Below the pieces are notes generated by a model, which did not search any database, was not told where the DNA came from, and saw nothing but the letters and a program-made list of their open reading frames with translations. Shown here in pieces: positions 1 through 40,354 of a stretch of DNA of 40,354 nucleotides. The stretch is from an uncultured bacterium (GTDB lineage Bacteria; UBP7; UBA6624). The position numbers were made by a program, and so were the translations under genes. Location of the stretch: positions 12,161 through 52,514 of the forward strand of contig CAYNKD010000001.1 of assembly GCA_964397735.1 (NCBI GenBank), in the 5' to 3' direction. The stretch's first letter is position 1; every line of letters starts with the position of its first letter.

Positions 1-72
1 TCTTCCTTTGGCTTCTCTTCTTCCTTTGGCTTCTCTTCTTCCTTTGGCTTCTCTTCTTCCTTTGGCTTCTCT
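1..72 (-). repeat. Perfect 18-bp tandem repeat x4 (tcttcctttggcttctct). It runs off the left edge and lies in frame inside the 3' end of rpsF, encoding (EKPKEE)n.
   Basis: Four identical consecutive 18-mers occupy 1-72. The unit length is a multiple of 3, and the minus-strand frame continuous with rpsF reads QEKPKEEEKPKEEEKPKEE... Confidence 0.95.
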
Positions 73-407
73 TGAATTATTGGAGATTTGTAGTTTAGAT
101 TTTTGAAAAATCTAAATCTCAGAATCCCCTCACTATCTTTCAAGAAGGTCTCTATTTCTTTTTTTGTTTTTTGGTCTATATCAACTAAAAAGAACGTGTA
201 GTCACCATCTTTGAATTTATTAATTGCATAAGCCATTCTCTTCATACCCCATGCATCCTTCTCAATGATTTTCCCCTTATTGGATTTAATTATTTTTTCT
301 ATTTTTTTAAGAATAGATAAATTTTCTTGACTATCTTCTGGGCTAAGTATGAGAGCTAATTCGTAAGTTCGCTTCTCAACAGCTTTCTCCGGAAACTTAT
401 AAGACAT
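1..407 (-). CDS. rpsF: 30S ribosomal protein bS6. The 3' end is outside the window, so it is partial.
   Basis: It is absent from the ORF track because it has no stop in the window. The minus-strand ATG at 407-405 is preceded by AGGAGG (revcomp of 411-420). The translation MSYKFPEKAVEKRTYELALILSPEDSQ...GKIIEKDAWGMKRMAYAINKFKDGDYTFFLVD fits the bS6 core pattern. Confidence 0.85.
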   Translation of the reverse strand, partial: MSYKFPEKAVEKRTYELALILSPEDSQENLSILKKIEKIIKSNKGKIIEKDAWGMKRMAYAINKFKDGDYTFFLVDIDQKTKKEIETFLKDSEGILRFRFFKNLNYKSPIIQEKPKEEEKPKEEEKPKEEEKPKE

Positions 408-471
408 TTTTTCTCCTCCTTATGGTCTAATGATCTGTAATTTACAGACAAAAAGGTTCAGTCATTATATA

Positions 472-1206
472 TTATTTTGTGATTTTATTGATTATTATCG
501 CTGCAGCCGCTGAAACACTTAAACTTTCAACATTTTTAATTGGTATGGTTGTTTTCTCTCCTCTACCTTCCCATGTTTCTGGAATCCCTTTCGATTCATT
601 TCCAAAAATAAGACAAATTTTTTTATTTCTAACCTCTATGTCTTCGATTTTTTTCCCATTATGAGCAGTCGCCAGAATAAACTTATGTTCAGACAAGCTT
701 GTAAATATCTGATTATCCATTTTTGAATAATTTATCCCAAATGAAGATCCTGCAGACGTTCTTAAAACTATTAAATTGTATGGATCTGGAGAATCTTTAG
801 AGAAAAGAAAGTTGTTAATACCATGCGCTAAGCTTGTGCGTATTATCGATCCTACATTTGTTGGATCTTGAGAGAAGAAAGCAACGATGTCCTTGTTATA
901 GTCAATATTTTTTTTTATCGGATCTTTTCCTCTTGCAATAATTGGTTCTAATTTTGGGATGCTCATACATTTTTTAATCAACTTCTCTTCCGCTACAAAA
1001 ATTTTTTGAAAATTTGTATTTTGAATTTTTTTTGCATATTTTTCAGTAGTTATTATTTCAGGGCACCAATCGTGTTTAATGCTGTTTTCAAGAAGTCTTT
1101 CTCCTTCCAGTTTAACAATATTAGATTTTTTGCGCTTTTGTTCGTTTCTTAAGTATTTTAGCCTTTTGATGAAAGGGTTTTTTTCAGATTTAATTTGATT
1201 TTTCAG
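472..1206 (-). CDS. TrmH/SpoU-family RNA 2'-O-methyltransferase (RlmB/group-3-like). The start codon is unresolved.
   Basis: The C-terminal part carries SpoU motifs (CLIFGNESKGIP, ESLSVSAAAAIII). In-frame codons 982-1206 encode KNPFIKRLKYLRNEQKRKKSNIVKLEGERLLENSI, the typical N-terminal motif of this family. The first canonical start is TTG at 981. Upstream candidates are only CTG at 1206 or ATT at 1194. Confidence 0.75.
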   Translation of the reverse strand: MKNQIKSEKNPFIKRLKYLRNEQKRKKSNIVKLEGERLLENSIKHDWCPEIITTEKYAKKIQNTNFQKIFVAEEKLIKKCMSIPKLEPIIARGKDPIKKNIDYNKDIVAFFSQDPTNVGSIIRTSLAHGINNFLFSKDSPDPYNLIVLRTSAGSSFGINYSKMDNQIFTSLSEHKFILATAHNGKKIEDIEVRNKKICLIFGNESKGIPETWEGRGEKTTIPIKNVESLSVSAAAAIIINKITK

Positions 1207-1209
1207 AGT

Positions 1210-1512
1210 CTAAAGACCTAATTGTTTTTTTCTTTTTTCCAATAATGAATCCAATCTTTGCGCAGTGAGTTTTTTTACTTTATTTCTTATTGAAGGGTTT
1301 TTTCCATCAAGGTTTTCTGCAAGAGTAGGATTTTTTTTTCTTATTGCATTTAAAGCTGCAAGACTTTTGAATCTTTTTTCATATTCTTTTGTTATCAATG
1401 GGGCAATTTGAATTATTAGTTTTTCAGCATTCTCGTCACTTGATTCCAAGGATTCTTCAATCAGGTCGAGATATTGTTTTATTTTTGTATTAAATTTATC
1501 TAAATTTGACAT
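1210..1512 (-). CDS. Hypothetical Lys/Glu-rich, probably helical 100-aa protein located where dnaJ often sits.
   Basis: The intact ORF starts 7 nt after the dnaK stop. I recognise no motif and there is no HPD J-domain signature. It is in the same frame as the downstream TrmH ORF, separated by one TAG. Confidence 0.45.
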   Translation of the reverse strand: MSNLDKFNTKIKQYLDLIEESLESSDENAEKLIIQIAPLITKEYEKRFKSLAALNAIRKKNPTLAENLDGKNPSIRNKVKKLTAQRLDSLLEKRKKQLGL

Positions 1513-1518
1513 GAGAAA

Positions 1519-3300
1519 CTATTCAGATTTCTCGTCTGCCTTCTCTTTCTCTGTATCTTCAGCAGACATAACGGTTATTTCCGCATCAGAGAGGATGATT
1601 TGTAGATGCTCAATTTCGCTTTTTATCTTGTCTTCATCATGGTCAATAGCTCTCTGTAGGTTTGCTATCGCTGTTCTTAATGAATCTTTTGTCACTTTTT
1701 CAATGAATTTTTTTCTGTCTCTTATAAAGGCTTCTGCCTCATATATCAATGCATTTGCTTCTGAGGTTTCTCCTATTTCACTTTCTTTTTGAGATGTTCG
1801 TACCCCTATCTCAAGTTGGGCTTCCCTAACTTCTTCTGGAGATAATCTTTTCTGGCTTGTTTTAAATGAAACAGATTTTTCTTTCTTAGAAGCTCTGTCT
1901 TTTGCTGTAACTTTAACAATGCCATTTATGTCATAGTCAAAAAGGACATCAACTAAAGCTTTTCCAGCATCTTGTGACTCTATTCCAGAAAAAACAAAAT
2001 CACCTAATTTTGGGTTCGCTGCCGCAGCTTCTTGTTCTCCTTGATAAACTGTTATCTGTGCTTCTGTCTGCATATCTTGTGTCGTGACGTAAGGTTTCTT
2101 TTTTGAACAAGGAATTGCTGTATTTCTGGGGATAATTACTGAAAACTTACCCTCTTTTACCTCTATTCCAAGTGAGTGAGGGGCAACATCAACAATAACC
2201 ATCTCTTCCAATTTCCCTCTTTTCACTCCTGCCTGAATTGCAGCACCGAGTGCAACTGACTGCTCAGGGTCGACCTTATGGTCAAGAGTTTTCCCAACAA
2301 GGTCTTCAACGAATTGTTTTACTTTCGGCATTCTGGTTGTTCCACCTACCAAAAGAATCGAGTCAAGATCTTTGAAGTCTAATTTAGCATCTTTCATAGA
2401 TTGCTCTAAGGGTTTTTGCGTCCTTCCAACCAGGGGTTCAATGATTTCTTCTAACTGAGTTCTTGACAAGGTTGTTTTCAAATGTTTGGGTTCTTCTGAT
2501 TCGGTGTATATGAAAGGAAGGTTTATTGTTGTTTCAAGATGTTCTGAAAGATCTTTTTTTGCTGTTTCTGCAGCATCTTTTAATCTTTGCTGAACAACTC
2601 TTTTTTGTATTTCATCTATTTCCTTTCCCTCTAAATCAACCTTTTCAGCCTTCTTAAAGTTCTTTTTTAGCCATTCTGCAATTGCCCAGTCCATGTCATC
2701 TCCACCTAATTGAACATCGCCATTTGTAGCTAGAACCCTAAATGCTCCTTCTCTTGCTCTGATGATGGATACATCAAAAGTTCCTCCACCAAAGTCATAA
2801 ACCATTATTGTGTCTTTTGATTCGCTATTAAGGCCATATGCTAAGGCTGCAGCTGTAGGCTCATTTAGTATTCTTTCAACAACGAATCCAGCTATTTCTC
2901 CAGCATCCTTTACAGCCTGTCTTTGAGCATCATTGAAATAAGCAGGAACGGTTATTACAGCTTCTTCAACAATTTCTCCGAGAAACTCTTCAGCGTCTAG
3001 TTTCAATCTTTTGATTATTGCTCCAGCAATTTCTTGAGGAGTAAACTGTTCTTTTCCTAGGGTTATTACTTTATCCTCTCCCAAGATTCTTTTTATAGAG
3101 GCAACAGTCCTGTCGGGAAATGCAATTGATTGGTTTTTAGCAGCCTCTCCAACTAGGAGATCTCCTGTTTCTGACATTCCGACAACACTCGGGGTCAAAA
3201 GAGAATCTCTTGAGTTCGGAATTAATTTTGGCGCATCTTTATCTAAATAGCCAATCAGACTGTTCGTTGTACCAAAATCAATGCCTAATATGTTTCTCAT
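1519..3300 (-). CDS. dnaK: Hsp70 chaperone DnaK (short 593-aa form).
   Basis: Motifs seen are GIDFGTTNS, DFGGGTFDVS, NEPTAAALAYG and LLVGGTTRMPKV. An AGGAGG Shine-Dalgarno sequence lies upstream and grpE is immediately upstream. Confidence 0.9.
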   Translation of the reverse strand: MRNILGIDFGTTNSLIGYLDKDAPKLIPNSRDSLLTPSVVGMSETGDLLVGEAAKNQSIAFPDRTVASIKRILGEDKVITLGKEQFTPQEIAGAIIKRLKLDAEEFLGEIVEEAVITVPAYFNDAQRQAVKDAGEIAGFVVERILNEPTAAALAYGLNSESKDTIMVYDFGGGTFDVSIIRAREGAFRVLATNGDVQLGGDDMDWAIAEWLKKNFKKAEKVDLEGKEIDEIQKRVVQQRLKDAAETAKKDLSEHLETTINLPFIYTESEEPKHLKTTLSRTQLEEIIEPLVGRTQKPLEQSMKDAKLDFKDLDSILLVGGTTRMPKVKQFVEDLVGKTLDHKVDPEQSVALGAAIQAGVKRGKLEEMVIVDVAPHSLGIEVKEGKFSVIIPRNTAIPCSKKKPYVTTQDMQTEAQITVYQGEQEAAAANPKLGDFVFSGIESQDAGKALVDVLFDYDINGIVKVTAKDRASKKEKSVSFKTSQKRLSPEEVREAQLEIGVRTSQKESEIGETSEANALIYEAEAFIRDRKKFIEKVTKDSLRTAIANLQRAIDHDEDKIKSEIEHLQIILSDAEITVMSAEDTEKEKADEKSE

Positions 3301-3414
3301 AAGAAAACCTCCTAAGTTAGATGATTATAAATTTCTTATTTTGAATTAAAAGTAAGTTTGTTGTTGAAAAAATGCTTAATTTTTAAAAATGTATGCAAAT
3401 TACTGAAATAAATT

Positions 3415-4005
3415 CTAATTTTTGCCTATTGAAACTTCTGCAGCTCTCATTATTTTTCCTTCATGACTGACTCCAATTTGATAAATTTTGACTATTTTTC
3501 CTTTTGGACCGTCTTCTGTTCCAACTGCTATGTGTTTGTTTGGATCAAAAATATCACCCTTCTCAGGCCTTATTGCAGAAAACCCAAGTGTCGTTAATTG
3601 TTTTTCAAAAAGATTTGTTACATCTTCTATTCCTGATAAAACTTCTTGGTTTTTTCCTGTTTTTTTCAAATAATCTTCAGCTCTTTGCAACGCATCAAAA
3701 ACTACCAGCATTGGTTTTATGGAATTTTTTTGAACTCTACTCTTCTCAACTTTTTCAAGTTCTCCTTTCCATGAGTTTAAAAATGATTCAAAATTATTTA
3801 CTCTTTCCGACAAATGAGAAACTCCTCGAGCTCCCTCAAATGATTCAAATGTTGTCATTTCATCCTTGATTTTTTCTAAGGATTTTTTTAAATCATTAAT
3901 TTCCTCCATCAAAGGGTTAACAATAGAACCAATATTCAAATGATTTTCTTCGATATCTTGCCAGCCTTTCAAGTTTATTTCTTCATTAGGGCTCATTAAA
4001 AGCAT
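3415..4005 (-). CDS. grpE: Nucleotide exchange factor GrpE.
   Basis: The C-terminal GrpE pattern is present (FDPNKHIAVGTE...G.IVKIYQIGVSHEGKIMRAAEVSI). The ORF-track start at 4059 is a TTG inside gmk, so I chose the first ATG (4005). An alternative ATG lies at 3996. Confidence 0.8.
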   Translation of the reverse strand: MLLMSPNEEINLKGWQDIEENHLNIGSIVNPLMEEINDLKKSLEKIKDEMTTFESFEGARGVSHLSERVNNFESFLNSWKGELEKVEKSRVQKNSIKPMLVVFDALQRAEDYLKKTGKNQEVLSGIEDVTNLFEKQLTTLGFSAIRPEKGDIFDPNKHIAVGTEDGPKGKIVKIYQIGVSHEGKIMRAAEVSIGKN

Positions 4006-4052
4006 TGTAACTAACTCAAAATTTAATTTCAAGTGTAATATATTTTTAATAG

Positions 4053-4607
4053 ATGTCAAAATTGATTGTAATAACCGGACCTTCTGGGGTTGGAAAAACT
4101 ACTTTGGCTGATTATTTACTTCAAGAACTTCGTTTAAGAAGGGTGATCACATGTACCACAAGAGAAATAAGAGATGGCGAGGTTGATAGAGTTGACTATA
4201 ATTTTTTTTCTAGAGATTTTTTTAAAAAACTTATACTTCAAGAAAAATTTGCTGAACATGCAAATGTTTATGGAAATTATTACGGTGTTTTGAAAAAAGA
4301 TATTTCAAATTCTCTTAAATTTTGTAATTCTTTGATAATTCTTGATGTGCAGGGTTCAAAAAGTATAAAAAAGTTATTTAAAAATTCTATTGTTATTTTC
4401 TTATTGCCTCCGTCTAAAGAATCGATATTTGAAAGAATGGAAAAAAGAAACAAGGATTCGGAAGAAAGTTTAAACAAGAGGATTCGGTTACTGGAAAGTG
4501 AAATTTCTTGGGCCTCGAATGCAGATTATCGAGTTGTAAATGAAAATTTAAGAAGTTGCAAGGTTGATTTAAAGAAAATAGTTGAAAATTTTTTAAATGC
4601 TTCATAG
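4053..4607 (+). CDS. gmk: Guanylate kinase.
   Basis: The N-terminus has the P-loop ITGPSGVGKTTL, the size is typical, and the gene sits upstream of rpoZ in the conserved arrangement. Confidence 0.85.
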   Translation: MSKLIVITGPSGVGKTTLADYLLQELRLRRVITCTTREIRDGEVDRVDYNFFSRDFFKKLILQEKFAEHANVYGNYYGVLKKDISNSLKFCNSLIILDVQGSKSIKKLFKNSIVIFLLPPSKESIFERMEKRNKDSEESLNKRIRLLESEISWASNADYRVVNENLRSCKVDLKKIVENFLNAS

Positions 4608-4623
4608 TACAATAAAGGAACTT

Positions 4624-4950
4624 ATGAGCGAAGAAAAACCAAGATACGAAGACATAATTGGCACTGACAACATCAGAGGCATTGTTGCAATTGAAGATTT
4701 GTTAAAAATTTATCCAAATCGATATGTTGTAACTGAAATTATTGCAAAAAGGGCCAACGACCTTGAGACAAGGCTTGATTTACCCAGGGTAGATTTGGGA
4801 GATAGGAATTTACAGGAAATTGGCTATGTTCAAGTTGCAATTGCTGAATTTTTGGCTGGCCAAATCAAACCTAAGATTCCTGATGAAGCCTTTGTTCCAA
4901 AAAATGCATTTCCTGATGATTACGAGAAGATTCCTTCAAACGAAATTTAA
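4624..4950 (+). CDS. rpoZ: DNA-directed RNA polymerase subunit omega.
   Basis: The NRYVVTEIIAKRANDL motif is present and the gmk-rpoZ-coaBC synteny holds. ATG 4624 is preceded by AAAGGA. The ORF-track start at 4597 overlaps gmk and is less likely. Confidence 0.75.
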   Translation: MSEEKPRYEDIIGTDNIRGIVAIEDLLKIYPNRYVVTEIIAKRANDLETRLDLPRVDLGDRNLQEIGYVQVAIAEFLAGQIKPKIPDEAFVPKNAFPDDYEKIPSNEI

Positions 4951-4971
4951 TCTATTCTTAAGGTTTCACTT

Positions 4972-6114
4972 ATGAAAGTTTTAATTGGGGTTACTGGGAG
5001 TATATCATCATACAAAACTCCAGATTTGATTAGAAAACTGACAGCAAAAAATATTGATGTTGAGGTTGTTTTGTCAAGAGGTGGAGAAAGGTTTGTAGGA
5101 AAAACTTCTTTTGAAGGTTTGACTGGAAAGAAGGTTTATTCTGACCTTTGGGAAGATCCCATGTCGCACATTCATCTGGAAAGGTCTTGTGACCTGATAG
5201 TGGTATGCCCAACAACTGCACATTTCATTTCAAAATTAAGTTCTGGATTGGCTGATGATTTGCTTTCAAATATCATTTTGGCAAAAAAATCACAAGTTCT
5301 TCTTGTCCCTTCCATGAATACAAACATGTGGAATAATTCTGCTATAAGAAAAAATATTTCAAATTTAAAAAAACAAGGTTTTATATTTTTGGATCCTGAC
5401 GAGGGATCTTTAGCTTGTGGGGAGCAGGGCTTGGGTAGACTCCCTGATCTAGAAATGATATTATATGAAATACTTTTTCATCTAACGGATAAAATTCTTG
5501 AAAAAAAATCAGTTTTAGTTACGGCTGGTCCAACTCAGGAATTTATTGATGATGTTAGATTCTTTTCAAATCCCTCAACAGGGAATATGGGTTTTTCTTT
5601 TGCTTTAAACTCTTGGCTCAAGGGGGCTGATGTTACATTGGTCGCAGGCCCTGGAACCCCAAAATCCCCAAAAGGTATAAAAAGAATTGACGTTAAGTCT
5701 TCTCAAGAAATGAAAGACGCTATTCAGGGTAAATATGATTATGGATTTTTTACAGCTGCTGTTACTGATTTTTCTTTTAAACACAAAAAAGAAGGGAAGC
5801 CTTCTAAAGATGATTGGTTCAAAGAGGATATTTATTTGCAAAAAAGCCCTGACGTATTGGCAAGAAAATATAAGAGTTGTAAAAAAGTAATCGGATTTTC
5901 TGTTTATAGTGGAGGGTCTTCTTTGGATGCTGCAAAAAAAGTTTTTAAAAAAGGTGCCGATTATGTGATTACAAACAATTCTTCAAACTGTTTTGGGGAG
6001 AAGAATACAGATGTTGAATTTTTTGATGCTAGTTTAAGTTCAATAGAATTCAAGGGTATAGATAAAATTATTTTAGCTGAAAAAATATTAAATATTATTG
6101 GAGATAAAAAATGA
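4972..6114 (+). CDS. coaBC: Bifunctional phosphopantothenoylcysteine decarboxylase / phosphopantothenate-cysteine ligase.
   Basis: The N-terminal flavoprotein pattern is VLIGVTGSISSYKTPDLIRKL...PTTAHFISKLSSGLADD. A C-terminal CoaB-like half is present, the length is 380 aa, and the synteny fits. Confidence 0.85.
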   Translation: MKVLIGVTGSISSYKTPDLIRKLTAKNIDVEVVLSRGGERFVGKTSFEGLTGKKVYSDLWEDPMSHIHLERSCDLIVVCPTTAHFISKLSSGLADDLLSNIILAKKSQVLLVPSMNTNMWNNSAIRKNISNLKKQGFIFLDPDEGSLACGEQGLGRLPDLEMILYEILFHLTDKILEKKSVLVTAGPTQEFIDDVRFFSNPSTGNMGFSFALNSWLKGADVTLVAGPGTPKSPKGIKRIDVKSSQEMKDAIQGKYDYGFFTAAVTDFSFKHKKEGKPSKDDWFKEDIYLQKSPDVLARKYKSCKKVIGFSVYSGGSSLDAAKKVFKKGADYVITNNSSNCFGEKNTDVEFFDASLSSIEFKGIDKIILAEKILNIIGDKK

Positions 6115-7139
6115 TTAAAAAAAGATTTTTTTTATTTTTTGCTTGTTTCTTCTGTTTCAAAGTTTGGGCAGAGGATAATAGCAAAATTGTTGGACATTTG
6201 GGAGAGGAAAACAACACGAAGCCTATATATTTCGATCATATAAATTTAGGCTTATATCTTAATTCTTCTAGGTATTTACAAATGGGAACAGACCCATGGG
6301 TTCTTAGCCTTATGGACATTATTACTTACAGATTGATGGAAATAGAAGCGGACTCAAGAGGGTTGGAATATCCTGAGTCAGACCTCGAGGATTTTTTATT
6401 TGGAAATCCTACAAATGCAAAGTTGTATAGCTATTATGCTGAAGTATTTGATCCAAAGCTTGTTAAAGAGTATTTCAGGATTCGAAACCTGTCTGAAACA
6501 ACCCAAAAAGTTATAGCTTATGAGTTGCTGGAAACCTACAATAAAATTCCTTCCGAAGAGGAGTTGTTGAATTTTTATATAGAAAATCAAAAAACAGCAT
6601 TTACAAAACCTTCAATGTATCGTCTAGCAATGATTGAATTAGATGATTCTTCCGAGGCTGAACTAGTCGAAAAGAAATTACTTGAAGGGAGTTCTTTTGA
6701 GGAAATGGCTGCTGCTCATTCAATAAATTTTCAATCAGCTTTAGAAGGGGGGTATGTTGGACAAGACCTAGCAGAAGCAGCTATAAAATCTCAAATTCCT
6801 TTTGCAGCAAGTGAAATTTTATCTACCGAAATGGGCTCTTGGGTTGGGCCAATTAGTGTTTCTCCTTCCTTGGGAAAGAATCTTTTCTATTTCTTTAAAA
6901 TTCTTAATTTTGAAGCAGAGAAAGAATCTCCTTTTGAAAATGAAAGAGACTTCATTATGGATTTTCTTGTCAACCAAAAAGCTGAACCTATATATTCTGA
7001 GTGGGTAAAAGAAAGGCTGAAAGTTCACAATCTTCGTTTTGATTACAGTCTATTTAACACAGTCAAAGAAACCTTGGGGCTTGCTGATGATTCTGAATCC
7101 ACTGAATCTGAAGAAAATTCTGATGGTGAAGGTAGTTAG
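6111..7139 (+). CDS. Secreted parvulin-type peptidyl-prolyl isomerase (SurA/PrsA-like) with an acidic tail.
   Basis: The N-terminus is a hydrophobic signal-like segment (FFLFFACFFCFKVWA). A PpiC-like stretch follows (SFEEMAAAHSINFQSALEGGYVG...GSWVGPI). The start overlaps coaBC in an ATGA junction. Confidence 0.55.
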   Translation: MIKKRFFLFFACFFCFKVWAEDNSKIVGHLGEENNTKPIYFDHINLGLYLNSSRYLQMGTDPWVLSLMDIITYRLMEIEADSRGLEYPESDLEDFLFGNPTNAKLYSYYAEVFDPKLVKEYFRIRNLSETTQKVIAYELLETYNKIPSEEELLNFYIENQKTAFTKPSMYRLAMIELDDSSEAELVEKKLLEGSSFEEMAAAHSINFQSALEGGYVGQDLAEAAIKSQIPFAASEILSTEMGSWVGPISVSPSLGKNLFYFFKILNFEAEKESPFENERDFIMDFLVNQKAEPIYSEWVKERLKVHNLRFDYSLFNTVKETLGLADDSESTESEENSDGEGS

Positions 7140-7237
7140 TTGTAACAAAATATTACAAAGTATTTGTTGCAGCAGATCTTTTTAGCTTAAGGTCTTGGGT
7201 ATATTCTTTTGACGGGATTATCAATCCTGGAACTTGG

Positions 7238-8767
7238 GTGTTGTTGGAGAATTGGAATAACCAAAAGAGCTGGGGTGTTGTTTCTGGAGAGACAGAGTGT
7301 TTTTCTGAATCAAAATCTATTTTAGAAATTGGCCCAAAAATGGATTCAAAAAGATATAAATTCTTCCTCAAGTCGTTAAGCTTTTTTATTCCCCCTGGAG
7401 CGTTATTGAGCACTCTTATGCCTTTAAAGGTCCCAGTAGAGCGCTCTGAAGTGCAAAAAGAACCACAAACTTTAAATATTTTTCCAAATTTAAAAACTTT
7501 AGATAGGTTAGGGAAAAAAAAGACATCAAAGTCCAAGAAAAGCATTTTAAACATTGCAAGCGGAAATGATTCAGAGGTTTACGGTCTTGTAGATTCAATA
7601 GGTTTTCCTTTCAATAATCTAAAAAAAATTAACATATTTGAAGAAGGCCATCCTGATTACAGAAGTTTTTATAAAAAAAATCGACATTCTTGGTTTAGAG
7701 ATTCAAAAACATTCTTGAAATCCTGTAAAAATATTTTCAATTGTGAGATTTCTTATATTCAATCAAATTCTTCTCCTTCTGTTGAAAATTATCTAGAGAA
7801 AATAAAAACTAATGATTATCAGAGTTTTTTTAAATCCAATTCTGATTTTATTAGAGAGGGAGATTCTGGCGGAATTAAAGTAGTTAAAAAATGCTTAAAA
7901 GAAAACAAAAGATTAAGTGTCCTCGTTCCCTTTAAGGGAATAGGGCATCTTTTCTGTCAATCTTGTAAAAAATATACAAAATGTCCAATTTGCAAAAAGA
8001 CTTTAACGCTGTATGAACATGAATTGAAGTGTATTGAGTGTAATGATTCTTGGCCAAAAATAAATAGGTGTGACAAGTGCGGAGAGAGGGTTTACAACCT
8101 GAAAAAAGGCCTAGATCATTTTTTCAATTGGTTTTTGATGCAAGGGTTTTCTTCTGAGGACATTGAAGTTATAAGCTCAGAGAAAACACCAAGAGAGATA
8201 AAAAAATCTTTAAAGAATATGAAAGAGGGTCTTTCTAAGGTTTTACTGACCACTAATTTTGAATTTCTAAGAGATGATTATGGGCAAAATATGATTTGGA
8301 TACCTTATTTAAAGTATTTATTTGTAGGCAGTGATTTTAGATCTTACGAGAACGGTTGGTGGAGAATACATGCAATAAATAGTTTTTGTTTAAAAAAAGA
8401 TTTAGATCTATTTTTAGGATCTAAGGGATCTTTTTTCTTTCCGGTAAAATGTTTTGAAAAAGGTGAATTTTCTAAATTTTACAGAGATGAAATCGAAACA
8501 AGAAAGCAATTTGACTATCCTCCTTTTGGAGAGATGTTAATGGTTATTTCAGAAAAAAAAATCAATGGGGTCTCGTACGAAGGGGTTGATTTAGGGGATT
8601 TCGCAAGCGATTTACGTCATTTTAGAGCTTTTAATAGTCGTGGAAGAGAAGAAAATCACACTGCGTATGTTTTTCAATTCAAGGAAATGGAAAAGAATTT
8701 TAAAAAATTCATTAAAAATTTAATTTTAAAAAATGAAAATATTAGAATTTACTACGAAGGAAAATAA
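7238..8767 (+). CDS. priA: Primosomal protein N' (PriA) homolog, shortened, with degenerate helicase motifs.
   Basis: The PriA Cys-rich zinc region is retained (CQSCKKYTKCPICK...CIECN...CDKCG). The C-terminal YPPFG motif and the FFIPPGALLSTLMP winged-helix pattern are present. The gene sits directly upstream of def-fmt. The ORF-track start is GTG 7238; the open frame begins at 7136 with no canonical start before 7238. Confidence 0.7.
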   Translation: MLLENWNNQKSWGVVSGETECFSESKSILEIGPKMDSKRYKFFLKSLSFFIPPGALLSTLMPLKVPVERSEVQKEPQTLNIFPNLKTLDRLGKKKTSKSKKSILNIASGNDSEVYGLVDSIGFPFNNLKKINIFEEGHPDYRSFYKKNRHSWFRDSKTFLKSCKNIFNCEISYIQSNSSPSVENYLEKIKTNDYQSFFKSNSDFIREGDSGGIKVVKKCLKENKRLSVLVPFKGIGHLFCQSCKKYTKCPICKKTLTLYEHELKCIECNDSWPKINRCDKCGERVYNLKKGLDHFFNWFLMQGFSSEDIEVISSEKTPREIKKSLKNMKEGLSKVLLTTNFEFLRDDYGQNMIWIPYLKYLFVGSDFRSYENGWWRIHAINSFCLKKDLDLFLGSKGSFFFPVKCFEKGEFSKFYRDEIETRKQFDYPPFGEMLMVISEKKINGVSYEGVDLGDFASDLRHFRAFNSRGREENHTAYVFQFKEMEKNFKKFIKNLILKNENIRIYYEGK

Positions 8768-9270
8768 TGAAGTTAAAAACTCTGCCAAAAGATTTTTCAG
8801 TCCTTACAAAACAATGTGTTGCTGTAACGAGTAAGGTTTCTGAAAAAATAATTTCAGAAATGAAAGAAATTTTAAAACTAAATGATGGAGTTGGGCTCGC
8901 TGCTCCTCAAGTTGGCTTGGACATGAGGTTAATTTTGTGCAAGGACGATCCTGATTCGAAAAAAATACATATTCTTTTAAATCCTTTGATAGTAGAGAAA
9001 GAGGGTTTGAATATAGATGTTGAAGGATGTTTGTCAATACCTGACTTGGCAGTTGACGTACCGAGACAAACGAAAATAAAAGTCACATATTTAGATATGG
9101 ACATGAATAAGAAAAATATAATCGTTGAAGGTTATTTTGCAAGGGTTTTGCAGCATGAAATTGATCACCTGGATGGAAAGTTGATTATTGAAAGGGGACT
9201 TGATGGAAGTTTTTTCTACAGAGGAGAACCCTTCTCGAAGGAAGAGGTTTTAAGAAAATTTTTAAAATAG
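8767..9270 (+). CDS. def: Peptide deformylase.
   Basis: All three Def motifs are present: GVGLAAPQVG, EGCLSIP and QHEIDHLDG. Confidence 0.9.
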   Translation: MKLKTLPKDFSVLTKQCVAVTSKVSEKIISEMKEILKLNDGVGLAAPQVGLDMRLILCKDDPDSKKIHILLNPLIVEKEGLNIDVEGCLSIPDLAVDVPRQTKIKVTYLDMDMNKKNIIVEGYFARVLQHEIDHLDGKLIIERGLDGSFFYRGEPFSKEEVLRKFLK

Positions 9271-10139
9271 CTTTTGCTGGTTCTGATGATTTGTCATTAG
9301 GTATATTGAAGAAGCTTCCAGTTAAACCAGCATGGATATTAACAAAGCCACCATCTAGGAGCGGTAGAAAAATGAAGCTCAGTGAAAATCTAATTATGAA
9401 TTATGCTCGTGAAGAAAACATTGATTGTTTTAGCAAGCCAAGTGACAACTTAGTTGCCGATTTGTTGATTGTGGTCTCTTATGGAAATATGATTCCTAAA
9501 AAGATGCTAGATTACCGATTTGGATCATTGAACCTACATCCATCTTTTTTGCCAAGATATCGTGGATCTGCCCCTATTCAAAGAGCTATCATTTCAGGAG
9601 ATGAGGAGATTGGAGTTTCTTGGATAAGGCTGGTAGAGGATTTGGATGCTGGTCCTATTGTTTTTCAGGAAAGTGTTGGAGTTGACTACATAAACAAAGA
9701 TAATAATTACAGATCCATAAAAAAGGATATTTCTGTTGTTGGGGCAAGGCTTTTAATTGAAAATTGGGAGAATATTTTTAATTTAAATCTAAATCCAAAA
9801 AAACAATTTGGAGATGTCACATGGGCAAATCGCATCAAGCAGGACGAAAGGATACTTGACTTTTCTAAAGGCGCAAAAGAATTAAACAGTTTGATCAAAG
9901 CTTTAGACCCTTCTCCGGGAGCAAGGTGTAGGCATGAGGATAATTGGGTTATCCTTAAAAGAAGCTCTTTTTCTGATGACTTCAATCTTGATCCTGGAGA
10001 GATTGAATTACAGGGAGATTCTTTGATCCTTGGAACATCAAAAGGCGTTTTGATTATTGACTGTATTGTGCCTCAGGGAAAAAGAGCTATGACGGGAAGA
10101 GATTTTTTAAACAGTAGACCAAATGCAAAATTCAATTGA
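9258..10139 (+). CDS. fmt: Methionyl-tRNA formyltransferase. It probably starts at a non-canonical codon (ATT 9258 or ATA 9267).
   Basis: Motifs seen are SLNLHPSFLPRYRGSAPIQRAI and LDAGPIV. The conserved N-terminal strand KIAFAGSDDLSLGILKKL begins upstream of the first canonical start (TTG 9291). GGAAGAGG at 9240-9247 lies 10 nt before ATT 9258. Confidence 0.8.
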   Translation: MFKIAFAGSDDLSLGILKKLPVKPAWILTKPPSRSGRKMKLSENLIMNYAREENIDCFSKPSDNLVADLLIVVSYGNMIPKKMLDYRFGSLNLHPSFLPRYRGSAPIQRAIISGDEEIGVSWIRLVEDLDAGPIVFQESVGVDYINKDNNYRSIKKDISVVGARLLIENWENIFNLNLNPKKQFGDVTWANRIKQDERILDFSKGAKELNSLIKALDPSPGARCRHEDNWVILKRSSFSDDFNLDPGEIELQGDSLILGTSKGVLIIDCIVPQGKRAMTGRDFLNSRPNAKFN

Positions 10140-11862
10140 AGTAAAGATTATTAAAGAGCTTTTTAGAGAGCATCAATTTCGTTTTTATAAGGGTATTCTT
10201 AAAAAGAAAAGAGTTTTTGTCTGGGCCGTTAGGAGCCCAAATTTTGCATGGAAGTCTTCAGAAAAGATTTTTGAAGGACTTTTAAACAAGCCAATTTCAA
10301 ATGTTTTAACTCTTAGAGGTTTAAATTCTTTTAGGGGTGAATACAGATTTGTTTTAGATGGCTTAAGTCATTTTTGCTCATTTAGAGATTGGCTTAAAAC
10401 AAAACCAAGTTATAGTGAAAGGCTAAAGGTCTCCTCTTCAGTGCTTCGTTCAGTTTCCGGCTTGCATAGTAGGGGATTTTCTCATTGTTGGATTAGCGAA
10501 GATTCTTTTTTCATTGATGATGAAGAAGGTGCTTACATGGTGGATTTTCCTATCAAAAAAATGTATTATTCATCTCTTTTAGACAAAGAAAAAATATCTA
10601 TTAAAAGTTTATTTGGACTTCCTCCAAAAACAGAAGACAGTCAAAAAATTTTTGATGTAAAAAATATTGCTATTTTGGTTATAAAAATTCTTACAGGATC
10701 TGTTCCCCCATTGGTTTCTGGCAATTTTGCAATCCCAAAGAGTATCAATAGAGACCTAAGTAAGGTTTTAGAAGGAATTTTGAATGGCGAGAATTCAAAA
10801 GTTTTAAATCTTCTTCCTGCACTTATAGGAAGATTGGAGATGATCTCAGAAGAAGAAGAGGTTTTGGTTGAAGGGAGTGTTTTTAATTATTTCTCAATAT
10901 TCAGTAGAAAATATTTGGAACCATTTTCGAGAATTTTATTAACCATTGCTAGCATATGGGCTTCTTTTGAGATATTGTATTTATTAGGTTTTAGCCAAAT
11001 TGATTCTCGGATCCCTAATGTTCTTGGGGAGAAAGAGAGCATTGGTTTATCTAAGATCCAATCAAAAGGATTTGTTGTAAATATGGTTGGTTTTGACGTT
11101 GAAAAGAATCTAGAAAGAGGTTTAATATCGAAAACAAAACCTTTGCCTGGTTCGAGCTTAAAGAAGGGGGATGTTGTTGATGTATGGATTAGTCCAGGAA
11201 AATTGGAAAAAATTATTCCTGATTTTTCAAATTTCCAATTGAGTGAATATTTTTCAAAACTGCTTGAAATGGACATTTGGCCAACTGAATTAAAAACAAT
11301 TAAAAGTAATCAATTTTCTGAAGGAAAAATAGCTTCAACAACACCAAGCCCAGGCTCAAAGATAAAGCAAGGCGCTCCATTTTCCATTAATGTGTATTTT
11401 TCCCTTGAAACAAAATTGTCTGTTTTCCCTGATTTTAAAAATATGGATATAGGTGATTCTTTGGAAAAGTTGAAAAGAAGTGGTTTTGAAATTGCTGGAT
11501 CCATCAGAACGAAAAGGTATTTGAGAGAAGATGCCAATAGCCAGACAATAATGTATCAGTTTCCACAAAAAGGTGCTGATATACCAACATTTATAAATCA
11601 CGATCTTTTTTTCATTCTTAACGAATCTAAAAATTGGAATTTTGACATTCGAGAATTGCCTCATTGGGTGAAAAATGGTGGTATTGAGATTGTTGTAAAG
11701 TATGATTCGAAAATTGAAAGGTGGGAAGAGGTTATAACTAGGGGTTTAAAACATCCATCTTTTGAAAATAGGGTTAAAAAGATATTAAATGAAAATAATA
11801 CGCCTATTTTTCTTACAATTAGCCAAGGCGGAAAATTAGCTTGGAGTTCTTACTTTGAATGA
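10123..11862 (+). CDS. Membrane protein with a degenerate Ser/Thr-kinase-like N-domain, one TM helix and about three PASTA-like repeats (PrkC/PknB-like pseudokinase).
   Basis: Kinase-fold landmarks are present without catalytic residues (HSRGFSHCWISEDSFFID...MVDFPI; FDVKNIAILVIKILTGSVPP). The TM helix is ILLTIASIWASFEILYLLGF. Repeats such as IPNVLGEKESIGLSKIQSKGF...PGSSLKKGDVVDVWIS follow. The position between fmt and rpe matches prkC. Confidence 0.65.
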   Translation: MQNSIEVKIIKELFREHQFRFYKGILKKKRVFVWAVRSPNFAWKSSEKIFEGLLNKPISNVLTLRGLNSFRGEYRFVLDGLSHFCSFRDWLKTKPSYSERLKVSSSVLRSVSGLHSRGFSHCWISEDSFFIDDEEGAYMVDFPIKKMYYSSLLDKEKISIKSLFGLPPKTEDSQKIFDVKNIAILVIKILTGSVPPLVSGNFAIPKSINRDLSKVLEGILNGENSKVLNLLPALIGRLEMISEEEEVLVEGSVFNYFSIFSRKYLEPFSRILLTIASIWASFEILYLLGFSQIDSRIPNVLGEKESIGLSKIQSKGFVVNMVGFDVEKNLERGLISKTKPLPGSSLKKGDVVDVWISPGKLEKIIPDFSNFQLSEYFSKLLEMDIWPTELKTIKSNQFSEGKIASTTPSPGSKIKQGAPFSINVYFSLETKLSVFPDFKNMDIGDSLEKLKRSGFEIAGSIRTKRYLREDANSQTIMYQFPQKGADIPTFINHDLFFILNESKNWNFDIRELPHWVKNGGIEIVVKYDSKIERWEEVITRGLKHPSFENRVKKILNENNTPIFLTISQGGKLAWSSYFE

Positions 11863-12506
11863 AAATAGCACCTTCTATTTTAGGTTGTAATTATTTAAAT
11901 CTTGGGAAACAGGTACAGTCTGTTGTTGACGGTGGGGCTGACTGGATTCATGTTGACGTGATGGATGGTAAATTTGTACCGAACATAAGCATAGGCATAC
12001 CTATAGTCGAATCTTTAAATAGAATTCAATGTTTCCAAGATGTGCATTTGATGATTGACTCCCCTGAAGATTATGTTGAGAAATTCATTGATGCTGGTGC
12101 AGATGCTGTTTCTTTTCATATCGAGGCAACAAAAAAAATGGATGCTATTATTGAAACCATATCTTCAACTTCCTGCCTTTGCGGTATAGCTCTTAATCCT
12201 GATACGAATATTAAAGAAATTTACTCACACTTGCACAAAATTGATTATGTTGTTATTATGTCTGTCTTTCCTGGTTTCGGAGGTCAGAAATTTATTGAAT
12301 CTACTCCAGAAAAAATTACTTGTTTAAGTTCTTTTAGAAAAGAAAATAAATTAAATTTTGAAATTGAAATTGATGGAGGGGTTACAAAAGAAAATGCAAA
12401 AGTTTTATTCAATGCAGGGGCTGATATTCTTGTTTCTGGTTCAGGCATATTCAAGCATGATTCCCCCGCTCAAGCTGTGAAGGAAATTAGAGACTTGTGT
12501 TGTTGA
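11859..12506 (+). CDS. rpe: Ribulose-phosphate 3-epimerase.
   Basis: The N-terminus reads MKIAPSILGCNYLNLG...GADWIHVDVMDGKFVPNISIG. The PGFGGQKF and IEIDGGV motifs are also present. Confidence 0.9.
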   Translation: MKIAPSILGCNYLNLGKQVQSVVDGGADWIHVDVMDGKFVPNISIGIPIVESLNRIQCFQDVHLMIDSPEDYVEKFIDAGADAVSFHIEATKKMDAIIETISSTSCLCGIALNPDTNIKEIYSHLHKIDYVVIMSVFPGFGGQKFIESTPEKITCLSSFRKENKLNFEIEIDGGVTKENAKVLFNAGADILVSGSGIFKHDSPAQAVKEIRDLCC

Positions 12507-13636
12507 AAAAATTTACCAGTGAATCTGTCACAGAAGGGCATCCAGATAAGCTCGCAGATAAGCTTTCCGATGCTTTTTTAGACTTCTCTTTATCTTTTTC
12601 GGGTGGAAAAAAAAGAGTGAAAGCGGCAATAGAAACTATGTTTACTGGGAAGTATGTAATTATCGCGGGGGAGGTTTCTGAATTTCTTTTAGAGAAAGTT
12701 AAAAAAGAATCTCAGAGCTTGGTTGGTAAGGTTTTGAGAGATGTGGGTTATTCTGAAGACTCTTTTGGTATGTCTTTTGACGAGATTAAAGTTATCGAGG
12801 ACATCAATCCACAAACAGGTGAACTTGCTAAACCCCATGACTTTCAAAAGGACGAAGAGGTTTCTGGAGACCAAGGAATGATGTGCGGTTTTGCTTGCTT
12901 GGACACTGACGTTTGGATGCCTGCAGCAATTTCATGGTCTCATGATTTGGCAAAAAAGTTAACTGAATTGAGGAAAAAAAATATATTGCCATGGCTTAGA
13001 CCAGACGGTAAAACACAGGTAACTGTTGCGTATAAGAAAGGTATTCCTTTTGTGGATACTGTTGTTTTGAGCACTCAGCATGATGAAAATGTTGATTTAG
13101 ATTTTTTAAGGAATGAATTACAGCAGAAAGTTGTTAATGATGTTCTGTCTAAGCATTTAACTAACGATAGCAAATTCTGTATTCAGGAGTCAGGATCTTG
13201 GTCTGAAGGTGGGCCTGTTGCAGATACTGGCTTAACTGGCAGAAAAATAACGGTCGATACATATGGCGGTTATGTTCCAAATGGAGGAGGTGCCTTTAGT
13301 GGAAAGGACCCAACAAAGGTCGACAGGTCAGGAGCTTATTATGCTAGGTTTGCTGCCGTTAAAGCTCTTGAGGCCTTCAAGAATAAAGAATTAAATAGAG
13401 TAGAAATCCAAGTTGCTTATGCCATTCATCAAAAAACCCCAATTTCTCTTTTCATAAAAACAAATAGAAGCGATCTTGATCAAGAGGTTGGCAACTTTGT
13501 GAAAAGTTTAAATTGGGATTTGTCTAACATCAACAAGAAATTAGATTTGTGGAATAGGAAATATGAACCATTATCCTCTTATGGCCATTTTGGAAGAAAA
13601 GATTTGAATTTACCTTGGGACCCCTCGGTAAATTAA
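12497..13636 (+). CDS. metK: S-adenosylmethionine synthetase.
   Basis: Motifs seen are FTSESVTEGHPDKLADKLSD, GDQGMMCGFA, GGGAFSGKDPTKVDRSGAYYAR and a HFGR-containing C-terminus. The start is GTG. Confidence 0.9.
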   Translation: MLLKKFTSESVTEGHPDKLADKLSDAFLDFSLSFSGGKKRVKAAIETMFTGKYVIIAGEVSEFLLEKVKKESQSLVGKVLRDVGYSEDSFGMSFDEIKVIEDINPQTGELAKPHDFQKDEEVSGDQGMMCGFACLDTDVWMPAAISWSHDLAKKLTELRKKNILPWLRPDGKTQVTVAYKKGIPFVDTVVLSTQHDENVDLDFLRNELQQKVVNDVLSKHLTNDSKFCIQESGSWSEGGPVADTGLTGRKITVDTYGGYVPNGGGAFSGKDPTKVDRSGAYYARFAAVKALEAFKNKELNRVEIQVAYAIHQKTPISLFIKTNRSDLDQEVGNFVKSLNWDLSNINKKLDLWNRKYEPLSSYGHFGRKDLNLPWDPSVN

Positions 13637-14748
13637 TGCATAAAAGGTTTAATTTCGATTCTGTTTCAGGGATAGACGTACTTGAGGAAGTTAAGGAAAA
13701 AATCTCCTGTTCTTTAGGTAGGTTTGCGCCAATAAATCCCTCTTCTAGACATTTGCTTGGGCAGGAAGTTGCATCAGTTATCGATTCTTGTACAAACAGC
13801 ATTGTGAAGGGTTTAGGTTTAAAAGGTTTTTCAAGTGGGGTTTGGACAAGTTCTGCAACAGAGGCTCATTACCTGATAGCAAATTCAATAAAGCCCAAAA
13901 AGGTCGTTGTTCCAAGGGGTTCGCGTCTAAGCTTGTTAAATGCAGCAAAAACATTATCCATCAAGCATGGTTCAGAATTAATAACTCCAAAGTTCAACAA
14001 TATTCATGGTTTTGACTTGTCTTTACTCGAAAATTTAAATGAGGAAGATGTTCTTTTTATGGAAGCTTCTTGTGCTGAAGTGGGTTTTGTTCAGGATTTG
14101 CAAGCCATTTCTTCAATTGTCAAAAAAAACGGTGTAAAAGTTTTGGTAGATGTCTCTTCTTCAGCTGGGTGGGTGAAGATGAATGATTTGTTGGATTTTT
14201 CTGAATGGGTAACTCTATCTTTTTTTAGATTTGGAGGGCCTCCAGGAGTTGGTTTTATTACATCAAAAAAAAACAATTTTAAACCTATTTTTTCAGGAGT
14301 TGAACAGGAGGGATTTAGGGGAGGGTGCATGTCTTTGGGTTTGATCGAAGGAGCGGCTGTTGCACTATCTTCTTTTGAAGAAGAATTTGAATCTGCAATC
14401 AAAAGGAAATGGAACAATTCTGTTTTGAACCTAGGGACTTTTTTAAAAGAGGGATTAAAAGTTAATGAATTTAAATTTAAGAGACGATTGCCTCACTCTT
14501 TGTCTTCATGGAGCAATTGTGTTGATTTAGACGCTTTTAGAATGAATCTTGCACTTGAAGGTATTTATATCGGAACAGGGCCTGCATGTATTTCTGGAGC
14601 TGGAAAAAAAAGTGAAATTTTAGAAGATTTAAATATCGAGATGACAGAAAGCCTTCTTGTTTCTCCCGATTTAAATCTAAGATTTGAAGATCTGGAATAT
14701 CTTTATGAAAGTTTTGAAAAAGCTTGGAATTATGCAAAAATTACATAA
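13636..14748 (+). CDS. Class V aminotransferase / cysteine desulfurase (NifS/IscS)-like protein lacking the PLP lysine.
   Basis: WTSSATEAHYLIANSI resembles TSGATEANN, VDVSSSAG resembles DA.Q, and GTGPACISG is the Cys loop. TLSFFRFGGPPGVGF aligns to SGHK.YGPKG.G with HK replaced by FR (AGA codon at 14227-14229). I chose ATG 13636, which overlaps the metK stop (TAATG). Confidence 0.7.
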   Translation: MHKRFNFDSVSGIDVLEEVKEKISCSLGRFAPINPSSRHLLGQEVASVIDSCTNSIVKGLGLKGFSSGVWTSSATEAHYLIANSIKPKKVVVPRGSRLSLLNAAKTLSIKHGSELITPKFNNIHGFDLSLLENLNEEDVLFMEASCAEVGFVQDLQAISSIVKKNGVKVLVDVSSSAGWVKMNDLLDFSEWVTLSFFRFGGPPGVGFITSKKNNFKPIFSGVEQEGFRGGCMSLGLIEGAAVALSSFEEEFESAIKRKWNNSVLNLGTFLKEGLKVNEFKFKRRLPHSLSSWSNCVDLDAFRMNLALEGIYIGTGPACISGAGKKSEILEDLNIEMTESLLVSPDLNLRFEDLEYLYESFEKAWNYAKIT

Positions 14749-14965
14749 ATTAGATACTAGAGGTTTTCTTTGCCCTCTTCCTATAATTAAGCTAAATAAG
14801 CTTGTTGGAAGTTTGAAATCGGATTGTGTTATTGAGCTTGTTTCTGATGACCCTGTTTCGGATTTAGACATTCCTGCATGGTGTTTTGATAACAATCAGG
14901 ACCTGATAAGCGTAGAAAAGGAAAGAAAATGCTTTATTTTCAGGATAAATATAAGAATTTTATGA
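14732..14965 (+). CDS. tusA: TusA/SirA-family sulfur carrier protein.
   Basis: The LDTRGFLCPLPIIKLNK...DDPVSDLDIPAWC motif with the conserved CP is present. ATG 14732 overlaps the end of the preceding gene. The ORF-track start at 14684 adds an unlikely leader. Confidence 0.75.
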   Translation: MQKLHKLDTRGFLCPLPIIKLNKLVGSLKSDCVIELVSDDPVSDLDIPAWCFDNNQDLISVEKERKCFIFRINIRIL

Positions 14966-15051
14966 AACTTTCTTTATTTTGTATTAGTATAGTTATTAAT
15001 ACTTCGGTTAATTGAGGGCTAAATCGAGTATTTGCCTAGTTTTACCTGGGT

Positions 15052-15082
15052 GGGGAGAGTCTTAGGGCTCTCCCTTTTTTTT
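15052..15082 (+). terminator. Rho-independent terminator for the plus-strand metK-nifS-like-tusA unit.
   Basis: The stem gggagag (15053-15059) pairs with ctctccc (15068-15074) across an 8-nt loop, followed by T8 (15075-15082). The stop codon of the convergent minus-strand gene sits in the loop. Confidence 0.8.
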
Positions 15083-16036
15083 GTTAATTTTAATTATTGA
15101 AATAATTCCAATTGGAAAGCCTATCCATAATGTTGCAAGCCTTGTTAAGAATGTTCCACTGGCAGCAACTTGTGCCTCTAACCCTATTCCAACAAGCAGT
15201 TTGGTTAGTGTGACCTCAGTTGCTCCAAGCCCTCCAGGGATAAAGGAAAGGGCTCCAGCAAGCATTGAAGAGGAATAAAATCTAATTGAAATTGCCATGT
15301 TCTCTATAAAGGTAAAAGGAATATCGGCACCAATTGCCTTTAGGCAAAGCAGGCAGGTAATACCTTCTAGTACCCAGGCAAGCCACCCCCATACCACAAG
15401 CCTGAACATATTTTTTTTTAGCAAGTTTAATGTTTCTGAAAAAGTTTCAATAAATGCTTCTTTTGATTCGATTGAATTTGATTTATTTATTATTTTGGTC
15501 CCTAGTGTTTTTCCTAAAAAGAATAAAAACATGGCAATCAGTAGGCCAAAAACCCATGATCCAATTGTCACCTGGATTGAACTTTCATAAAAATACTTAT
15601 TATCACTTGTTAGTAAATAAACAATAATTGGAAAGGAGAGAATTGCAACACCCGCAACATCGCTAGTTCTTTCGATCCAAATGATAGGCATGCTTTTTCT
15701 TGCGGGTATTTTTGCCAATTCATACAAATGTAAACTTTTTGAAATTTCTCCAATTTTCCCTGGAGTAAAAGTGTAAAAGAATCCTGAAAAAAAAGATAAA
15801 AAAGATTTTGAAATATTGATCTTTTCACCACTTTCTTTAAGAAGCCAGTGCCAGCGATAAGCTCTTAAAATATAATTCAAGAAAGCAAAAAAAACTCCTA
15901 TCAGAACCAGGTAAGGATTGAAGTTTTCGATTATTTCGAAGTTTTTTGCATCTGAATTAAAAATCCAAATAGCATATAGAGATATTGCAATTGCAGTATA
16001 GGTCCAAACCAATTTTATTTTATTCATATATTGCAT
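15062..16036 (-). CDS. Polytopic membrane protein of the UPF0104 / LPG-synthase-TM (flippase-like) family.
   Basis: It has multiple hydrophobic helices and the motif FFYTFTPGKIGEISKS, typical of this family. The ORF-track start at 16108 overlaps the upstream gene by 89 nt. ATG 16036 or 16027 is more plausible. Confidence 0.5.
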   Translation of the reverse strand: MQYMNKIKLVWTYTAIAISLYAIWIFNSDAKNFEIIENFNPYLVLIGVFFAFLNYILRAYRWHWLLKESGEKINISKSFLSFFSGFFYTFTPGKIGEISKSLHLYELAKIPARKSMPIIWIERTSDVAGVAILSFPIIVYLLTSDNKYFYESSIQVTIGSWVFGLLIAMFLFFLGKTLGTKIINKSNSIESKEAFIETFSETLNLLKKNMFRLVVWGWLAWVLEGITCLLCLKAIGADIPFTFIENMAISIRFYSSSMLAGALSFIPGGLGATEVTLTKLLVGIGLEAQVAASGTFLTRLATLWIGFPIGIISIIKINKKKGEP

Positions 16037-16796
16037 ATGCCACCCTAGAGCCTTGTCCATGTGACCATTTTGTTGGATCTGGCAAGGGGGGATGTTTTTT
16101 ATATTCAACTTTTATTACAACTTTTTGTGATATTTCTAAAGATTTTTTTATTAAGTTTTTGGTTGGCCAGCCTTTTAGAGCCAGTTCTCTTAAGGGAAGC
16201 ATATCGTCAGATTTAAATTTAGGTTTTATGAACATGGGAGAAAAACAAACTACATCAAAATTTCTCTTTGAGCTTTTTATATACTCTTCATTATCAATGC
16301 ATTTTGTTTTTATGTTCAGTGCTGCCTTTCTTATGAATTTTGGATAATTCTTATTATCTTTTGATCTTTTTAAACCTTCTGAGGTTATCAAATGTATAAA
16401 TTTATTTTTTTCTAAACCTAGCACTTCTGCATCACACGATGCAAGAACCAGTGCATCATGTGCCATTCCAAGATTAGCATCGAGTATCCTCATTCCCTTT
16501 TTCGGATTAACGCTTCTGTAGAGATGGTCTGGAAGGTTATTCCTAAGTGAGCCGATTCGGATTTTAGATAACCCTGGATGCCAGCTCCATATTTTTTCAT
16601 TAGGTGTATAAGATTTTAAGCCTTTTTTTTCATCTATGATAAGCAGAGGCATTTTGTCGTTTTCTCCAGATATCTTTTTTAGTGTCTTTTCTCTTCTTTC
16701 TACATATTCGGCAGAAAATTTTTCTGAAATGTTTTTTGCTTTTTCTACTTCATTTGTAGTTGGTTTTACTTTAGTGGTTATTATCCATTTAGCCAT
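16020..16796 (-). CDS. Class I SAM-dependent methyltransferase, RsmJ-like (16S rRNA m2G1516 type).
   Basis: ILDANLGMAHDALVLASCDAEVLGLEKNKFIHLITSEGLKR resembles the RsmJ motif vDATAGLGrDafvLAs.G..V...Er. FDVVCFSPMF resembles DVVYLDPMF. Confidence 0.65.
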   Translation of the reverse strand: MAKWIITTKVKPTTNEVEKAKNISEKFSAEYVERREKTLKKISGENDKMPLLIIDEKKGLKSYTPNEKIWSWHPGLSKIRIGSLRNNLPDHLYRSVNPKKGMRILDANLGMAHDALVLASCDAEVLGLEKNKFIHLITSEGLKRSKDNKNYPKFIRKAALNIKTKCIDNEEYIKSSKRNFDVVCFSPMFIKPKFKSDDMLPLRELALKGWPTKNLIKKSLEISQKVVIKVEYKKHPPLPDPTKWSHGQGSRVAYAIYE

Positions 16797-16801
16797 TTGA
16801 A

Positions 16802-17245
16802 CTATTTTTCTTTTTTGACAAGCTTGATATTGCTCATCTCTATTTCCGTGGTTAATGATTTTGTCATATCGTAAATATTCAACAAGGCAATCATTACTGC
16901 ATTAATTGCTTCAATTTCAACTCCTGTTTCAGACTTGGTTATAGCTTCTGATTTGACCAGGACAGAATTATTTTTCCATTCCGTAGTGATGTTGATTTTT
17001 TTTAGGTTTATTTGATGGCAAAGAAGGACAAGTTCAGATGTTTTTTTTGCTGCATTTATGCCGGCTATTTTCGCAACACTAAAGATGTTACCCTTTTTGC
17101 TTTTGGGGTCTTTCTTCAGTTGATCTGCAATGTTTTTAGGAAAAGTGATTAGTCCTTCAGCCGTAGCTTTTCTTTTTGTTATTTCTTTTCCTGAAACGTC
17201 GACCATATTTACGTCTCCCTCTTTGTTGAGATGTGTTATTTTCAA
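16802..17245 (-). CDS. moaC: Cyclic pyranopterin monophosphate synthase MoaC.
   Basis: The pattern KITHLNKEGDVNMVDVSGKEITKRKATAEG is present. TTG 17245 follows AAGGAGGT with 5-nt spacing and overlaps the moaE stop (TTGA). The ORF-track ATG at 17266 is the alternative. Confidence 0.85.
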   Translation of the reverse strand: MKITHLNKEGDVNMVDVSGKEITKRKATAEGLITFPKNIADQLKKDPKSKKGNIFSVAKIAGINAAKKTSELVLLCHQINLKKINITTEWKNNSVLVKSEAITKSETGVEIEAINAVMIALLNIYDMTKSLTTEIEMSNIKLVKKEK

Positions 17246-17613
17246 ACCGTTACCTCCTTTTTCCATACGGGAAGTTTTTTTTTACATTCGTCAAGAATCC
17301 ATTTTGCCGATTCAAAGGCTTCCCTACTGTGCTTTGTTAAAACTCCAATTTGTATTGAAATTTCATTTGGTCTTATTTTTCCGGATCCATGTTTTATTAA
17401 GATGTGTTCTATTTCCCATTTTTTTTTAGCTTTTTTAATGATTTTTTCTCCTTCAGCCTCTATCATTTTTTCATATATTTCATAATTTATAAAACCAACC
17501 TTCTTCCCATTGTTTGGACTTCTAACAGTTCCTTCAAAAAGAACCCATGCTCCAGTAGATTCACTGAAAGGTCTTTTTAAACCCTTTAGATTTCCTTTTT
17601 GAAAGATTGTCAT
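17242..17613 (-). CDS. moaE: Molybdopterin synthase catalytic subunit MoaE.
   Basis: The patterns GAWVLFEGTVR and HSREAFESAKWILDECKKKLPVWKKE are present. ATG 17613 overlaps the moaD stop (ATGA). The ORF-track start at 17673 lies inside moaD. Confidence 0.85.
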   Translation of the reverse strand: MTIFQKGNLKGLKRPFSESTGAWVLFEGTVRSPNNGKKVGFINYEIYEKMIEAEGEKIIKKAKKKWEIEHILIKHGSGKIRPNEISIQIGVLTKHSREAFESAKWILDECKKKLPVWKKEVTV

Positions 17614-17831
17614 CCTCCTGACATGGGTGGCAAGAATGCCAATTCTGAATTCTCTGGGACAGTTGCATCCCATTTGCAGAATTCAAAATTTAATGCTGGT
17701 TTAATTTGTTCGATATTTAGATTTATTTCCTTGTCCCATACTTTTTTTGGAGTTATGTTTTTTTCCCAAGGTATTCTTTTTTCTTTCCATCCCAGGTCGC
17801 TTGAGAGGCTCCCGAATACTATTATTCTCAT
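17610..17831 (-). CDS. moaD: Molybdopterin synthase sulfur carrier subunit MoaD.
   Basis: The protein is 73 aa and ends in FLPPMSGG (C-terminal GlyGly). It lies between moaA and moaE. Confidence 0.8.
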   Translation of the reverse strand: MRIIVFGSLSSDLGWKEKRIPWEKNITPKKVWDKEINLNIEQIKPALNFEFCKWDATVPENSELAFLPPMSGG

Positions 17832-18812
17832 CTATCCTCCAATCTGAGACAAAGACATCCAGGTCTCTTCCTTGGTCTGTAGAGGATTATATGTTCTTTT
17901 ACTTTTTAAGGTTTCTTTCACTACCTGTCTTAGGTCTTCTATTTGATTTCTTCTTAATTTTTCTTTCAAGTCAACTCCTTCATTCTGATAAAGACAAACG
18001 GACAGTTTTCCATTACATGATATTCTCAATCTTGTACATTTGTGGCATCCAGGATCTGATGCAGCAGCTATTAATCCTATTTTTTGTTTTGAGTTTCTTG
18101 CCTTTCTGTATATTGCAGGACTTAATTTTGATTCAATAAGTTCAGTATTTTTTGGGAATATTCTTTGCAATTCTTTGTTAATTGTTTTTGCAGGGATGTA
18201 TTGATTTTCATGATATTCGGATGTGTTTTGGAATGACATAAGTTCTATGAAACGTAAATCAATTTTTTTATCATTTGAAAAATCAATAAAATTGGGAATT
18301 TCATGAAAATTTTCTCTTGTTATCACTGTATTTATTTTTATATTTTTAAACTCTAGATTTTCCGCTTTTTCCAAAGATTGCAAAACCTTACTCAAATCTC
18401 CATTTCCAGTCATTTTCCTAAATTTCTTTTCATCTAATGAATCTATGCTTATGTTTATATTGTCAATTCCAGACATTATTAAGCCACTTATTTTTTCGTT
18501 CAGATAATGGCCATTTGTCGTCATTGATATTTTTGGCCTTGGCGAAAGTGTTGAAAGCATGGAGATTAGCTTCTCCACACCCTTCCTAAGAAGAGGTTCC
18601 CCTCCGGTTAACCTTATTTTCTTCAAACCAATTAAATCATTAAATATTTTTGATAATCTGTAATGTTCTTCAAGCGTTAAAAAAGTCTCACTTTTAATGG
18701 AGTTGATATTCCCTTCCGGTAGGCAATACTTACATCTGTAATTGCATTTGTCAGTCAAGGAAAGTCTTAAGTATTCTTGCTTAATCAATTCATTCACCTT
18801 TCTCGATATCAA
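17832..18812 (-). CDS. moaA: GTP 3',8-cyclase MoaA (radical SAM).
   Basis: The motif LRLSLTDKCNYRCKYCLPEG (CxxxCxxC) is present, together with the C-terminal cluster CHKCTRLRISCNGKLSVC. Confidence 0.9.
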   Translation of the reverse strand: MISRKVNELIKQEYLRLSLTDKCNYRCKYCLPEGNINSIKSETFLTLEEHYRLSKIFNDLIGLKKIRLTGGEPLLRKGVEKLISMLSTLSPRPKISMTTNGHYLNEKISGLIMSGIDNINISIDSLDEKKFRKMTGNGDLSKVLQSLEKAENLEFKNIKINTVITRENFHEIPNFIDFSNDKKIDLRFIELMSFQNTSEYHENQYIPAKTINKELQRIFPKNTELIESKLSPAIYRKARNSKQKIGLIAAASDPGCHKCTRLRISCNGKLSVCLYQNEGVDLKEKLRRNQIEDLRQVVKETLKSKRTYNPLQTKEETWMSLSQIGG

Positions 18813-19221
18813 TTTTTTTTATTATTTCTTCCAAGGGTTCCGAATAGCTCCAAGGAATAATTTTTATTTTATGCTCAACGGATTTTAGAGCTGCTGCAAT
18901 AAGGATGTCTTCTTTTGGAAAAATGATTACATTTACGTTTTTTTCCGTATTTAGAATTTTATTTATTTCTATTGTTGCTTTTGGCAAAAATGTAAAGAAG
19001 TCAAAGATGTCTTTTTTGTTGGGAATGTATTTGATTGTCAAATGATGATGTCCATCTTTTTCATTCAATATTTTTCTTTCGTCCCATTTTTTTGAAGTTC
19101 CTGCAATCCATAGAACTTCAAATTTCTCTATTTTTGAAAGTTTTTTTGCCAATTCCCAGCAAATAGAAGAAGAGCCTTTCTCGTTTGGGCTTATTGTTCT
19201 TGATACGGAAATTATTTTCAT
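18790..19221 (-). CDS. Hypothetical 143-aa protein resembling only the N-terminal half of a GT-B (GT4-like) glycosyltransferase.
   Basis: The MKIISVS...WELAKKLSKIEKFEVLWIAG pattern resembles the first Rossmann domain of GT4 enzymes. No C-terminal catalytic domain follows. It overlaps moaA by 23 nt and glcD-like by 4 nt. Confidence 0.4.
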   Translation of the reverse strand: MKIISVSRTISPNEKGSSSICWELAKKLSKIEKFEVLWIAGTSKKWDERKILNEKDGHHHLTIKYIPNKKDIFDFFTFLPKATIEINKILNTEKNVNVIIFPKEDILIAAALKSVEHKIKIIPWSYSEPLEEIIKKIDIEKGE

Positions 19222-20558
19222 TTAAATATTTTTCCCGGATTCATGATTCCAAAAGGATCGAATACATTTTTTATTTTTTTCATTTTTTGAATTTTTATCA
19301 AGTCTGTATTTTCATAAAATGATTCTTTTTTAGCTAAGCCTATCCCATGTTCTCCAGTTATTGTTCCATTCATCTTTACGGCTTCATTCAATATTTCAAA
19401 CCTGGCATTTTTCATTTTTTTTGAGTAGTCTAAATTTTTTTCAATAATGAATTGTGGATGCAAGTTCCCATCTCCACCATGCCCCATTGTAAAAATTTCA
19501 ATTTTATATTTTTTTGAAATTAGATCAATTTTTTTTACCATTTTAGACAAAGACCCAACAGGAACGGTTATATCTTCTACATGAACTTTTCCTAATTTTT
19601 TTAGACTTTCTAAAACTCCTCTTCTTGCTATCCAAAGCTTATCTCTTTCTTTTTTTGAAAAAGAGTATCTGAAATCAATTGATTTTTTTTTGATGATTGG
19701 TTTAATTTTTTCAACCTCTTCTTCAACTTTTTTTTTATTTCCAGAACACTCACAAAGTAGTAATGAGCAATCTTTTCCTAAGTTTAGATTGTGATGGTTG
19801 TTAACTGCTCCTAGTGTTTTATTGTCAAGTATCTCCAGTGCTTGAGGCAAAAATCCTTCTTTTCTTATTTCTTCAACTTTTTTTGCAGCTATGTCGAAGT
19901 TTTTATAAGTAGCAATTATTGTCGCATTGGATTTTGGAATTTTACAAATCTTCAAATATGAGTTTGTGATTACTCCCAGCGTTCCTTCACTTCCAATAAA
20001 AAGATTTGTCATATCGTATCCAGAGACATCCTTTATGGCCTTGCTGCCCGTTCTGAAAAAATCCCCATTTCCATCTATAACATCAAGACTTAAAACCCAA
20101 TTGTTTGTTACCCCGTATTTGAGGCATGAAATTCCACCTGCATTAGTTGCGAGATTGCCTCCAATAGTGCATTCTTTCCAGCTCGATGGATCAGGAGGCC
20201 AAAAAAATCCTTCTTTTTCCAACTTTTTTTGAAGATCTGAATTAATTACCCCGGGTTCACATTCAACCATTAAATCATTTTTAGATATTTTTATTTTCTT
20301 CATTTCTTTCAAATCCAAAATTATTCCTTTCCCAACAGCTCCTCCTGCAAGCCCTGTTCCAGAGCCCCTGGGAATAATTCCAATTTTCTCTTTTCTTGCC
20401 CATCTAACTAATTTGACTATTTGGGATTTTCTCCTAGGCGTGACAATTGCAAATGGCTTTATTGAAATCAGGCTTTCGTCTTTTGAATATTTTTTTATTG
20501 CTTCATCAGACAAAAATAAATCATTTTGAAATATTTTTTTTAAAAAAGAAATTCTCAT
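19218..20558 (-). CDS. FAD-linked oxidase, GlcD / D-lactate dehydrogenase family.
   Basis: The FAD-binding PCMH pattern is PRGSGTGLAGGAV. The C-terminal pattern is GTITGEHGIGLAKK...DPFGIMNPGKIF. Confidence 0.8.
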   Translation of the reverse strand: MRISFLKKIFQNDLFLSDEAIKKYSKDESLISIKPFAIVTPRRKSQIVKLVRWARKEKIGIIPRGSGTGLAGGAVGKGIILDLKEMKKIKISKNDLMVECEPGVINSDLQKKLEKEGFFWPPDPSSWKECTIGGNLATNAGGISCLKYGVTNNWVLSLDVIDGNGDFFRTGSKAIKDVSGYDMTNLFIGSEGTLGVITNSYLKICKIPKSNATIIATYKNFDIAAKKVEEIRKEGFLPQALEILDNKTLGAVNNHHNLNLGKDCSLLLCECSGNKKKVEEEVEKIKPIIKKKSIDFRYSFSKKERDKLWIARRGVLESLKKLGKVHVEDITVPVGSLSKMVKKIDLISKKYKIEIFTMGHGGDGNLHPQFIIEKNLDYSKKMKNARFEILNEAVKMNGTITGEHGIGLAKKESFYENTDLIKIQKMKKIKNVFDPFGIMNPGKIFK

Positions 20559-21055
20559 GCTTGGATGTTGTTTTTTAATTTGTATTCATCTATAAATTTG
20601 AGATGACAGTGAAAAATTATCTGCGGAAGGTTGTTTATCTCAAAAAAACCTAATTCCTCAGCATCATCACCTGCTTTTAATTGAGAAAAGTCATTGACTT
20701 TCATTTCAACACCTATTGACAATATGTCTCCAAACATTGTTCCGTAATGAGAGCAAGTTGATAGCATATTGGTGACCCTTCCATTTAAATTAGTTTCTTC
20801 CTTGAGTTCTCGTCGTGCAGCTTCTTCAAGGGTTTCATTCATCTCCATAAAGCCTCCAGGCAAGCCCCATTCTCCTTTTGCTGGTTCAAAAGCTCTTTTT
20901 GCAAGAAGGATTCTTTCCCCTTTCATGCAGATAATAGTTGCTGTTGGTTTTGGGTTTTGATAATGAATAGAAAGGCAGTTTTCGCAATGATACCTATCAT
21001 TGCCATCGATAAAACTAAATGTATTTTTTTTGCCACATTTTGAACAATATTTCAT
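20555..21055 (-). CDS. NUDIX hydrolase with an N-terminal zinc ribbon.
   Basis: The zinc ribbon is CSKCG...CENC. The Nudix box is GLPGGFMEMNETLEEAARRELKEETNL. Confidence 0.85.
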   Translation of the reverse strand: MKYCSKCGKKNTFSFIDGNDRYHCENCLSIHYQNPKPTATIICMKGERILLAKRAFEPAKGEWGLPGGFMEMNETLEEAARRELKEETNLNGRVTNMLSTCSHYGTMFGDILSIGVEMKVNDFSQLKAGDDAEELGFFEINNLPQIIFHCHLKFIDEYKLKNNIQA

Positions 21056-21077
21056 TTTTTATTAAAAAAATAATTTT

Positions 21078-22028
21078 TCAACTTGTGGAAAGGCCTAATT
21101 TTTTAAATATGCCCTCATAGTTGATTTTCCTGGAGGAAGAGTTGATTCTGTTTGCACTCATTCCAAGAGATATGTTGATTAAATCAGTTGCATACATTAC
21201 CGGTATGGGTTTCTTGTCAATTCCCAAGGTTTTCATTATTGTTTCTTGGTATGTGTCAATTGCTTCAAGGCCTCTTGGGTCCAAGGTTGCAATAACCTCA
21301 GCATCGCTTTCATGAGCATCTTTAATGACTGGACCAATAATCTTTAGAGCATAATCTTTTGTCAGTTTGTTGAAAGAAGAAGAATTTTCATTCCTTAGTT
21401 GGATTGTTAGGTAGCCACCGAGCCACCTGTTAAAAGAACCCCAGTTAACGCATTTCCCGCCTGTCTTGTGAATTAGAGAGGAAACAATCATTGGATTGTC
21501 TGGATGGTCAGATTTAATTTCCGACATTGGTCGCATAAGTTCAGGGGGTGTGTGTAGGGCTATTCTTAAAGGGTCAAATTCTTCATCTCTATCATTTCCT
21601 AGTTTTCTTATGATAAGTCTGTCAAATTTTTTACCTCCAGTCTGCAGCTTCATAAGGTGGAGAATGTTTACAGCTTTAAATCTTCCAGAATATTCAATTC
21701 CGAGAGATTCAATCATTTTGTCTTTTGCATTTGCATAAGAAGGATCTCGAAGCCTCTTTATAGCTTTTCTATAAACTTGATAAAGCAATGGGTCTGCTAT
21801 AAATAATTTATCATTTCTTGTAGTTTTTTCAGCTATACATAAATTCCTTAAAGTGTACCCAATGAATTTTTTTTCATCTGTGAGATAAGGGCCTTCTTCA
21901 CCTGTATCGCTCCAGTTTTGTATAGTTTCATCATCAATTCCCAATTGCCTCAAACAAACAGACATACTGCTTTCGAAATCTTTGTAAACAGAGGAAAGGA
22001 TTCCTGATTTGATTAATGTAACCTTCAT
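21078..22028 (-). CDS. HdrB/CCG-domain-like protein lacking the CCG-motif cysteines.
   Basis: It is colinear with HdrB as I remember it. LRNLCIAEK matches ARN.xIAE, RIALHTPPELMRP matches VHYGCHFLKP, EVIATLDPRGLEAID matches VNVCPFCHLQFD, and IPVMYATDLINISLGMS matches PVLHL.QLLGLAMG. Only 3 Cys occur in 316 aa. Confidence 0.6.
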   Translation of the reverse strand: MKVTLIKSGILSSVYKDFESSMSVCLRQLGIDDETIQNWSDTGEEGPYLTDEKKFIGYTLRNLCIAEKTTRNDKLFIADPLLYQVYRKAIKRLRDPSYANAKDKMIESLGIEYSGRFKAVNILHLMKLQTGGKKFDRLIIRKLGNDRDEEFDPLRIALHTPPELMRPMSEIKSDHPDNPMIVSSLIHKTGGKCVNWGSFNRWLGGYLTIQLRNENSSSFNKLTKDYALKIIGPVIKDAHESDAEVIATLDPRGLEAIDTYQETIMKTLGIDKKPIPVMYATDLINISLGMSANRINSSSRKINYEGIFKKLGLSTS

Positions 22029-22576
22029 TCTGTTTTTTCCTCAAGTGAATCTTTGAATGTGAAAAATCCTGGAAGATCTTGGATTTCTCTAAGTGGAGTT
22101 CTTTCTTCTTCCTCTTCTTCTTCTCCACGCAATAATTTTTGGAAGAATCCCTTTTTCTTTTCTTCTTTTTGTTTTATTTTTTCCAAACCAACATCAGTTG
22201 GTTGAAGCCTTCCCCAATTGTCTAAGGGAGAAATAAAGGAGTTGTAAAATTGAAAAATTGGGTTGTTTTTTGGAGCCATATTTCTTTTTACAGACTCAAA
22301 TCTTAACCACTCTAAGACCCTTTCAAGATCAATGTCATGTGGAGCAATATCTGTTGCACAAAAAACATCTTGCATTAGCCAAATATCTATTGACGACAAT
22401 ACAGATTCATCATTGTTTATTACACTGTCAATAATTCTCGATAATCCATTTTTACAAATATTTCTGGAAGACATTGACCCATCTCCGGACCACCAATGCC
22501 TTAAAGGAGAAAGGTTTATACCTGTATCTTTTTCTAGTTTTTCATGTAAAGTGGTTTCTTTTGAGTCTTTTTCCAT
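22025..22576 (-). CDS. HdrC-like helical-ferredoxin-fold protein lacking the Fe-S cysteines, with a poly-Glu tract.
   Basis: SIDIWLMQDVFCATDIAPHDIDLERVLEWLRFES matches LW.C..C..C..RCP..V.I.D....LR. LRHWWSGDGSMSSRN lies where C..C..C...CP sits. It overlaps the HdrB-like gene by 4 nt. I chose ATG 22576 over the track's TTG 22603. Confidence 0.55.
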   Translation of the reverse strand: MEKDSKETTLHEKLEKDTGINLSPLRHWWSGDGSMSSRNICKNGLSRIIDSVINNDESVLSSIDIWLMQDVFCATDIAPHDIDLERVLEWLRFESVKRNMAPKNNPIFQFYNSFISPLDNWGRLQPTDVGLEKIKQKEEKKKGFFQKLLRGEEEEEEERTPLREIQDLPGFFTFKDSLEEKTE

Positions 22577-22631
22577 GATTTGAATTCTATTGTTTTTTAA
22601 CAATATTATTGTTTAATTTAGAATATTCCCA

Positions 22632-23798
22632 ATGAGATTTACTCGTGCAATTAAAAGTTTGAAGCCTGAGGGGGCTTTTGTTGTTCTTGCAAAAGCGAAA
22701 GAACTGGAGGCAGAAGGTAAGAAAATAATTCATTTAGATATTGGACAACCTGATTTTCCAACCCCTAAACATATTGTCGAAAGCGCAAAAAAATCCTTAG
22801 ATCAAATTTGGACACATGGATACACTCCATCTTTAGGGGTTATGGATTTGAGGATTGCTATTGCTGAAGATCTTTCTGCAAGGAGGGGTGTTGGTTTTTC
22901 TGCTGATGAAATTATTGTTTGCCCTGGTGCTAAGCCAGCATTGATGGCCACTGTTTTAGCTTTAGTAGAACCTGGAAAAAAGCTCTTGTATCCAGACCCA
23001 GGTTTCCCTTCTTACCACTCTCTTGCGTCTTTCGTGAAGGCTCAAGGTGTAGGAGTCCCTCTTTTAGAAAAGAATGGATTTGCTTTTGATCTGAATTTTT
23101 TAGAAAAAGAAATCAAAGGATCCTCATTGCTCATATTGAATTCTCCAGCAAATCCGACAGGGGGGATATTAAAGAAAGAAGATTTGGAAATCATAGCAAG
23201 TTTATGCATTGAGAATAATGTTACAGTTTTAAGCGATGAGGTGTATTCAAGAATGTGCTATGACGGAGAGCATGTTTCAATTGCAACAATTCCAGGAATG
23301 AAAGAAAGAACTGTTGTGATTGACGGTTTCTCTAAAACCTATGCTATGACCGGATGGAGAGCTGGATATGCTGCAGCTGATAGGAAATTGATTGACAAGT
23401 TGGGATTGTTTATGAACAACAACACATCATGTGTCAATGGAATGACGCAAGCGGCTTGTATTGAAGCAATTAGGGGGAGTCAGGATCCGAGCGAAATGAT
23501 GATTGAAGAATTCAAGAAAAGAAGAACTCTTATAGTTGATGGGCTAAATGATGTCCCTGGTTTTTCTTGCAAGAATCCCGGAGGTGCCTTTTATGCTTTT
23601 CCAAACATCAAAAATACAAACCTAAGTGGAAAGAAAATTAGTGACCATATGCTGGAAAAAGGTGTTGCTCTACTGCCGGGCGAGGATTTTGGGAGACATG
23701 GGGAGGGCTATATACGACTTTCCTATGCTAATTCAAGAGAAAATATACTGCAAGCAATAGATATGCTTATTGAAGAGATTCCAAAAATATCTAGATAA
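22632..23798 (+). CDS. Class I/II pyridoxal-phosphate aminotransferase (aspartate aminotransferase-like).
   Basis: Motifs seen are NSPANPTGG, SDEVYSRM, FSKTYAMTGWRAGY (PLP Lys present) and IRLSYA. Confidence 0.85.
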   Translation: MRFTRAIKSLKPEGAFVVLAKAKELEAEGKKIIHLDIGQPDFPTPKHIVESAKKSLDQIWTHGYTPSLGVMDLRIAIAEDLSARRGVGFSADEIIVCPGAKPALMATVLALVEPGKKLLYPDPGFPSYHSLASFVKAQGVGVPLLEKNGFAFDLNFLEKEIKGSSLLILNSPANPTGGILKKEDLEIIASLCIENNVTVLSDEVYSRMCYDGEHVSIATIPGMKERTVVIDGFSKTYAMTGWRAGYAAADRKLIDKLGLFMNNNTSCVNGMTQAACIEAIRGSQDPSEMMIEEFKKRRTLIVDGLNDVPGFSCKNPGGAFYAFPNIKNTNLSGKKISDHMLEKGVALLPGEDFGRHGEGYIRLSYANSRENILQAIDMLIEEIPKISR

Positions 23799-24683
23799 TT
23801 GAAAAATAAAGAAATTTCAGATATTTTAGAAAATTCAATTCCAGTTCTTTATAGAGAAATGCTAGGGGCTAGAGATTGCTCTCCTAAAACTCTTGAAGCC
23901 TATACGAGACATTGGAAGATATTTATTGAATTAATCAAATCAAACCAATTAGGAAGCAACAGTAAGAATTATGTTCAAATGTATATGTTGAATTTGAGCG
24001 ATAAAAATCTATCAGCTCCTTCTATAGATCAGGCTTTGTCTGCAGTAAGGACTTTGTTAAAGTTTGTTTTTTTAAGAGGTGGACCTCAAGTAAATTTAGG
24101 AAAAAACATTAAAACAAAAAAGATTGATAAATTACCAAAAATTCTTTCAGAAGAAGAAGTTGAGAATGCTATTAAATATTATTCTGAAGAAAATGATTTA
24201 AAGCTAAGGAACAGAACTCTTTTGGAGATGTTGTATTCAAGTGGGCTTAGGGTCAGCGAGGCTGTTTCAATTGAAATAAAAGACATTTATCTTTTGGAAG
24301 GTTATATACGCATAAAAGGGAAGGGTAGTAAATACAGGCAGGTTCCAATAGGGAGAGAGGCTTTATCTTGGGTAAAAAAACAGATGAGCAAGACTGAAGG
24401 CAGGTTTTTATTTCCAAGCAGGAAGAAAGAAGGCCATATAACAAGAAAGACAGCCTTCGTGATTGTCAAAGAAGCATTGAGGTCTATTGGTATTGATCAA
24501 GCAGGGTATGGTCCTCATGTTTTTAGGCATGCATTTGCATCACACTTGCTAGCAAGAGGTGCTGACTTGAGGGTTATTCAAGAGCTTTTAGGGCATGCTG
24601 ATTTAGAGACAACTCAAATTTATACTCATCTTCTGGAAAAAAATGTCAGATCCTCTTGGCAACAGTTTCATCCACATGCATAA
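23799..24683 (+). CDS. Tyrosine site-specific recombinase, XerC/XerD family.
   Basis: Motifs seen are LYSSGLRVSEA, HVFRHAFASHLLARGADLRVIQELLGHADLETTQIYTHL (R, HxxR, H and Y all present). The TTG start abuts the upstream stop. Confidence 0.85.
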   Translation: MKNKEISDILENSIPVLYREMLGARDCSPKTLEAYTRHWKIFIELIKSNQLGSNSKNYVQMYMLNLSDKNLSAPSIDQALSAVRTLLKFVFLRGGPQVNLGKNIKTKKIDKLPKILSEEEVENAIKYYSEENDLKLRNRTLLEMLYSSGLRVSEAVSIEIKDIYLLEGYIRIKGKGSKYRQVPIGREALSWVKKQMSKTEGRFLFPSRKKEGHITRKTAFVIVKEALRSIGIDQAGYGPHVFRHAFASHLLARGADLRVIQELLGHADLETTQIYTHLLEKNVRSSWQQFHPHA

Positions 24684-24708
24684 AATTAAATTATCTATAA
24701 TCTAACTA

Positions 24709-25398
24709 ATGCATTTTTTTATTTTTTTGAATTTTATTTTTTCTCCTTCTATCGAGTTTCGAGGAGAGCCGATGTATTTTTCTCATATTGGAGATAAAAC
24801 TCAAATTGAATTACCACAAGGTGGGGATATCTTTGCTGAGGATTTTTCAATAAAGATTGGTTATTTGTTCAGTGAATATGATTCGAAAGGAGAGGTTTAC
24901 GGAAAGGGGTCTGATGGTGTGTTTTTCTCAAACAGCTCTTCTTCACTATTTGGACAAGATTTGTCTTTTGATAATTACACATTGAGTATATCTGGAGATG
25001 TCAAAGGTTCTTTTGAGAATGTTGTTGAATTTGAGTCTGATTCGGTTTTTTTAGATATTGAAAAAAATAATTTCCTTTTTAAAAAAATAGAAAGAAGCCC
25101 AACTTTCCTCTACAAGGATTTTTTAATGAGGGGAAATTTAATTAACCTTGATTTAACAGCAGGGTCTTTTGAGGGGAAGGAAGATATTTATTTTGAATTT
25201 CATAATCGTTCAAATTCTTTTATTGGAAATGCTGATTCCTTTCATGCAGGGTTAGAAGAAAATTTAGTTTATTTTTCTAATATTTTTTTAAGCAACGGTG
25301 AAGAGTATGATATGAAATCTGAATATATTAAAATCAATATTGAAACTATGCAATTGGAATCTAATGGAAGTTTTGAATTAGTAATTAAAAATGATTAG
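24709..25398 (+). CDS. Hypothetical secreted or envelope protein.
   Basis: The ORF is intact with a hydrophobic N-terminus and a beta-rich, Ser/Phe/Asn-rich composition. It overlaps the next gene by 8 nt. I recognise no motif. Confidence 0.45.
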   Translation: MHFFIFLNFIFSPSIEFRGEPMYFSHIGDKTQIELPQGGDIFAEDFSIKIGYLFSEYDSKGEVYGKGSDGVFFSNSSSSLFGQDLSFDNYTLSISGDVKGSFENVVEFESDSVFLDIEKNNFLFKKIERSPTFLYKDFLMRGNLINLDLTAGSFEGKEDIYFEFHNRSNSFIGNADSFHAGLEENLVYFSNIFLSNGEEYDMKSEYIKINIETMQLESNGSFELVIKND

Positions 25399-26449
25399 AG
25401 CCAGTTTGATTTTTTTTGTTTTTTTATTAGGATTTTCTCCAATTTATCAAAGTTCAATCAAGGTTCTCCCTTCACAAGAGGACATCTATACATCTCCATT
25501 AGTTTTAAATGATGGGGTTATTTTTATTGGTGCTTCCGGAACTATATCAAATTGGCCTGAAAAGAAAATTATTTGGGATTCTGGATATAAATTAAGACTT
25601 CACCCAAAAGCAGTTAGCTTAGGCGACTTGATAGTTTTGCCAGGAGTTTTTAAGCCAGAAGTTACTGCTTTTACAAGTGAGGGAGAAAAGGTCTGGTCTT
25701 TTAGAGTCCCTGGAACACCTTCTTCTCCAGTAAAGATGGGAGAAAATCTAATTACACATAGCAATAAGGGGTTTTTAACGTTGACAAATAAAAATGGAGA
25801 AATTCTTCAACAGGATTTTGTAGGTGTTAAAAGTCAAATATTTCACAGCTATCCAATCATTGTTGATGAAAATAAAGTTTTAGTTTATGGATCAGATATG
25901 GAAGAGGGTCGCGGAAGTATGGTTTTGTGGGACATGAAAGAAAGGTCTGAGCTATGGATTCTTAAGTATGAAGATCCATTTATTTCTCCACCTGCTTTTA
26001 ATACAGATACATTAATTATCAAGTCAGGAGATTCTTCAGGAAGGATTATTCTTGTAGAGATGGATACTGGTATGGTCATTTCGAAGGTTGGATTTGCTGG
26101 ATCCAACGATTTAAGGTTTACTTCTGCAGCAAATAAGGGAGATTTTTTTTATTTGAGTTTAAATTCAACTGTTGTCAAGATAGAGAAGAATGGAAATGTC
26201 ATTTGGGAGTTTAGTGGCGAGGGCATTTTTACCTCACCTGTTGTTTGGGATGATTATTTAGTATTAGGTTCTCGAAATACGGCTTCCGACAATGGGAATG
26301 GTGTTGGTTTTTTTGATTTAGATACAGGGAGTTTAGTTTATTGGTATCAACTTGAAAATGGAATAAATGCTGATCCGGTTATATCCAACGAGTCATGTAT
26401 TCTTATTGGCAGAGATGGGGTAGCTCATTTCTTCAAATTAGAAGATTGA
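25391..26449 (+). CDS. PQQ-like beta-propeller repeat protein (BamB-like).
   Basis: It has a signal-like N-terminus (LIFFVFLLGFSPIYQS) and repeated segments of the type G.V.W.F...I.SSP.V. Confidence 0.55.
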   Translation: MIRASLIFFVFLLGFSPIYQSSIKVLPSQEDIYTSPLVLNDGVIFIGASGTISNWPEKKIIWDSGYKLRLHPKAVSLGDLIVLPGVFKPEVTAFTSEGEKVWSFRVPGTPSSPVKMGENLITHSNKGFLTLTNKNGEILQQDFVGVKSQIFHSYPIIVDENKVLVYGSDMEEGRGSMVLWDMKERSELWILKYEDPFISPPAFNTDTLIIKSGDSSGRIILVEMDTGMVISKVGFAGSNDLRFTSAANKGDFFYLSLNSTVVKIEKNGNVIWEFSGEGIFTSPVVWDDYLVLGSRNTASDNGNGVGFFDLDTGSLVYWYQLENGINADPVISNESCILIGRDGVAHFFKLED

Positions 26450-26450
26450 T

Positions 26451-27320
26451 TTGAAAAATATTCTTATATTTGGACCAACCTCTTCTGGAAAAACCTTATT
26501 GTCAGTATCTTTAGCAAAAAAAATAAATGCTGAAATAATCAATATAGACAGTCGTCTTTTTTACAAGGGAATGAATATAGGAACAGCAAAGCCTTCAGTG
26601 GAGGAGATGCAAAATATTCCTCATCACTTGATTGATTTTTCTGAAGCGGACAGGCAGGTGACAGCTGGAGATTGGCTTCGGAAATTTGAGAAAATACTTA
26701 AGAGCATAAAAAAAAGAAATAAAAATAGTATTCTTGTTGGTGGAACTGGTTTTTATGTTCGTATTCTTTTGGAAGGTTGGGATCTTGGGGCATTGCCTCC
26801 AAATGAAAAAAGAAGAACAGAGCTTTTAGGCTTAGAGGAAAGAGAACCTGGATATCTTTATAATTTTTTGAAAAAGATGAATTTTGAAAAATCCAAAAAA
26901 ATTAACAAGAAGGATTTCCCTAGACTAATTAGGGCTATTGAAATTGAAGAATCGGGATATTTTCCACAAAAAACTTCACCGATGAAGTTTTCAACTTTTT
27001 ATTTAGCTGTTTCAAAAGAGCATCTAGATAAACGAATTTCCCTGAGGGCAAAAAAAATGTTAAAAGATGGTTTGGAGGATGAAGCAAAATCTTTGTGGAG
27101 CAAATATCCAGAAAGTTCAATTCTTGGAAAAACAATCGGATATGCTGAATTTTCACCTGGAGGGAAGATTGATGACCCTATTGAAAAGATTAAACAAAAT
27201 ACTATAAAATTGGCAAAAAAACAAAGAACATGGGCTAGAGGGCTGTCTTTAGATTTTGAGATAGATGGCAGGCTTGAATTGAAAAAACAGGTTGAGTTTG
27301 TTTTGAGGAGTGTAAAGTGA
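26451..27320 (+). CDS. miaA: tRNA dimethylallyltransferase.
   Basis: The motif ILIFGPTSSGKTLLSVSLAKKINAEIINIDSRLFYKGMNIGTAKPS...IPHHLID is present. The start is TTG. Confidence 0.9.
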   Translation: MKNILIFGPTSSGKTLLSVSLAKKINAEIINIDSRLFYKGMNIGTAKPSVEEMQNIPHHLIDFSEADRQVTAGDWLRKFEKILKSIKKRNKNSILVGGTGFYVRILLEGWDLGALPPNEKRRTELLGLEEREPGYLYNFLKKMNFEKSKKINKKDFPRLIRAIEIEESGYFPQKTSPMKFSTFYLAVSKEHLDKRISLRAKKMLKDGLEDEAKSLWSKYPESSILGKTIGYAEFSPGGKIDDPIEKIKQNTIKLAKKQRTWARGLSLDFEIDGRLELKKQVEFVLRSVK

Positions 27321-28165
27321 GTATCGCATTTGGATCACATGTATCTATAGCCGGTGGAGTTTTTAACTCAATTGAGAGAGCCAGGGAGATAGGGTGTGAT
27401 TCTTTTCAGGTTTTTGTAAAGCCTAACAGACAGTGGCGATTGCCAAAGATAACTCAAGAGGAAGCAAATTTATTTTGCAAAGAAGCAGAAAAGTTTTTAA
27501 TCTATCCCGTTGCCCATTCATCATATTTGTTAAATCTTGCAAGTTCAAATCAAACGGTTCTTGACAAATCTATTGAAACCTTGATTGCGGAATTGGATGC
27601 ATGTGATTTATTAAAAATAAAAAATCTCGTATTGCATCCTGGAAGTCATGGCGGAGATGGTGAAGAGGTTGGCCTTGAAAGAATTAAAGATTCGCTCTTT
27701 TCTGTTTTTAAGAGGTTTAAAGGTAATTGCAATATTTGTCTTGAACTTACAGCTGGAACTGGTTTTAATTTAGGCTATAAATTTGAACATATATCTTGGC
27801 TTATTGACAATGGTCCCTCTGACAAATTAACGGTTTGTCTTGACACTGCACATATCTTTGGAGCTGGATATGATATTTCAGATAAGAAAAAATATAAAAA
27901 AATAGAATCCTCATTCAAGCAAATGATTGGTTGGGATAAATTAAAGTGTCTTCATTTAAATGATTCAAAATGTGAACTAGCAAGCAGGAAGGATAGGCAT
28001 GAGCATATTGGGCAAGGTTTTATCGGGTTGGAAGGGTTCAAAAATATTCTTTCTACGTGCTCTAATTTAAATATTCCAGGGATAATCGAAACCCCAAAGG
28101 GGAAAGCAGGAAATGATGATCAAAGAAATTTAGAAATCTTGAGAGATATCTGTTGGAAAAGTTAG
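27317..28165 (+). CDS. nfo: Deoxyribonuclease IV (endonuclease IV).
   Basis: Motifs seen are GSHVSIAGG, VLHPGSH, CLDTAHIFGAGYD and LHLNDSK...RKDRHEHIGQGFIG. Confidence 0.85.
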   Translation: MSIAFGSHVSIAGGVFNSIERAREIGCDSFQVFVKPNRQWRLPKITQEEANLFCKEAEKFLIYPVAHSSYLLNLASSNQTVLDKSIETLIAELDACDLLKIKNLVLHPGSHGGDGEEVGLERIKDSLFSVFKRFKGNCNICLELTAGTGFNLGYKFEHISWLIDNGPSDKLTVCLDTAHIFGAGYDISDKKKYKKIESSFKQMIGWDKLKCLHLNDSKCELASRKDRHEHIGQGFIGLEGFKNILSTCSNLNIPGIIETPKGKAGNDDQRNLEILRDICWKS

Positions 28166-29361
28166 ATTGGGACTACAGGGTGCTGGATGTTTTTACATCT
28201 CTGGAAAAAATAAATAATATTTGTTATCTTGATGACGTTCTTCAGAATGGTTGGAGTTATATTGTCCTTTTGGAGAAACCTTTGAAAATAGATCCTTGGG
28301 AGGCAATGGATGCTAATGAGTCAAAGAAGAGAAAAGATACCTTGATGCCTTTTTCTGGAGGTTTGGTTGGCTGGATTCCTTATAGTTTTAATTCTGGCGA
28401 GAATTGGAAAAATCCCACTAAGCATGACTGGCAAGATGCTCCTCGTCTCTTTGAGGCCAATTGTCTTTTGTGTTTTCATAAAGAATATGGATGGTGGACT
28501 ACAGATAAAAAAAGGTTTAAAGACATTGTTGTATTGAGAAGAAAAGAAGATACCCCTATAGGGTATATGAAACCAATAATTAGTTTTGAAGAGTATTCCA
28601 AGGAGGTTATGCTTATAAAGGAAAGGATTTTTAATGGAGAGATGTATGAGGCAAATTTTACTTTTAAATTATGTGGAGAAGTCAAAAACCCCTTGGATCT
28701 TTATTTAAAATTTCGAAACTTTTGCCAAACTGACTTGTGTTCTTTTTTTAAATATGAAAATTTTGTAATAGGCTCAGGATCTCCAGAATTGTTCCTTTCA
28801 TGTGATAAGGATGGTTTTTTATCAGAGCCAATGAAAGGAACAACAACAAAACAAGGGGCAACACTCCTTGAGAGCTCAAAAGAAAGAAGCGAGTTGTCCA
28901 TAGTCGTTGATCTTGTCAGGAATGATTTTTATAAGTGTTGTAATTTTGAATCTGTATCTGTTTCTGATTCGTCTTTAATTAAAGAGTATCCAACAATTAA
29001 ACAGGCTGTAGCACGAATTCATGGAGAAAAAAAGAATTCTGTAAAAAAATGGGAGATGATAAAGGCTCTTTTGCCTTCAGGCTCTGTCACTGGTGCTCCT
29101 AGGTCAAGAGTTATGGAGCATTTAGATAAAAGGGAAAAAAAGCCAAGGGGGGTTTATTGTGGGGCAATGGGTTGGTGGTCTTATGGTGGAGACTTTAAAT
29201 TGTCTTTGCCAATAAGGACTTTCGTTTCATTGGGGAAAAAGTTGGAGTATTCTGTTGGAAGCGGCATTACTTGGAGAAGTGACCCCAGGAAAGAATGGGA
29301 GGAATGTAAAGATAAAACCGAATGCATAAATAGATCATTAAGTGAAGGTGTTTTTTGGTGA
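28153..29361 (+). CDS. pabB: Aminodeoxychorismate synthase component I (chorismate-binding enzyme).
   Basis: Motifs seen are GSGSPELFL, PMKGT, ELSIVVDLVRND, GSVTGAPRSRVMEHL and RGVYCGAMGW. It is followed by a PabC-like gene. Confidence 0.75.
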   Translation: MEKLDWDYRVLDVFTSLEKINNICYLDDVLQNGWSYIVLLEKPLKIDPWEAMDANESKKRKDTLMPFSGGLVGWIPYSFNSGENWKNPTKHDWQDAPRLFEANCLLCFHKEYGWWTTDKKRFKDIVVLRRKEDTPIGYMKPIISFEEYSKEVMLIKERIFNGEMYEANFTFKLCGEVKNPLDLYLKFRNFCQTDLCSFFKYENFVIGSGSPELFLSCDKDGFLSEPMKGTTTKQGATLLESSKERSELSIVVDLVRNDFYKCCNFESVSVSDSSLIKEYPTIKQAVARIHGEKKNSVKKWEMIKALLPSGSVTGAPRSRVMEHLDKREKKPRGVYCGAMGWWSYGGDFKLSLPIRTFVSLGKKLEYSVGSGITWRSDPRKEWEECKDKTECINRSLSEGVFW

Positions 29362-30071
29362 ATTCTTTTGTTTGGATTGATGAGAGCTGGAAAAATCAGA
29401 ATTTTGATTTTTTATCATTAGCTGATAGAGAAGGGGTTTATGAAACTATGCTGATAGTTGATGGAGAAATAATTAGCAAAACAGAGCATCAAGAGAGATT
29501 TGTTTCAGGATGTAGATTCTTAAATCTTCCTGAATCTTTTGGCCCCGAACCTCCAAGAGGGCTTGATGGGAAATGGACTTTAAGGTGGGCTAGGTGGCAT
29601 GGGTGCCCTACAGGAAATTTAGGACATCTGTGGAAAGGAACCTTGCAGCCCACAAAGGATGATATTTTAAATGTTGGATTAGTTTCAATAGAGGCTATAC
29701 CAAAAGTGCCTTCTTTGAATGTCAAGCATCTCCAATTGCTTAAAAGGGTGAAGATTAAAGAAATTTTGAAAAAGAGATATGGCTGGGATGATTACCTGGT
29801 TGTGGATGATGAAAATGTTCTTGAAGGGAGCAATTGGGCTGTCATGGTTTTAAAAAAACAAAACTGGCTTGTTCCTAGCTTTAAGGATGGACTTTTAAAA
29901 AGCACTAGTATCATGAGGCTCTTGAATATAGGTAAATTCGAGAATAGGAAGTTGATTCAAAAAGATATCTATATAAAGGATTTAATGAATTCTAATGACT
30001 TGAGAGGGCCATCTTCTTCTGGTATTAGAAAGATAAAAATTGTTTCGGAGAAGGTATTGAAATCTCTTTAA
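29355..30071 (+). CDS. pabC: Aminodeoxychorismate lyase-like class IV PLP enzyme.
   Basis: GVYETMLIVDGEII...HQERF is present. NVKHLQLLKRV...WDDYLVVD resembles the PabC motif GIKHLNRLEQV...DEALVLD, with the Lys present. It is short (238 aa) and overlaps pabB. Confidence 0.55.
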   Translation: MVNSFVWIDESWKNQNFDFLSLADREGVYETMLIVDGEIISKTEHQERFVSGCRFLNLPESFGPEPPRGLDGKWTLRWARWHGCPTGNLGHLWKGTLQPTKDDILNVGLVSIEAIPKVPSLNVKHLQLLKRVKIKEILKKRYGWDDYLVVDDENVLEGSNWAVMVLKKQNWLVPSFKDGLLKSTSIMRLLNIGKFENRKLIQKDIYIKDLMNSNDLRGPSSSGIRKIKIVSEKVLKSL

Positions 30072-30072
30072 T

Positions 30073-31020
30073 TTATTCCGATATCTTAGTGACTTTTCCA
30101 GAGTCAAGTAATTCGTAGAATGCACCTTCGTTGGTCAAGATGAGGGATAGATTTTCACCCGACATTTTTTCATATATTGATAGTAGTTTCCAAAATCTAT
30201 AAAAATCAGGGTTCTTCTCGTAGGCTTCGGCATAAATTTGTGTTGCAAGAGCATCAGCTTCACCTTTTATTTTTTCTGCAGTGTTATAAGCTTCAGATTG
30301 AATTGAAAGGAGTTCTTTTTCCATATCTCCTCTTATTTTTGCTGCTTCACCCTCTCCCTCAGATTTGAATTTTTCAGCAATTCTTTCTCTTTCTGAAATC
30401 ATTCTAGAAAAAACTGTTTTTTCTACGGATTCAACATAGTTTAAATGTTTGATTCTTATATCTATGAGGTTGATTCCGAAATTTTCAACGCTAGGTATTG
30501 CTTGAGCGAGAATGAGATTTTCCAAGCCATCTCTTCCTAATTTCAATTCGATTAGAAACTCTGGAGCAACTTGAACATCTTCGCTTAATCCTTTCAAAGC
30601 CTCTTCACTTCTGTCAGTCGATCTGACAGTTTCTATAAGATCCAAACCGGTAATCACATTTCTTACAACAGAATCAAGAACGTCATCAAGCCTTGACTGA
30701 GCTCCTCTTTCATCCGTCACTGATTGAAAAAACAAGAGAGGGTCACTTATTTCCCATCTTGCGGTCGTGTCAACAAAGATGAAAGTTTTATCCAGTGTTG
30801 GAACCTGTTCAGGGTATCCGTCCCACTCAAGAATTTGATCACTGAATCTGTTTGCCTTTTGTATAAATGGAATTTTAAAATATAGTCCAGGCTCTTGTAT
30901 AGCCTCTCCAACAGGTTCTCCAAATTGAGTGACAATAACCTGCTCTGTCTCATCAACTATATAAAGACTTGCAAGCACTGTTGCTATTATCAAGTATGCA
31001 AATATTAAGGATTTTTTCAT
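30073..31020 (-). CDS. hflC: SPFH-domain protease modulator HflC.
   Basis: It has an N-terminal TM helix, a band-7 domain and a coiled-coil AEAY-rich region. It overlaps hflK by 4 nt. Confidence 0.8.
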   Translation of the reverse strand: MKKSLIFAYLIIATVLASLYIVDETEQVIVTQFGEPVGEAIQEPGLYFKIPFIQKANRFSDQILEWDGYPEQVPTLDKTFIFVDTTARWEISDPLLFFQSVTDERGAQSRLDDVLDSVVRNVITGLDLIETVRSTDRSEEALKGLSEDVQVAPEFLIELKLGRDGLENLILAQAIPSVENFGINLIDIRIKHLNYVESVEKTVFSRMISERERIAEKFKSEGEGEAAKIRGDMEKELLSIQSEAYNTAEKIKGEADALATQIYAEAYEKNPDFYRFWKLLSIYEKMSGENLSLILTNEGAFYELLDSGKVTKISE

Positions 31021-32012
31021 TTCTGATCTTCTCCTAGGTTTAGAAACGGTAAAACCCCATCAAGGTCACCATCAATCACAATTATTTTCTTTATTCTTGC
31101 AATCAATTGTTCCATGGATTCTAAATACAGTCTTATTTCAGTAACCTCTTGAGCTTTTTCCCAAGCTTCTCTCACCTGGTCAAATCTTGAAGCATCACCC
31201 TTGGCTTCATTAACTCTTTTTGTTGCGTAACCCTCAGCTTCTGCAATCTTTTGATCTGCTTGACCTTTTGCCAAGGGGACTTTTTGGTTGTATGCCTGTC
31301 TGGCTTGGTTTATAGTGGTTTCTTTTTGCTGAATTGCTTCATTGACTTCGTTAAACGCACCCTTTACAGACTCTGGAGGATTTACATCTTGAAGTTGAAC
31401 TAAGTCAATTGTTATCCCTGTGTCATAAAGATTCATAAATTCCTGTAGGGATTGTTCAACTTCAACCTGTATTTCATCTCTTCCACTTGTCAAAACCTCA
31501 TCAACAAGCCTGTTTCCAATTGCCTTTCTCATTGAAACCTCTGAAAGGTCTCTTAATGTTTCGGCGGGGTTTCTAACGTTAAAGAGGTATTTTTTTGGAT
31601 CAGATATGCGATATTGAACGACCCATTGAACATCAGCTACATTAAGGTCTCCAGTAAGCATGATCCTGACTTCATCAAAACCTTTATTGTTGTATTGGCT
31701 TCTCACTCCAGACCTTACCGTCTTGAATCCAAATTCTTCTTTTAGCTGCTCTCTTGTAGGGACAAGAACAACAGTTTCAATTGGGGCTGGTAACTTGAAG
31801 TTTAATCCTGGATTTGCACTTCTTGAAAATTTTCCAAACTTTCTAACAATTCCTGTCTCTTGAGGGTTGACTTGATAAACTGTTGTTGAAATAATCCAAA
31901 AAGCAATCAGCCATCCAAAAAAGACTTTGAACCATTTTTCAGCCTTTTCCTTCATGGGACCCATATCCATTCCAGATTCATTAAACATGTCTTCAATTTC
32001 AATTTTTGCCAT
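31017..32012 (-). CDS. hflK: SPFH-domain protease modulator HflK.
   Basis: After the TM helix come ETGIVRKFGKFSR..PGLNFKLP and the QQKETTINQARQAYN..AEAEGYA pattern. It is paired with hflC. Confidence 0.8.
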   Translation of the reverse strand: MAKIEIEDMFNESGMDMGPMKEKAEKWFKVFFGWLIAFWIISTTVYQVNPQETGIVRKFGKFSRSANPGLNFKLPAPIETVVLVPTREQLKEEFGFKTVRSGVRSQYNNKGFDEVRIMLTGDLNVADVQWVVQYRISDPKKYLFNVRNPAETLRDLSEVSMRKAIGNRLVDEVLTSGRDEIQVEVEQSLQEFMNLYDTGITIDLVQLQDVNPPESVKGAFNEVNEAIQQKETTINQARQAYNQKVPLAKGQADQKIAEAEGYATKRVNEAKGDASRFDQVREAWEKAQEVTEIRLYLESMEQLIARIKKIIVIDGDLDGVLPFLNLGEDQK

Positions 32013-32024
32013 AAGGTAAGGCCA

Positions 32025-32033
32025 ATTATACCA
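32025..32033 (-). promoter_or_regulatory. Candidate extended -10 promoter element (TGgTATAAT) for hflKC.
   Basis: The minus strand reads tggtataat, a perfect TGnTATAAT. The hexamer ends 12 nt before the hflK ATG, which implies a very short leader. Confidence 0.45.
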
Positions 32034-32128
32034 TTCTGTTTTTTAGAAGACAGGGTATTCATGCAAGAAAATAGAAATTTCTAAGCATCAACCTCGCGCA
32101 TTATGCGTATACGTGCACTCCGCGCATC

Positions 32129-32211
32129 TATAGGGGGGAGAATATAAGAGGGGGGTTAAATAGAGGATAGAAAAGGGGATAGTGTGAAAGGGGGAAGAAA
32201 GGAGGGTGAAG
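32129..32211. other. 83-nt cytosine-free purine tract with G runs. On the minus strand it is G-free and C/U-rich.
   Basis: By my count there is no C between 32128 and 32212. The composition is 38 G, 33 A and 12 T. The G runs are G6, G6, G4, G5 and GGAGGG. Confidence 0.9.
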
Positions 32212-32216
32212 CTCTT

Positions 32217-33365
32217 TTAAACAACAGGAATTGAAAAAGAAGATTCTTTATTCATTTCTGGAAGCGGATATTCAACATTCTCAGAAAATGTTCTTAGTAT
32301 GTCGTAATAAGTGTTTCTTTGAGCTGGAATTCTGCCTAAATCTCTAATCAACCTTACAGCTTCATTTGGGCCAACTTTATGATGAATTCCAGTTGCTGCA
32401 ATGACTTCTTCCCCAATGACAACCCCACCAAAGTCATCAGCACCATAATTCATTGCCATCTGGCATAACTTAGGTCCATCTGTCACCCATCCAGCTTGTA
32501 GATGTGGAATATTGTCAAGCATCAGTCTCCCTAATGCAACATGTCGAAGATATGATTCTCCCCCAGGTGCTTTCAAGTGTGTCAACTCTGTTCCCCCTGG
32601 TTGAAAGCCCCAACATACAAATGCTGTAAAGCCTCCTGTTTCATCCTGTAATTTCCTAAGAACATCAAAATGTTCCATTTTTTCCAGTATTGTTTCTTCA
32701 AATCCATAAGTCATTGTGCAGCTCGATGGAACACCTTCTTCGTGAGCTGACCTATGAATGTCAAGCCATACGTCCCTGCCACTTCTAAGCGGAGATATAT
32801 TTTTTCTTACCCTGTCAACTAAAATTTCTGCCCCTGCTCCTGGAAGTGACATGTATCCAGATTTTTTTAATTCTGAGAAAACATTATTAAATGTCATTTT
32901 TTCTTTTTTTGCAATCCATTCAATTTCAGCTGATGAAAGACTATGTATTTCAACAGTGGGAAATCTTTTTCTTATTTTCTCAAATATGTTTTTAAAATCT
33001 TGAATTCTGTATCTTGGGTTAACTCCGCCCTGCATTAAAACTTGAGTTCCGCCATAATCTACTAACTCCTGAACTCTTTCTAGTATCTGGTCAATTGACA
33101 GATCGTAGCCTTTTTTTGATTTGGGAAGTTCATAAAAAGCGCAAAATTTACAGAGGACATTGCATATATTGGTATAGTTCAAAACAGTATCTACAACAAA
33201 AGTACCAAGATTGCTGGGGTTATGTCTTAATCTTTCTTTGTTTGCAAGGAAACCCAAAAGGTTCAATGGAGCATTTTCAAATAATTCTGCACCATGGCTT
33301 TTTGTTATTCTCTCTTCATTTTCTAAAGTGTCTATGGCTTCCTTGATTAAGGGTGTTATTTTCAT
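32217..33365 (-). CDS. Radical SAM enzyme of the futalosine menaquinone pathway (MqnE/MqnC family). It is adjacent to mqnA, so it is more likely aminofutalosine synthase.
   Basis: Motifs seen are NYTNICNVLCKFCAFY (CxxxCxxC), LRKLQDETGGFTAF, MLDNIPHLQAGW and YGADDFGGV. Confidence 0.7.
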   Translation of the reverse strand: MKITPLIKEAIDTLENEERITKSHGAELFENAPLNLLGFLANKERLRHNPSNLGTFVVDTVLNYTNICNVLCKFCAFYELPKSKKGYDLSIDQILERVQELVDYGGTQVLMQGGVNPRYRIQDFKNIFEKIRKRFPTVEIHSLSSAEIEWIAKKEKMTFNNVFSELKKSGYMSLPGAGAEILVDRVRKNISPLRSGRDVWLDIHRSAHEEGVPSSCTMTYGFEETILEKMEHFDVLRKLQDETGGFTAFVCWGFQPGGTELTHLKAPGGESYLRHVALGRLMLDNIPHLQAGWVTDGPKLCQMAMNYGADDFGGVVIGEEVIAATGIHHKVGPNEAVRLIRDLGRIPAQRNTYYDILRTFSENVEYPLPEMNKESSFSIPVV

Positions 33366-34144
33366 TGCCCTCTATCGTATCTTTCCTTTATGAGGATTGG
33401 CCTTCCCAACTCCCTAAATATCTTCCATCCTTGAAGGATTTTTTTTTCCAGTTTGACATTGTAGCAACTAAGGTATCTCTCGGCTGTCTTTTTGGTTACA
33501 CCTGAAGAAATAATAATTGATTTCTTTACTTCTTCAATATTTTTTTTACCCCAAGAATAAGAAGACATTAGTTTTTTTTCAATTTCATCTTTAGATTTTT
33601 CAGCATTTGAATTTCGTTTTACACACCAAAAAGCATATGGAATAGATGTTCCAGTCATTTCATGCCAGATTAGACCTAGATCTTCGAAAAATGCGTATTT
33701 CCCACTTTCATACCATCTCAAAGCCTTGTCCCCTATACAAAGGACAGCTTCTGAAGGCCTGGGATCTTCAGGATCCAAAATTCTTGGACTTTGACCAAAT
33801 TTTTCTTTCCATATTATTTTTAGAAGAAGAGGGCTTGTGACTCCTCTTGAAAGATTCCTTATGTTGCATTTGGATAATTCATTCCAAGGCCTGTCACTGA
33901 ATATTCCAACACTCATAACCGGTCCGGATGACGATATCCCCCAGTTCCTCAAAGGCAATGCTTCCGGTTTTGAAATTATTGCTCCGGCAGAGAGAAGGCC
34001 AGTTTCAAATTTTTCTTCCCTCCAGTCTCTTTCTATTTCAACAGGTGATTTGATGAAAAATTCAAAATTGTGATTTATTTTATTTCTTTCTAAAGCAAGG
34101 GTCAATGGATACCTATTTCCAAAACCAATAAGACTTGTTTTCAT
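33362..34144 (-). CDS. mqnA: Chorismate dehydratase MqnA (futalosine pathway).
   Basis: The pattern is FETGLLSAGAI...GPVMSVGIFS...SRGVTSPLLLKIIW...AVLCIGDKAL...EDLGLIWHEMTGTSIPYAFWCVKR. It overlaps the downstream radical-SAM gene by 4 nt. Confidence 0.7.
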   Translation of the reverse strand: MKTSLIGFGNRYPLTLALERNKINHNFEFFIKSPVEIERDWREEKFETGLLSAGAIISKPEALPLRNWGISSSGPVMSVGIFSDRPWNELSKCNIRNLSRGVTSPLLLKIIWKEKFGQSPRILDPEDPRPSEAVLCIGDKALRWYESGKYAFFEDLGLIWHEMTGTSIPYAFWCVKRNSNAEKSKDEIEKKLMSSYSWGKKNIEEVKKSIIISSGVTKKTAERYLSCYNVKLEKKILQGWKIFRELGRPILIKERYDRGQ

Positions 34145-34161
34145 AGGTCTATTATATTTTT

Positions 34162-34186
34162 TCTATGTCTAGAATATAGACATAGA
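34162..34186. promoter_or_regulatory. Perfect 10-bp inverted repeat with a 5-bp spacer (tctatgtcta-gaata-tagacataga) abutting the Sel1-gene ATG.
   Basis: This was read directly from the sequence. The right arm ends on the A of ATG 34186. It fills most of the 41-bp divergent spacer between mqnA and the Sel1 gene. Confidence 0.6.
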
Positions 34187-34824
34187 TGAAACGAAAGCAG
34201 GCTCTTTTTTTAAAAACAAAAGCTTCTAATGGATGCCTTAGATCTCAAGTGGAATTAGGAAAGGCGTTTTTGTTTGGGGAAGGCTTTTCTCAAAGCGTTG
34301 AAGATGCTGAATCCTGGTTAAGGAAAGCTTATGAAGGAGGCAGTCTTGATGGTGCATACGAGTTAGCAATGTTGCTAAAAACATCTACTGAAAGTGACAA
34401 AAAGAAAAAAGAGTCTTTTTCAATTCTTTACTATTCTGCAAGCTTGGGGCACGTCAAGAGTCAAAGGAGGTTGGCAAGATGTTTTTTAAATGGTTCTGGG
34501 GTAAAAAAAAATAAATCAGAAGCAGCTTGGTGGTTTTTTATTTCTGGCCTTTTAGGAGATGGAGATTCTAGATTTATGCTTGGTCGTATGTTTGAGCTTG
34601 GGCAAGGCGTAGGGGTGGATGTCGAGGAATCTATTTATTGGTACGAGCTTGCTGCTGAAAATGGAGATGTTGATGCTCAGTTCCTTCTTGGAAAGATATT
34701 TTTTGAGAAAGGTTTTTTCACAGATGCTGAGAAATGGTTAAAGTTAGCCAGAAGGGCTGGAGACAGAGAGGCTGCAAAACAATTAGCAAAAATTAAAAAA
34801 ATTGAAGGAGGAAGCGTTCTATGA
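34186..34824 (+). CDS. Sel1-like repeat (SLR/TPR-like) protein.
   Basis: The repeated pattern is G.GV..D..EA..W..KAA..G...A...LG... Confidence 0.75.
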   Translation: MKRKQALFLKTKASNGCLRSQVELGKAFLFGEGFSQSVEDAESWLRKAYEGGSLDGAYELAMLLKTSTESDKKKKESFSILYYSASLGHVKSQRRLARCFLNGSGVKKNKSEAAWWFFISGLLGDGDSRFMLGRMFELGQGVGVDVEESIYWYELAAENGDVDAQFLLGKIFFEKGFFTDAEKWLKLARRAGDREAAKQLAKIKKIEGGSVL

Positions 34825-35144
34825 AGGTTTCAAATATTGAGTCAATACCGGGCTATGAAGTAAAAGAAGTTCTAGGTTTGGTTGAAGGTTCTACAGTCAG
34901 GGCAAAACATATAGGCAAAGACATTATGGCAGGATTCAAATCAATGGTTGGAGGAGAGATGAAAGAGTATACAGAACTTCTAAATGAATCTAGGCAAGAG
35001 GCAGTTAAAAGAATGACCATGAGAGCAGAAGCTTTAGGTGGAAATGCTGTTTTGAACGTAAGGTTTTCAACTTCAAGTGTCGCACAAGGAGCTGCTGAAT
35101 TGTTTGCATACGGGACAGCTGCGGTTGTAGCGAAAAAGAAGTAG
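34821..35144 (+). CDS. YbjQ/UPF0145-family protein (soluble form).
   Basis: The pattern GYEVKEVLGLVEGSTVRAKHIGKDIMAGFKSMVGGE...EALGGNAVLNVRF...ELFAYGTAAVV is present. The start overlaps the Sel1 gene in an ATGA junction. Confidence 0.75.
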   Translation: MKVSNIESIPGYEVKEVLGLVEGSTVRAKHIGKDIMAGFKSMVGGEMKEYTELLNESRQEAVKRMTMRAEALGGNAVLNVRFSTSSVAQGAAELFAYGTAAVVAKKK

Positions 35145-35146
35145 CT

Positions 35147-35629
35147 ATGGATAGCAGAATACTTTTTGAAATTCTTGGGGCATACTTTCCGATCGTTGTC
35201 ATTTTTTGTTGCTGGATTGCTTCAAAAAGAAATGACAATAAGCTTTTGGCTTACCTTAGGAAAGAGGAGCCAAAGTATGCTGATATTCAAATTTTAAATA
35301 CAAAAGAAATCCCAAAAGATTTAAATGCAATCGATTCTTCTCTATGCACAACCCAGGTTGTTCTTGCTGTTGATCCAGGGAAGCAGTTTGTTGCTTGGAT
35401 ATTGACAATGGTTGGGGGGAATGTTGATGTTTATCAGAAAATGTTGCATTTAGCAAGACGTAAAGCAAAGCTGAATATTCGAAAACAGGCAAGGGAAGAA
35501 GGGTCAAATTTAGTTTTAAAGTACAGTGTTGAAACCTCAAACGTCTTTGCCGGAAGTGGAAATAGTGAAAGCGGTTCTGCAGGTGCTGTTGAGGTTTTTT
35601 CATATGGAACTGCTATAAACCAAGATTGA
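35147..35629 (+). CDS. Membrane-anchored YbjQ/UPF0145-like paralog.
   Basis: An N-terminal TM helix (ILGAYFPIVVIFCCWIA) is followed by a divergent YbjQ-like core ending in VEVFSYGTAI. Confidence 0.55.
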   Translation: MDSRILFEILGAYFPIVVIFCCWIASKRNDNKLLAYLRKEEPKYADIQILNTKEIPKDLNAIDSSLCTTQVVLAVDPGKQFVAWILTMVGGNVDVYQKMLHLARRKAKLNIRKQAREEGSNLVLKYSVETSNVFAGSGNSESGSAGAVEVFSYGTAINQD

Positions 35630-35687
35630 GCATTTTTTTGCGACCAGTCGTACCTTTTATTCATCCTTCAACGATAGAATCGAATAA

Positions 35688-36239
35688 ATGATTTTGCTAA
35701 TAGGGATGGTTTTTTTAATGAGTTTAGATACTGGCATCAAAGAGCCAAAATATACAGTTTTAGAGAAAGAAAAAAATATAGAGATAAGGGAATATTCTGA
35801 ATACGTAATTGCGAGAACGTCAATTGTCAAGGATGATGAAAAGACAGATAATGGGATGTTCATGATACTTGCGAATTATATTTTTGGTGGTAATCAGAAA
35901 AAAGAGAGTATAGCCATGACAGCTCCGGTTATTACAACAGAGAATGACAAGTCTTATGACATGATATTTTTCATGCTCGATGTTGATGATGTTAGCGAGT
36001 TGCCGAATCCAAATAGCAAGAATGTTCATTTGGAAAAAATGAATTTGGAAAAAGCTGTTGCTATTAGGTTTGGATGGTGGGCTACAAAATGGAGCATAAA
36101 CAGGAACAGGGAAACATTGGAGCGTTACATCGAGAAAAAAGGCCTTCAGGTTGTTTCTGAAATGATGGTTGCTCAATATAACTCGCCTTGGGATTGGCCA
36201 TTTTTGAGAAGAAATGACATAATTTTCCAAATCAAATAA
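35688..36239 (+). CDS. SOUL heme-binding-family protein.
   Basis: The pattern EPKYTVLEKEKNIEIREYSEYVIA...FMILANYIFGGN...IAMTAPV is present, and the N-terminus is hydrophobic. Confidence 0.65.
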   Translation: MILLIGMVFLMSLDTGIKEPKYTVLEKEKNIEIREYSEYVIARTSIVKDDEKTDNGMFMILANYIFGGNQKKESIAMTAPVITTENDKSYDMIFFMLDVDDVSELPNPNSKNVHLEKMNLEKAVAIRFGWWATKWSINRNRETLERYIEKKGLQVVSEMMVAQYNSPWDWPFLRRNDIIFQIK

Positions 36240-36250
36240 ATTTGACTCCA

Positions 36251-37255
36251 ATGACAAGGATTAACATAATTCCGCCTTCTGAATTGCATGATCAGCATCT
36301 CATTGCTGAATACAGAGAGATAACAATGGTTCCTGCAGCTTTAAAGAGAACGCTAAAAAGCAAAAATGGGCTGGATAAAGATAAGATTCCTCAAAATTAC
36401 ACCTTAAATAAAGGGCATGTATATTTTTTCTACGACAAGGGCAAATACCTGGATCTAAGGTATGTCCAGATAGTTAAAGAGATGAAAAACAGAGGGTTTA
36501 AACCTGACTCAGAAAGAAAATTTCCAAAGGATTTATTTGTCAAGAATGGACTTTATGGAGATTGGATTCCTGAAGTTGAAGATTATGAAATAATTCGAAA
36601 AAGAATTTTTGAAAAAATAAACAAGAGACCTGGTTGGTACAGACATACAAAAAGTGCGATAAGTTTTTTTGGGAAATGGGCTGAGTCTGGAAAAGATGCA
36701 GGGATGGAAGAGCATCATTCTCAATCTGTGAATTTCATGATTGACAAGATATCAAAAAGCTCAAAAGATAATTTCAGTTTTATTGATGCTGGTTGTGGTA
36801 ATGGATGGGTTGTCAGAAAGATGAAGGAGCATTCTCGCTGTAAATACTCTTCAGGTATTGATGGTGCAGTGCAGATGGTAGATAAAGCAAAACTTATTGA
36901 TCCTGAAAGTGATTATTTTCATAGCGACTTGATTGAATGGAATCCAAATAAAAAATATGATTTTGTTCACTCTATGGAAGTTTTTTATTATTTTAGAGAT
37001 GTGTCCAAGATTTTAGAAAAAATATATAAAGAATGGCTTTGCCAGGATGGGAAGTTGATTTTTGGAGTTGATCACTATGGCGAAAATAAGCCATCTTTGA
37101 ACTGGCCTGAAAAATGCGGTGTTTTTATGAATACACTGTCAATAGAGGAATGGAAAAAACTGCTATCAAGTGTTGGTTTTAAGAATATAGATTATTGGCA
37201 AGTTGGAAAAAAGGATGACTGGGTTGGAACATTAATCTTTTATGCAGAAAAATAA
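36251..37255 (+). CDS. Fusion of a pyrimidine-dimer DNA glycosylase (T4 endonuclease V / DenV-like) with a class I SAM-dependent methyltransferase.
   Basis: The N-terminus MTRINIIPPSELHDQHLIAEYREI...NKGHVYFFYDK...RPGWYRHTKSAI is colinear with T4 endoV (MTRINL..SEL.DQHL.AEYRE...GHV.FFYDK...RPTWYKYYG). The C-terminal half carries FIDAGCGNGWVVRKM (motif I). I chose ATG 36251 so that Thr2 becomes the N-terminus. Confidence 0.75.
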   Translation: MTRINIIPPSELHDQHLIAEYREITMVPAALKRTLKSKNGLDKDKIPQNYTLNKGHVYFFYDKGKYLDLRYVQIVKEMKNRGFKPDSERKFPKDLFVKNGLYGDWIPEVEDYEIIRKRIFEKINKRPGWYRHTKSAISFFGKWAESGKDAGMEEHHSQSVNFMIDKISKSSKDNFSFIDAGCGNGWVVRKMKEHSRCKYSSGIDGAVQMVDKAKLIDPESDYFHSDLIEWNPNKKYDFVHSMEVFYYFRDVSKILEKIYKEWLCQDGKLIFGVDHYGENKPSLNWPEKCGVFMNTLSIEEWKKLLSSVGFKNIDYWQVGKKDDWVGTLIFYAEK

Positions 37256-37302
37256 GCATTACTTTTCTGTACAGAGGGATTTGTTGTATTAATATAAAAC
37301 TA

Positions 37303-38220
37303 ATGCAAAACAATACCCATTCCTATATCGAAGATCCACGAAATAAAAATATAAAAATTTATATAAATGGCGAGATACTTAACAGACCTGATGCAAAAAT
37401 CTCCGTTTTCGATAGTGGGTTTTTATTGGGCGATGGAGTATGGGAAGGTATTCGTCTGCACAATGGAAGATTGTGTTTTTTGAATGACCATCTTGGAAGG
37501 CTCTACGATGGGGCTAGGCAGATAAGTATAAAAATTCCATATTCCAAAGACCAATTAAGTGAAATTATTTATAAGGTTGTTAGAAAAAATAATATGGATT
37601 CTGGTGTACATATTCGGGTCATTATCTCAAGAGGGGAAAAAATAACTCCTTATCAACATCCTGAAGCAAATCTTGGACCGATAAGCCTTGTTGTTATTCC
37701 TGAATACAAAATAGCAAATAGAGCAATTAACAAATACGGAATCAGTTTAACTTCTGTAAAAATCATTAGAGGGACTAGCTTGAACCAGGACCCAAAAATC
37801 AATTCATTAAGTAAGTTCAACTGTATTGCAGGGTGTCTTCAGGCTATTGAGAAGAATGTAGACGAGGGATTGATGCTGGATGTAAATGGTCATGTTTCAA
37901 CCTGCAACTCTACAAATTTTTTTATAGTCAAAAATAATCAAGTAATCACTTCAAAAGGAGAATATTGCCTAAATGGAGTGACTCGAAAGAATATTATTGA
38001 AATATGTAGAGAAGAGGGTATTGATGTCCTAGAGAGAAATTTTATGCTGGAGGAAGCATATGATGCCGATGAGTCTTTCGTTACTGGAACTTTTGCAGGT
38101 GTTATTCCTGTTGTTGATATTGATAAAAATATTATTGGAGATGGTAAAAGAGGTTCTGTTACAAAGTCTCTTTTTAATTTTTATAAGAAAAAAATAGACA
38201 GGCTGTATCCAAGACAATGA
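37303..38220 (+). CDS. Class IV (branched-chain / D-amino-acid) aminotransferase family protein.
   Basis: Motifs seen are ISVFDSGFLLGDGVWEGIRLHNGR...HLGRL, EGLMLD..G.VS.CNSTNFF, LNGVTRKNIIE and DESFVTGTFAGVIPV. Confidence 0.75.
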   Translation: MQNNTHSYIEDPRNKNIKIYINGEILNRPDAKISVFDSGFLLGDGVWEGIRLHNGRLCFLNDHLGRLYDGARQISIKIPYSKDQLSEIIYKVVRKNNMDSGVHIRVIISRGEKITPYQHPEANLGPISLVVIPEYKIANRAINKYGISLTSVKIIRGTSLNQDPKINSLSKFNCIAGCLQAIEKNVDEGLMLDVNGHVSTCNSTNFFIVKNNQVITSKGEYCLNGVTRKNIIEICREEGIDVLERNFMLEEAYDADESFVTGTFAGVIPVVDIDKNIIGDGKRGSVTKSLFNFYKKKIDRLYPRQ

Positions 38221-38951
38221 GTGGTAAAAAAATAATTGGGATGTGGTCTGGACCCCGAAATATTTCAACTGCACTTATGAGATCTTTTGAGAATAGGGTT
38301 GATACGACTGTTACAGATGAGCCTTTTTATGCTTTTTTCCTGCAAGAAACAGCAACAAGGCATCCAATGTACCAAGAAATAATTCATTCATATGATACGT
38401 CTTGGAGCAATGTGGCTAATGTGTTAACAGGGTCAATTCCAAACGATAAAAATATATGGTATCAAAAGCTAATGACGCATCATTGGGTCAATAAGCAACC
38501 CCTGAAATGGATTAGTAGCATAGATAACTGTTTTCTAATCAGAAATCCAAAAAAGGTCATATTGTCTTATTCGAAAATCCATGACGAGGTTAGTCCTGAG
38601 CTATTAGGTTTGCCTCAGCAGCTCCATATATTTAATTATGCAAAAGAGCAAGCTAAAAAGATTCCAATAGTGATTGATTCAGGAGATATATTGAAAAACC
38701 CTAAATTGATGTTGGGGAAATTGTGCGATCTGCTGGGAATTCAATTTTCAAACAGGATGTTAAAGTGGCCAAAAGGATTTCGTGATTCGGATGGAATCTG
38801 GAGGGAGCATTGGTATGGCAATGTAATCAAAACAACTTCTTTTTCCAATCCTCCTACAAGAAAAGAAGAGTTTCCGGATAAATTTTCAGACCTGCTAGAT
38901 GAATGCATGCATTATTACAGAATGATGGAGAAATATAAAATTAATAATTAA
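38217..38951 (+). CDS. Sulfotransferase-like (P-loop-type) family protein of unknown specificity.
   Basis: The N-terminal MWSGPRNISTALMRS resembles the sulfotransferase PSB loop (PRSGST). The start overlaps the aminotransferase gene in an ATGA junction. Confidence 0.4.
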   Translation: MSGKKIIGMWSGPRNISTALMRSFENRVDTTVTDEPFYAFFLQETATRHPMYQEIIHSYDTSWSNVANVLTGSIPNDKNIWYQKLMTHHWVNKQPLKWISSIDNCFLIRNPKKVILSYSKIHDEVSPELLGLPQQLHIFNYAKEQAKKIPIVIDSGDILKNPKLMLGKLCDLLGIQFSNRMLKWPKGFRDSDGIWREHWYGNVIKTTSFSNPPTRKEEFPDKFSDLLDECMHYYRMMEKYKINN

Positions 38952-38952
38952 G

Positions 38953-39786
38953 CTATTTTCTCTGAACTGTCCAGACTCCAAAAAGAACTACCGGTAAAGC
39001 AAGCCAAAAACCCTCTTGTGGAACTTGTTTGTAAACGGCCATTGCAACCAATGCGGTTGTTGGAGGTTGTAGGTTTATGAAAACTGCAACTTGGCTTGGT
39101 TTTAAAAACTGCAGAGCTGTTGCCCATATGGAGTAAGCGACTATGCTTGTTAGAAATGCAATATGGAATAAACCATACCATGCAAATGGTGTGATTGTAG
39201 AAAAGTCGGGTTTTTCTCCCATTAAGAATATGGCTATAGCAATTGGCAACCCAATGAGGAAAGATCTTGAAACAGCTTCTTTTGCTCCTATAGATTTCGA
39301 TATTGGAGGAATTAGTGATGTGTATATTGCCCAACATATTACACCTATAAGTATAGTTTTTTCACCGTCACCGAAAGTAGAAAGTCCGCTATTCCCAAGA
39401 ATCCAATATGTCCCCAGGAAGGCCAAAAGAATTCCTAAAATACGAGAAAAAATAATTCTCTCTTCTTTCAGTATGAGGGAAATAATTAAAATAAAAACAG
39501 GTGTTGTGGCATAGAGGATTGATGCATGTGCTGGAGGTGTTCCAAGAGACATTCCTTTTAAAAAAAATGCTTGGTTTAAAGCGACTAAGATTCCGCAAAA
39601 GATCATTCTTGGCATAAGTTTTTTTGGTATTATTGAAAAGCCATTTTTGTAAGTTCCAATTAGAAAGAATATAAAAACGGTGAGTGAAATCCTCAATCCA
39701 ACTAATGCAGATCCTCCAAAAGATTCACTGGATATTTTTGCTACATTATATGTAAGTGCGGTTATTACTAAATGGAGCAGCAGCAA
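38953..39786 (-). CDS. EamA/DMT-family transporter.
   Basis: It has about 10 hydrophobic helices in a two-repeat layout typical of EamA. The start is TTG, and the frame stays open upstream without a canonical start. Confidence 0.7.
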   Translation of the reverse strand: MLLLHLVITALTYNVAKISSESFGGSALVGLRISLTVFIFFLIGTYKNGFSIIPKKLMPRMIFCGILVALNQAFFLKGMSLGTPPAHASILYATTPVFILIISLILKEERIIFSRILGILLAFLGTYWILGNSGLSTFGDGEKTILIGVICWAIYTSLIPPISKSIGAKEAVSRSFLIGLPIAIAIFLMGEKPDFSTITPFAWYGLFHIAFLTSIVAYSIWATALQFLKPSQVAVFINLQPPTTALVAMAVYKQVPQEGFWLALPVVLFGVWTVQRK

Positions 39787-39844
39787 CAGGATGACTTTAG
39801 ATTTTGGAAGATTAGTAATCTTTTTTTCTGTTTTTTGAATATTT

Positions 39845-40354
39845 TTATTCAGAGCTTTTTGCTAGCTCCATTAATTTCTCTTTACTTGGAGCATTTCCGT
39901 AAATTGAATTCACAGGAATTGGTTCCCTTCCACTTTCTTTAAGTATTCTCATTAGATTTGCTTGGGTAAACTCGTTAGAAGAAAACCCTCCAGCCTCTTT
40001 TGCTATCTCTTCATCAAGACTCGTCCCTCCAACATCATCAATGCCATAATGAAGAAGCACTTGTGTCATTTTTGGTCCTTGGTACGTCCAGAGTATTCTT
40101 ATGTGTGGAAAATTATCTAAATATATCCTGCTAATTGCACAGACCCTTGCGTCATAATGCCCAGTTGTTGGGCCAACCTCATCTTGAAATTCTGTATTTT
40201 CCGGAAGGAACGCTAAAGGTATTAGCGCTAAGAATCCATTCGTTTTATCTTGTGTTTTTCTTAGCATGTCAAGATGGTGAATGATTTCTTCTTTTGTCTC
40301 TACGTGTCCATAGAGCATTGTTGCATTGCTGTTCATTCCAACCTTGTGCGTAAT
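39845..40354 (-). CDS. Radical SAM futalosine-pathway enzyme (MqnC/MqnE family), C-terminal part only. The 5' end lies beyond the right edge.
   Basis: Motifs seen are NATMLYGHVETKEEIIHHLDMLRKTQDKTNGFLALIPLAF.PENT, YLDNFPHIRILW and YGIDDVGGTS. The frame is open to position 40354. Confidence 0.7.
   Translation of the reverse strand: MTHKVGMNSNATMLYGHVETKEEIIHHLDMLRKTQDKTNGFLALIPLAFLPENTEFQDEVGPTTGHYDARVCAISRIYLDNFPHIRILWTYQGPKMTQVLLHYGIDDVGGTSLDEEIAKEAGGFSSNEFTQANLMRILKESGREPIPVNSIYGNAPSKEKLMELAKSSE

Follow-up and report, generated by a model that had tools for sequence, protein, structure and literature searches.

The priA gene lying upstream of def and fmt in a 40,354-nucleotide stretch of DNA (the window) raises the question of whether a PriA that has lost its helicase motifs is a decaying gene or a working protein and, in the latter case, what it could do without ATP. 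The source is an uncultured marine bacterial phylum in which the loss of an intact PriA is phylum-wide. Eight genomes of the phylum were compared, including six species of this genus; all are incomplete MAGs, 72-93% complete, and G000 is the genome described here. The preferred reading, to which we assign a probability of about 70%, is that the only PriA of the lineage has been reduced to an ATP-independent scaffold.

The locus and the identity of the gene

The features of the locus are collected in Table 1. The frame is open from 7136, as a sequence-only reading of this DNA had claimed, and runs to its TAA; gene callers place the start at GTG 7238, giving a protein of 509 residues. The stop codon of the rotamase gene (TAG 7137-7139) overlaps codon 1 of priA (TTA 7136-7138). 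The gene does occupy the canonical slot noticed earlier, with def and then fmt directly 3' of it, which is the ancestral position of priA, and the order gmk-rpoZ-coaBC-rotamase-priA-def-fmt was kept across the genus genomes compared.

Table 1. Features of the reduced priA locus (positions in the window)
Feature	Position	Strand	Remarks
PpiC-type rotamase, 5' neighbour of priA	6111-7139	+	signal-peptide-like N-terminus; conserved synteny
Reduced priA, full open frame	7136-8767	+	543 codons plus TAA (8765-8767)
34 N-terminal codons without ATG, GTG or TTG	7136-7237	+	open and conserved in 6/6 species
3'-DNA-binding domain, residues about 4-96	7145-7423	+	ends in FIPPGALLSTLMP; MAFFT, AF2, hhalign
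14-residue linker LKVPVERSEVQKEP	7424-7465	+	replaces winged-helix domain plus lobe-1 strand, Walker A loop and helix
Degenerate RecA-like lobe 1	7466-7870	+	HMMER, MAFFT, hhalign; dN/dS 0.14-0.19
Motif Ia QTLNIFPNLK	7466-7495	+	lobe 1
Motif Ib region IASGNDSEVYGLVDS	7553-7597	+	lobe 1; not Walker A
Motif II remnant FEEGH	7637-7651	+	lobe 1; for DEEHD
Motif III remnant SNSSPS	7763-7780	+	lobe 1; for SATPS
Degenerate RecA-like lobe 2, around the cysteine-rich region	7871-8425	+	MAFFT, hhalign; dN/dS 0.09-0.17
Cysteine-rich region	7955-8080	+	four CxxC pairs for two zinc ions; aligns with that of E. coli PriA
LLTTNF	8240-8257	+	lobe 2; for GTQM
DFRSYE	8333-8350	+	lobe 2; retained
AINSF	8372-8386	+	lobe 2; for GRAGR (arginine finger gone)
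C-terminal domain	8426-8764	+	contains FYRDEIETRKQFDYPPFG (8477-8530); MAFFT, hhalign; dN/dS 0.09-0.15
def (peptide deformylase)	8767-9270	+	ATG overlaps priA TAA (TAATG)

Two NCBIfam PriA models matched the protein at E 7e-22 and 2e-16, so that the homology is significant, although the scores were far under the family cut-offs (TIGR00595, 59.7 bits against 230; NF004069, 77.6 against 767). No Pfam helicase domain was matched in the reduced priA. Alignment to canonical PriA with hhalign gave a probability of 99.9 and E 3e-31 over 512 columns, with an identity of about 20%. The AF2 model (pLDDT 76) resembled PriA structures along its entire length, and its resemblance to other SF2 helicases was weaker; the top Foldseek matches were all PriA (8fak, E 1.7e-22, TMq 0.62), with E. 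coli PriA the closest to the predicted fold and 6DCR the second-best structural match. The reduced gene is a genuine PriA.

Retained domains

Residues 7-96 aligned with residues 9-105 of canonical PriA (hhalign), showing that the 3'-DNA-binding domain is present, and its beta-strands were predicted at pLDDT 78-93. In the 3'-end pocket the canonical FDY reads WVY or WTY. The segment FFIPPGALLSTLMP, formerly taken to be winged-helix-like, is instead the conserved end of this domain (canonical 'YY...G.V...ALP'). The zinc region with eight cysteines stood up to the comparison, all eight (C274, 277, 283, 286, 299, 302, 312 and 315) being invariant in orthologs. Likewise, the C-terminal FY..EI..RK...YPPF signature is present as FYRDEIETRKQFDYPPFG, invariant in orthologs, and the YPPFG reported earlier was recovered as FDYPPFG by MAFFT and hhalign. 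The two RecA-like lobes are kept as a fold, lobe 1 without its first strand and helix.

Loss of the winged helix, the P-loop and the helicase motifs

The winged-helix domain that lies between the 3'-DNA-binding domain and the helicase core of canonical PriA is absent, and the 14-residue linker stands in its place. The hhalign gap covered approximately template columns 105-223, including GVTGSGKTEVY, and the MAFFT alignment gave the same picture. The Walker A motif was not eroded in place, as had been proposed, but the whole segment was deleted. The putative remnant, IASGNDSEVY (7553-7582), lies in the interval from motif Ia to motif II: with HMMER (against E. coli PriA), MAFFT and hhalign alike, IASGNDSEVYGLVDSIGFPFNNL was paired with the canonical 'L.G...IIIGARSALFLPF.NL', and the counterpart of IASGNDSEVY is the canonical "GARSA" segment, here called motif Ib. 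The deletion of about 85 residues assigned earlier to the interval between motifs I and II was also misplaced, since the main gap is N-terminal of motif Ia and the interval from motif Ia to motif Ib is short by only about 16 residues.

Motif I is deleted, and motifs II, III, V and VI survive only in degenerate form (FEEG, NSS, TTNF and INSFC); MAFFT and hhalign agreed with the earlier assignment of FEEGH, SNSSPS, LLTTNF and AINSF. The same two alignments found no counterpart of the Walker A segment and no P-loop (GxGK[ST]) or DExH box anywhere else in the protein. With the P-loop, the DExH box and the arginine finger gone, the sequence supports the earlier prediction of a PriA unable to hydrolyse ATP, and the protein would be incapable of binding or hydrolysing ATP in the canonical manner. 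It is very unlikely that nucleotide use persists through a non-canonical site, in which case the term pseudohelicase would not strictly apply. E. coli PriA has been suggested to have a second, weak nucleotide site (PMC5778457), and E169, E170 and T373 are retained here; however, the phosphate-holding strand, the P-loop and the helix are physically absent, and the motif VI arginines and the Asp and His of motif II are gone.

Conservation and selection

All six species of the genus have an intact gene, with 543-547 codons and no stops, at a divergence of up to 50%. The overall dN/dS was about 0.12-0.15, with values of 0.09-0.19 over the dead helicase lobes. The very low scores on curated PriA models and the missing Pfam helicase match might suggest a decaying pseudogene or an artifact of AT-rich drift, but that explanation is extremely improbable: 1) the frame is intact across six species this divergent, 2) the selection analysis, with dN/dS of 0.12-0.28, is counted as refuting it, 3) the fold prediction is confident, and 4) Mfd and UvrB of the same genome are not degraded, their SF2 motifs being intact (GYGKT, DEEQ, SATP and GRIGRR in Mfd; GSGKT and DESH in UvrB). 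The decay in sister genomes that would have marked a dying gene was not seen in the six species; the reduced priA is under purifying selection and is not a pseudogene.

The N-terminal stretch and the translation start

The absence of ATG, GTG and TTG from 7136-7237, remarked on earlier, was confirmed; the first such codon is GTG 7238. The resemblance of this stretch to the 3'-DNA-binding strands of PriA also held. Among the six species 20-26 of the 34 residues are identical, with pN 0.11-0.23 against pS 0.32-0.48, and the stretch aligned with canonical PriA from residue 9 on (hhalign). It encodes strands 1 and 2 and the start of strand 3 of the 3'-DNA-binding domain, for which AF2 placed strands at residues 4-11, 21-26 and 33-38 (pLDDT 78-90). 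The 34 start-less codons are coding. Moreover, residues 35-68 are constrained (dN/dS 0.10-0.13) and could not fold without strands 1-3, indicating that the N-terminal extension is needed.

Codons 1-5 of this genome (TTA GTT GTA ACA AAA) include no NCBI table-11 start codon, nor do those of G001. ATA is found at codon 4 in G002 and G003 and at codon 1 in G004 and G005, and the sister genus (G006) has a GTG start at the aligned position of priA codon 6. In the same window, fmt and trmH have conserved ATT/ATA and CTG starts adjoining upstream stops. Non-canonical starts are frequent in the lineage (fmt, trmH, uvrC and murA), a tally that rests on long ORFs with recognisable N-termini only; a genome-wide scan of codon scores, aimed at N-termini without a start codon, was overwhelmed by antisense shadow ORFs. 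Gene calls in this lineage are systematically truncated. The Shine-Dalgarno signal is weak in the genome, and an AGGT with a spacing of 8 nt would point, as weak evidence, to GTA, codon 3.

Translation of priA would begin within the first five codons past the stop of the upstream gene, and termination-coupled re-initiation at a weak non-canonical codon is the likely mechanism, one that would give low expression. In G000 and G001, initiation in codons 1-5 would require a codon that differs from AUG at two positions. It is unlikely that this genome instead starts priA at GTG 7238, ATT 7217 or ATG 7340, with the 34 codons a recently orphaned remnant and the protein left without a complete 3'-end-binding domain. 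A later start would suit the missing table-11 codon in G000, where G002-G005 have ATA, as well as the G000 lineage-specific replacements in the stretch (e.g., S13A and T22V) and the invariant M69. However, the stretch has stayed open and conserved (26 of 34 residues identical to G002), the same sequence occurs on an independent metagenome contig, and the constraint on residues 35-68 speaks against a protein that has no strands 1-3. Since G001 also has no table-11 codon in positions 1-5, this condition arose twice or is tolerated.

Other routes to the N-terminal residues were rejected. A programmed -1 frameshift from the rotamase gene is disfavoured by the stop that directly precedes priA codon 1 in every species, by the sole possible site, which is unconserved (AGT/TAG, GAA/TAG, AAC/TAG, AGC/TAG) and has no slippery sequence, and by the signal peptide on the upstream protein. 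Stop reassignment or readthrough does not fit an in-frame stop before codon 1 that varies by species (TAG, TGA or TAA). Relaxed initiation machinery was not supported, IF3 being present in 8 of 8 genomes and the initiator tRNA having the C1xA72 mismatch and three G-C pairs.

PriA and its candidate partners across the phylum

All eight genomes carry only a degenerate PriA, with scores of 37-69 bits (220 in G007) against the cut-off of 230. A 2.5-kb contig in G001 encodes the C-terminal half of a canonical PriA (305 bits, 35% GC). This contig, the sole candidate for a second, canonical PriA, was rejected as probably mis-binned.

The sequence-only reading had proposed a search for other restart proteins, which was answered in part: DnaB, SSB and a DciA-like protein are present, and DnaD and DnaC/DnaI were not found in the phylum genomes. 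RecG was not found in any of the eight. These absences are not proof because all eight genomes are incomplete MAGs, yet they hold across the eight. An intact DnaB (GEGKT) is encoded about 8 kb from priA on the same contig. The SSB ends in DFGDLPPVE, compared with the canonical DDDIPF, so its contact with PriA may differ. In G000, a DciA-like ORF at C4:5975-6277 was picked out by its place after dnaN (PF05258, E 8e-4, 20 bits against the Pfam cut-off of 24). A DciA match in G005 was set aside, as it adjoins a dnaN only 20% identical to that of G000 and may be contamination.

Proposed function

In E. coli PriA, the C-terminal domain, lobe 1 and the 3'-DNA-binding domain form an SSB/ssDNA site. 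The reduced PriA probably acts as a fork-binding scaffold because its ATP loop and helicase motifs were lost while selection remained strong, and this is the most likely function suggested by the domains retained. The scaffold would consist of the 3'-end-binding domain, the two-zinc cysteine-rich region, the C-terminal domain and, as structural core, the two RecA-like lobes; the winged-helix domain, the P-loop segment in full and all catalytic helicase residues have been dispensed with. Abandoned forks and D-loops would be recognised by their nascent 3' end and SSB-coated DNA; the protein would hold them and recruit the replicative helicase DnaB, with no need for unwinding by PriA. A DciA-type partner is proposed to assist in this recruitment because no partners of the DnaC, DnaI or DnaD type were found. 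The loss of the ATPase is presumably old, as it is common to 8 of 8 phylum genomes, and a later deletion would have taken the protein from 703 residues to 561 and then 543. The absence of RecG would fit E. coli genetics, in which PriA helicase is harmful without RecG (PMC5778457).

A PriA fold with a new role outside replication restart, such as fork protection only or regulation, with the zinc region and DNA-binding domains used for another DNA or RNA transaction, is distinctly unlikely. The identity to canonical PriA of about 20%, the missing winged helix and catalytic motifs, the altered 3'-end pocket residues, the atypical SSB tail and the PASTA protein of the window, which has no kinase Pfam match, could be read in this way. 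Nevertheless, the gene sits in the ancestral slot with conserved synteny and is the sole PriA in eight genomes, all the non-catalytic domains named above as retained are constrained, and restart is known to proceed with a helicase-dead PriA (PMC5778457, PMC4504706).

If the scaffold reading is correct, this natural minimal PriA would mark the parts needed for the essential job, namely the 3'-end-binding domain, the zinc region, the C-terminal domain and the lobe scaffold. It would be a compact subject for structural and biochemical study of how DnaB is loaded in bacteria of the DciA type, in which little is understood about restart. In E. coli, helicase-dead priA suppresses recG; with RecG missing here as well, this genetic interaction becomes an evolutionary prediction that can be tested. 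A broader proposal is tentative, at somewhat less than even odds as a whole: PriA helicase may be dispensable across a large unrecognised bacterial diversity, with this phylum the end-point of the stepwise shortening to a minimal ATP-free primosome scaffold, RecG loss coupled to it, many Patescibacteria as intermediates and a two-mismatch start codon used by re-initiation.

Comparison with known systems

P-loop-less PriAs are common in Patescibacteria (CPR), for example in Candidatus Uhrbacteria (PJE75793) and Portnoybacteria (PJE58368), and no description of them was found in the literature searched. Like the reduced PriA, they have no Walker A motif or DExH box and often no GTQM or GRAGR, keep the eight-cysteine region and come from small genomes. 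Unlike it, most keep the lobe-1 strand-loop-helix with substituted residues, and they are longer (570-670 residues) and score higher on TIGR00595 (170-325 bits, compared with 54-60).

In E. coli, the ATPase- and helicase-dead priA300 (K230R) is restart-proficient and supports the PriA-PriB pathway (PMC5778457), and the structure 6DCR, a winged-helix deletion, shows that PriA folds without that domain. These are engineered single defects in a 732-residue enzyme that works with PriB and DnaT, whereas in the reduced PriA both defects are natural and accompanied by further motif loss, in a host where DnaC/DnaI and DnaD were not found.

A published precedent is Deinococcus, named in a 2018 NAR review as the one exception to PriA as a conserved helicase (PMC5778457). 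In D. radiodurans, PriA is a pseudohelicase: its Walker A and B motifs do not function, yet it can still bind fork DNA and its cognate DnaB (Lopper et al. 2015, PMC4504706). Like the K230R protein, it works without unwinding of its own. D. radiodurans has no clear priB or dnaT homologs (PMC4504706), and a control search showed that its genome, too, carries DciA. However, the P-loop of Deinococcus PriA is recognisable (GKT to GRT) and no domain loss was reported (PMC4504706), whereas in the 543-residue protein the P-loop segment and winged helix were deleted and motifs III, V and VI erased, in a phylum with RecG in 0 of 8 genomes. The PriA pseudohelicase was already known in a milder form from Deinococcus, and the reduced PriA is an extreme variant of it.

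Identity and domain organization of the reduced PriA

The protein encoded by the reduced priA gene is a PriA. Pfam detected no helicase domain, only weak zinc-ribbon matches, and the NCBIfam PriA models matched with E-values of 7e-22 and 2e-16, well under the model cut-offs. A profile of the orthologs matched solved PriA structures (E 2.5e-8), and hhalign against 11 canonical PriAs gave a probability of 99.9 (E 3e-31, 512 columns). The nine best Foldseek matches of the AlphaFold2 model (pLDDT 76) were all PriA structures, the first being 8fak (E 1.7e-22, TMq 0.62) and the second 6dcr, the E. coli winged-helix-deletion protein.

Three independent alignments agreed on the domain and motif map. 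The 3'-end binding domain (3'BD) comprises residues 7-96, and FFIPPGALLSTLMP, which the sequence-only reading had taken for a winged helix, is its conserved end. A 14-residue linker stands where canonical PriA has about 120-230 residues, and gone at this point are the entire winged-helix domain and the first strand, Walker A loop and first helix of RecA lobe 1. Motif Ia is QTLNIFPNLK. The supposed Walker A remnant, IASGNDSEVYGLVDS, aligns instead between motifs Ia and II (E. coli AKNGEAAIVIGTRSA), a segment that we label motif Ib. Motif II reads FEEGH for DEEHD, motif III NSSPS for SATPS, motif V TTNF for GTQM and motif VI INSFC for GRAGR, while GxGK[ST] is absent over the whole protein. All eight cysteines of the zinc region are present and, like the DFRSxE loop and the C-terminal FYRDEIETRKQFDYPPFG, invariant among orthologs. 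In the same genome, Mfd and UvrB have textbook SF2 motifs and DnaB has GEGKT, so the motif erosion is specific to PriA and is not compositional drift. The original observation was largely right, and its motif map needed correction.

The possibility that the gene is a pseudogene was ruled out by intact frames, synteny and low dN/dS. An uninterrupted frame of 543-547 codons was found in all six species of the genus (51-77% identity), with identical gene order around it. The overall dN/dS (Nei-Gojobori, unsaturated pairs) was 0.12-0.15, and by region 0.14-0.19 in the former lobe 1, 0.09-0.17 in the former lobe 2, 0.13-0.19 in the zinc region and 0.09-0.15 in the C-terminal domain. With no ATP site, constrained domains and intact orthologs, the central proposal of an ATPase-dead yet maintained PriA is supported.

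Coordinates of the features and candidate starts (G000, the genome holding the window; G001-G005, other species of the genus)
Feature	Location	Strand	Remarks
priA open frame	7136 to TAA 8765-8767	+	543 codons
Codons before first ATG/GTG/TTG of priA	7136-7237	+	first such codon GTG 7238
Linker of reduced PriA	7424-7465	+	14 residues
Zinc region	7955-8080	+	eight Cys
def-fmt junction	9204-9293		first TTG 9291; candidates ATT 9258, ATA 9267-9269; def stop TAG 9268-9270
PASTA protein gene	10123-11862	+	prkC position
trmH-like gene	472-1209	-	
dnaB	G000 C1:9702-11291	-	530 codons; Walker A GEGKT intact
SSB gene	G000 C13:9809-10102	-	
uvrC	G000 C17	-	538 codons; conserved N-terminus before any canonical start
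murA	G000 C18	-	419 codons; conserved N-terminus before any canonical start
obg-like	G000 C29	+	conserved N-terminus before any canonical start
glycerate-kinase-like	G000 C4	+	394 codons; conserved N-terminus before any canonical start
ORF	G000 C60	+	580 codons; conserved N-terminus before any canonical start
priA start, G004 and G005	codon 1 ATA		candidate ATA at codon 1
priA start, G002	codon 1 TTA		candidate ATA at codon 4
priA start, G003	codon 1 CTA		candidate ATA at codon 4
priA start, G000	codon 1 TTA		no candidate: TTA GTT GTA ACA AAA
priA start, G001	codon 1 CTA		no candidate: CTA GCT GTA AAT AAG

Distribution of degenerate PriA

The eight species representatives sampled are all that exist for the phylum, and degenerate PriA is the sole kind in all eight, with the caveat of one contig in G001 (C118, 2477 bp, 35% GC). 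The product of its locus L040 corresponds to a C-terminal half of canonical PriA, with GTQM and GRAGR. Because no other member of the phylum carries such a half, the contig is probably mis-binned; otherwise that species has a second priA. The PriAs of the genus scored 52-69 bits against TIGR00595, that of the sister genus (G006) 37 bits (561 aa, seven of the eight cysteines) and that of G007, another phylum member, 220 bits (703 aa). The G007 protein retains the lobe-1 segment with KPEPDEGD at the P-loop and YREK at the DExH position, so the ATPase was lost before the deletion.

Only four clusters among 1.84 billion representative proteins fall in the mini-PriA family. Of the 138 full-length top matches, 41 likewise lacked all three of Walker A, GTQM and GRAGR, named Uhrbacteria and Portnoybacteria proteins among them. 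Many PriA homologs without Walker A and DExH were also seen in Patescibacteria and other uncultured lineages (P0011, P0016, P0052, P0054, P0056 and others). Of 121 evenly sampled Patescibacteria genomes (G041-G161), 59 exceeded the PriA cut-off, most matching from model position 1-3 at about 370-640 bits, and more than 40 had no clear PriA. At least 15 had a clear match starting only at model position 9-59 (172-325 bits), so these proteins lack the Walker A region. Given the 41 top matches and these Patescibacteria, P-loop-less PriA is not rare among small-genome lineages. The sole published case found is that of Deinococcus-Thermus, and the reduced PriA takes this known phenomenon to a greater extreme, across an entire phylum.

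Putative operon setting and translation start

The genes gmk, rpoZ, coaBC, a PpiC-type rotamase, priA, def, fmt, a PASTA protein, rpe and metK are tightly packed on one strand. The first codon of priA overlaps the rotamase stop (T-TAG), and the def ATG overlaps the priA TAA (TAATG). Promoter- and terminator-like sites across the cluster did not exceed the frequency seen in shuffled sequence, which fits an operon with translational coupling. PASTA was the sole Pfam match of the protein at the prkC position, and a cut-off of E<=1 gave no protein-kinase domain.

The 34 codons lacking ATG, GTG or TTG, which had been likened to the N-terminal strands of PriA, are coding and align to the canonical first strands. 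In each of the species the stretch is open, free of gaps and in frame, with 20-26 of the 34 residues identical, synonymous changes that include TTA/CTG, AGC/AGT and GTA/GTT, and pN of 0.11-0.23 versus pS of 0.32-0.48. Residues 1-34 were confidently predicted as 3'BD strands 1 and 2 plus the beginning of strand 3. Constraint is stronger still on residues 35-68, which could not fold without them. Since the GTG start of G006 aligns to codon 6, the start in the genus must lie within codons 1-5. In every species the upstream TAG and codon 1 (NTA) overlap. No NCBI table-11 start codon occurs in codons 1-5 of G000 and G001, and the G000 start region was found identical in an independent metagenome contig.

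Frameshifting and readthrough were examined as explanations of the start-less N-terminus and rejected, as was a relaxed initiation machinery, IF3 and the initiator tRNA looking normal. Initiation in E. coli reaches 0.1-3% of the AUG level at AUA, AUU, AUC and CUG, and 0.01-0.1% at other codons (bioRxiv 10.1101/063800). The best reading is that priA would be translated by weak, termination-coupled re-initiation after the rotamase gene.

In this lineage, initiation at non-canonical codons seems unusually common. Conserved coding sequence preceded any canonical start in 3 of 36 conserved genes compared in five species (priA, fmt and the trmH-like gene). In fmt, the first TTG comes only after the conserved N-terminus of the protein (KIFKIAFAGSDD), and both candidate starts are conserved in five species; the ATA overlaps the def stop (ATAG), the same layout as the priA ATA-G in G004 and G005. 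In the trmH-like gene, 76 conserved codons precede any ATG, GTG or TTG, and all five species share a conserved CTG one codon past the upstream stop. This stop is TAG in the window and TAA in the other species, which argues for a CTG start over TAG readthrough. The start-less genes elsewhere in G000 have ATT, ATC, ATA or CTG at the expected position.

Candidate replication partners

DnaB, SSB, a UvrD/PcrA-type helicase and Mfd are present in all seven family genomes. The dnaB gene is found some 0.9 kb upstream of the window. In all family genomes its product matches Pfam DnaB_C in two separate pieces, which points to about 60 inserted residues within the ATPase domain. DnaD/DnaB_2 domains and DnaC/DnaI-type loaders are absent from all eight phylum genomes. 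In G000, dnaN is followed immediately by a 100-codon ORF with a sub-threshold DciA match (E 8e-4). The only above-threshold DciA match in the family (L024, contig C12 of G005) adjoins a dnaN just 20% identical to that of G000, and the contig may be a contaminant in that MAG.

The canonical SSB tip, DDDIPF, is bound by PriA and other partners. The SSB tail in G000 and its orthologs (L025, L028) ends in ...DIPTVDFGDLPPVE/D, with DFGDLPPVE/D for DDDIPF, and that of G006 in ...DVNDLPKTG. RecG is absent from all eight phylum genomes, where the best matches to the RecG model were Mfd (307-371 bits vs a cut-off of 659). It is likewise absent from the one Portnoybacteria genome checked, where the absence could reflect mere general genome reduction.

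Proposed function

As judged from sequence, the ATP site is absent and the DNA-binding, zinc and C-terminal domains are retained and constrained. The reduced PriA probably has an ATP-independent role in which it would bind abandoned forks or D-loops via the 3'BD and the SSB/ssDNA surface and then recruit DnaB, with no unwinding of its own. Its moderate interest lies in being a natural minimal PriA and in a possible tie to RecG loss. The PriA helicase is harmful in E. coli without RecG (PMC5778457), and a RecG-less phylum with a helicase-dead PriA is consistent with this finding, the link being a hypothesis. The proposed mode is the same as that of E. coli priA300 (K230R), which acts without unwinding in the PriA-PriB pathway (PMC5778457). 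D. radiodurans PriA, which binds forks and DnaB and has no ATPase activity, appears to work in the way proposed here (PMC4504706).

Follow-up and report, generated by a model that had tools for sequence, protein, structure and literature searches.

The window analyzed here, a stretch of 40,354 nucleotides on a contig from an uncultured bacterium, carries three consecutive forward-strand genes: metK, a NifS/IscS-like gene that we refer to as psNifS, and tusA. Their coordinates are collected in Table 1, together with the codons that bear on the interpretation. The metK gene is the first of the unit, and its stop codon overlaps the start codon of psNifS as TAATG, while the tusA ATG at 14732 leaves 17 nt shared with psNifS. 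A terminator-like hairpin located between convergent operons marks the end of the unit, and the moa genes (16802..18812, reverse strand) converge on it from 2–4 kb away. The metK-psNifS-tusA order is kept in all orthologous loci, including those of the genome G001 and of the distant contig L018, on which the moa neighborhood is also present. The initial annotation had assigned TusA as the dedicated partner of the desulfurase-like protein, and indeed every ortholog has tusA overlapping or adjoining psNifS; the overlap is 17, 14, 8, or 4 nt depending on the lineage, and in L009 there is a gap of ∼9 nt. The gene is thus strictly and translationally coupled to tusA, which occurs in one copy per genome. 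The encoded TusA scores 53.8 bits against PF01206 (cut-off 28.6) and 41 bits against the NCBIfam TusA equivalog model (cut-off 78); it is accordingly a member of the TusA family, with the two-layer alpha/beta domain and the conserved Cys of the CPxP motif, and at most a candidate equivalog of E. coli TusA.

Table 1. Features of the metK-psNifS-tusA unit and the neighboring moa genes, in window positions
Feature	Position	Strand	Basis or description
metK (S-adenosylmethionine synthetase)	12497..13636	+	all three Pfam S-AdoMet_synt domains matched
psNifS (predicted class I NifS/IscS fold, 370 aa)	13636..14748	+	alignments, AF2 model, fold search, dN/dS, conservation
Arg97 codon CGT (in place of PLP-stacking His104)	13924..13926	+	family-invariant residue
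Phe197-Arg198 codons TTT AGA (in place of His205-Lys206, Schiff-base motif)	14224..14229	+	
Cys318 codon TGT (persulfide Cys, mobile loop G-T-G-P-A-C-I-S-G-A-G)	14587..14589	+	family-invariant
tusA (77 aa; Cys14 in L-C-P-L-P motif)	14732..14965	+	PF01206 match
intrinsic terminator-like hairpin with T-run	15052..15085	+	10-bp stem, 6 GC pairs, then TTTTTTTGTT
moaC	16802-17266	-	Pfam MoaC
moaE	17242-17613	-	Pfam MoaE
moaD	17610-17831	-	ORF C-terminus SGG
moaA	17832-18812	-	Pfam Mob_synth_C/Radical_SAM

The psNifS protein scores 42.5 bits against Aminotran_5 (PF00266; cut-off 21.5) and only 50–58 bits against the NifS/IscS equivalog models, for which the cut-offs are 530–643 (58 bits for TIGR03402, cut-off 530.75; 56 bits for TIGR02006, cut-off 643). 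The AF2 model has a pLDDT of 89.3 and a pTM of 0.90, and its best Foldseek matches are T. maritima NifS, A. fulgidus IscS, and E. coli IscS-TusA, with TM-scores of 0.82–0.86. As modeled, psNifS has the class I NifS/IscS fold. All of the family motifs quoted in the initial annotation are found in the protein, at residues 72–78 (SSATEAH), 171–178 (VDVSSSAG), 195–204 (SFFRFGGPPG), 220–230 (SGVEQEGFRGG), and 313–321 (GTGPACISG). The annotation had further read the PLP Lys as replaced by Arg and the preceding His as replaced by Phe. Both replacements hold, as codon 198 is AGA (14227–14229) and codon 197 is TTT, and in a HMMER alignment the F-R pair falls exactly below the H-K pair of solved cysteine desulfurases.

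The changes extend well beyond this motif. Alignment with E. coli IscS places R198 at K206, F197 at H205, R97 at H104, S175 at Q183, C231 at T243, and L341 at R354; N155 is missing, inside a 2-residue deletion, and D180 and Cys328 are retained as D172 and C318. Seven PLP or substrate residues are therefore missing (Lys206, His104, Gln183, His205, Thr243, Asn155, and Arg354), and of the PLP contacts made by His104, Gln183, Thr243, and Asp180, psNifS retains Asp180 only. The activity of E. coli IscS requires each of H104, D180, Q183, K206, and C328, and PLP binding persists in the K206A variant, although its reaction is very slow (PMC9978102). In the set of 147 nearest relatives, drawn from 1.84 billion representative proteins, the canonical Lys is present in 143/147 and His104 in 145/147. 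The loop Cys does not vary within the psNifS family or among the 147 canonical relatives, in keeping with the earlier reading that the persulfide Cys loop is retained, and residues 318–322 have pLDDT values <50 in the AF2 model, pointing to flexibility. The 9-sequence family alignment contains no invariant Lys anywhere, so we reject the idea that another Lys substitutes for the lost one. The desulfurase fold and the loss of the Lys and of further PLP and substrate residues are thus both upheld, and the protein would be unable to form the internal aldimine. The annotation "cysteine desulfurase" is inappropriate for psNifS-type proteins and should not be applied to them.

The gene is present in 7/7 genomes of the family-level lineage, and a metagenomic relative (P0018) is 36% identical. 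Every ortholog has Arg at the Lys position, which answers the question of whether the exchange is conserved. The Arg198 codon is AGA, AGG, or CGG and the Arg97 codon CGT, CGA, or AGG depending on the lineage, with both residues invariant. With a dN/dS of 0.085–0.18, compared with 0.09–0.16 for metK, psNifS is under strong purifying selection at a housekeeping level. Conservation across the family, scored over 7-residue stretches, peaks precisely in the ex-active-site segments PRGSRLS, SFFRFGG, and ACISGAG; invariant positions make up 26/67 of the residues in the ex-active-site segments and 40/303 of those elsewhere (Fisher p = 5e-6). The equivalents of Asp180, Thr76, and Ser203 are also invariant. 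We infer that the former PLP pocket, lined by two invariant Arg residues, has been rebuilt and not left to decay. Nowhere is psNifS more conserved than in this pocket, which may therefore have a new ligand or a new chemistry.

The psNifS clade is monophyletic, with a stem of 1.6 substitutions per site, and lies inside an unresolved class I radiation in a tree built without the archaeal Lys-less sequences. Because psNifS forms a long-branched clade of its own, its loss of the Lys is, as far as such a tree can indicate, probably independent of the archaeal case. Two of the 147 nearest relatives that lack the Lys were considered as kin and rejected, since neither joins the psNifS clade: P0068 (Lys to Arg), which has no TusA or IscU neighbor, and P0156 (Lys to Asn), which adjoins NifU_N. 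Identity between psNifS and the canonical NifS of a sister genome is only 23–26%, and the tree leaves their relation unresolved.

A second, canonical desulfurase had been suggested as something to look for elsewhere in the genome, and SufS was found. Besides SufS, the lineage encodes SufU, a MoeB-rhodanese protein of the MoeZ type, MoaD/E, and MnmA; SufU is its sole U-type protein and is encoded within sufCBDSU, beside the active SufS. No canonical NifS/IscS was found in any of the 7 genomes that carry psNifS, and the lineage is without an active class I desulfurase. The sister genome G007, the one genome that serves as outgroup for this complementary distribution, has a canonical NifS (485 bits) and no psNifS. 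A search of the phylum for DsrE/TusBCD returned none. A second SufS fragment, on contig C118, was dropped as contamination because its GC content is 59% in a genome of 35% GC.

Proteins that have lost the Schiff-base Lys are already known. A. fulgidus IscS2 and M. acetivorans IscS1 lack this residue and desulfurase activity, and are retained with a partner (PMC7585200). Like psNifS, they combine the class I fold with a retained loop Cys, and the Archaeoglobus IscS structures match the psNifS model with TM-scores of 0.82–0.84. The A. fulgidus protein is AF0564 (PDB 4EB5, 4EB7, and 4HVK, with the D199K variant as 4R5F) and the M. acetivorans protein is MA0808. The archaeal proteins differ from psNifS in that their Lys is replaced by Asp and they act with IscU in Fe-S assembly in anaerobes, whereas psNifS shows Lys to Arg together with His104 to Arg, has TusA as its partner with no IscU nearby, and belongs to a bacterium of the oxic ocean that has the full SufCBDSU set. 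Literature searches for an inactive desulfurase paired with TusA turned up only the proteins of A. fulgidus and M. acetivorans, which pair with IscU. Lys-less IscS from Archaeoglobus and Methanosarcina is the sole precedent described, and psNifS is a new, TusA-coupled Arg/Arg variant.

Two other systems bear on the partner. In E. coli, TusA receives sulfur from IscS for Moco and for tRNA thiolation (PMC2854127, PMC11446229). The IscS-TusA complex (PDB 3LVJ) resembles the present pair in fold (TM-score 0.82–0.84 for psNifS), in having a TusA-family protein with a CPxP Cys, and in its mobile Cys loop. The E. coli iscS and tusA genes are not adjacent. IscS differs in being an active PLP enzyme, whereas psNifS is without seven of the PLP and substrate residues, and in E. 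coli there is a TusBCD/TusE relay that this lineage does not have. The interface is also different, in that the TusA-contacting residues W45, E49, and R55 of IscS are not conserved and correspond to Q43, S47, and T53 of psNifS, with D52 kept as D50, and R27 and R31 of TusA are altered in the TusA of this lineage. In B. subtilis, the class I desulfurase-acceptor pairs YrvO-MnmA and NifZ-ThiI exist alongside SufS-SufU (PMC13066941). The likeness lies in the genome architecture, in which SufS-SufU serves Fe-S clusters and another class I paralog is encoded together with a sulfur acceptor of its own; the B. subtilis paralogs are active PLP enzymes, however, whereas psNifS is catalytically stripped and its acceptor would be TusA.

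The initial annotation had proposed a sulfur relay or scaffold role, or else a different chemistry, and this is supported by the fold, the retained Cys, the conserved TusA, the presence of SufS, and the Lys to Arg change, from which we infer the function itself. Our estimate leans, by a little more than even chances, toward a non-catalytic role for psNifS, either relaying persulfide to the co-encoded TusA or serving it as an adaptor. The protein would be the descendant of a class I desulfurase that gave up PLP chemistry. Its Cys318, on the flexible loop, would accept sulfane sulfur, most plausibly from SufS or SufS-SufU, and would pass it to Cys14 of TusA. TusA would then supply the MoeZ rhodanese domain, for the thiocarboxylation of MoaD in molybdopterin synthesis, and perhaps MnmA as well (s2U34), and the former PLP pocket may be a docking site for the Cys loop or accommodate an anionic ligand. 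The transfer from IscS to TusA in E. coli speaks for such a relay, as does the Lys-less A. fulgidus IscS, which is inactive yet functional with its partner. On the other side, the E. coli IscS-TusA contacts are only partly retained, and class II SufS is not known as a sulfur donor to a protein of the class I fold. The complementary distribution rests on a single outgroup genome. The moa operon may draw on sulfur that TusA delivers, but its proximity is a weak sign of a functional link because the whole 15-kb region is syntenic throughout the lineage. Finally, the conservation of the former pocket exceeds the needs of a pure scaffold.

This last point is what gives weight to an alternative that we consider unlikely but worth keeping in view, namely that the rebuilt pocket, with the invariant Arg97 and Arg198 and the retained Asp172, Thr75, and Ser195, binds a new ligand that Cys318 attacks. 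The ligand would probably be an anion, for instance thiosulfate or a different donor of sulfane sulfur, and psNifS-TusA would give biosynthetic sulfur an entry independent of PLP and cysteine. The enrichment of invariant residues in the ex-active-site segments, the fact that both replacements are Arg and are held through switches of codon family, and a long stem branch followed by strong constraint, which is the pattern of neofunctionalization, all favor it. However, the same segments also form the structural core of the canonical enzymes, the substrate-carboxylate Arg354 has been lost and not gained, and no thiosulfate-related genes lie next to psNifS-tusA. A fuller version, in which psNifS and TusA constitute a self-contained sulfur-mobilizing module independent of PLP and cysteine, with the Arg/Arg pocket binding an anionic sulfane-sulfur donor and Cys318 loading TusA for both molybdopterin and tRNA thiolation in a lineage that lacks a class I desulfurase, strikes us as rather improbable; if true, it would give the desulfurase fold an enzymatic role new to it.

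There is a still smaller chance that psNifS remains a B6 enzyme, with PLP or PMP held noncovalently by Asp172, Thr75, and Ser195 and by Arg stacking, and that some desulfurase or lyase activity survives, at a low rate or in a changed form. The PMP-dependent sugar dehydratases, which lack the Lys, are analogues for a B6 enzyme without an aldimine, and the invariance of the Asp180, Thr76, and Ser203 equivalents and the residual behavior of IscS K206A fit such a role. It is difficult to reconcile with the loss of H104, Q183, H205, T243, N155, and the substrate Arg354 together, when single mutants of H104, Q183, and K206 already abolish IscS activity, or with the lack of any family-invariant Lys. 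We give little credence to an Archaeoglobus-like role in Fe-S assembly, in which psNifS would be a structural partner whose Cys provides a U-type scaffold with a cluster ligand and would not relay sulfur to TusA. A. fulgidus IscS (Lys to Asp) does this with IscU, and its structures (PDB 4eb5/4eb7) rank near the top of the fold search; the unrelated homolog P0156 likewise sits beside NifU_N. Yet in no lineage does psNifS have an IscU/NifU gene beside it, SufU, encoded with the active SufS, is the sole U-type protein, and the invariant partner is TusA. We reject as scarcely credible the view that the gene is decaying or that its changes are an artefact of sequencing or assembly, whether errors or the outcome of relaxed drift in a reduced genome that evolves fast. 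The source genome is indeed a MAG of 72% completeness that includes some contaminant contigs. However, 8 independent assemblies each carry an intact, full-length frame, the dN/dS of 0.09–0.18 is the same as that of metK, the substituted residues are invariant amid synonymous variation that includes the Arg codons, and the AF2 model is of high confidence.

Cysteine desulfurases are the universal point of sulfur entry to Fe-S clusters, molybdopterin, and thiolated tRNA. The occurrence of a stripped class I paralog, tied to TusA, in bacteria without an active class I enzyme suggests that loss of PLP with the persulfide loop kept happens repeatedly. The psNifS system provides a small test case for how TusA, MoaD, and MnmA obtain their sulfur in cells that have SufS-SufU alone, and it also bears on whether a former PLP pocket has gained a new ligand.

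The psNifS gene, which encodes the lysine-less NifS/IscS-like protein, starts in an overlap with the metK stop (TAATG) and contains all of the motifs quoted in the initial annotation. The protein scores 42.5 bits against Pfam Aminotran_5, and only 50-58 bits against the curated NifS/IscS models, whose cut-offs are 530-643. In HMMER alignments to solved desulfurases, its S-F-F-R-F-G-G-P falls under S-A-H-K-M-Y-G-P, with TTT at codon 197. Alignment with E. coli IscS (MG1655) extends the changes across the active site. T76, D180, and C328 are kept as T75, D172, and C318, while D79 is replaced by H78, H104 by R97, K105 by L98, Q183 by S175, H205 by F197, K206 by R198, T243 by C231, and R354 by L341, and N155 is lost in a 2-residue deletion. 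IscS activity requires each of H104, D180, Q183, K206, and C328 (PMC9978102), and three of these five are altered in psNifS. Among the 147 closest full-length relatives in 1.84 billion representative proteins, the Schiff-base column holds Lys in 143, the His104 column His in 145, and the Gln183 column Gln in 138. No position of the psNifS family alignment carries an invariant lysine, so no replacement lysine takes over the PLP position. The proposed loss of the PLP lysine is thereby confirmed, and psNifS cannot perform the PLP-dependent desulfurase reaction as it is known.

The fold is predicted to be retained. An AlphaFold2 model from a 16-sequence alignment has a pLDDT of 89.3 and a pTM of 0.90, and Foldseek matches it to T. 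maritima NifS, A. fulgidus IscS, H. pylori NifS, and the E. coli IscS-TusA complex (TM 0.82-0.86). The pLDDT drops under 50 in the Cys loop (318-322) alone, as expected, since this loop is mobile in class I desulfurases.

Positions of the features discussed
Feature	Sequence	Position	Strand	Remark
psNifS ORF	window	13636-14748	+	370 aa
psNifS codon 198	window	14227-14229		AGA
tusA ATG	window	14732		17-nt overlap with psNifS
Terminator-like hairpin	window	15052-15075		end of metK-psNifS-tusA unit
Convergent operon		0.1-4 kb downstream of unit		LPG_synthase_TM protein, SAM methyltransferase, MoaC, MoaE, MoaD, MoaA
moaE and moaD	window	17242-17831	-	
MoeB homolog	MAG contig C43	4861-6054		C-terminal rhodanese domain, loop C-K-S-G-V-R-S (MoeZ/MOCS3 type)
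sufD and start of a sufS	MAG contig C118 (L002)	1-1938		59% GC
PP-loop ATPase (363 aa), canonical NifS directly 3'	sister-family genome (L035, G007:C2)	3785-6561		
P0156	metagenome contig (L048)	3437-5033		H-N for H-K
P0068	L047	3092-4276		H-R for H-K

A word-indexed search returned seven orthologs at 55-78% identity, all of which read S-F-[FY]-R-F-G-G-P and P-R-G-S-R-L-S. An exhaustive profile search finds only four representatives at E <= 1e-30, beyond which come ordinary NifS proteins at scores of ~108 bits and less. The GTDB phylum comprises only eight species, and psNifS occurs in all seven genomes of one family within it; the higher-GC sister genus among these carriers has ~34% identity and reads S-F-Y-R. 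A high-GC metagenomic relative (P0018) has 36% identity and reads S-F-H-R. Across lineages the codon for Arg198 varies among AGA, AGG, and CGG, and that for Arg97 among CGT, CGA, and AGG, so selection acts on the amino acid, and the conservation of the K-to-R change that the initial annotation had asked about is thus established. Pairwise dN/dS (0.085-0.18) is indistinguishable from that of metK (0.09-0.16); psNifS is thus under the kind of selection seen in housekeeping genes, and it is neither a decaying gene nor an artefact. The family forms a single clade in a maximum-likelihood tree (SH-aLRT 100), on a stem of 1.6 substitutions per site nested in the class I desulfurases, a shape that indicates rapid change at first and constraint afterwards.

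The metK-psNifS-tusA order is kept in all lineages, including the higher-GC sister genus and the P0018 contig, where the fragment upstream of psNifS is metK. The overlap with tusA is 17, 14, 8, or 4 nt by lineage, with a ~9-nt gap at one locus (L009). Each genome has one TusA; the protein encoded here is 77 aa, scores 53.8 bits against PF01206, and carries the L-C-P-L-P cysteine motif. These data uphold the earlier suggestion of a dedicated TusA partner. Against a direct relay to TusA, the E. coli IscS residues that contact TusA are only partly conserved (D52 is kept; W45, E49, and R55 become Q43, S47, and T53), and their TusA counterparts are also altered. The MoaD of the convergent operon ends in GG, and the P0018 contig carries the same LPG_synthase_TM-to-moaA operon. 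Because a 15-kb block around psNifS is syntenic across the whole lineage, proximity to the moa genes is suggestive only. As for moaE itself, the first in-frame start (17673) would give a 64-nt overlap with moaD; since orthologs are 122-128 aa, the start pointed to is ATG 17613, with a 4-nt overlap with the moaD stop (ATGA).

The MAG (1.04 Mb, 72% complete) encodes sufC-sufB-sufD-sufS-sufU. Its SufS is canonical (S-G-H-K, 467 bits to TIGR01979), supplying the second desulfurase whose presence elsewhere in the genome had been raised, and SufU scores 152 bits, above cut-off. MnmA is present, a PvdN-like class V enzyme has its lysine, and the MoeZ-type MoeB homolog carries one of only two rhodanese domains in the genome. 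The seven carrier genomes, whose completeness is 72-86%, yield no canonical class I NifS/IscS, and the eight-species phylum yields no DsrE/TusBCD proteins. The sole sister-family genome (93% complete) lacks psNifS, its TusA stands alone, and it has a canonical NifS (S-S-H-K, ~485 bits to TIGR03402). The PP-loop ATPase beside that NifS is only weakly similar to ThiI/MnmA; it may be the NifS's partner in a dedicated desulfurase-thiolase pair. Separately, contig C118 and about a dozen further short contigs at 52-63% GC look like contamination of the ~35% GC MAG, and the second "SufS" is therefore not to be counted for the organism.

On balance, the best-supported role of psNifS, somewhat more probable than not, is that of a non-catalytic persulfide relay or adaptor. 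The retained persulfide loop, the loss of the PLP residues, and the coupling to TusA support the initial proposal of a non-catalytic relay or scaffold or a different chemistry. We infer the direction of sulfur flow, the donor, and the acceptors: Cys318 would receive sulfane sulfur, most plausibly from SufS/SufU, and load Cys14 of TusA, which would serve MoeZ-rhodanese/MoaD (Moco) and possibly MnmA. The most conserved segments of the family are those of the former active site (P-R-G-S-R-L-S, S-F-F-R-F-G-G, and A-C-I-S-G-A-G), where invariant residues are enriched (26/67 vs 40/303, p = 5e-6), and this conservation exceeds the expectation for a pure scaffold. Together with the fact that both key replacements are arginines, it is consistent with a pocket that was rebuilt to bind an anion and performs new sulfur chemistry, a reading that we consider rather unlikely; the same observations would fit non-covalent B6 binding, a less likely reading still and a doubtful one. 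A cluster-ligand role with a U-type scaffold, as in Archaeoglobus, is unlikely because no IscU is linked to psNifS.

That precedent is A. fulgidus IscS2, in which Lys is replaced by Asp and which lacks activity and ligates the IscU cluster (PMC7585200; PDB 4EB5, 4HVK, 4R5F); M. acetivorans IscS1 is another Lys-less homolog (PMC7585200). Unlike these, psNifS combines Lys-to-Arg with His104-to-Arg, is partnered by TusA rather than IscU, belongs to an oxic marine bacterium with full SUF and without an active class I enzyme, and forms a separate long-branched clade. Two further independent Lys losses occur among the 147 nearest relatives, P0156 (K to N) and P0068 (K to R). Both are unrelated NifS-like proteins; the gene for P0156 shares an overlap with one for NifU_N, an arrangement that recalls Archaeoglobus, and that for P0068 is flanked by mutL and a gene for a tRNA methyltransferase, without a carrier neighbor. 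No description of an inactive desulfurase paired with TusA was found in the literature searched. Lys-less IscS-like pseudo-desulfurases are known already, and psNifS adds an Arg/Arg, TusA-paired form.

Follow-up and report, generated by a model that had tools for sequence, protein, structure and literature searches.

Can an HdrC-HdrB pair persist as functional proteins once the cysteines that hold its Fe-S clusters have gone? This question is raised by two adjacent genes of an uncultured marine bacterium in the window, i.e. the whole stretch of 40,354 nt of DNA that was analysed. The initial annotation had described them as two intact ORFs with a 4-nt overlap whose products, here called C' and B', resemble HdrC and HdrB. 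Both ORFs proved uninterrupted in the ORF listing, both lie on the minus strand, and the overlap is an ATGA at 22025-22028. The C' reading frame had been taken from TTG 22603 (192 aa); database calls and orthologues instead favour ATG 22576 as the likely start, and the TTG probably lies 27 nt too far upstream of the true one. The motif and arm positions of C' given below are numbered in the resulting 183-aa protein. The genes of this locus are:

22025..22576, minus strand: C' gene, HdrC-like, 183 aa from ATG 22576 (ORF, database calls and orthologues, profile matches, dN/dS)
21078..22028, minus strand: B' gene, HdrB-like, 316 aa, two CCG-type domains with none of the ligand Cys (profiles, AF2, Foldseek, dN/dS)
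22025..22028, minus strand: ATGA overlap of the C' stop codon and the B' start codon (sequence)
20555-21055, minus strand: Nudix gene, downstream of B'
19218-20558, minus strand: GlcD gene, downstream of Nudix
downstream of GlcD, same strand: orf143, then moaA-D-E-C

The overlap between C' and B' is conserved as ATGA or GTGA in L001, L012, L016, L002 and L009. Since 4-nt overlaps are the rule among unrelated neighbouring genes in the window lineage, it is weak evidence when taken alone. No HdrA is encoded in the C'B' neighbourhood, no tRNA genes occur in the window, and a promoter and terminator scan of this AT-rich DNA gave signals not above shuffled expectation. Moreover, the entire gene block around C'B' is syntenic in all relatives, so that gene context provides no specific functional lead.

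Relationship of B' and C' to HdrB and HdrC

Both proteins are named 'hypothetical protein' at NCBI, and a Pfam search of C' and B' gave no match at E <= 1. Because the CCG and Fer4 models depend on cysteines, this null result is uninformative rather than negative. B' matched TIGR03288 (HdrB) with E 6e-16 over residues 9-311, at a score of 58.5 bits that is far below the curated cut-off of 345 bits. The B' family profile matched the HdrB chains 8rvu_b and 5odc_B of the PDB end to end (E 1.3e-16 and 4.5e-16), an exhaustive profile search yielded 99 matches at E <= 1e-10, and hhalign comparisons gave E 1.9e-32 with the sister protein P0060 and E 1.1e-27 with a Desulfitobacterium HdrB-family protein. 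The structure of B' was modelled by AF2 with pLDDT 91.4 and pTM 0.90, the model being biased toward the HdrB fold because canonical HdrB dominated the input alignment. In Foldseek comparisons of this model the top six matches were all HdrB (best E 7e-18, TM 0.78-0.87), and a LutA model scored well below them (E 6e-8, TM 0.50). Profiles, AF2 and Foldseek concur in assigning to B' two tandem CCG-type alpha/beta domains that are colinear with HdrB. Judged by these sequence comparisons, B' is a full-length HdrB homologue, far beyond chance, and the two-domain HdrB fold is predicted to be kept.

For C' the direct matches were marginal: TIGR03290 (HdrC) was matched with E 1.6e-3 over residues 43-147, scoring 18.4 bits against a much higher curated cut-off of 160 bits, and all five PDB matches of C' were HdrC (E 1.2e-3 to 0.14). 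Comparison with the canonical HdrC of L011, which belongs to the nearest Cys-bearing pair, gave an hhalign probability of 97.4% and E 1.2e-11. Of the 25 columns that are invariant between the C' family and this HdrC, 12 fall in a C-terminal arm common to both:

22055..22225, minus strand: C-terminal arm of C', residues 118-174, pattern L..WGRL...D.G...G...R.PL..I.D.P..F.F, common to the sister HdrC

The AF2 model of C', built from 4 close sequences, reached a pLDDT of 38.3 and was unusable as a fold prediction. The sequence of C' is colinear with HdrC and its gene lies directly upstream of an hdrB-like gene. At the level of sequence, the direct evidence that C' is homologous to HdrC is weak but consistent, and the comparison with the canonical L011 protein makes it solid. 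Altogether, the colinearity with HdrC and HdrB proposed in the initial annotation was confirmed, by TIGR, PDB and hhalign matches for both proteins and by Foldseek for B'. Similarity at the HMM level was found with TIGR03288 and TIGR03290 and not with the Pfam CCG and Fer4 models.

Ligand positions, conservation and selection

The CCG motif with five Cys is treated as the defining hallmark of the superfamily comprising HdrB, GlcF, LutA, SdhE, DsrK and EtfD (PMC13261682, PMC13083937). HdrB has two such motifs, whose ten cysteines have been described as the family hallmark (PMC13261682). They are the ligands of two noncubane [4Fe-4S] clusters. C' contains 2 Cys in total and B' contains 3 (C25, C64 and C193); a recount agreed with the numbers reported before. 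In an alignment with 57 canonical HdrB proteins, 10 columns hold Cys in every one of them (100%); at these columns B' carries G9, D41, T42, D79, L82, P162, W202, L203, D250 and G253, and thus none of the ten Cys of its two C...CC...CxxC motifs. Likewise, none of the eight Cys of the two CxxCxxCxxxCP motifs of HdrC, a helical 2x[4Fe-4S] ferredoxin, occurs in C', where the motif proline is retained in the second motif only. The remnants of these motifs are:

22469..22504, minus strand: first CxxCxxCxxxCP remnant of C', LRHWWSGDGSMS, Cys sites L25, W28, G31 and M35 (alignment with the L011 HdrC, CTDCGICSAVCP)
22340..22387, minus strand: second ferredoxin motif remnant of C', DIWLMQDVFCATDIAP, Cys sites M68, V71, A74 and A78, proline kept (HMMER against 7bkb_C and 5odc_C; MAFFT with L011)
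21783..22004, minus strand: first CCG domain of B', with G9 (22002-22004), D41-T42 (21903-21908) and D79-P-L-L82 (21783-21794) for C...CC...CxxC
21270..21554, minus strand: second CCG domain of B', with HTPPE (P162; 21540-21554), RWLGG (W202-L203; 21414-21428) and DPRG (D250, G253; 21270-21281)

The alignments place no Cys at any of the 18 ligand columns, essentially in agreement with the earlier reading of these positions. Its details needed adjustment: the second 'CC' of B' corresponds to W202-L203 (RWLGG) and not to K192-C193, the first CxxC reads DPLL and not ADPL, and the first ferredoxin motif of C' had been placed with an offset of three residues. These corrections and that of the start codon leave the conclusion on Cys loss unchanged. 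The 18 ligands have mostly been replaced by residues unable to coordinate iron (G, L, W, P, M, V, A or T), plus three acidic residues. In B' the loss is specific to the ligands: none of the 10 conserved Cys columns is kept, compared with 34 of the 81 columns in which another residue is conserved (Fisher p = 0.012).

Among the 265 nearest HdrB relatives, Cys loss is confined to the C'B' family. All ten CCG Cys are present in 247 of them, nine in eight (including the sister P0060) and eight in two, P0060 being the only one of these ten that was inspected individually; relatives with 2-7 CCG Cys are all N-terminally truncated fragments. The replacements are kept in all 17 natural variants of B' and all 18 of C'. 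Within the family, D41 of B' is G in one lineage (P0059), position 250 is D, E or C, and C25 and C193 of B' are invariant; in deep lineages Ser or Ala stands in place of the second conserved Cys of C'.

The C'B' family is very small. Intact and equally Cys-free orthologues were found in genomes of 33%, 53% (MBC8515070.1 and MBC8515071.1) and 73% GC, between which an identity of 47-50% is kept, and full-length C' and B' ORFs are present in every contig long enough for both. Values of dN/dS were 0.04-0.09 for B' and 0.07-0.08 for C' at dS 0.7-1.6; they equal those of an aminotransferase gene and Nfo and are lower than those of MiaA or a BamB-like gene. Purifying selection on C' and B' equals in strength the selection on the housekeeping genes nearby. 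The tests of orthologues and selection suggested in the initial annotation came out in its favour: the genes are intact and the loss of Cys is shared. Within the family 100 residues of B' are invariant. D79, H159, E163, R201, D237, H239, R252 and a linker GKKFDRL..R are invariant and also new relative to HdrB. Family-invariant residues are not significantly concentrated within +-3 of the former ligand columns (42% vs 30%, p = 0.098).

Alternative explanations

One could argue from the failure of the Pfam CCG and Fer4 models and from the marginal matches of C' to HdrC that the likeness to the Hdr proteins is illusory or misaligned, a true alignment placing Cys at the ligand sites. However, four independent methods (HMMER, MAFFT, hhalign and Foldseek) agree on colinearity, and no alignment could supply 18 ligands because B' has only 3 Cys and C' only 2. 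These counts by themselves refute this reading, which is hardly credible. The same low odds apply to the view that C' and B' are decaying relics of an hdrCB operon that have stayed open by chance. The loss of every cofactor ligand, the lack of Pfam matches and the loss of genes from the surrounding operon in the streamlined clade (GlcF, then GlcD) would fit decay, but the relic or pseudogene reading is refuted by the selection analysis. Beyond the dN/dS values, the ORFs are full-length in every sufficiently long contig, and the identity and the 100 invariant residues of B' have been maintained despite a 40-point shift in GC content. Independent NCBI, ENA, JGI, Logan and Tara assemblies argue against misassembly or contamination as the source of the selection values. 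The initial annotation had argued against simple pseudogenes from the long ORFs and the 4-nt overlap; the rejection holds on the strength of dN/dS and intact orthologues, the overlap by itself being weak evidence.

It had also hinted at the downstream GlcD as the partner of the pair, and C'B' might accordingly be a structural or docking accessory of this FAD oxidase, replacing GlcF without clusters. In the window two genes separate the start of such an array from GlcD, which is the second gene after C'B'; the genes C'-B'-MBL-GlcD-GlcF overlap serially on one strand in the 53% and 73% GC relatives, and GlcF has been lost from the lineage of the window. Against this, deep relatives possess a canonical GlcF of their own (L001 and L012-L015 have it as a separate gene beside GlcD), GlcD is absent next to C'B' in L002, L003, L004, L009 and L010, and the clade of L002, L009 and L010, which has lost GlcD, keeps C'B' at dN/dS 0.04-0.09, so that co-occurrence with GlcD is not obligate. 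Furthermore, 4-nt overlaps join unrelated genes throughout the lineage, and B' has no profile similarity to the neighbouring GlcF of L014 (hhalign E 0.27, probability 0.2%), compared with 1e-27 to 1e-32 for HdrB proteins; GlcF is not its closest relation. We regard a GlcD accessory as improbable. Somewhat less so, but still unlikely, is that C'B' continues to bind metal via non-Cys ligands or an atypical cluster and is a metalloprotein, possibly redox-active. An acidic residue replaces the first Cys of each CxxC in a pseudo-symmetrical manner (D79, and D/E/C at 250), the family-specific invariant His159 and His239 lie beside former ligand positions of B', and C25 and C193 are invariant. On the other hand, 15 of the 18 ligand positions are occupied by residues incapable of metal ligation, D41 is not invariant, and the second conserved Cys of C' gives way to Ser or Ala in deep lineages. 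Candidates for a mono- or binuclear site would be D79, D/E250, H159, H239 and E163, those for an atypical cluster C25, C193 and the conserved Cys of C'.

Three further ideas on the neighbouring genes were tried and discarded. Birth of the pair by GlcF duplication was rejected on the same hhalign comparison of B' with GlcF and HdrB, and orf143 is not a GlcF remnant, having no similarity to GlcF. The reading of the MBL hydrolase as glyoxalase II was rejected because it matches RNase Z, PhnP and cyclic-nucleotide phosphodiesterase best and GloB only marginally. A glyoxalase II identity, if true, would have hinted at a pathway from methylglyoxal to D-lactate with GlcDF.

Proposed role and relation to known systems

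In our view C' and B' most probably descend from a stand-alone HdrC-HdrB pair of bacteria and are still functional, but have ceased to bind Fe-S clusters. Absence of the clusters is suggested by the missing ligand Cys, and the loss of all 18 ligands under strong purifying selection points to an apparently non-redox use of an HdrCB-like module. The spaces of the four lost clusters would be filled by bulky hydrophobic residues (W28, W29, M35, W66, M68 and F72 of C'; W202, L203, L82 and P162 of B'). C' and B' may still form a heterodimer, since the HdrC C-terminal arm is the best-conserved part in common with the Cys-bearing sister proteins. The complex would no longer transfer electrons or reduce disulfides, and would now serve a non-redox role independent of GlcD. 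Our most likely guess for this role is that a small polar or anionic ligand is bound or converted in the inter-domain cleft of B', the ancestral heterodisulfide site, with a putative lining of D79, H159, E163, R201, D237, H239, R252 and the linker GKKFDRL..R. That the former active site now forms a new pocket is only a guess, because conservation is not significantly concentrated near the ligand positions. We put forward tentatively, as a possibility that we would not rate as high as an even chance, that in one bacterial lineage HdrBC was converted to a heterodimer devoid of clusters, which acquired a new activity of a non-redox kind (enzyme, ligand- or metal-binding) in the former noncubane-cluster cleft. 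Candidate residues for such an activity are D79, H159, E163, R201, D237, H239, D/E250 and R252.

A complete HdrC-HdrB pair lacking every ligand of four clusters is constrained like housekeeping genes from 33% to 73% GC. If the clusters are indeed absent, the HdrBC scaffold would be stable and useful without them, which points to an unrecognised function of the fold; if true, no CCG-fold protein before it has been seen to function in the absence of Fe-S clusters, and it would have been kept as a core gene down to the streamlined marine genomes of 33% GC. Such proteins escape automated annotation, and the ligand columns of 'Hdr-like' matches in marine metagenomes need checking before metabolic inference. 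The C'B' lineage occurs widely in ocean assemblies from Tara, JGI and ENA, which makes the proteins accessible for expression from synthetic genes. Concordant with the initial annotation, no description of a Cys-free HdrBC or CCG module was found in the literature searched.

Methanogen HdrABC (5ODC, 8RVU, 7BKB) resembles C'B' in the gene order hdrC then hdrB, in full-length colinearity of both proteins and in the predicted two-domain fold of B' (by Foldseek TM). B' also keeps several non-Cys signature residues of HdrB, namely R61, N62, G43, G46, P167, P179, G204, A238, A243, D258, Q261, P276, Y279 and T281. Unlike it, C'B' has neither the 10 CCG Cys nor the 8 ferredoxin Cys, nor a nearby HdrA. 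When the residues of HdrB reported to bind CoM and CoB (PMC13261682) were mapped on B', only G46 was kept; the CoB-binding arginines R14, R201 and R240 of HdrB (PMC13261682) are not conserved, as would be expected if B' bound another ligand or no ligand at all.

By every measure the nearest relative found is the bacterial stand-alone HdrC-HdrB pair of P0060 and L011:4613-5182, P0060 scoring 140 bits (E 4e-36) in the exhaustive B' search. This pair has in common with C'B' the EKxTRN motif of B' and the WGRL..D.G...R.PL..I.D.P..F.F arm of C', but retains 9 of 10 CCG Cys and both complete CxxCxxCxxxCP motifs, and the organism that carries it is a distant one (DnaK identity 47%), where its context is a dnaK operon and a JAB peptidase. 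The fused proteins GlcF, GlpC, LutA and SdhE belong to the same domain superfamily (helical ferredoxin plus CCG), whereas C'B' is split; a canonical GlcF even stands in the same operon in deep relatives, and B' is not detectably related to it. A further parallel is offered by redox-protein descendants that have become cofactor-less. An example is the complex I subunit NuoD, whose ancestor was the large subunit of a [NiFe]-hydrogenase and which no longer has the metal site. Such proteins, as proposed for C'B', have given up a redox cofactor site but keep their fold and subunit contacts and stay under selection.

Gene pair and chromosomal setting

The HdrC-like protein C' and the HdrB-like protein B' are encoded by minus-strand ORFs that overlap by ATGA and head the following gene array:

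22025-22603, minus strand: C' ORF, 192 aa from TTG, uninterrupted
21078-22028, minus strand: B' ORF, 316 aa, uninterrupted
20555-21055, minus strand: Zn-ribbon Nudix hydrolase, downstream of B'
19218-20558, minus strand: GlcD-type FAD oxidase, downstream, two genes after B'
18790-19221, minus strand: orf143, no family match, directly upstream of moaA

Further downstream on the same strand lie moaA, moaD, moaE and moaC, together with genes for a SAM methyltransferase and an LPG-synthase-like membrane protein, and a class I/II aminotransferase gene is transcribed divergently from 22632. Since C' begins at the ATG at 22576 (MEKDSK..., 183 aa) in the database gene calls and in every orthologue, the upper C' coordinate of the initial annotation is probably 27 nt too high. 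The remaining window (window GC 34.7%) is ordinary housekeeping chromosome, including dnaK, grpE, gmk, coaBC, def, fmt, rpe, metK, miaA, nfo, a pabB-like gene and futalosine-pathway genes. The futalosine-pathway menaquinone genes, a VitK2_biosynth (MqnA-like) gene and radical-SAM MqnC/CofH-like genes, map to 32217-34144 and 39845-40336 (both minus strand), one of them close to the window end. Flanked by def and a PpiC-type rotamase gene, a 509-aa ORF at 7238-8767 (plus strand) is without a Pfam match at E <= 1e-4.

Homology and loss of the cluster ligands

The homology of B' to HdrB is real. NCBIfam TIGR03288 (HdrB) matched residues 9-311 (E 6e-16), a profile of six family members matched the methanogen HdrB chains 8rvu_b, 5odc_B and 9sfi_C end to end (E 1.3e-16 to 1.5e-15), and hhalign against a Desulfitobacterium HdrB-family protein gave E 1.1e-27. 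Exhaustive HMMER comparison of the B' family with 1.84 billion representatives yielded 486 matches at E <= 1e-3, 99 of them at E <= 1e-10. The AlphaFold2 model of B' (pLDDT 91.4, pTM 0.90) was built on a 63-sequence alignment of mostly canonical HdrB and leans toward that fold; its six top PDB matches in Foldseek were all HdrB chains (E 7e-18 to 4e-16, TM 0.77-0.87), followed by 3kwl, a LutA model and EtfD, and Asp/Glu racemases matched at E ~1e-3. The top non-Hdr match, 3kwl, is the solved structure of a 498-aa hypothetical protein of Helicobacter pylori (E 9e-9, TMq 0.62). Profile, hhalign and structural matches, all significant, thus agree with the initial assignment of B' to HdrB.

For C', TIGR03290 (HdrC) gave E 1.6e-3, and the only PDB matches of the family profile were five HdrC chains (E 1.2e-3 to 0.14); this direct evidence is weak but all points one way. 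Stronger, indirect support for the proposed HdrC homology comes from P0060, the cysteine-bearing protein closest to B', whose gene adjoins a canonical HdrC gene with both CxxCxxCxxxCP motifs intact: hhalign of the C' family with this HdrC gave a probability of 97.4% (E 1.2e-11, 139 columns). An AlphaFold2 run for C' on four sequences reached pLDDT 38, too low for a usable model. In the HMM comparison suggested at the outset, TIGR03288 and TIGR03290 matched B' and C'. Pfam models matched neither protein, as expected because they are built around the cysteines.

When B' is aligned to 57 canonical HdrB proteins with MAFFT, the ten columns that are 100% Cys are occupied in B' by G9, D41, T42, D79, L82, P162, W202, L203, D250 and G253, a mapping identical by hmmalign and hhalign. 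At the eight ferredoxin Cys positions C' carries L25, W28, G31, M35, M68, V71, A74 and A78, and its second motif keeps its proline. None of the alignments placed a cysteine at a ligand column of either protein. The initial annotation had read essentially all ligands as replaced, and its motif details needed slight revision: the second 'CC' is W202-L203 (RWLGG) rather than K192-C193, the first CxxC reads DPLL, and the first ferredoxin motif was off by three residues. Because B' keeps 0/10 conserved Cys columns versus 34/81 conserved non-Cys columns (Fisher p = 0.012), Cys loss is specific and not a by-product of divergence. Ten Cys are present in 247 of the 265 nearest HdrB relatives, nine in eight (P0060 among them) and eight in two; of these, P0060 was inspected. 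All relatives with two to seven Cys are N-terminally truncated fragments, and within this set the zero-Cys state is confined to the B' family.

The five CCG cysteines have been called 'perfectly conserved' and a hallmark (PMC13261682), and the variation described concerns a single ligand at most, for example Thr or His in EtfD (PMC13083937). Full-text literature searches turned up no account of HdrB or HdrC without the cysteines, in line with the initial annotation, which knew of no such variant, and NCBI names MBC8515070.1 and MBC8515071.1 'hypothetical protein [bacterium]'. The family is very small: at 90% identity its members form five clusters in a set of 5.8 billion proteins, and at 50% identity it has one representative (P0059) among 1.84 billion, plus the lone cysteine-bearing sister P0060. 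C' and B' lack the Cys motifs that define HdrB and HdrC, yet clearly descend from them, and are a new, unannotated variant of this module.

Selection and operon context

Against orthologues at 79-91% identity (L006-L010; dS 0.7-1.6), B' had a dN/dS of 0.04-0.09 and C' one of 0.07-0.08, equal to the adjacent aminotransferase (0.04-0.07) and Nfo, and below MiaA (0.10-0.29), the BamB-like gene and orf143 (about 0.2). The replacement residues are unchanged in all retrieved natural variants (17/17 for B', 18/18 for C'), which are full length wherever the contig permits. Deep-branching orthologues (47-50% identity) from 53% GC (L012-L015, GCA_014384545.1) and 73% GC (L001) genomes are likewise cysteine-free at the ligand positions, except for one leftover Cys at position 250 in P0004, and 100 B' positions are invariant across the family. 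Low dN/dS, full-length variants, fixed replacements and intact deep orthologues rule out pseudogenes, as initially argued; Cys loss is conserved under strong purifying selection. The aberrant Cys-rich C-terminus of P0009 (a C' entry from a 648-bp contig) and the split of GlcD into two called ORFs of 135 and 327 aa at L014:11685-13024 (GCA_014384545.1) probably reflect errors of assembly or frameshift and not decay, since the sister assemblies are intact.

Genomes of 33%, 53% and 73% GC share a block of nfo, miaA, a BamB-like gene, an unknown gene, a xerC-like gene and the aminotransferase gene, continuing divergently with C', B' and a hydrolase on to the moa genes. The genomes with this gene order (window, L012-L015, L001) form a lineage in which GC content varies very widely. 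Within the block, a 229-aa ORF without Pfam match (24709-25398, plus strand), upstream of the BamB-like beta-propeller gene, evolves fastest (dN/dS 0.27-0.46; 36-62% orthologue identity). The slot after B' is held by two unrelated phosphoester hydrolases: the 33% GC clade has the Zn-ribbon Nudix, a NudC-like protein (NF001299, E 3e-12), and the 53% and 73% GC clades have an MBL-fold hydrolase (L001:8912-9679; L012:10975-11688) resembling RNase Z, PhnP or cyclic-nucleotide phosphodiesterase, not GloB. The ORF represented by orf143 in the window (141-144 aa; L012:14040-14465, L002:10069-10503) directly precedes moaA in all clades; it has no family match, evolves fast (dN/dS about 0.2; 47-72% identity versus 80-90% for its neighbours) and was rejected as a GlcF remnant. 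The overlap of the two genes first noted in the window is kept in every lineage, as ATGA or as GTGA, but says little on its own because 4-nt overlaps also join clearly unrelated neighbours in these genomes.

The GlcD gene two positions after B' had hinted at C'B' as its partner. In the 53% and 73% GC relatives the order is C'-B'-MBL hydrolase-GlcD-GlcF-orf141-moaA..., and their GlcF is a canonical one that carries two ferredoxin motifs as well as CCG motifs:

L001, 9676-12026: GlcD-GlcF region
L012, 11685-14052: GlcD-GlcF region
L014, 13026-14051: part of the GlcD-GlcF region

In the window clade the Nudix gene replaces the MBL gene and GlcF is lost, leaving GlcD without an adjacent Fe-S subunit; in the L002/L009/L010 clade GlcD is lost as well, yet C'B' stays under the same constraint. 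The operon was thus eroded stepwise in the low-GC marine clade, GlcF before GlcD. GlcD has, or once had, an Fe-S subunit of its own, and retention of C'B' does not require GlcD, so that a partnership with C'B' is highly improbable. Nor did C'B' arise by duplication and splitting of GlcF, because B' and the neighbouring GlcF show no profile similarity (E 0.27).

Proposed function and the nearest cysteine-bearing pair

Homology, a ligand loss that is complete and fixed, and strong purifying selection, together with the predicted HdrB fold of B', support the central claim of an HdrCB-like pair without Fe-S ligands. With the ligands gone, electron transfer and disulfide reduction would be lost. 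As the replacements are rich in bulky hydrophobics (HWW..G..M and W.MQD.F in C'; W202, L203, L82 and P162 in B'), their side chains may occupy the space vacated by the clusters. Between C' and the canonical sister HdrC, conservation is highest in the C-terminal arm (L..WGRL...D.G...R.PL..I.D.P..F.F), which holds 12 of their 25 common invariant columns. In HdrABC, the C-terminus of HdrC packs against HdrB. Moreover, HdrB and HdrC jointly form the substrate crevice (PMC13261682). On these grounds, the C'B' heterodimer would be retained.

B' retains several of the non-Cys signature residues of HdrB, namely R61, N62, G46, P167, G204, D258, Q261, Y279 and T281, and has family-specific invariant polar residues (EK.TRND, GKKFDRL..R, H159, E163, R201, D237, H239, R252). 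Our best guess, a weak one because enrichment of family conservation around the former ligand columns was not significant (p = 0.098), is that the former active-site cleft may now serve a non-redox role, binding or converting a small polar ligand. A non-cysteine metal site formed by D79, D/E250, H159 and H239 appears unlikely.

The locus of P0060 (L011:4446-6731) carries a stand-alone hdrC-hdrB pair with a 56-aa ORF before it and a Prok-JAB peptidase gene after it, adjoining a dnaK-grpE-dnaJ-merR operon. This pair keeps both HdrC motifs and, in P0060, 9/10 CCG cysteines (TCNGG), whereas C' and B' keep none.

What the first reader, a model, noticed from the sequence alone, without database searches (positions are those of the whole stretch)
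36251..37255. Complete T4-endonuclease-V-type pyrimidine-dimer glycosylase fused to a SAM-dependent methyltransferase
Residues 1 to about 140 match T4 DenV end to end. This includes the MTRIN N-terminus, whose Thr2 alpha-amino group is the catalytic nucleophile in T4 endoV. It also includes the AEYRE glutamate and the C-terminal RP.WY motif, which is where T4 endoV ends.

Instead of stopping, the ORF continues for about 190 aa into a class I methyltransferase fold (FIDAGCGNGWVVRKM, FVHSMEVFYYF). The same polypeptide therefore combines a UV-lesion glycosylase/AP-lyase with a methyltransferase. I do not recognise this architecture as characterised.

It could couple lesion recognition to DNA or base methylation, or it could be a fortuitous fusion.
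Basis: partly seen in the sequence, partly recalled or inferred. Interest (0 to 1): 0.65.

Follow-up and report, generated by a model that had tools for sequence, protein, structure and literature searches.

The report
UV-repair glycosylase fused to a methyltransferase
One uncultured marine bacterial lineage really does encode a T4-type UV-damage DNA glycosylase joined to a small-molecule-type methyltransferase, but the evidence points to a rare, lineage-specific gene fusion of two independent enzymes, which its sister lineage has already partly deleted.

Summary
ORF 36251-37255 (334 aa) has no stop at the junction. Residues 1-137 align end to end with T4 endonuclease V (E 2e-21), and the catalytic Thr2 and Glu23 and the C-terminal W/Y are all present. 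Residues ~134-334 are a class I SAM methyltransferase.

Three independent assemblies, about 0.2% apart in sequence, keep the intact fusion, so it is not an artefact. The architecture is essentially unique: it forms one cluster among 5.8 billion proteins, and no other two-domain hit appeared among 1.84 billion representatives.

The methyltransferase belongs to the uncharacterised Hvo_0019 family (PDB 6f5z; profile E 2e-31, TM 0.80). Its pocket resembles NodS, and it has no DNA-methyltransferase motifs.

Outgroups have SOUL→MTase without DenV. The sister lineage (85% nucleotide identity, same synteny) lacks exactly codons 2-121. It keeps a neutrally evolving vestige of the DenV C-terminus, so the fusion arose once and was later trimmed by an in-frame deletion.

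Both halves are under purifying selection. DenV and this MTase co-occur nowhere else, and no interdomain interface is predicted.

Best reading: a bifunctional protein whose two activities work independently. Coupling to DNA methylation is not supported.

The parts
36251..37255 (+). Complete fused ORF (334 aa plus stop): DenV-type glycosylase joined to an Hvo_0019-type methyltransferase
   Evidence: The identical architecture is present in L001 and L002.
36251..36649 (+). DenV (T4 endonuclease V / Pyr_excise) domain, residues 1-133. Conserved residues include Thr2, Arg3, Arg22, Glu23, His56, Arg118, Lys122, Trp129 and Tyr130.
36254..36613 (+). The 360-bp segment (codons 2-121) that is absent from the sister lineage. 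The boundary is ambiguous by 1 nt (36255-36614 is equally possible).
36614..36652 (+). DenV C-terminal codons 122-134 (KINKRPGWYRHTK). Their homologue survives in the sister lineage as a decayed vestige (KSNKKPNLHRDTE).
   Evidence: In one search, 26 of 36 nt match over codons 122-133. This is the best of 80,638 36-mers and lies in register. In one search, omega is about 1 over codons 122-134.
36641..36655 (+). Fusion junction, residues 131-135 (R-H-T-K-S). The stand-alone DenV end (WYRKT..*) meets the stand-alone MTase start (MNKKTESAV).
36653..37252 (+). Class I SAM methyltransferase domain of the Hvo_0019 family, residues 135-334. Pocket residues are W143, E243, Y246, Y247 and W285.
36779..36805 (+). 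SAM-binding motif I (FIDAGCGNG, residues 177-185)
35688..36239 (+). Upstream SOUL-family gene, 11 nt from the fusion's ATG. It is the conserved neighbour of the MTase in the fused, short and outgroup lineages.
37303..38951 (+). Downstream class IV aminotransferase and sulfotransferase genes on the same strand. They are probably co-transcribed. They are present in the fused and short lineages and absent from outgroup L011.

Best explanation
The gene encodes a genuine bifunctional fusion protein that arose once in an uncultured marine bacterial lineage.

**Origin (inferred).** A chromosomal denV-type gene was joined, end to start and in frame, onto the 5' end of a resident housekeeping methyltransferase that sits downstream of a SOUL-family gene. 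The join probably used an A-rich 'AAA ACA' microhomology. DenV lost only its last 2-4 residues and its stop codon. The MTase lost its first ~4 residues and its start codon.

**N-terminal half (inferred from conserved residues).** It works as a T4-endoV-type cyclobutane-pyrimidine-dimer DNA glycosylase/AP lyase. After removal of the initiator Met, the alpha-amine of Thr2 attacks C1' and forms a Schiff base, with Glu23 as acid/base. This chemistry requires the DenV domain to be at the extreme N-terminus, which is the order observed.

**C-terminal half (family membership shown, substrate unknown).** It is an Hvo_0019-family class I SAM methyltransferase with a NodS-like pocket. It most likely methylates an amine- or sugar-like small-molecule substrate, not DNA.

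**Relationship between the halves (inferred).** The two activities most likely act independently, and the fusion simply co-expresses them from one start codon.

**Sister lineage (shown).** The sister species later removed codons 2-121 by a clean in-frame 360-bp deletion. It reuses the DenV ATG and keeps a 12-13 codon vestige that evolves neutrally. So the MTase does not need the DenV domain.
For: **Domain identities.**

**DenV residues.** All the catalytic and DNA-binding residues examined are kept except R26. That position is Met in all the aligned marine stand-alone homologues too. The fused DenV deviates at only 2 of 67 family-invariant columns, which is within the range of stand-alone members. 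Against stand-alone DenVs, pN is 0.18 while pS is saturated. The role of the N-terminal Thr amine and the active-site Glu comes from PMC3285167.

**MTase.** dN/dS is 0.14, like the neighbouring genes. The pocket residues match those described for Hvo_0019/NodS in PMC6144793. There is no in-frame start codon between codons 78 and 152, so a complete MTase can only be made as the fusion.

**The fusion is real.** Three SNP-distinct assemblies carry it.

**The fusion is rare.** Only cluster P0001 among 935 word-indexed hits has both domains. None of the 150 best-scoring hits listed from 1.84e9 representatives matches both halves. The GTDB genome, JGI metagenome and IMG/VR scans contain none.

**History.** The outgroups lack DenV. 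The sister lineage is collinear apart from the 360-bp gap. The vestige match is 26/36 nt, the best of 80,638 36-mers and in register, with omega about 1. All 11 full-length members of the P0002 cluster read carry the deletion, and 3 of the 15 variable positions among them fall in the vestige.

**No co-localisation elsewhere.** None was found in 30 other loci.

**No confident interface.** The full-length AlphaFold model has pTM 0.53 and the junction is below pLDDT 50.
Against: - No activity was measured for either domain.
- Both halves have been kept intact under purifying selection since the split from the sister lineage (pairwise dS about 0.5-0.6). That is also what a functionally coupled fusion would show.
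- The full-length model used a shallow MTase alignment, so the lack of a predicted interface is weak evidence.
- The MTase substrate is unknown, so a nucleic-acid-related role cannot be excluded. The archaeal family member binds Trm112, whose other partners modify components of the translation machinery.
- The microhomology mechanism for the fusion is inferred from present-day sequences only.
Confidence: 0.8

Rival explanations
1. The fusion is functionally coupled. The methyltransferase acts in the same pathway as the glycosylase. It might methylate DNA or a base at or near the lesion, modify a repair intermediate, or regulate the glycosylase by N-methylating its catalytic N-terminal alpha-amine.
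For: Both domains are kept intact under purifying selection within one polypeptide. The join has essentially no linker. The nearest characterised relatives of the MTase are amine N-methyltransferases (NodS, BamL, phosphoethanolamine NMT), and the DenV nucleophile is a primary amine.
Against: - The sister lineage discarded DenV and kept the MTase under selection.
- The MTase family (hundreds of clusters) and the DenV family (thousands of clusters) are otherwise stand-alone, and they are never adjacent in the loci examined.
- The stable neighbour of the MTase is a SOUL-family gene, not a repair gene.
- There are no DNA-MTase motifs or Pfam hits.
- No confident interdomain interface is predicted.
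Confidence: 0.07
2. The DenV half is a non-functional passenger. It would be kept only because it supplies the start codon and N-terminus for the methyltransferase, so the protein is effectively just an MTase with a long leader.
For: After the fusion the MTase has no start codon of its own. The sister lineage shows that most of the DenV part is dispensable.
Against: The DenV domain shows no decay. All the catalytic and DNA-binding residues checked are retained apart from the family-typical R26M. It deviates at 2 of 67 invariant columns, like stand-alone members. pN is 0.18 against saturated pS, and there are no stops over 133 codons despite a lineage divergence of dS about 0.5-0.6. By contrast, the true vestige in the sister lineage lost the invariant W and Y and evolves with omega about 1.
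Confidence: 0.06
3. Two separate proteins are actually produced, either by internal translation initiation or proteolytic cleavage at the junction, or because the single ORF is a sequencing or assembly artefact that hides a stop or frameshift.
For: The junction region has low predicted confidence (pLDDT below 50 for residues 135-153). That would be compatible with a flexible, cleavable segment.
Against: Three independent assemblies with different SNPs share the open frame. The sister lineage's in-frame deletion only makes sense if DenV and the MTase were already in one frame. There is no ATG, GTG or TTG between codons 78 and 152, and initiation at M152 would remove the conserved W143 helix. 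In the deep-alignment model the same junction helix is confident (pLDDT about 86).
Confidence: 0.03

Closest known systems
T4 endonuclease V (DenV, T4 pyrimidine dimer glycosylase; PDB 2end, 1vas, 2fcc) and the Pfam family Pyr_excise PF03013
   Same: The alignment is end to end (residues 1-137 against 1-136 of 138, 39% identity). Retained features are the N-terminal Thr2 nucleophile, Glu23, Arg3, Arg22, His56, Arg117/Lys121 equivalents and the C-terminal W-Y. Marine stand-alone relatives of ~135 aa are 74% identical.
   Different: The protein does not stop after WY(K/R)xx but runs straight into a 200-aa methyltransferase. T4 Arg26 is Met, as in all the aligned marine cellular homologues. The gene is chromosomal and bacterial, not phage.
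Hvo_0019 of Haloferax volcanii (PDB 6f5z chain A), an uncharacterised class I SAM methyltransferase and Trm112 partner (PMC6144793)
   Same: The family profile matches at E 2e-31 over almost the full length, and the fold match has TM 0.80. The N-terminal 'F..WA..G.D.GME..H' helix and the pocket residues are conserved (W143, E243, Y246, Y247 and W285 correspond to W10, E111, Y114, Y115 and W152).
   Different: Identity to Hvo_0019 is about 24%, and R22 of Hvo_0019 is His155 here (the family consensus is Asn). The domain is fused behind a DNA glycosylase. Dependence on Trm112 is unknown, and the substrate is unknown in both.
NodS (Bradyrhizobium N-methyltransferase of the Nod-factor glucosamine amine; PDB 3ofk) and other small-molecule or peptide amine N-methyltransferases (BamL, phosphoethanolamine NMT)
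   Same: It has the class I fold and a similar active-site constellation according to PMC6144793. Pfam NodS gives a weak hit (25.7 bits), and these enzymes are structural neighbours in the fold search.
   Different: It scores far below the NCBIfam NodS equivalog cut-off (27.8 against 300 bits). There is no nod-gene context, and the substrate is not established.
Stand-alone ~205-aa marine methyltransferases (P0002-P0120, several annotated as Flavobacteriaceae), especially the sister-lineage protein P0002
   Same: P0002 is 81-83% identical over residues 121-334 and lies in identical synteny (SOUL - MTase - aminotransferase IV - sulfotransferase - EamA).
   Different: P0002 lacks codons 2-121 and retains only a decayed 12-13 residue DenV tail at its N-terminus.

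Membership tests
T4 endonuclease V / Pyr_excise (PF03013) CPD DNA glycosylase-AP lyase | Significant match to the family model and full-length collinearity with T4 endoV | tested here: met
   Pfam gives 55.4 bits against a cut-off of 23. Residues 1-137 align with 1-136 of 138 of 2end at E 2.4e-21.
T4 endonuclease V / Pyr_excise (PF03013) CPD DNA glycosylase-AP lyase | Thr directly after the initiator Met, so that the free alpha-amine can serve as nucleophile, plus the catalytic Glu23 | tested here: met
   M1-T2-R3 and E23 are present. The mechanism is taken from PMC3285167. The domain is at the extreme N-terminus of the fusion.
T4 endonuclease V / Pyr_excise (PF03013) CPD DNA glycosylase-AP lyase | Basic DNA-binding residues (T4 R3, R22, R26, R117, K121) and the C-terminal W128/Y129 | tested here: met
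   R3, R22, R118, K122, R126, W129 and Y130 are conserved. R26 is M26, but it is also Met in all the aligned marine stand-alone homologues.
T4 endonuclease V / Pyr_excise (PF03013) CPD DNA glycosylase-AP lyase | CPD-specific glycosylase and AP-lyase activity | not testable with these tools
   This needs an enzyme assay on UV-irradiated DNA.
Hvo_0019-type class I SAM methyltransferase (PDB 6f5z) | Class I Rossmann MTase fold with SAM-binding motif I | tested here: met
   FIDAGCGNG lies at residues 177-185. Pfam Methyltransf_23/11/12/25 are above their cut-offs. The AlphaFold model has pLDDT 95.4.
Hvo_0019-type class I SAM methyltransferase (PDB 6f5z) | Full-length profile and fold similarity to Hvo_0019, including the N-terminal lid helices | tested here: met
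   The profile E-value is 2.2e-31 over positions 8-183 of 204. Foldseek ranks it first, E 7.8e-17, TM 0.80.
Hvo_0019-type class I SAM methyltransferase (PDB 6f5z) | Conserved pocket residues W10, R22, E111, Y114, Y115 and W152 (PMC6144793) | tested here: inconclusive
   Five of the six are conserved and invariant in the 120-sequence alignment (W143, E243, Y246, Y247, W285). The R22 equivalent is H155, and the family consensus is Asn.
Hvo_0019-type class I SAM methyltransferase (PDB 6f5z) | Complex with a Trm112-like activator; defined substrate | not tested
   No Trm112 search was done in the window. The substrate is unknown even for Hvo_0019.
DNA methyltransferases (N6A/N4C or C5) | Catalytic motif IV, either (D/N/S)PP(Y/F/W) or PC(Q) with ENV, and a match to the DNA-MTase Pfam families | tested here: not met
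   No such motifs are present. There is no N6_Mtase, N6_N4_Mtase, DNA_methylase or MethyltransfD12 hit at E<=0.1. No DNA MTase appears among the top 50 structural neighbours.
NodS nodulation N-methyltransferase (NCBIfam NF041650 equivalog) | Score above the equivalog cut-off | tested here: not met
   The score is 27.8 bits against a cut-off of 300. The resemblance is limited to the pocket.

The most novel reading that the evidence does not exclude
The fusion could be a 'Rosetta stone' that reveals a real functional link. In this reading the Hvo_0019-family amine-type N-methyltransferase acts on a nucleic-acid-related target or on the glycosylase itself. For example, SAM-dependent N-methylation of the catalytic Thr2 alpha-amine could act as an on/off switch, or the enzyme could modify the sugar/AP-site product. 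That would give the first clue to the substrate of a widespread orphan MTase family.
Probability: 0.04. Interest if true: 0.7.

Novelty: new variant of a known kind. Interest (0 to 1): 0.3.

Why it matters
Both halves belong to known families, so the biochemical novelty is modest. The locus is still a clean natural example of the birth of a two-enzyme fusion, its maintenance by selection, and its reversal by a precise in-frame deletion that leaves a datable vestige.

It illustrates a structural constraint: an enzyme whose nucleophile is its own N-terminal amine can only be fused at its C-terminus. It also shows how a downstream gene that has lost its own start codon can shed a fusion partner only through an in-frame deletion.

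It offers a ready-made construct for testing whether DenV-type glycosylases tolerate C-terminal cargo. If the two domains did turn out to be coupled, it would give a first lead to the substrate of the orphan Hvo_0019 methyltransferase family.

Tried and rejected
- **HMMER search for the vestige.** I searched a DenV-family HMM against all stand-alone MTases to detect the vestige objectively. Only noise-level hits came back and none lay at the N-terminus of P0002. The vestige is too short and has lost W and Y, so I replaced this with an in-register nucleotide test.
- **Combined DenV+MTase alignments.** MAFFT repeatedly stacked the DenV sequences onto the MTase columns. Only a 5 MTase + 30 DenV set aligned properly. 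The full-length model therefore had a shallow MTase block and only moderate confidence, and I did not use it for any interface claim.
- **Taxon identification through the window's Hsp70.** The nearest named relatives are about 57% identical 'bacterium' MAGs, and the GTDB loci are titled 'uncultured bacterium'. The taxon stays undetermined. My guess of an FCB-group or Marinisomatota-like organism rests only on neighbouring gene types and on my own knowledge.
- **Promoter/terminator scan.** The number of sites was no higher than chance.
- **Rosetta-stone partners of either domain in longer relatives.** These were tandem MTases, a polyketide-cyclase fusion, and DenV extensions with no recognisable domain. 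None was informative.
- **Phage origin of the locus.** Rejected. The window is a housekeeping chromosomal region, the viral collection has no hit, and the closest stand-alone DenVs lie in chromosomal contexts.
- **DenV fragment inserted into the window lineage only.** Rejected. This would require an ancestral MTase N-terminus that by chance supplied the invariant DenV C-terminal W-Y in register.
- **Literature searches.** I found no description of this architecture.

Full report
**1. Observation**

The window contains a single ORF on the + strand, from ATG 36251 to TAA 37253-37255 (334 aa). No stop or frame change occurs anywhere near the proposed junction. The mechanical ORF list also offers a TTG at 36242, but every homologue begins at MTR(I/V)N, so 36251 is the start.

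Pfam finds Pyr_excise at residues 1-89 (55.4 bits, cut-off 23) and Methyltransf_23 at residues 164-313 (56.8 bits, cut-off 27), plus Methyltransf_11/12/25. Against solved structures, residues 1-137 align with residues 1-136 of the 138-residue T4 endonuclease V (E 2.4e-21; 53/137 identical).

**2. Is the fusion real?**

The same 334-aa protein (99% identical, P0001) is encoded on two public contigs from different samples: L001 (ERZ978062) and L002 (ERZ23491119). These contigs differ from the window by about 20 SNPs per 9-10 kb and from each other by 15 SNPs per 8.8 kb. Inside the gene there are two synonymous and two non-synonymous differences. These are therefore three independent samples of one population, and all of them have the open frame. 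An assembly or sequencing artefact is excluded for practical purposes.

**3. The DenV half**

- The closest relatives are abundant stand-alone proteins of 133-140 aa from marine metagenomes, about 74% identical. They lie in ordinary bacterial chromosomal contexts, such as BipA | DenV-YbgA-like and TopA-GlyRS-DUF2007-DenV.
- The fused domain keeps T2, R3, H16, E20, Y21, R22, E23 and H56. It also keeps the equivalents of T4 R117, K121, R125, W128 and Y129. T4 R26 is Met, but it is also Met in all the aligned marine stand-alone homologues.
- It departs from the consensus at only 2 of the 67 columns that are at least 95% conserved in 120 stand-alone members. One change is a conservative I→L and the other is the junction residue. 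About 15% of stand-alone members deviate as much.
- Against stand-alone genes, pN is 0.18 while pS is saturated at 0.83-0.93.
- In T4 PDG, the alpha-amine of the processed N-terminal threonine forms the Schiff base, with the active-site glutamate as proton shuttle (PMC3285167).

I therefore infer an active CPD glycosylase/AP lyase. The chemistry only allows a partner to be fused at the C-terminus, and that is what is seen.

**4. The methyltransferase half**

- Hundreds of stand-alone proteins of about 205 aa match residues ~134-334 at 45-83% identity. Several are annotated as coming from Flavobacteriaceae.
- A profile built from 120 of them hits PDB 6f5z chain A at E 2.2e-31 over nearly the full length.
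- A high-confidence AlphaFold model of the domain (pLDDT 95.4) has 6f5z as its top structural neighbour (E 7.8e-17, TM 0.80). The next neighbours are small-molecule, peptide or tRNA class I methyltransferases. No DNA methyltransferase is among the top 50.
- 6f5z is Hvo_0019 of *Haloferax volcanii*, an uncharacterised Trm112-binding MTase with bacterial orthologues. Its conserved pocket (W10, R22, E111, Y114, Y115, W152) resembles that of the amine N-methyltransferase NodS, and the authors suggest a hexose-ring substrate (PMC6144793).
- Five of these six residues are invariant in the family alignment: W143, E243, Y246, Y247 and W285 in the window protein. The R22 position is H155.
- There is no (D/N/S)PP(Y/F/W) or PC/ENV motif and no DNA-MTase Pfam hit. 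No NCBIfam equivalog is reached.

So this is an orphan small-molecule-type MTase, not a DNA MTase.

**5. How common is the architecture?**

- Of 935 word-indexed hits to the full protein, only P0001 carries both domains. This is visible for the 120 listed, where every other hit covers about 60% of the query.
- An exhaustive phmmer search of 1.84 billion 50%-identity representatives gave 2,323 hits. Every one of the 150 best matches either residues ~1-137 or residues ~134-334, never both.
- Among the longer relatives scanned, the MTase occurs as tandem MTases or with a polyketide-cyclase domain. DenV occurs with extensions that have no recognisable domain, and none of these extensions is an MTase.
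- Scans of one genome per GTDB species, of the JGI metagenomes and of IMG/VR found only the short MTase form or stand-alone DenV, and no fusion.
- Among the 32 fetched loci plus the window, DenV and this MTase co-occur only in the three fused sequences.
- Literature searches found no description of such a protein.

One limitation applies. A DenV fused to a very different MTase would only be caught by the Pfam scan of the few long DenV proteins I examined.

**6. Evolutionary history**

The closest MTase, P0002 (214 aa), lies in identical synteny: Band_7 x2, MqnC-like, MqnA-like, Sel1, YbjQ x2, SOUL, MTase, aminotransferase IV, sulfotransferase, EamA. It aligns without gaps to window residues 121-334.

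BLAST splits the 10-kb syntenic region into exactly two collinear blocks (83% and 89% identity). They flank window 36255-36614, a 360-bp segment present only in the fused lineage. The SOUL stop codon, the 11-nt spacer and the ATG are shared.

Codons 2-13 of the short gene (KSNKKPNLHRDT) match window codons 122-133 (KINKRPGWYRHT) at 26 of 36 nt. This is the single best of 80,638 36-mers in the window, and it falls at the in-register position. That stretch is the genuine DenV C-terminus, because stand-alone DenVs end ...KINQKPNWYRKT(xx)*.

In the short form the family-invariant W and Y have become L and H. The 13 codons compared here (window 122-134 against short 2-14) give omega about 0.98, against 0.14 for the MTase proper and 0.09-0.12 for the flanking genes. 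Three of the 15 polymorphic positions in the P0002 cluster fall in these 12 codons.

The outgroup lineages P0003 and P0004 have YbjQ-SOUL-MTase (206 aa, starting MNK(E/K)(K/T)ESAV) with no DenV and no N-terminal extension. More distant relatives sit in unrelated contexts, also without DenV.

The most parsimonious history has three steps:
- (i) DenV was fused onto the MTase once, in the common ancestor of the window and P0002 lineages.
- (ii) The fusion was retained under purifying selection in the window lineage.
- (iii) A clean in-frame deletion of codons 2-121 occurred in the sister lineage.

The reverse scenario is insertion of codons 2-121 into a pre-existing long N-terminus. It would require that N-terminus to supply, by chance and in register, the invariant DenV W-Y tail.

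The junction is seamless: DenV ...WYRKT | MTase (MNKK)TESAV. The shared 'AAA ACA' suggests microhomology-mediated joining, but this is inference.

**7. Is there functional coupling?**

Evidence for coupling:
- Both domains are conserved in one polypeptide.
- The MTase has no start codon of its own, because there is no ATG, GTG or TTG between codons 78 and 152.

Evidence against coupling:
- The sister lineage threw away DenV and kept the MTase.
- Neither family shows any other association with the other.
- The stable neighbour of the MTase is the SOUL-family gene.
- The MTase looks like a small-molecule enzyme.
- The full-length AlphaFold model gives no confident interdomain arrangement (pTM 0.53, junction below pLDDT 50). 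That model's MTase alignment was shallow, so this point is weak.

I conclude that the protein is most likely a bifunctional fusion of two independently acting enzymes (confidence about 0.8). A coupled function is a low-probability alternative (about 0.05-0.07).

**8. Context and organism**

The window is a housekeeping chromosomal segment. It carries Hsp70, Gmk, CoaBC, Def, Fmt, Rpe, MetK, MoaA, a tyrosine recombinase, menaquinone (futalosine-type) genes and others, but no tRNA and no phage genes. GC content is 30-38%. The Hsp70 has no named relative above about 57% identity, and the related MAGs are titled 'uncultured bacterium'. The taxon is undetermined. All related contigs whose sample type is stated come from marine metagenomes.

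**9. Verdict**

It is a lineage-restricted variant made of two known kinds of enzyme, with no support for lesion-coupled methylation. Its main interest is as a neat documented case of fusion birth, maintenance and partial reversal. Interest 0.3; novelty: new variant of a known kind.

Noticed in passing
L003-L010, L022, L023, L025, L026 (for example L003 6001-6645), corresponding to window 36251-37255: The sister lineage's 214-aa methyltransferase starts with the DenV ATG, followed by a 12-13 codon decayed DenV C-terminal vestige (KSNKKPNLHRDT). The deletion is present in all 11 full-length cluster members read, and extra polymorphism falls inside the vestige.
   Followed up: yes
L015-L018 (for example L015 5001-6360): The closest stand-alone DenV gene is followed 8 nt later, on the same strand, by a 314-aa 2-thiouracil-desulfurase/DUF1722 (YbgA-like) gene. 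In E. coli, ybgA lies in the photolyase operon (own knowledge), which hints at a UV-repair gene pair.
   Followed up: no
window 35688-36239 with 36251-37255; L011 134-1303; L032 683-1870: The SOUL-family (haem-binding-like) gene lies immediately upstream of the MTase in the fused, short and outgroup lineages alike. It may be the MTase's real functional partner.
   Followed up: partly
window 37303-38951, compared with L011 1303-2086: The class IV aminotransferase and sulfotransferase genes downstream of the MTase are present in the fused and short lineages. They are absent from outgroup L011, where EamA follows the MTase directly. This small locus has gained genes on both sides of the MTase.
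   Followed up: partly
L030 3001-5055, and the P0008 contig: More distant members of the MTase family lie 95 nt to about 1.4 kb upstream of a QueE-like radical-SAM gene and QueC (7-deazaguanine synthesis). This may be synteny within a single lineage or a hint about the substrate.
   Followed up: no
window 7238-8767 and 21078-22028: Two sizeable ORFs (509 aa on the + strand, 315 aa on the - strand) have no Pfam match at E<=1e-5.
   Followed up: no
window 1519-3300 (- strand): The 592-aa Hsp70-family protein has close unnamed metagenomic relatives (92-96% identical), but no named relative above about 57% identity. This indicates a deep, poorly sampled bacterial lineage.
   Followed up: partly
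window 38953-39786, compared with L001 8703-9365: The EamA transporter gene is 277 aa in the window (276 aa in the sister lineage) but is called as 220 aa in L001. This could be a population-level start or stop variant, or a gene-calling difference.
   Followed up: no
window 34821-35629: There is a tandem pair of YbjQ_1-family genes. The second copy (160 aa) carries an extra N-terminal, apparently hydrophobic extension. The pair is conserved in all related loci.
   Followed up: no
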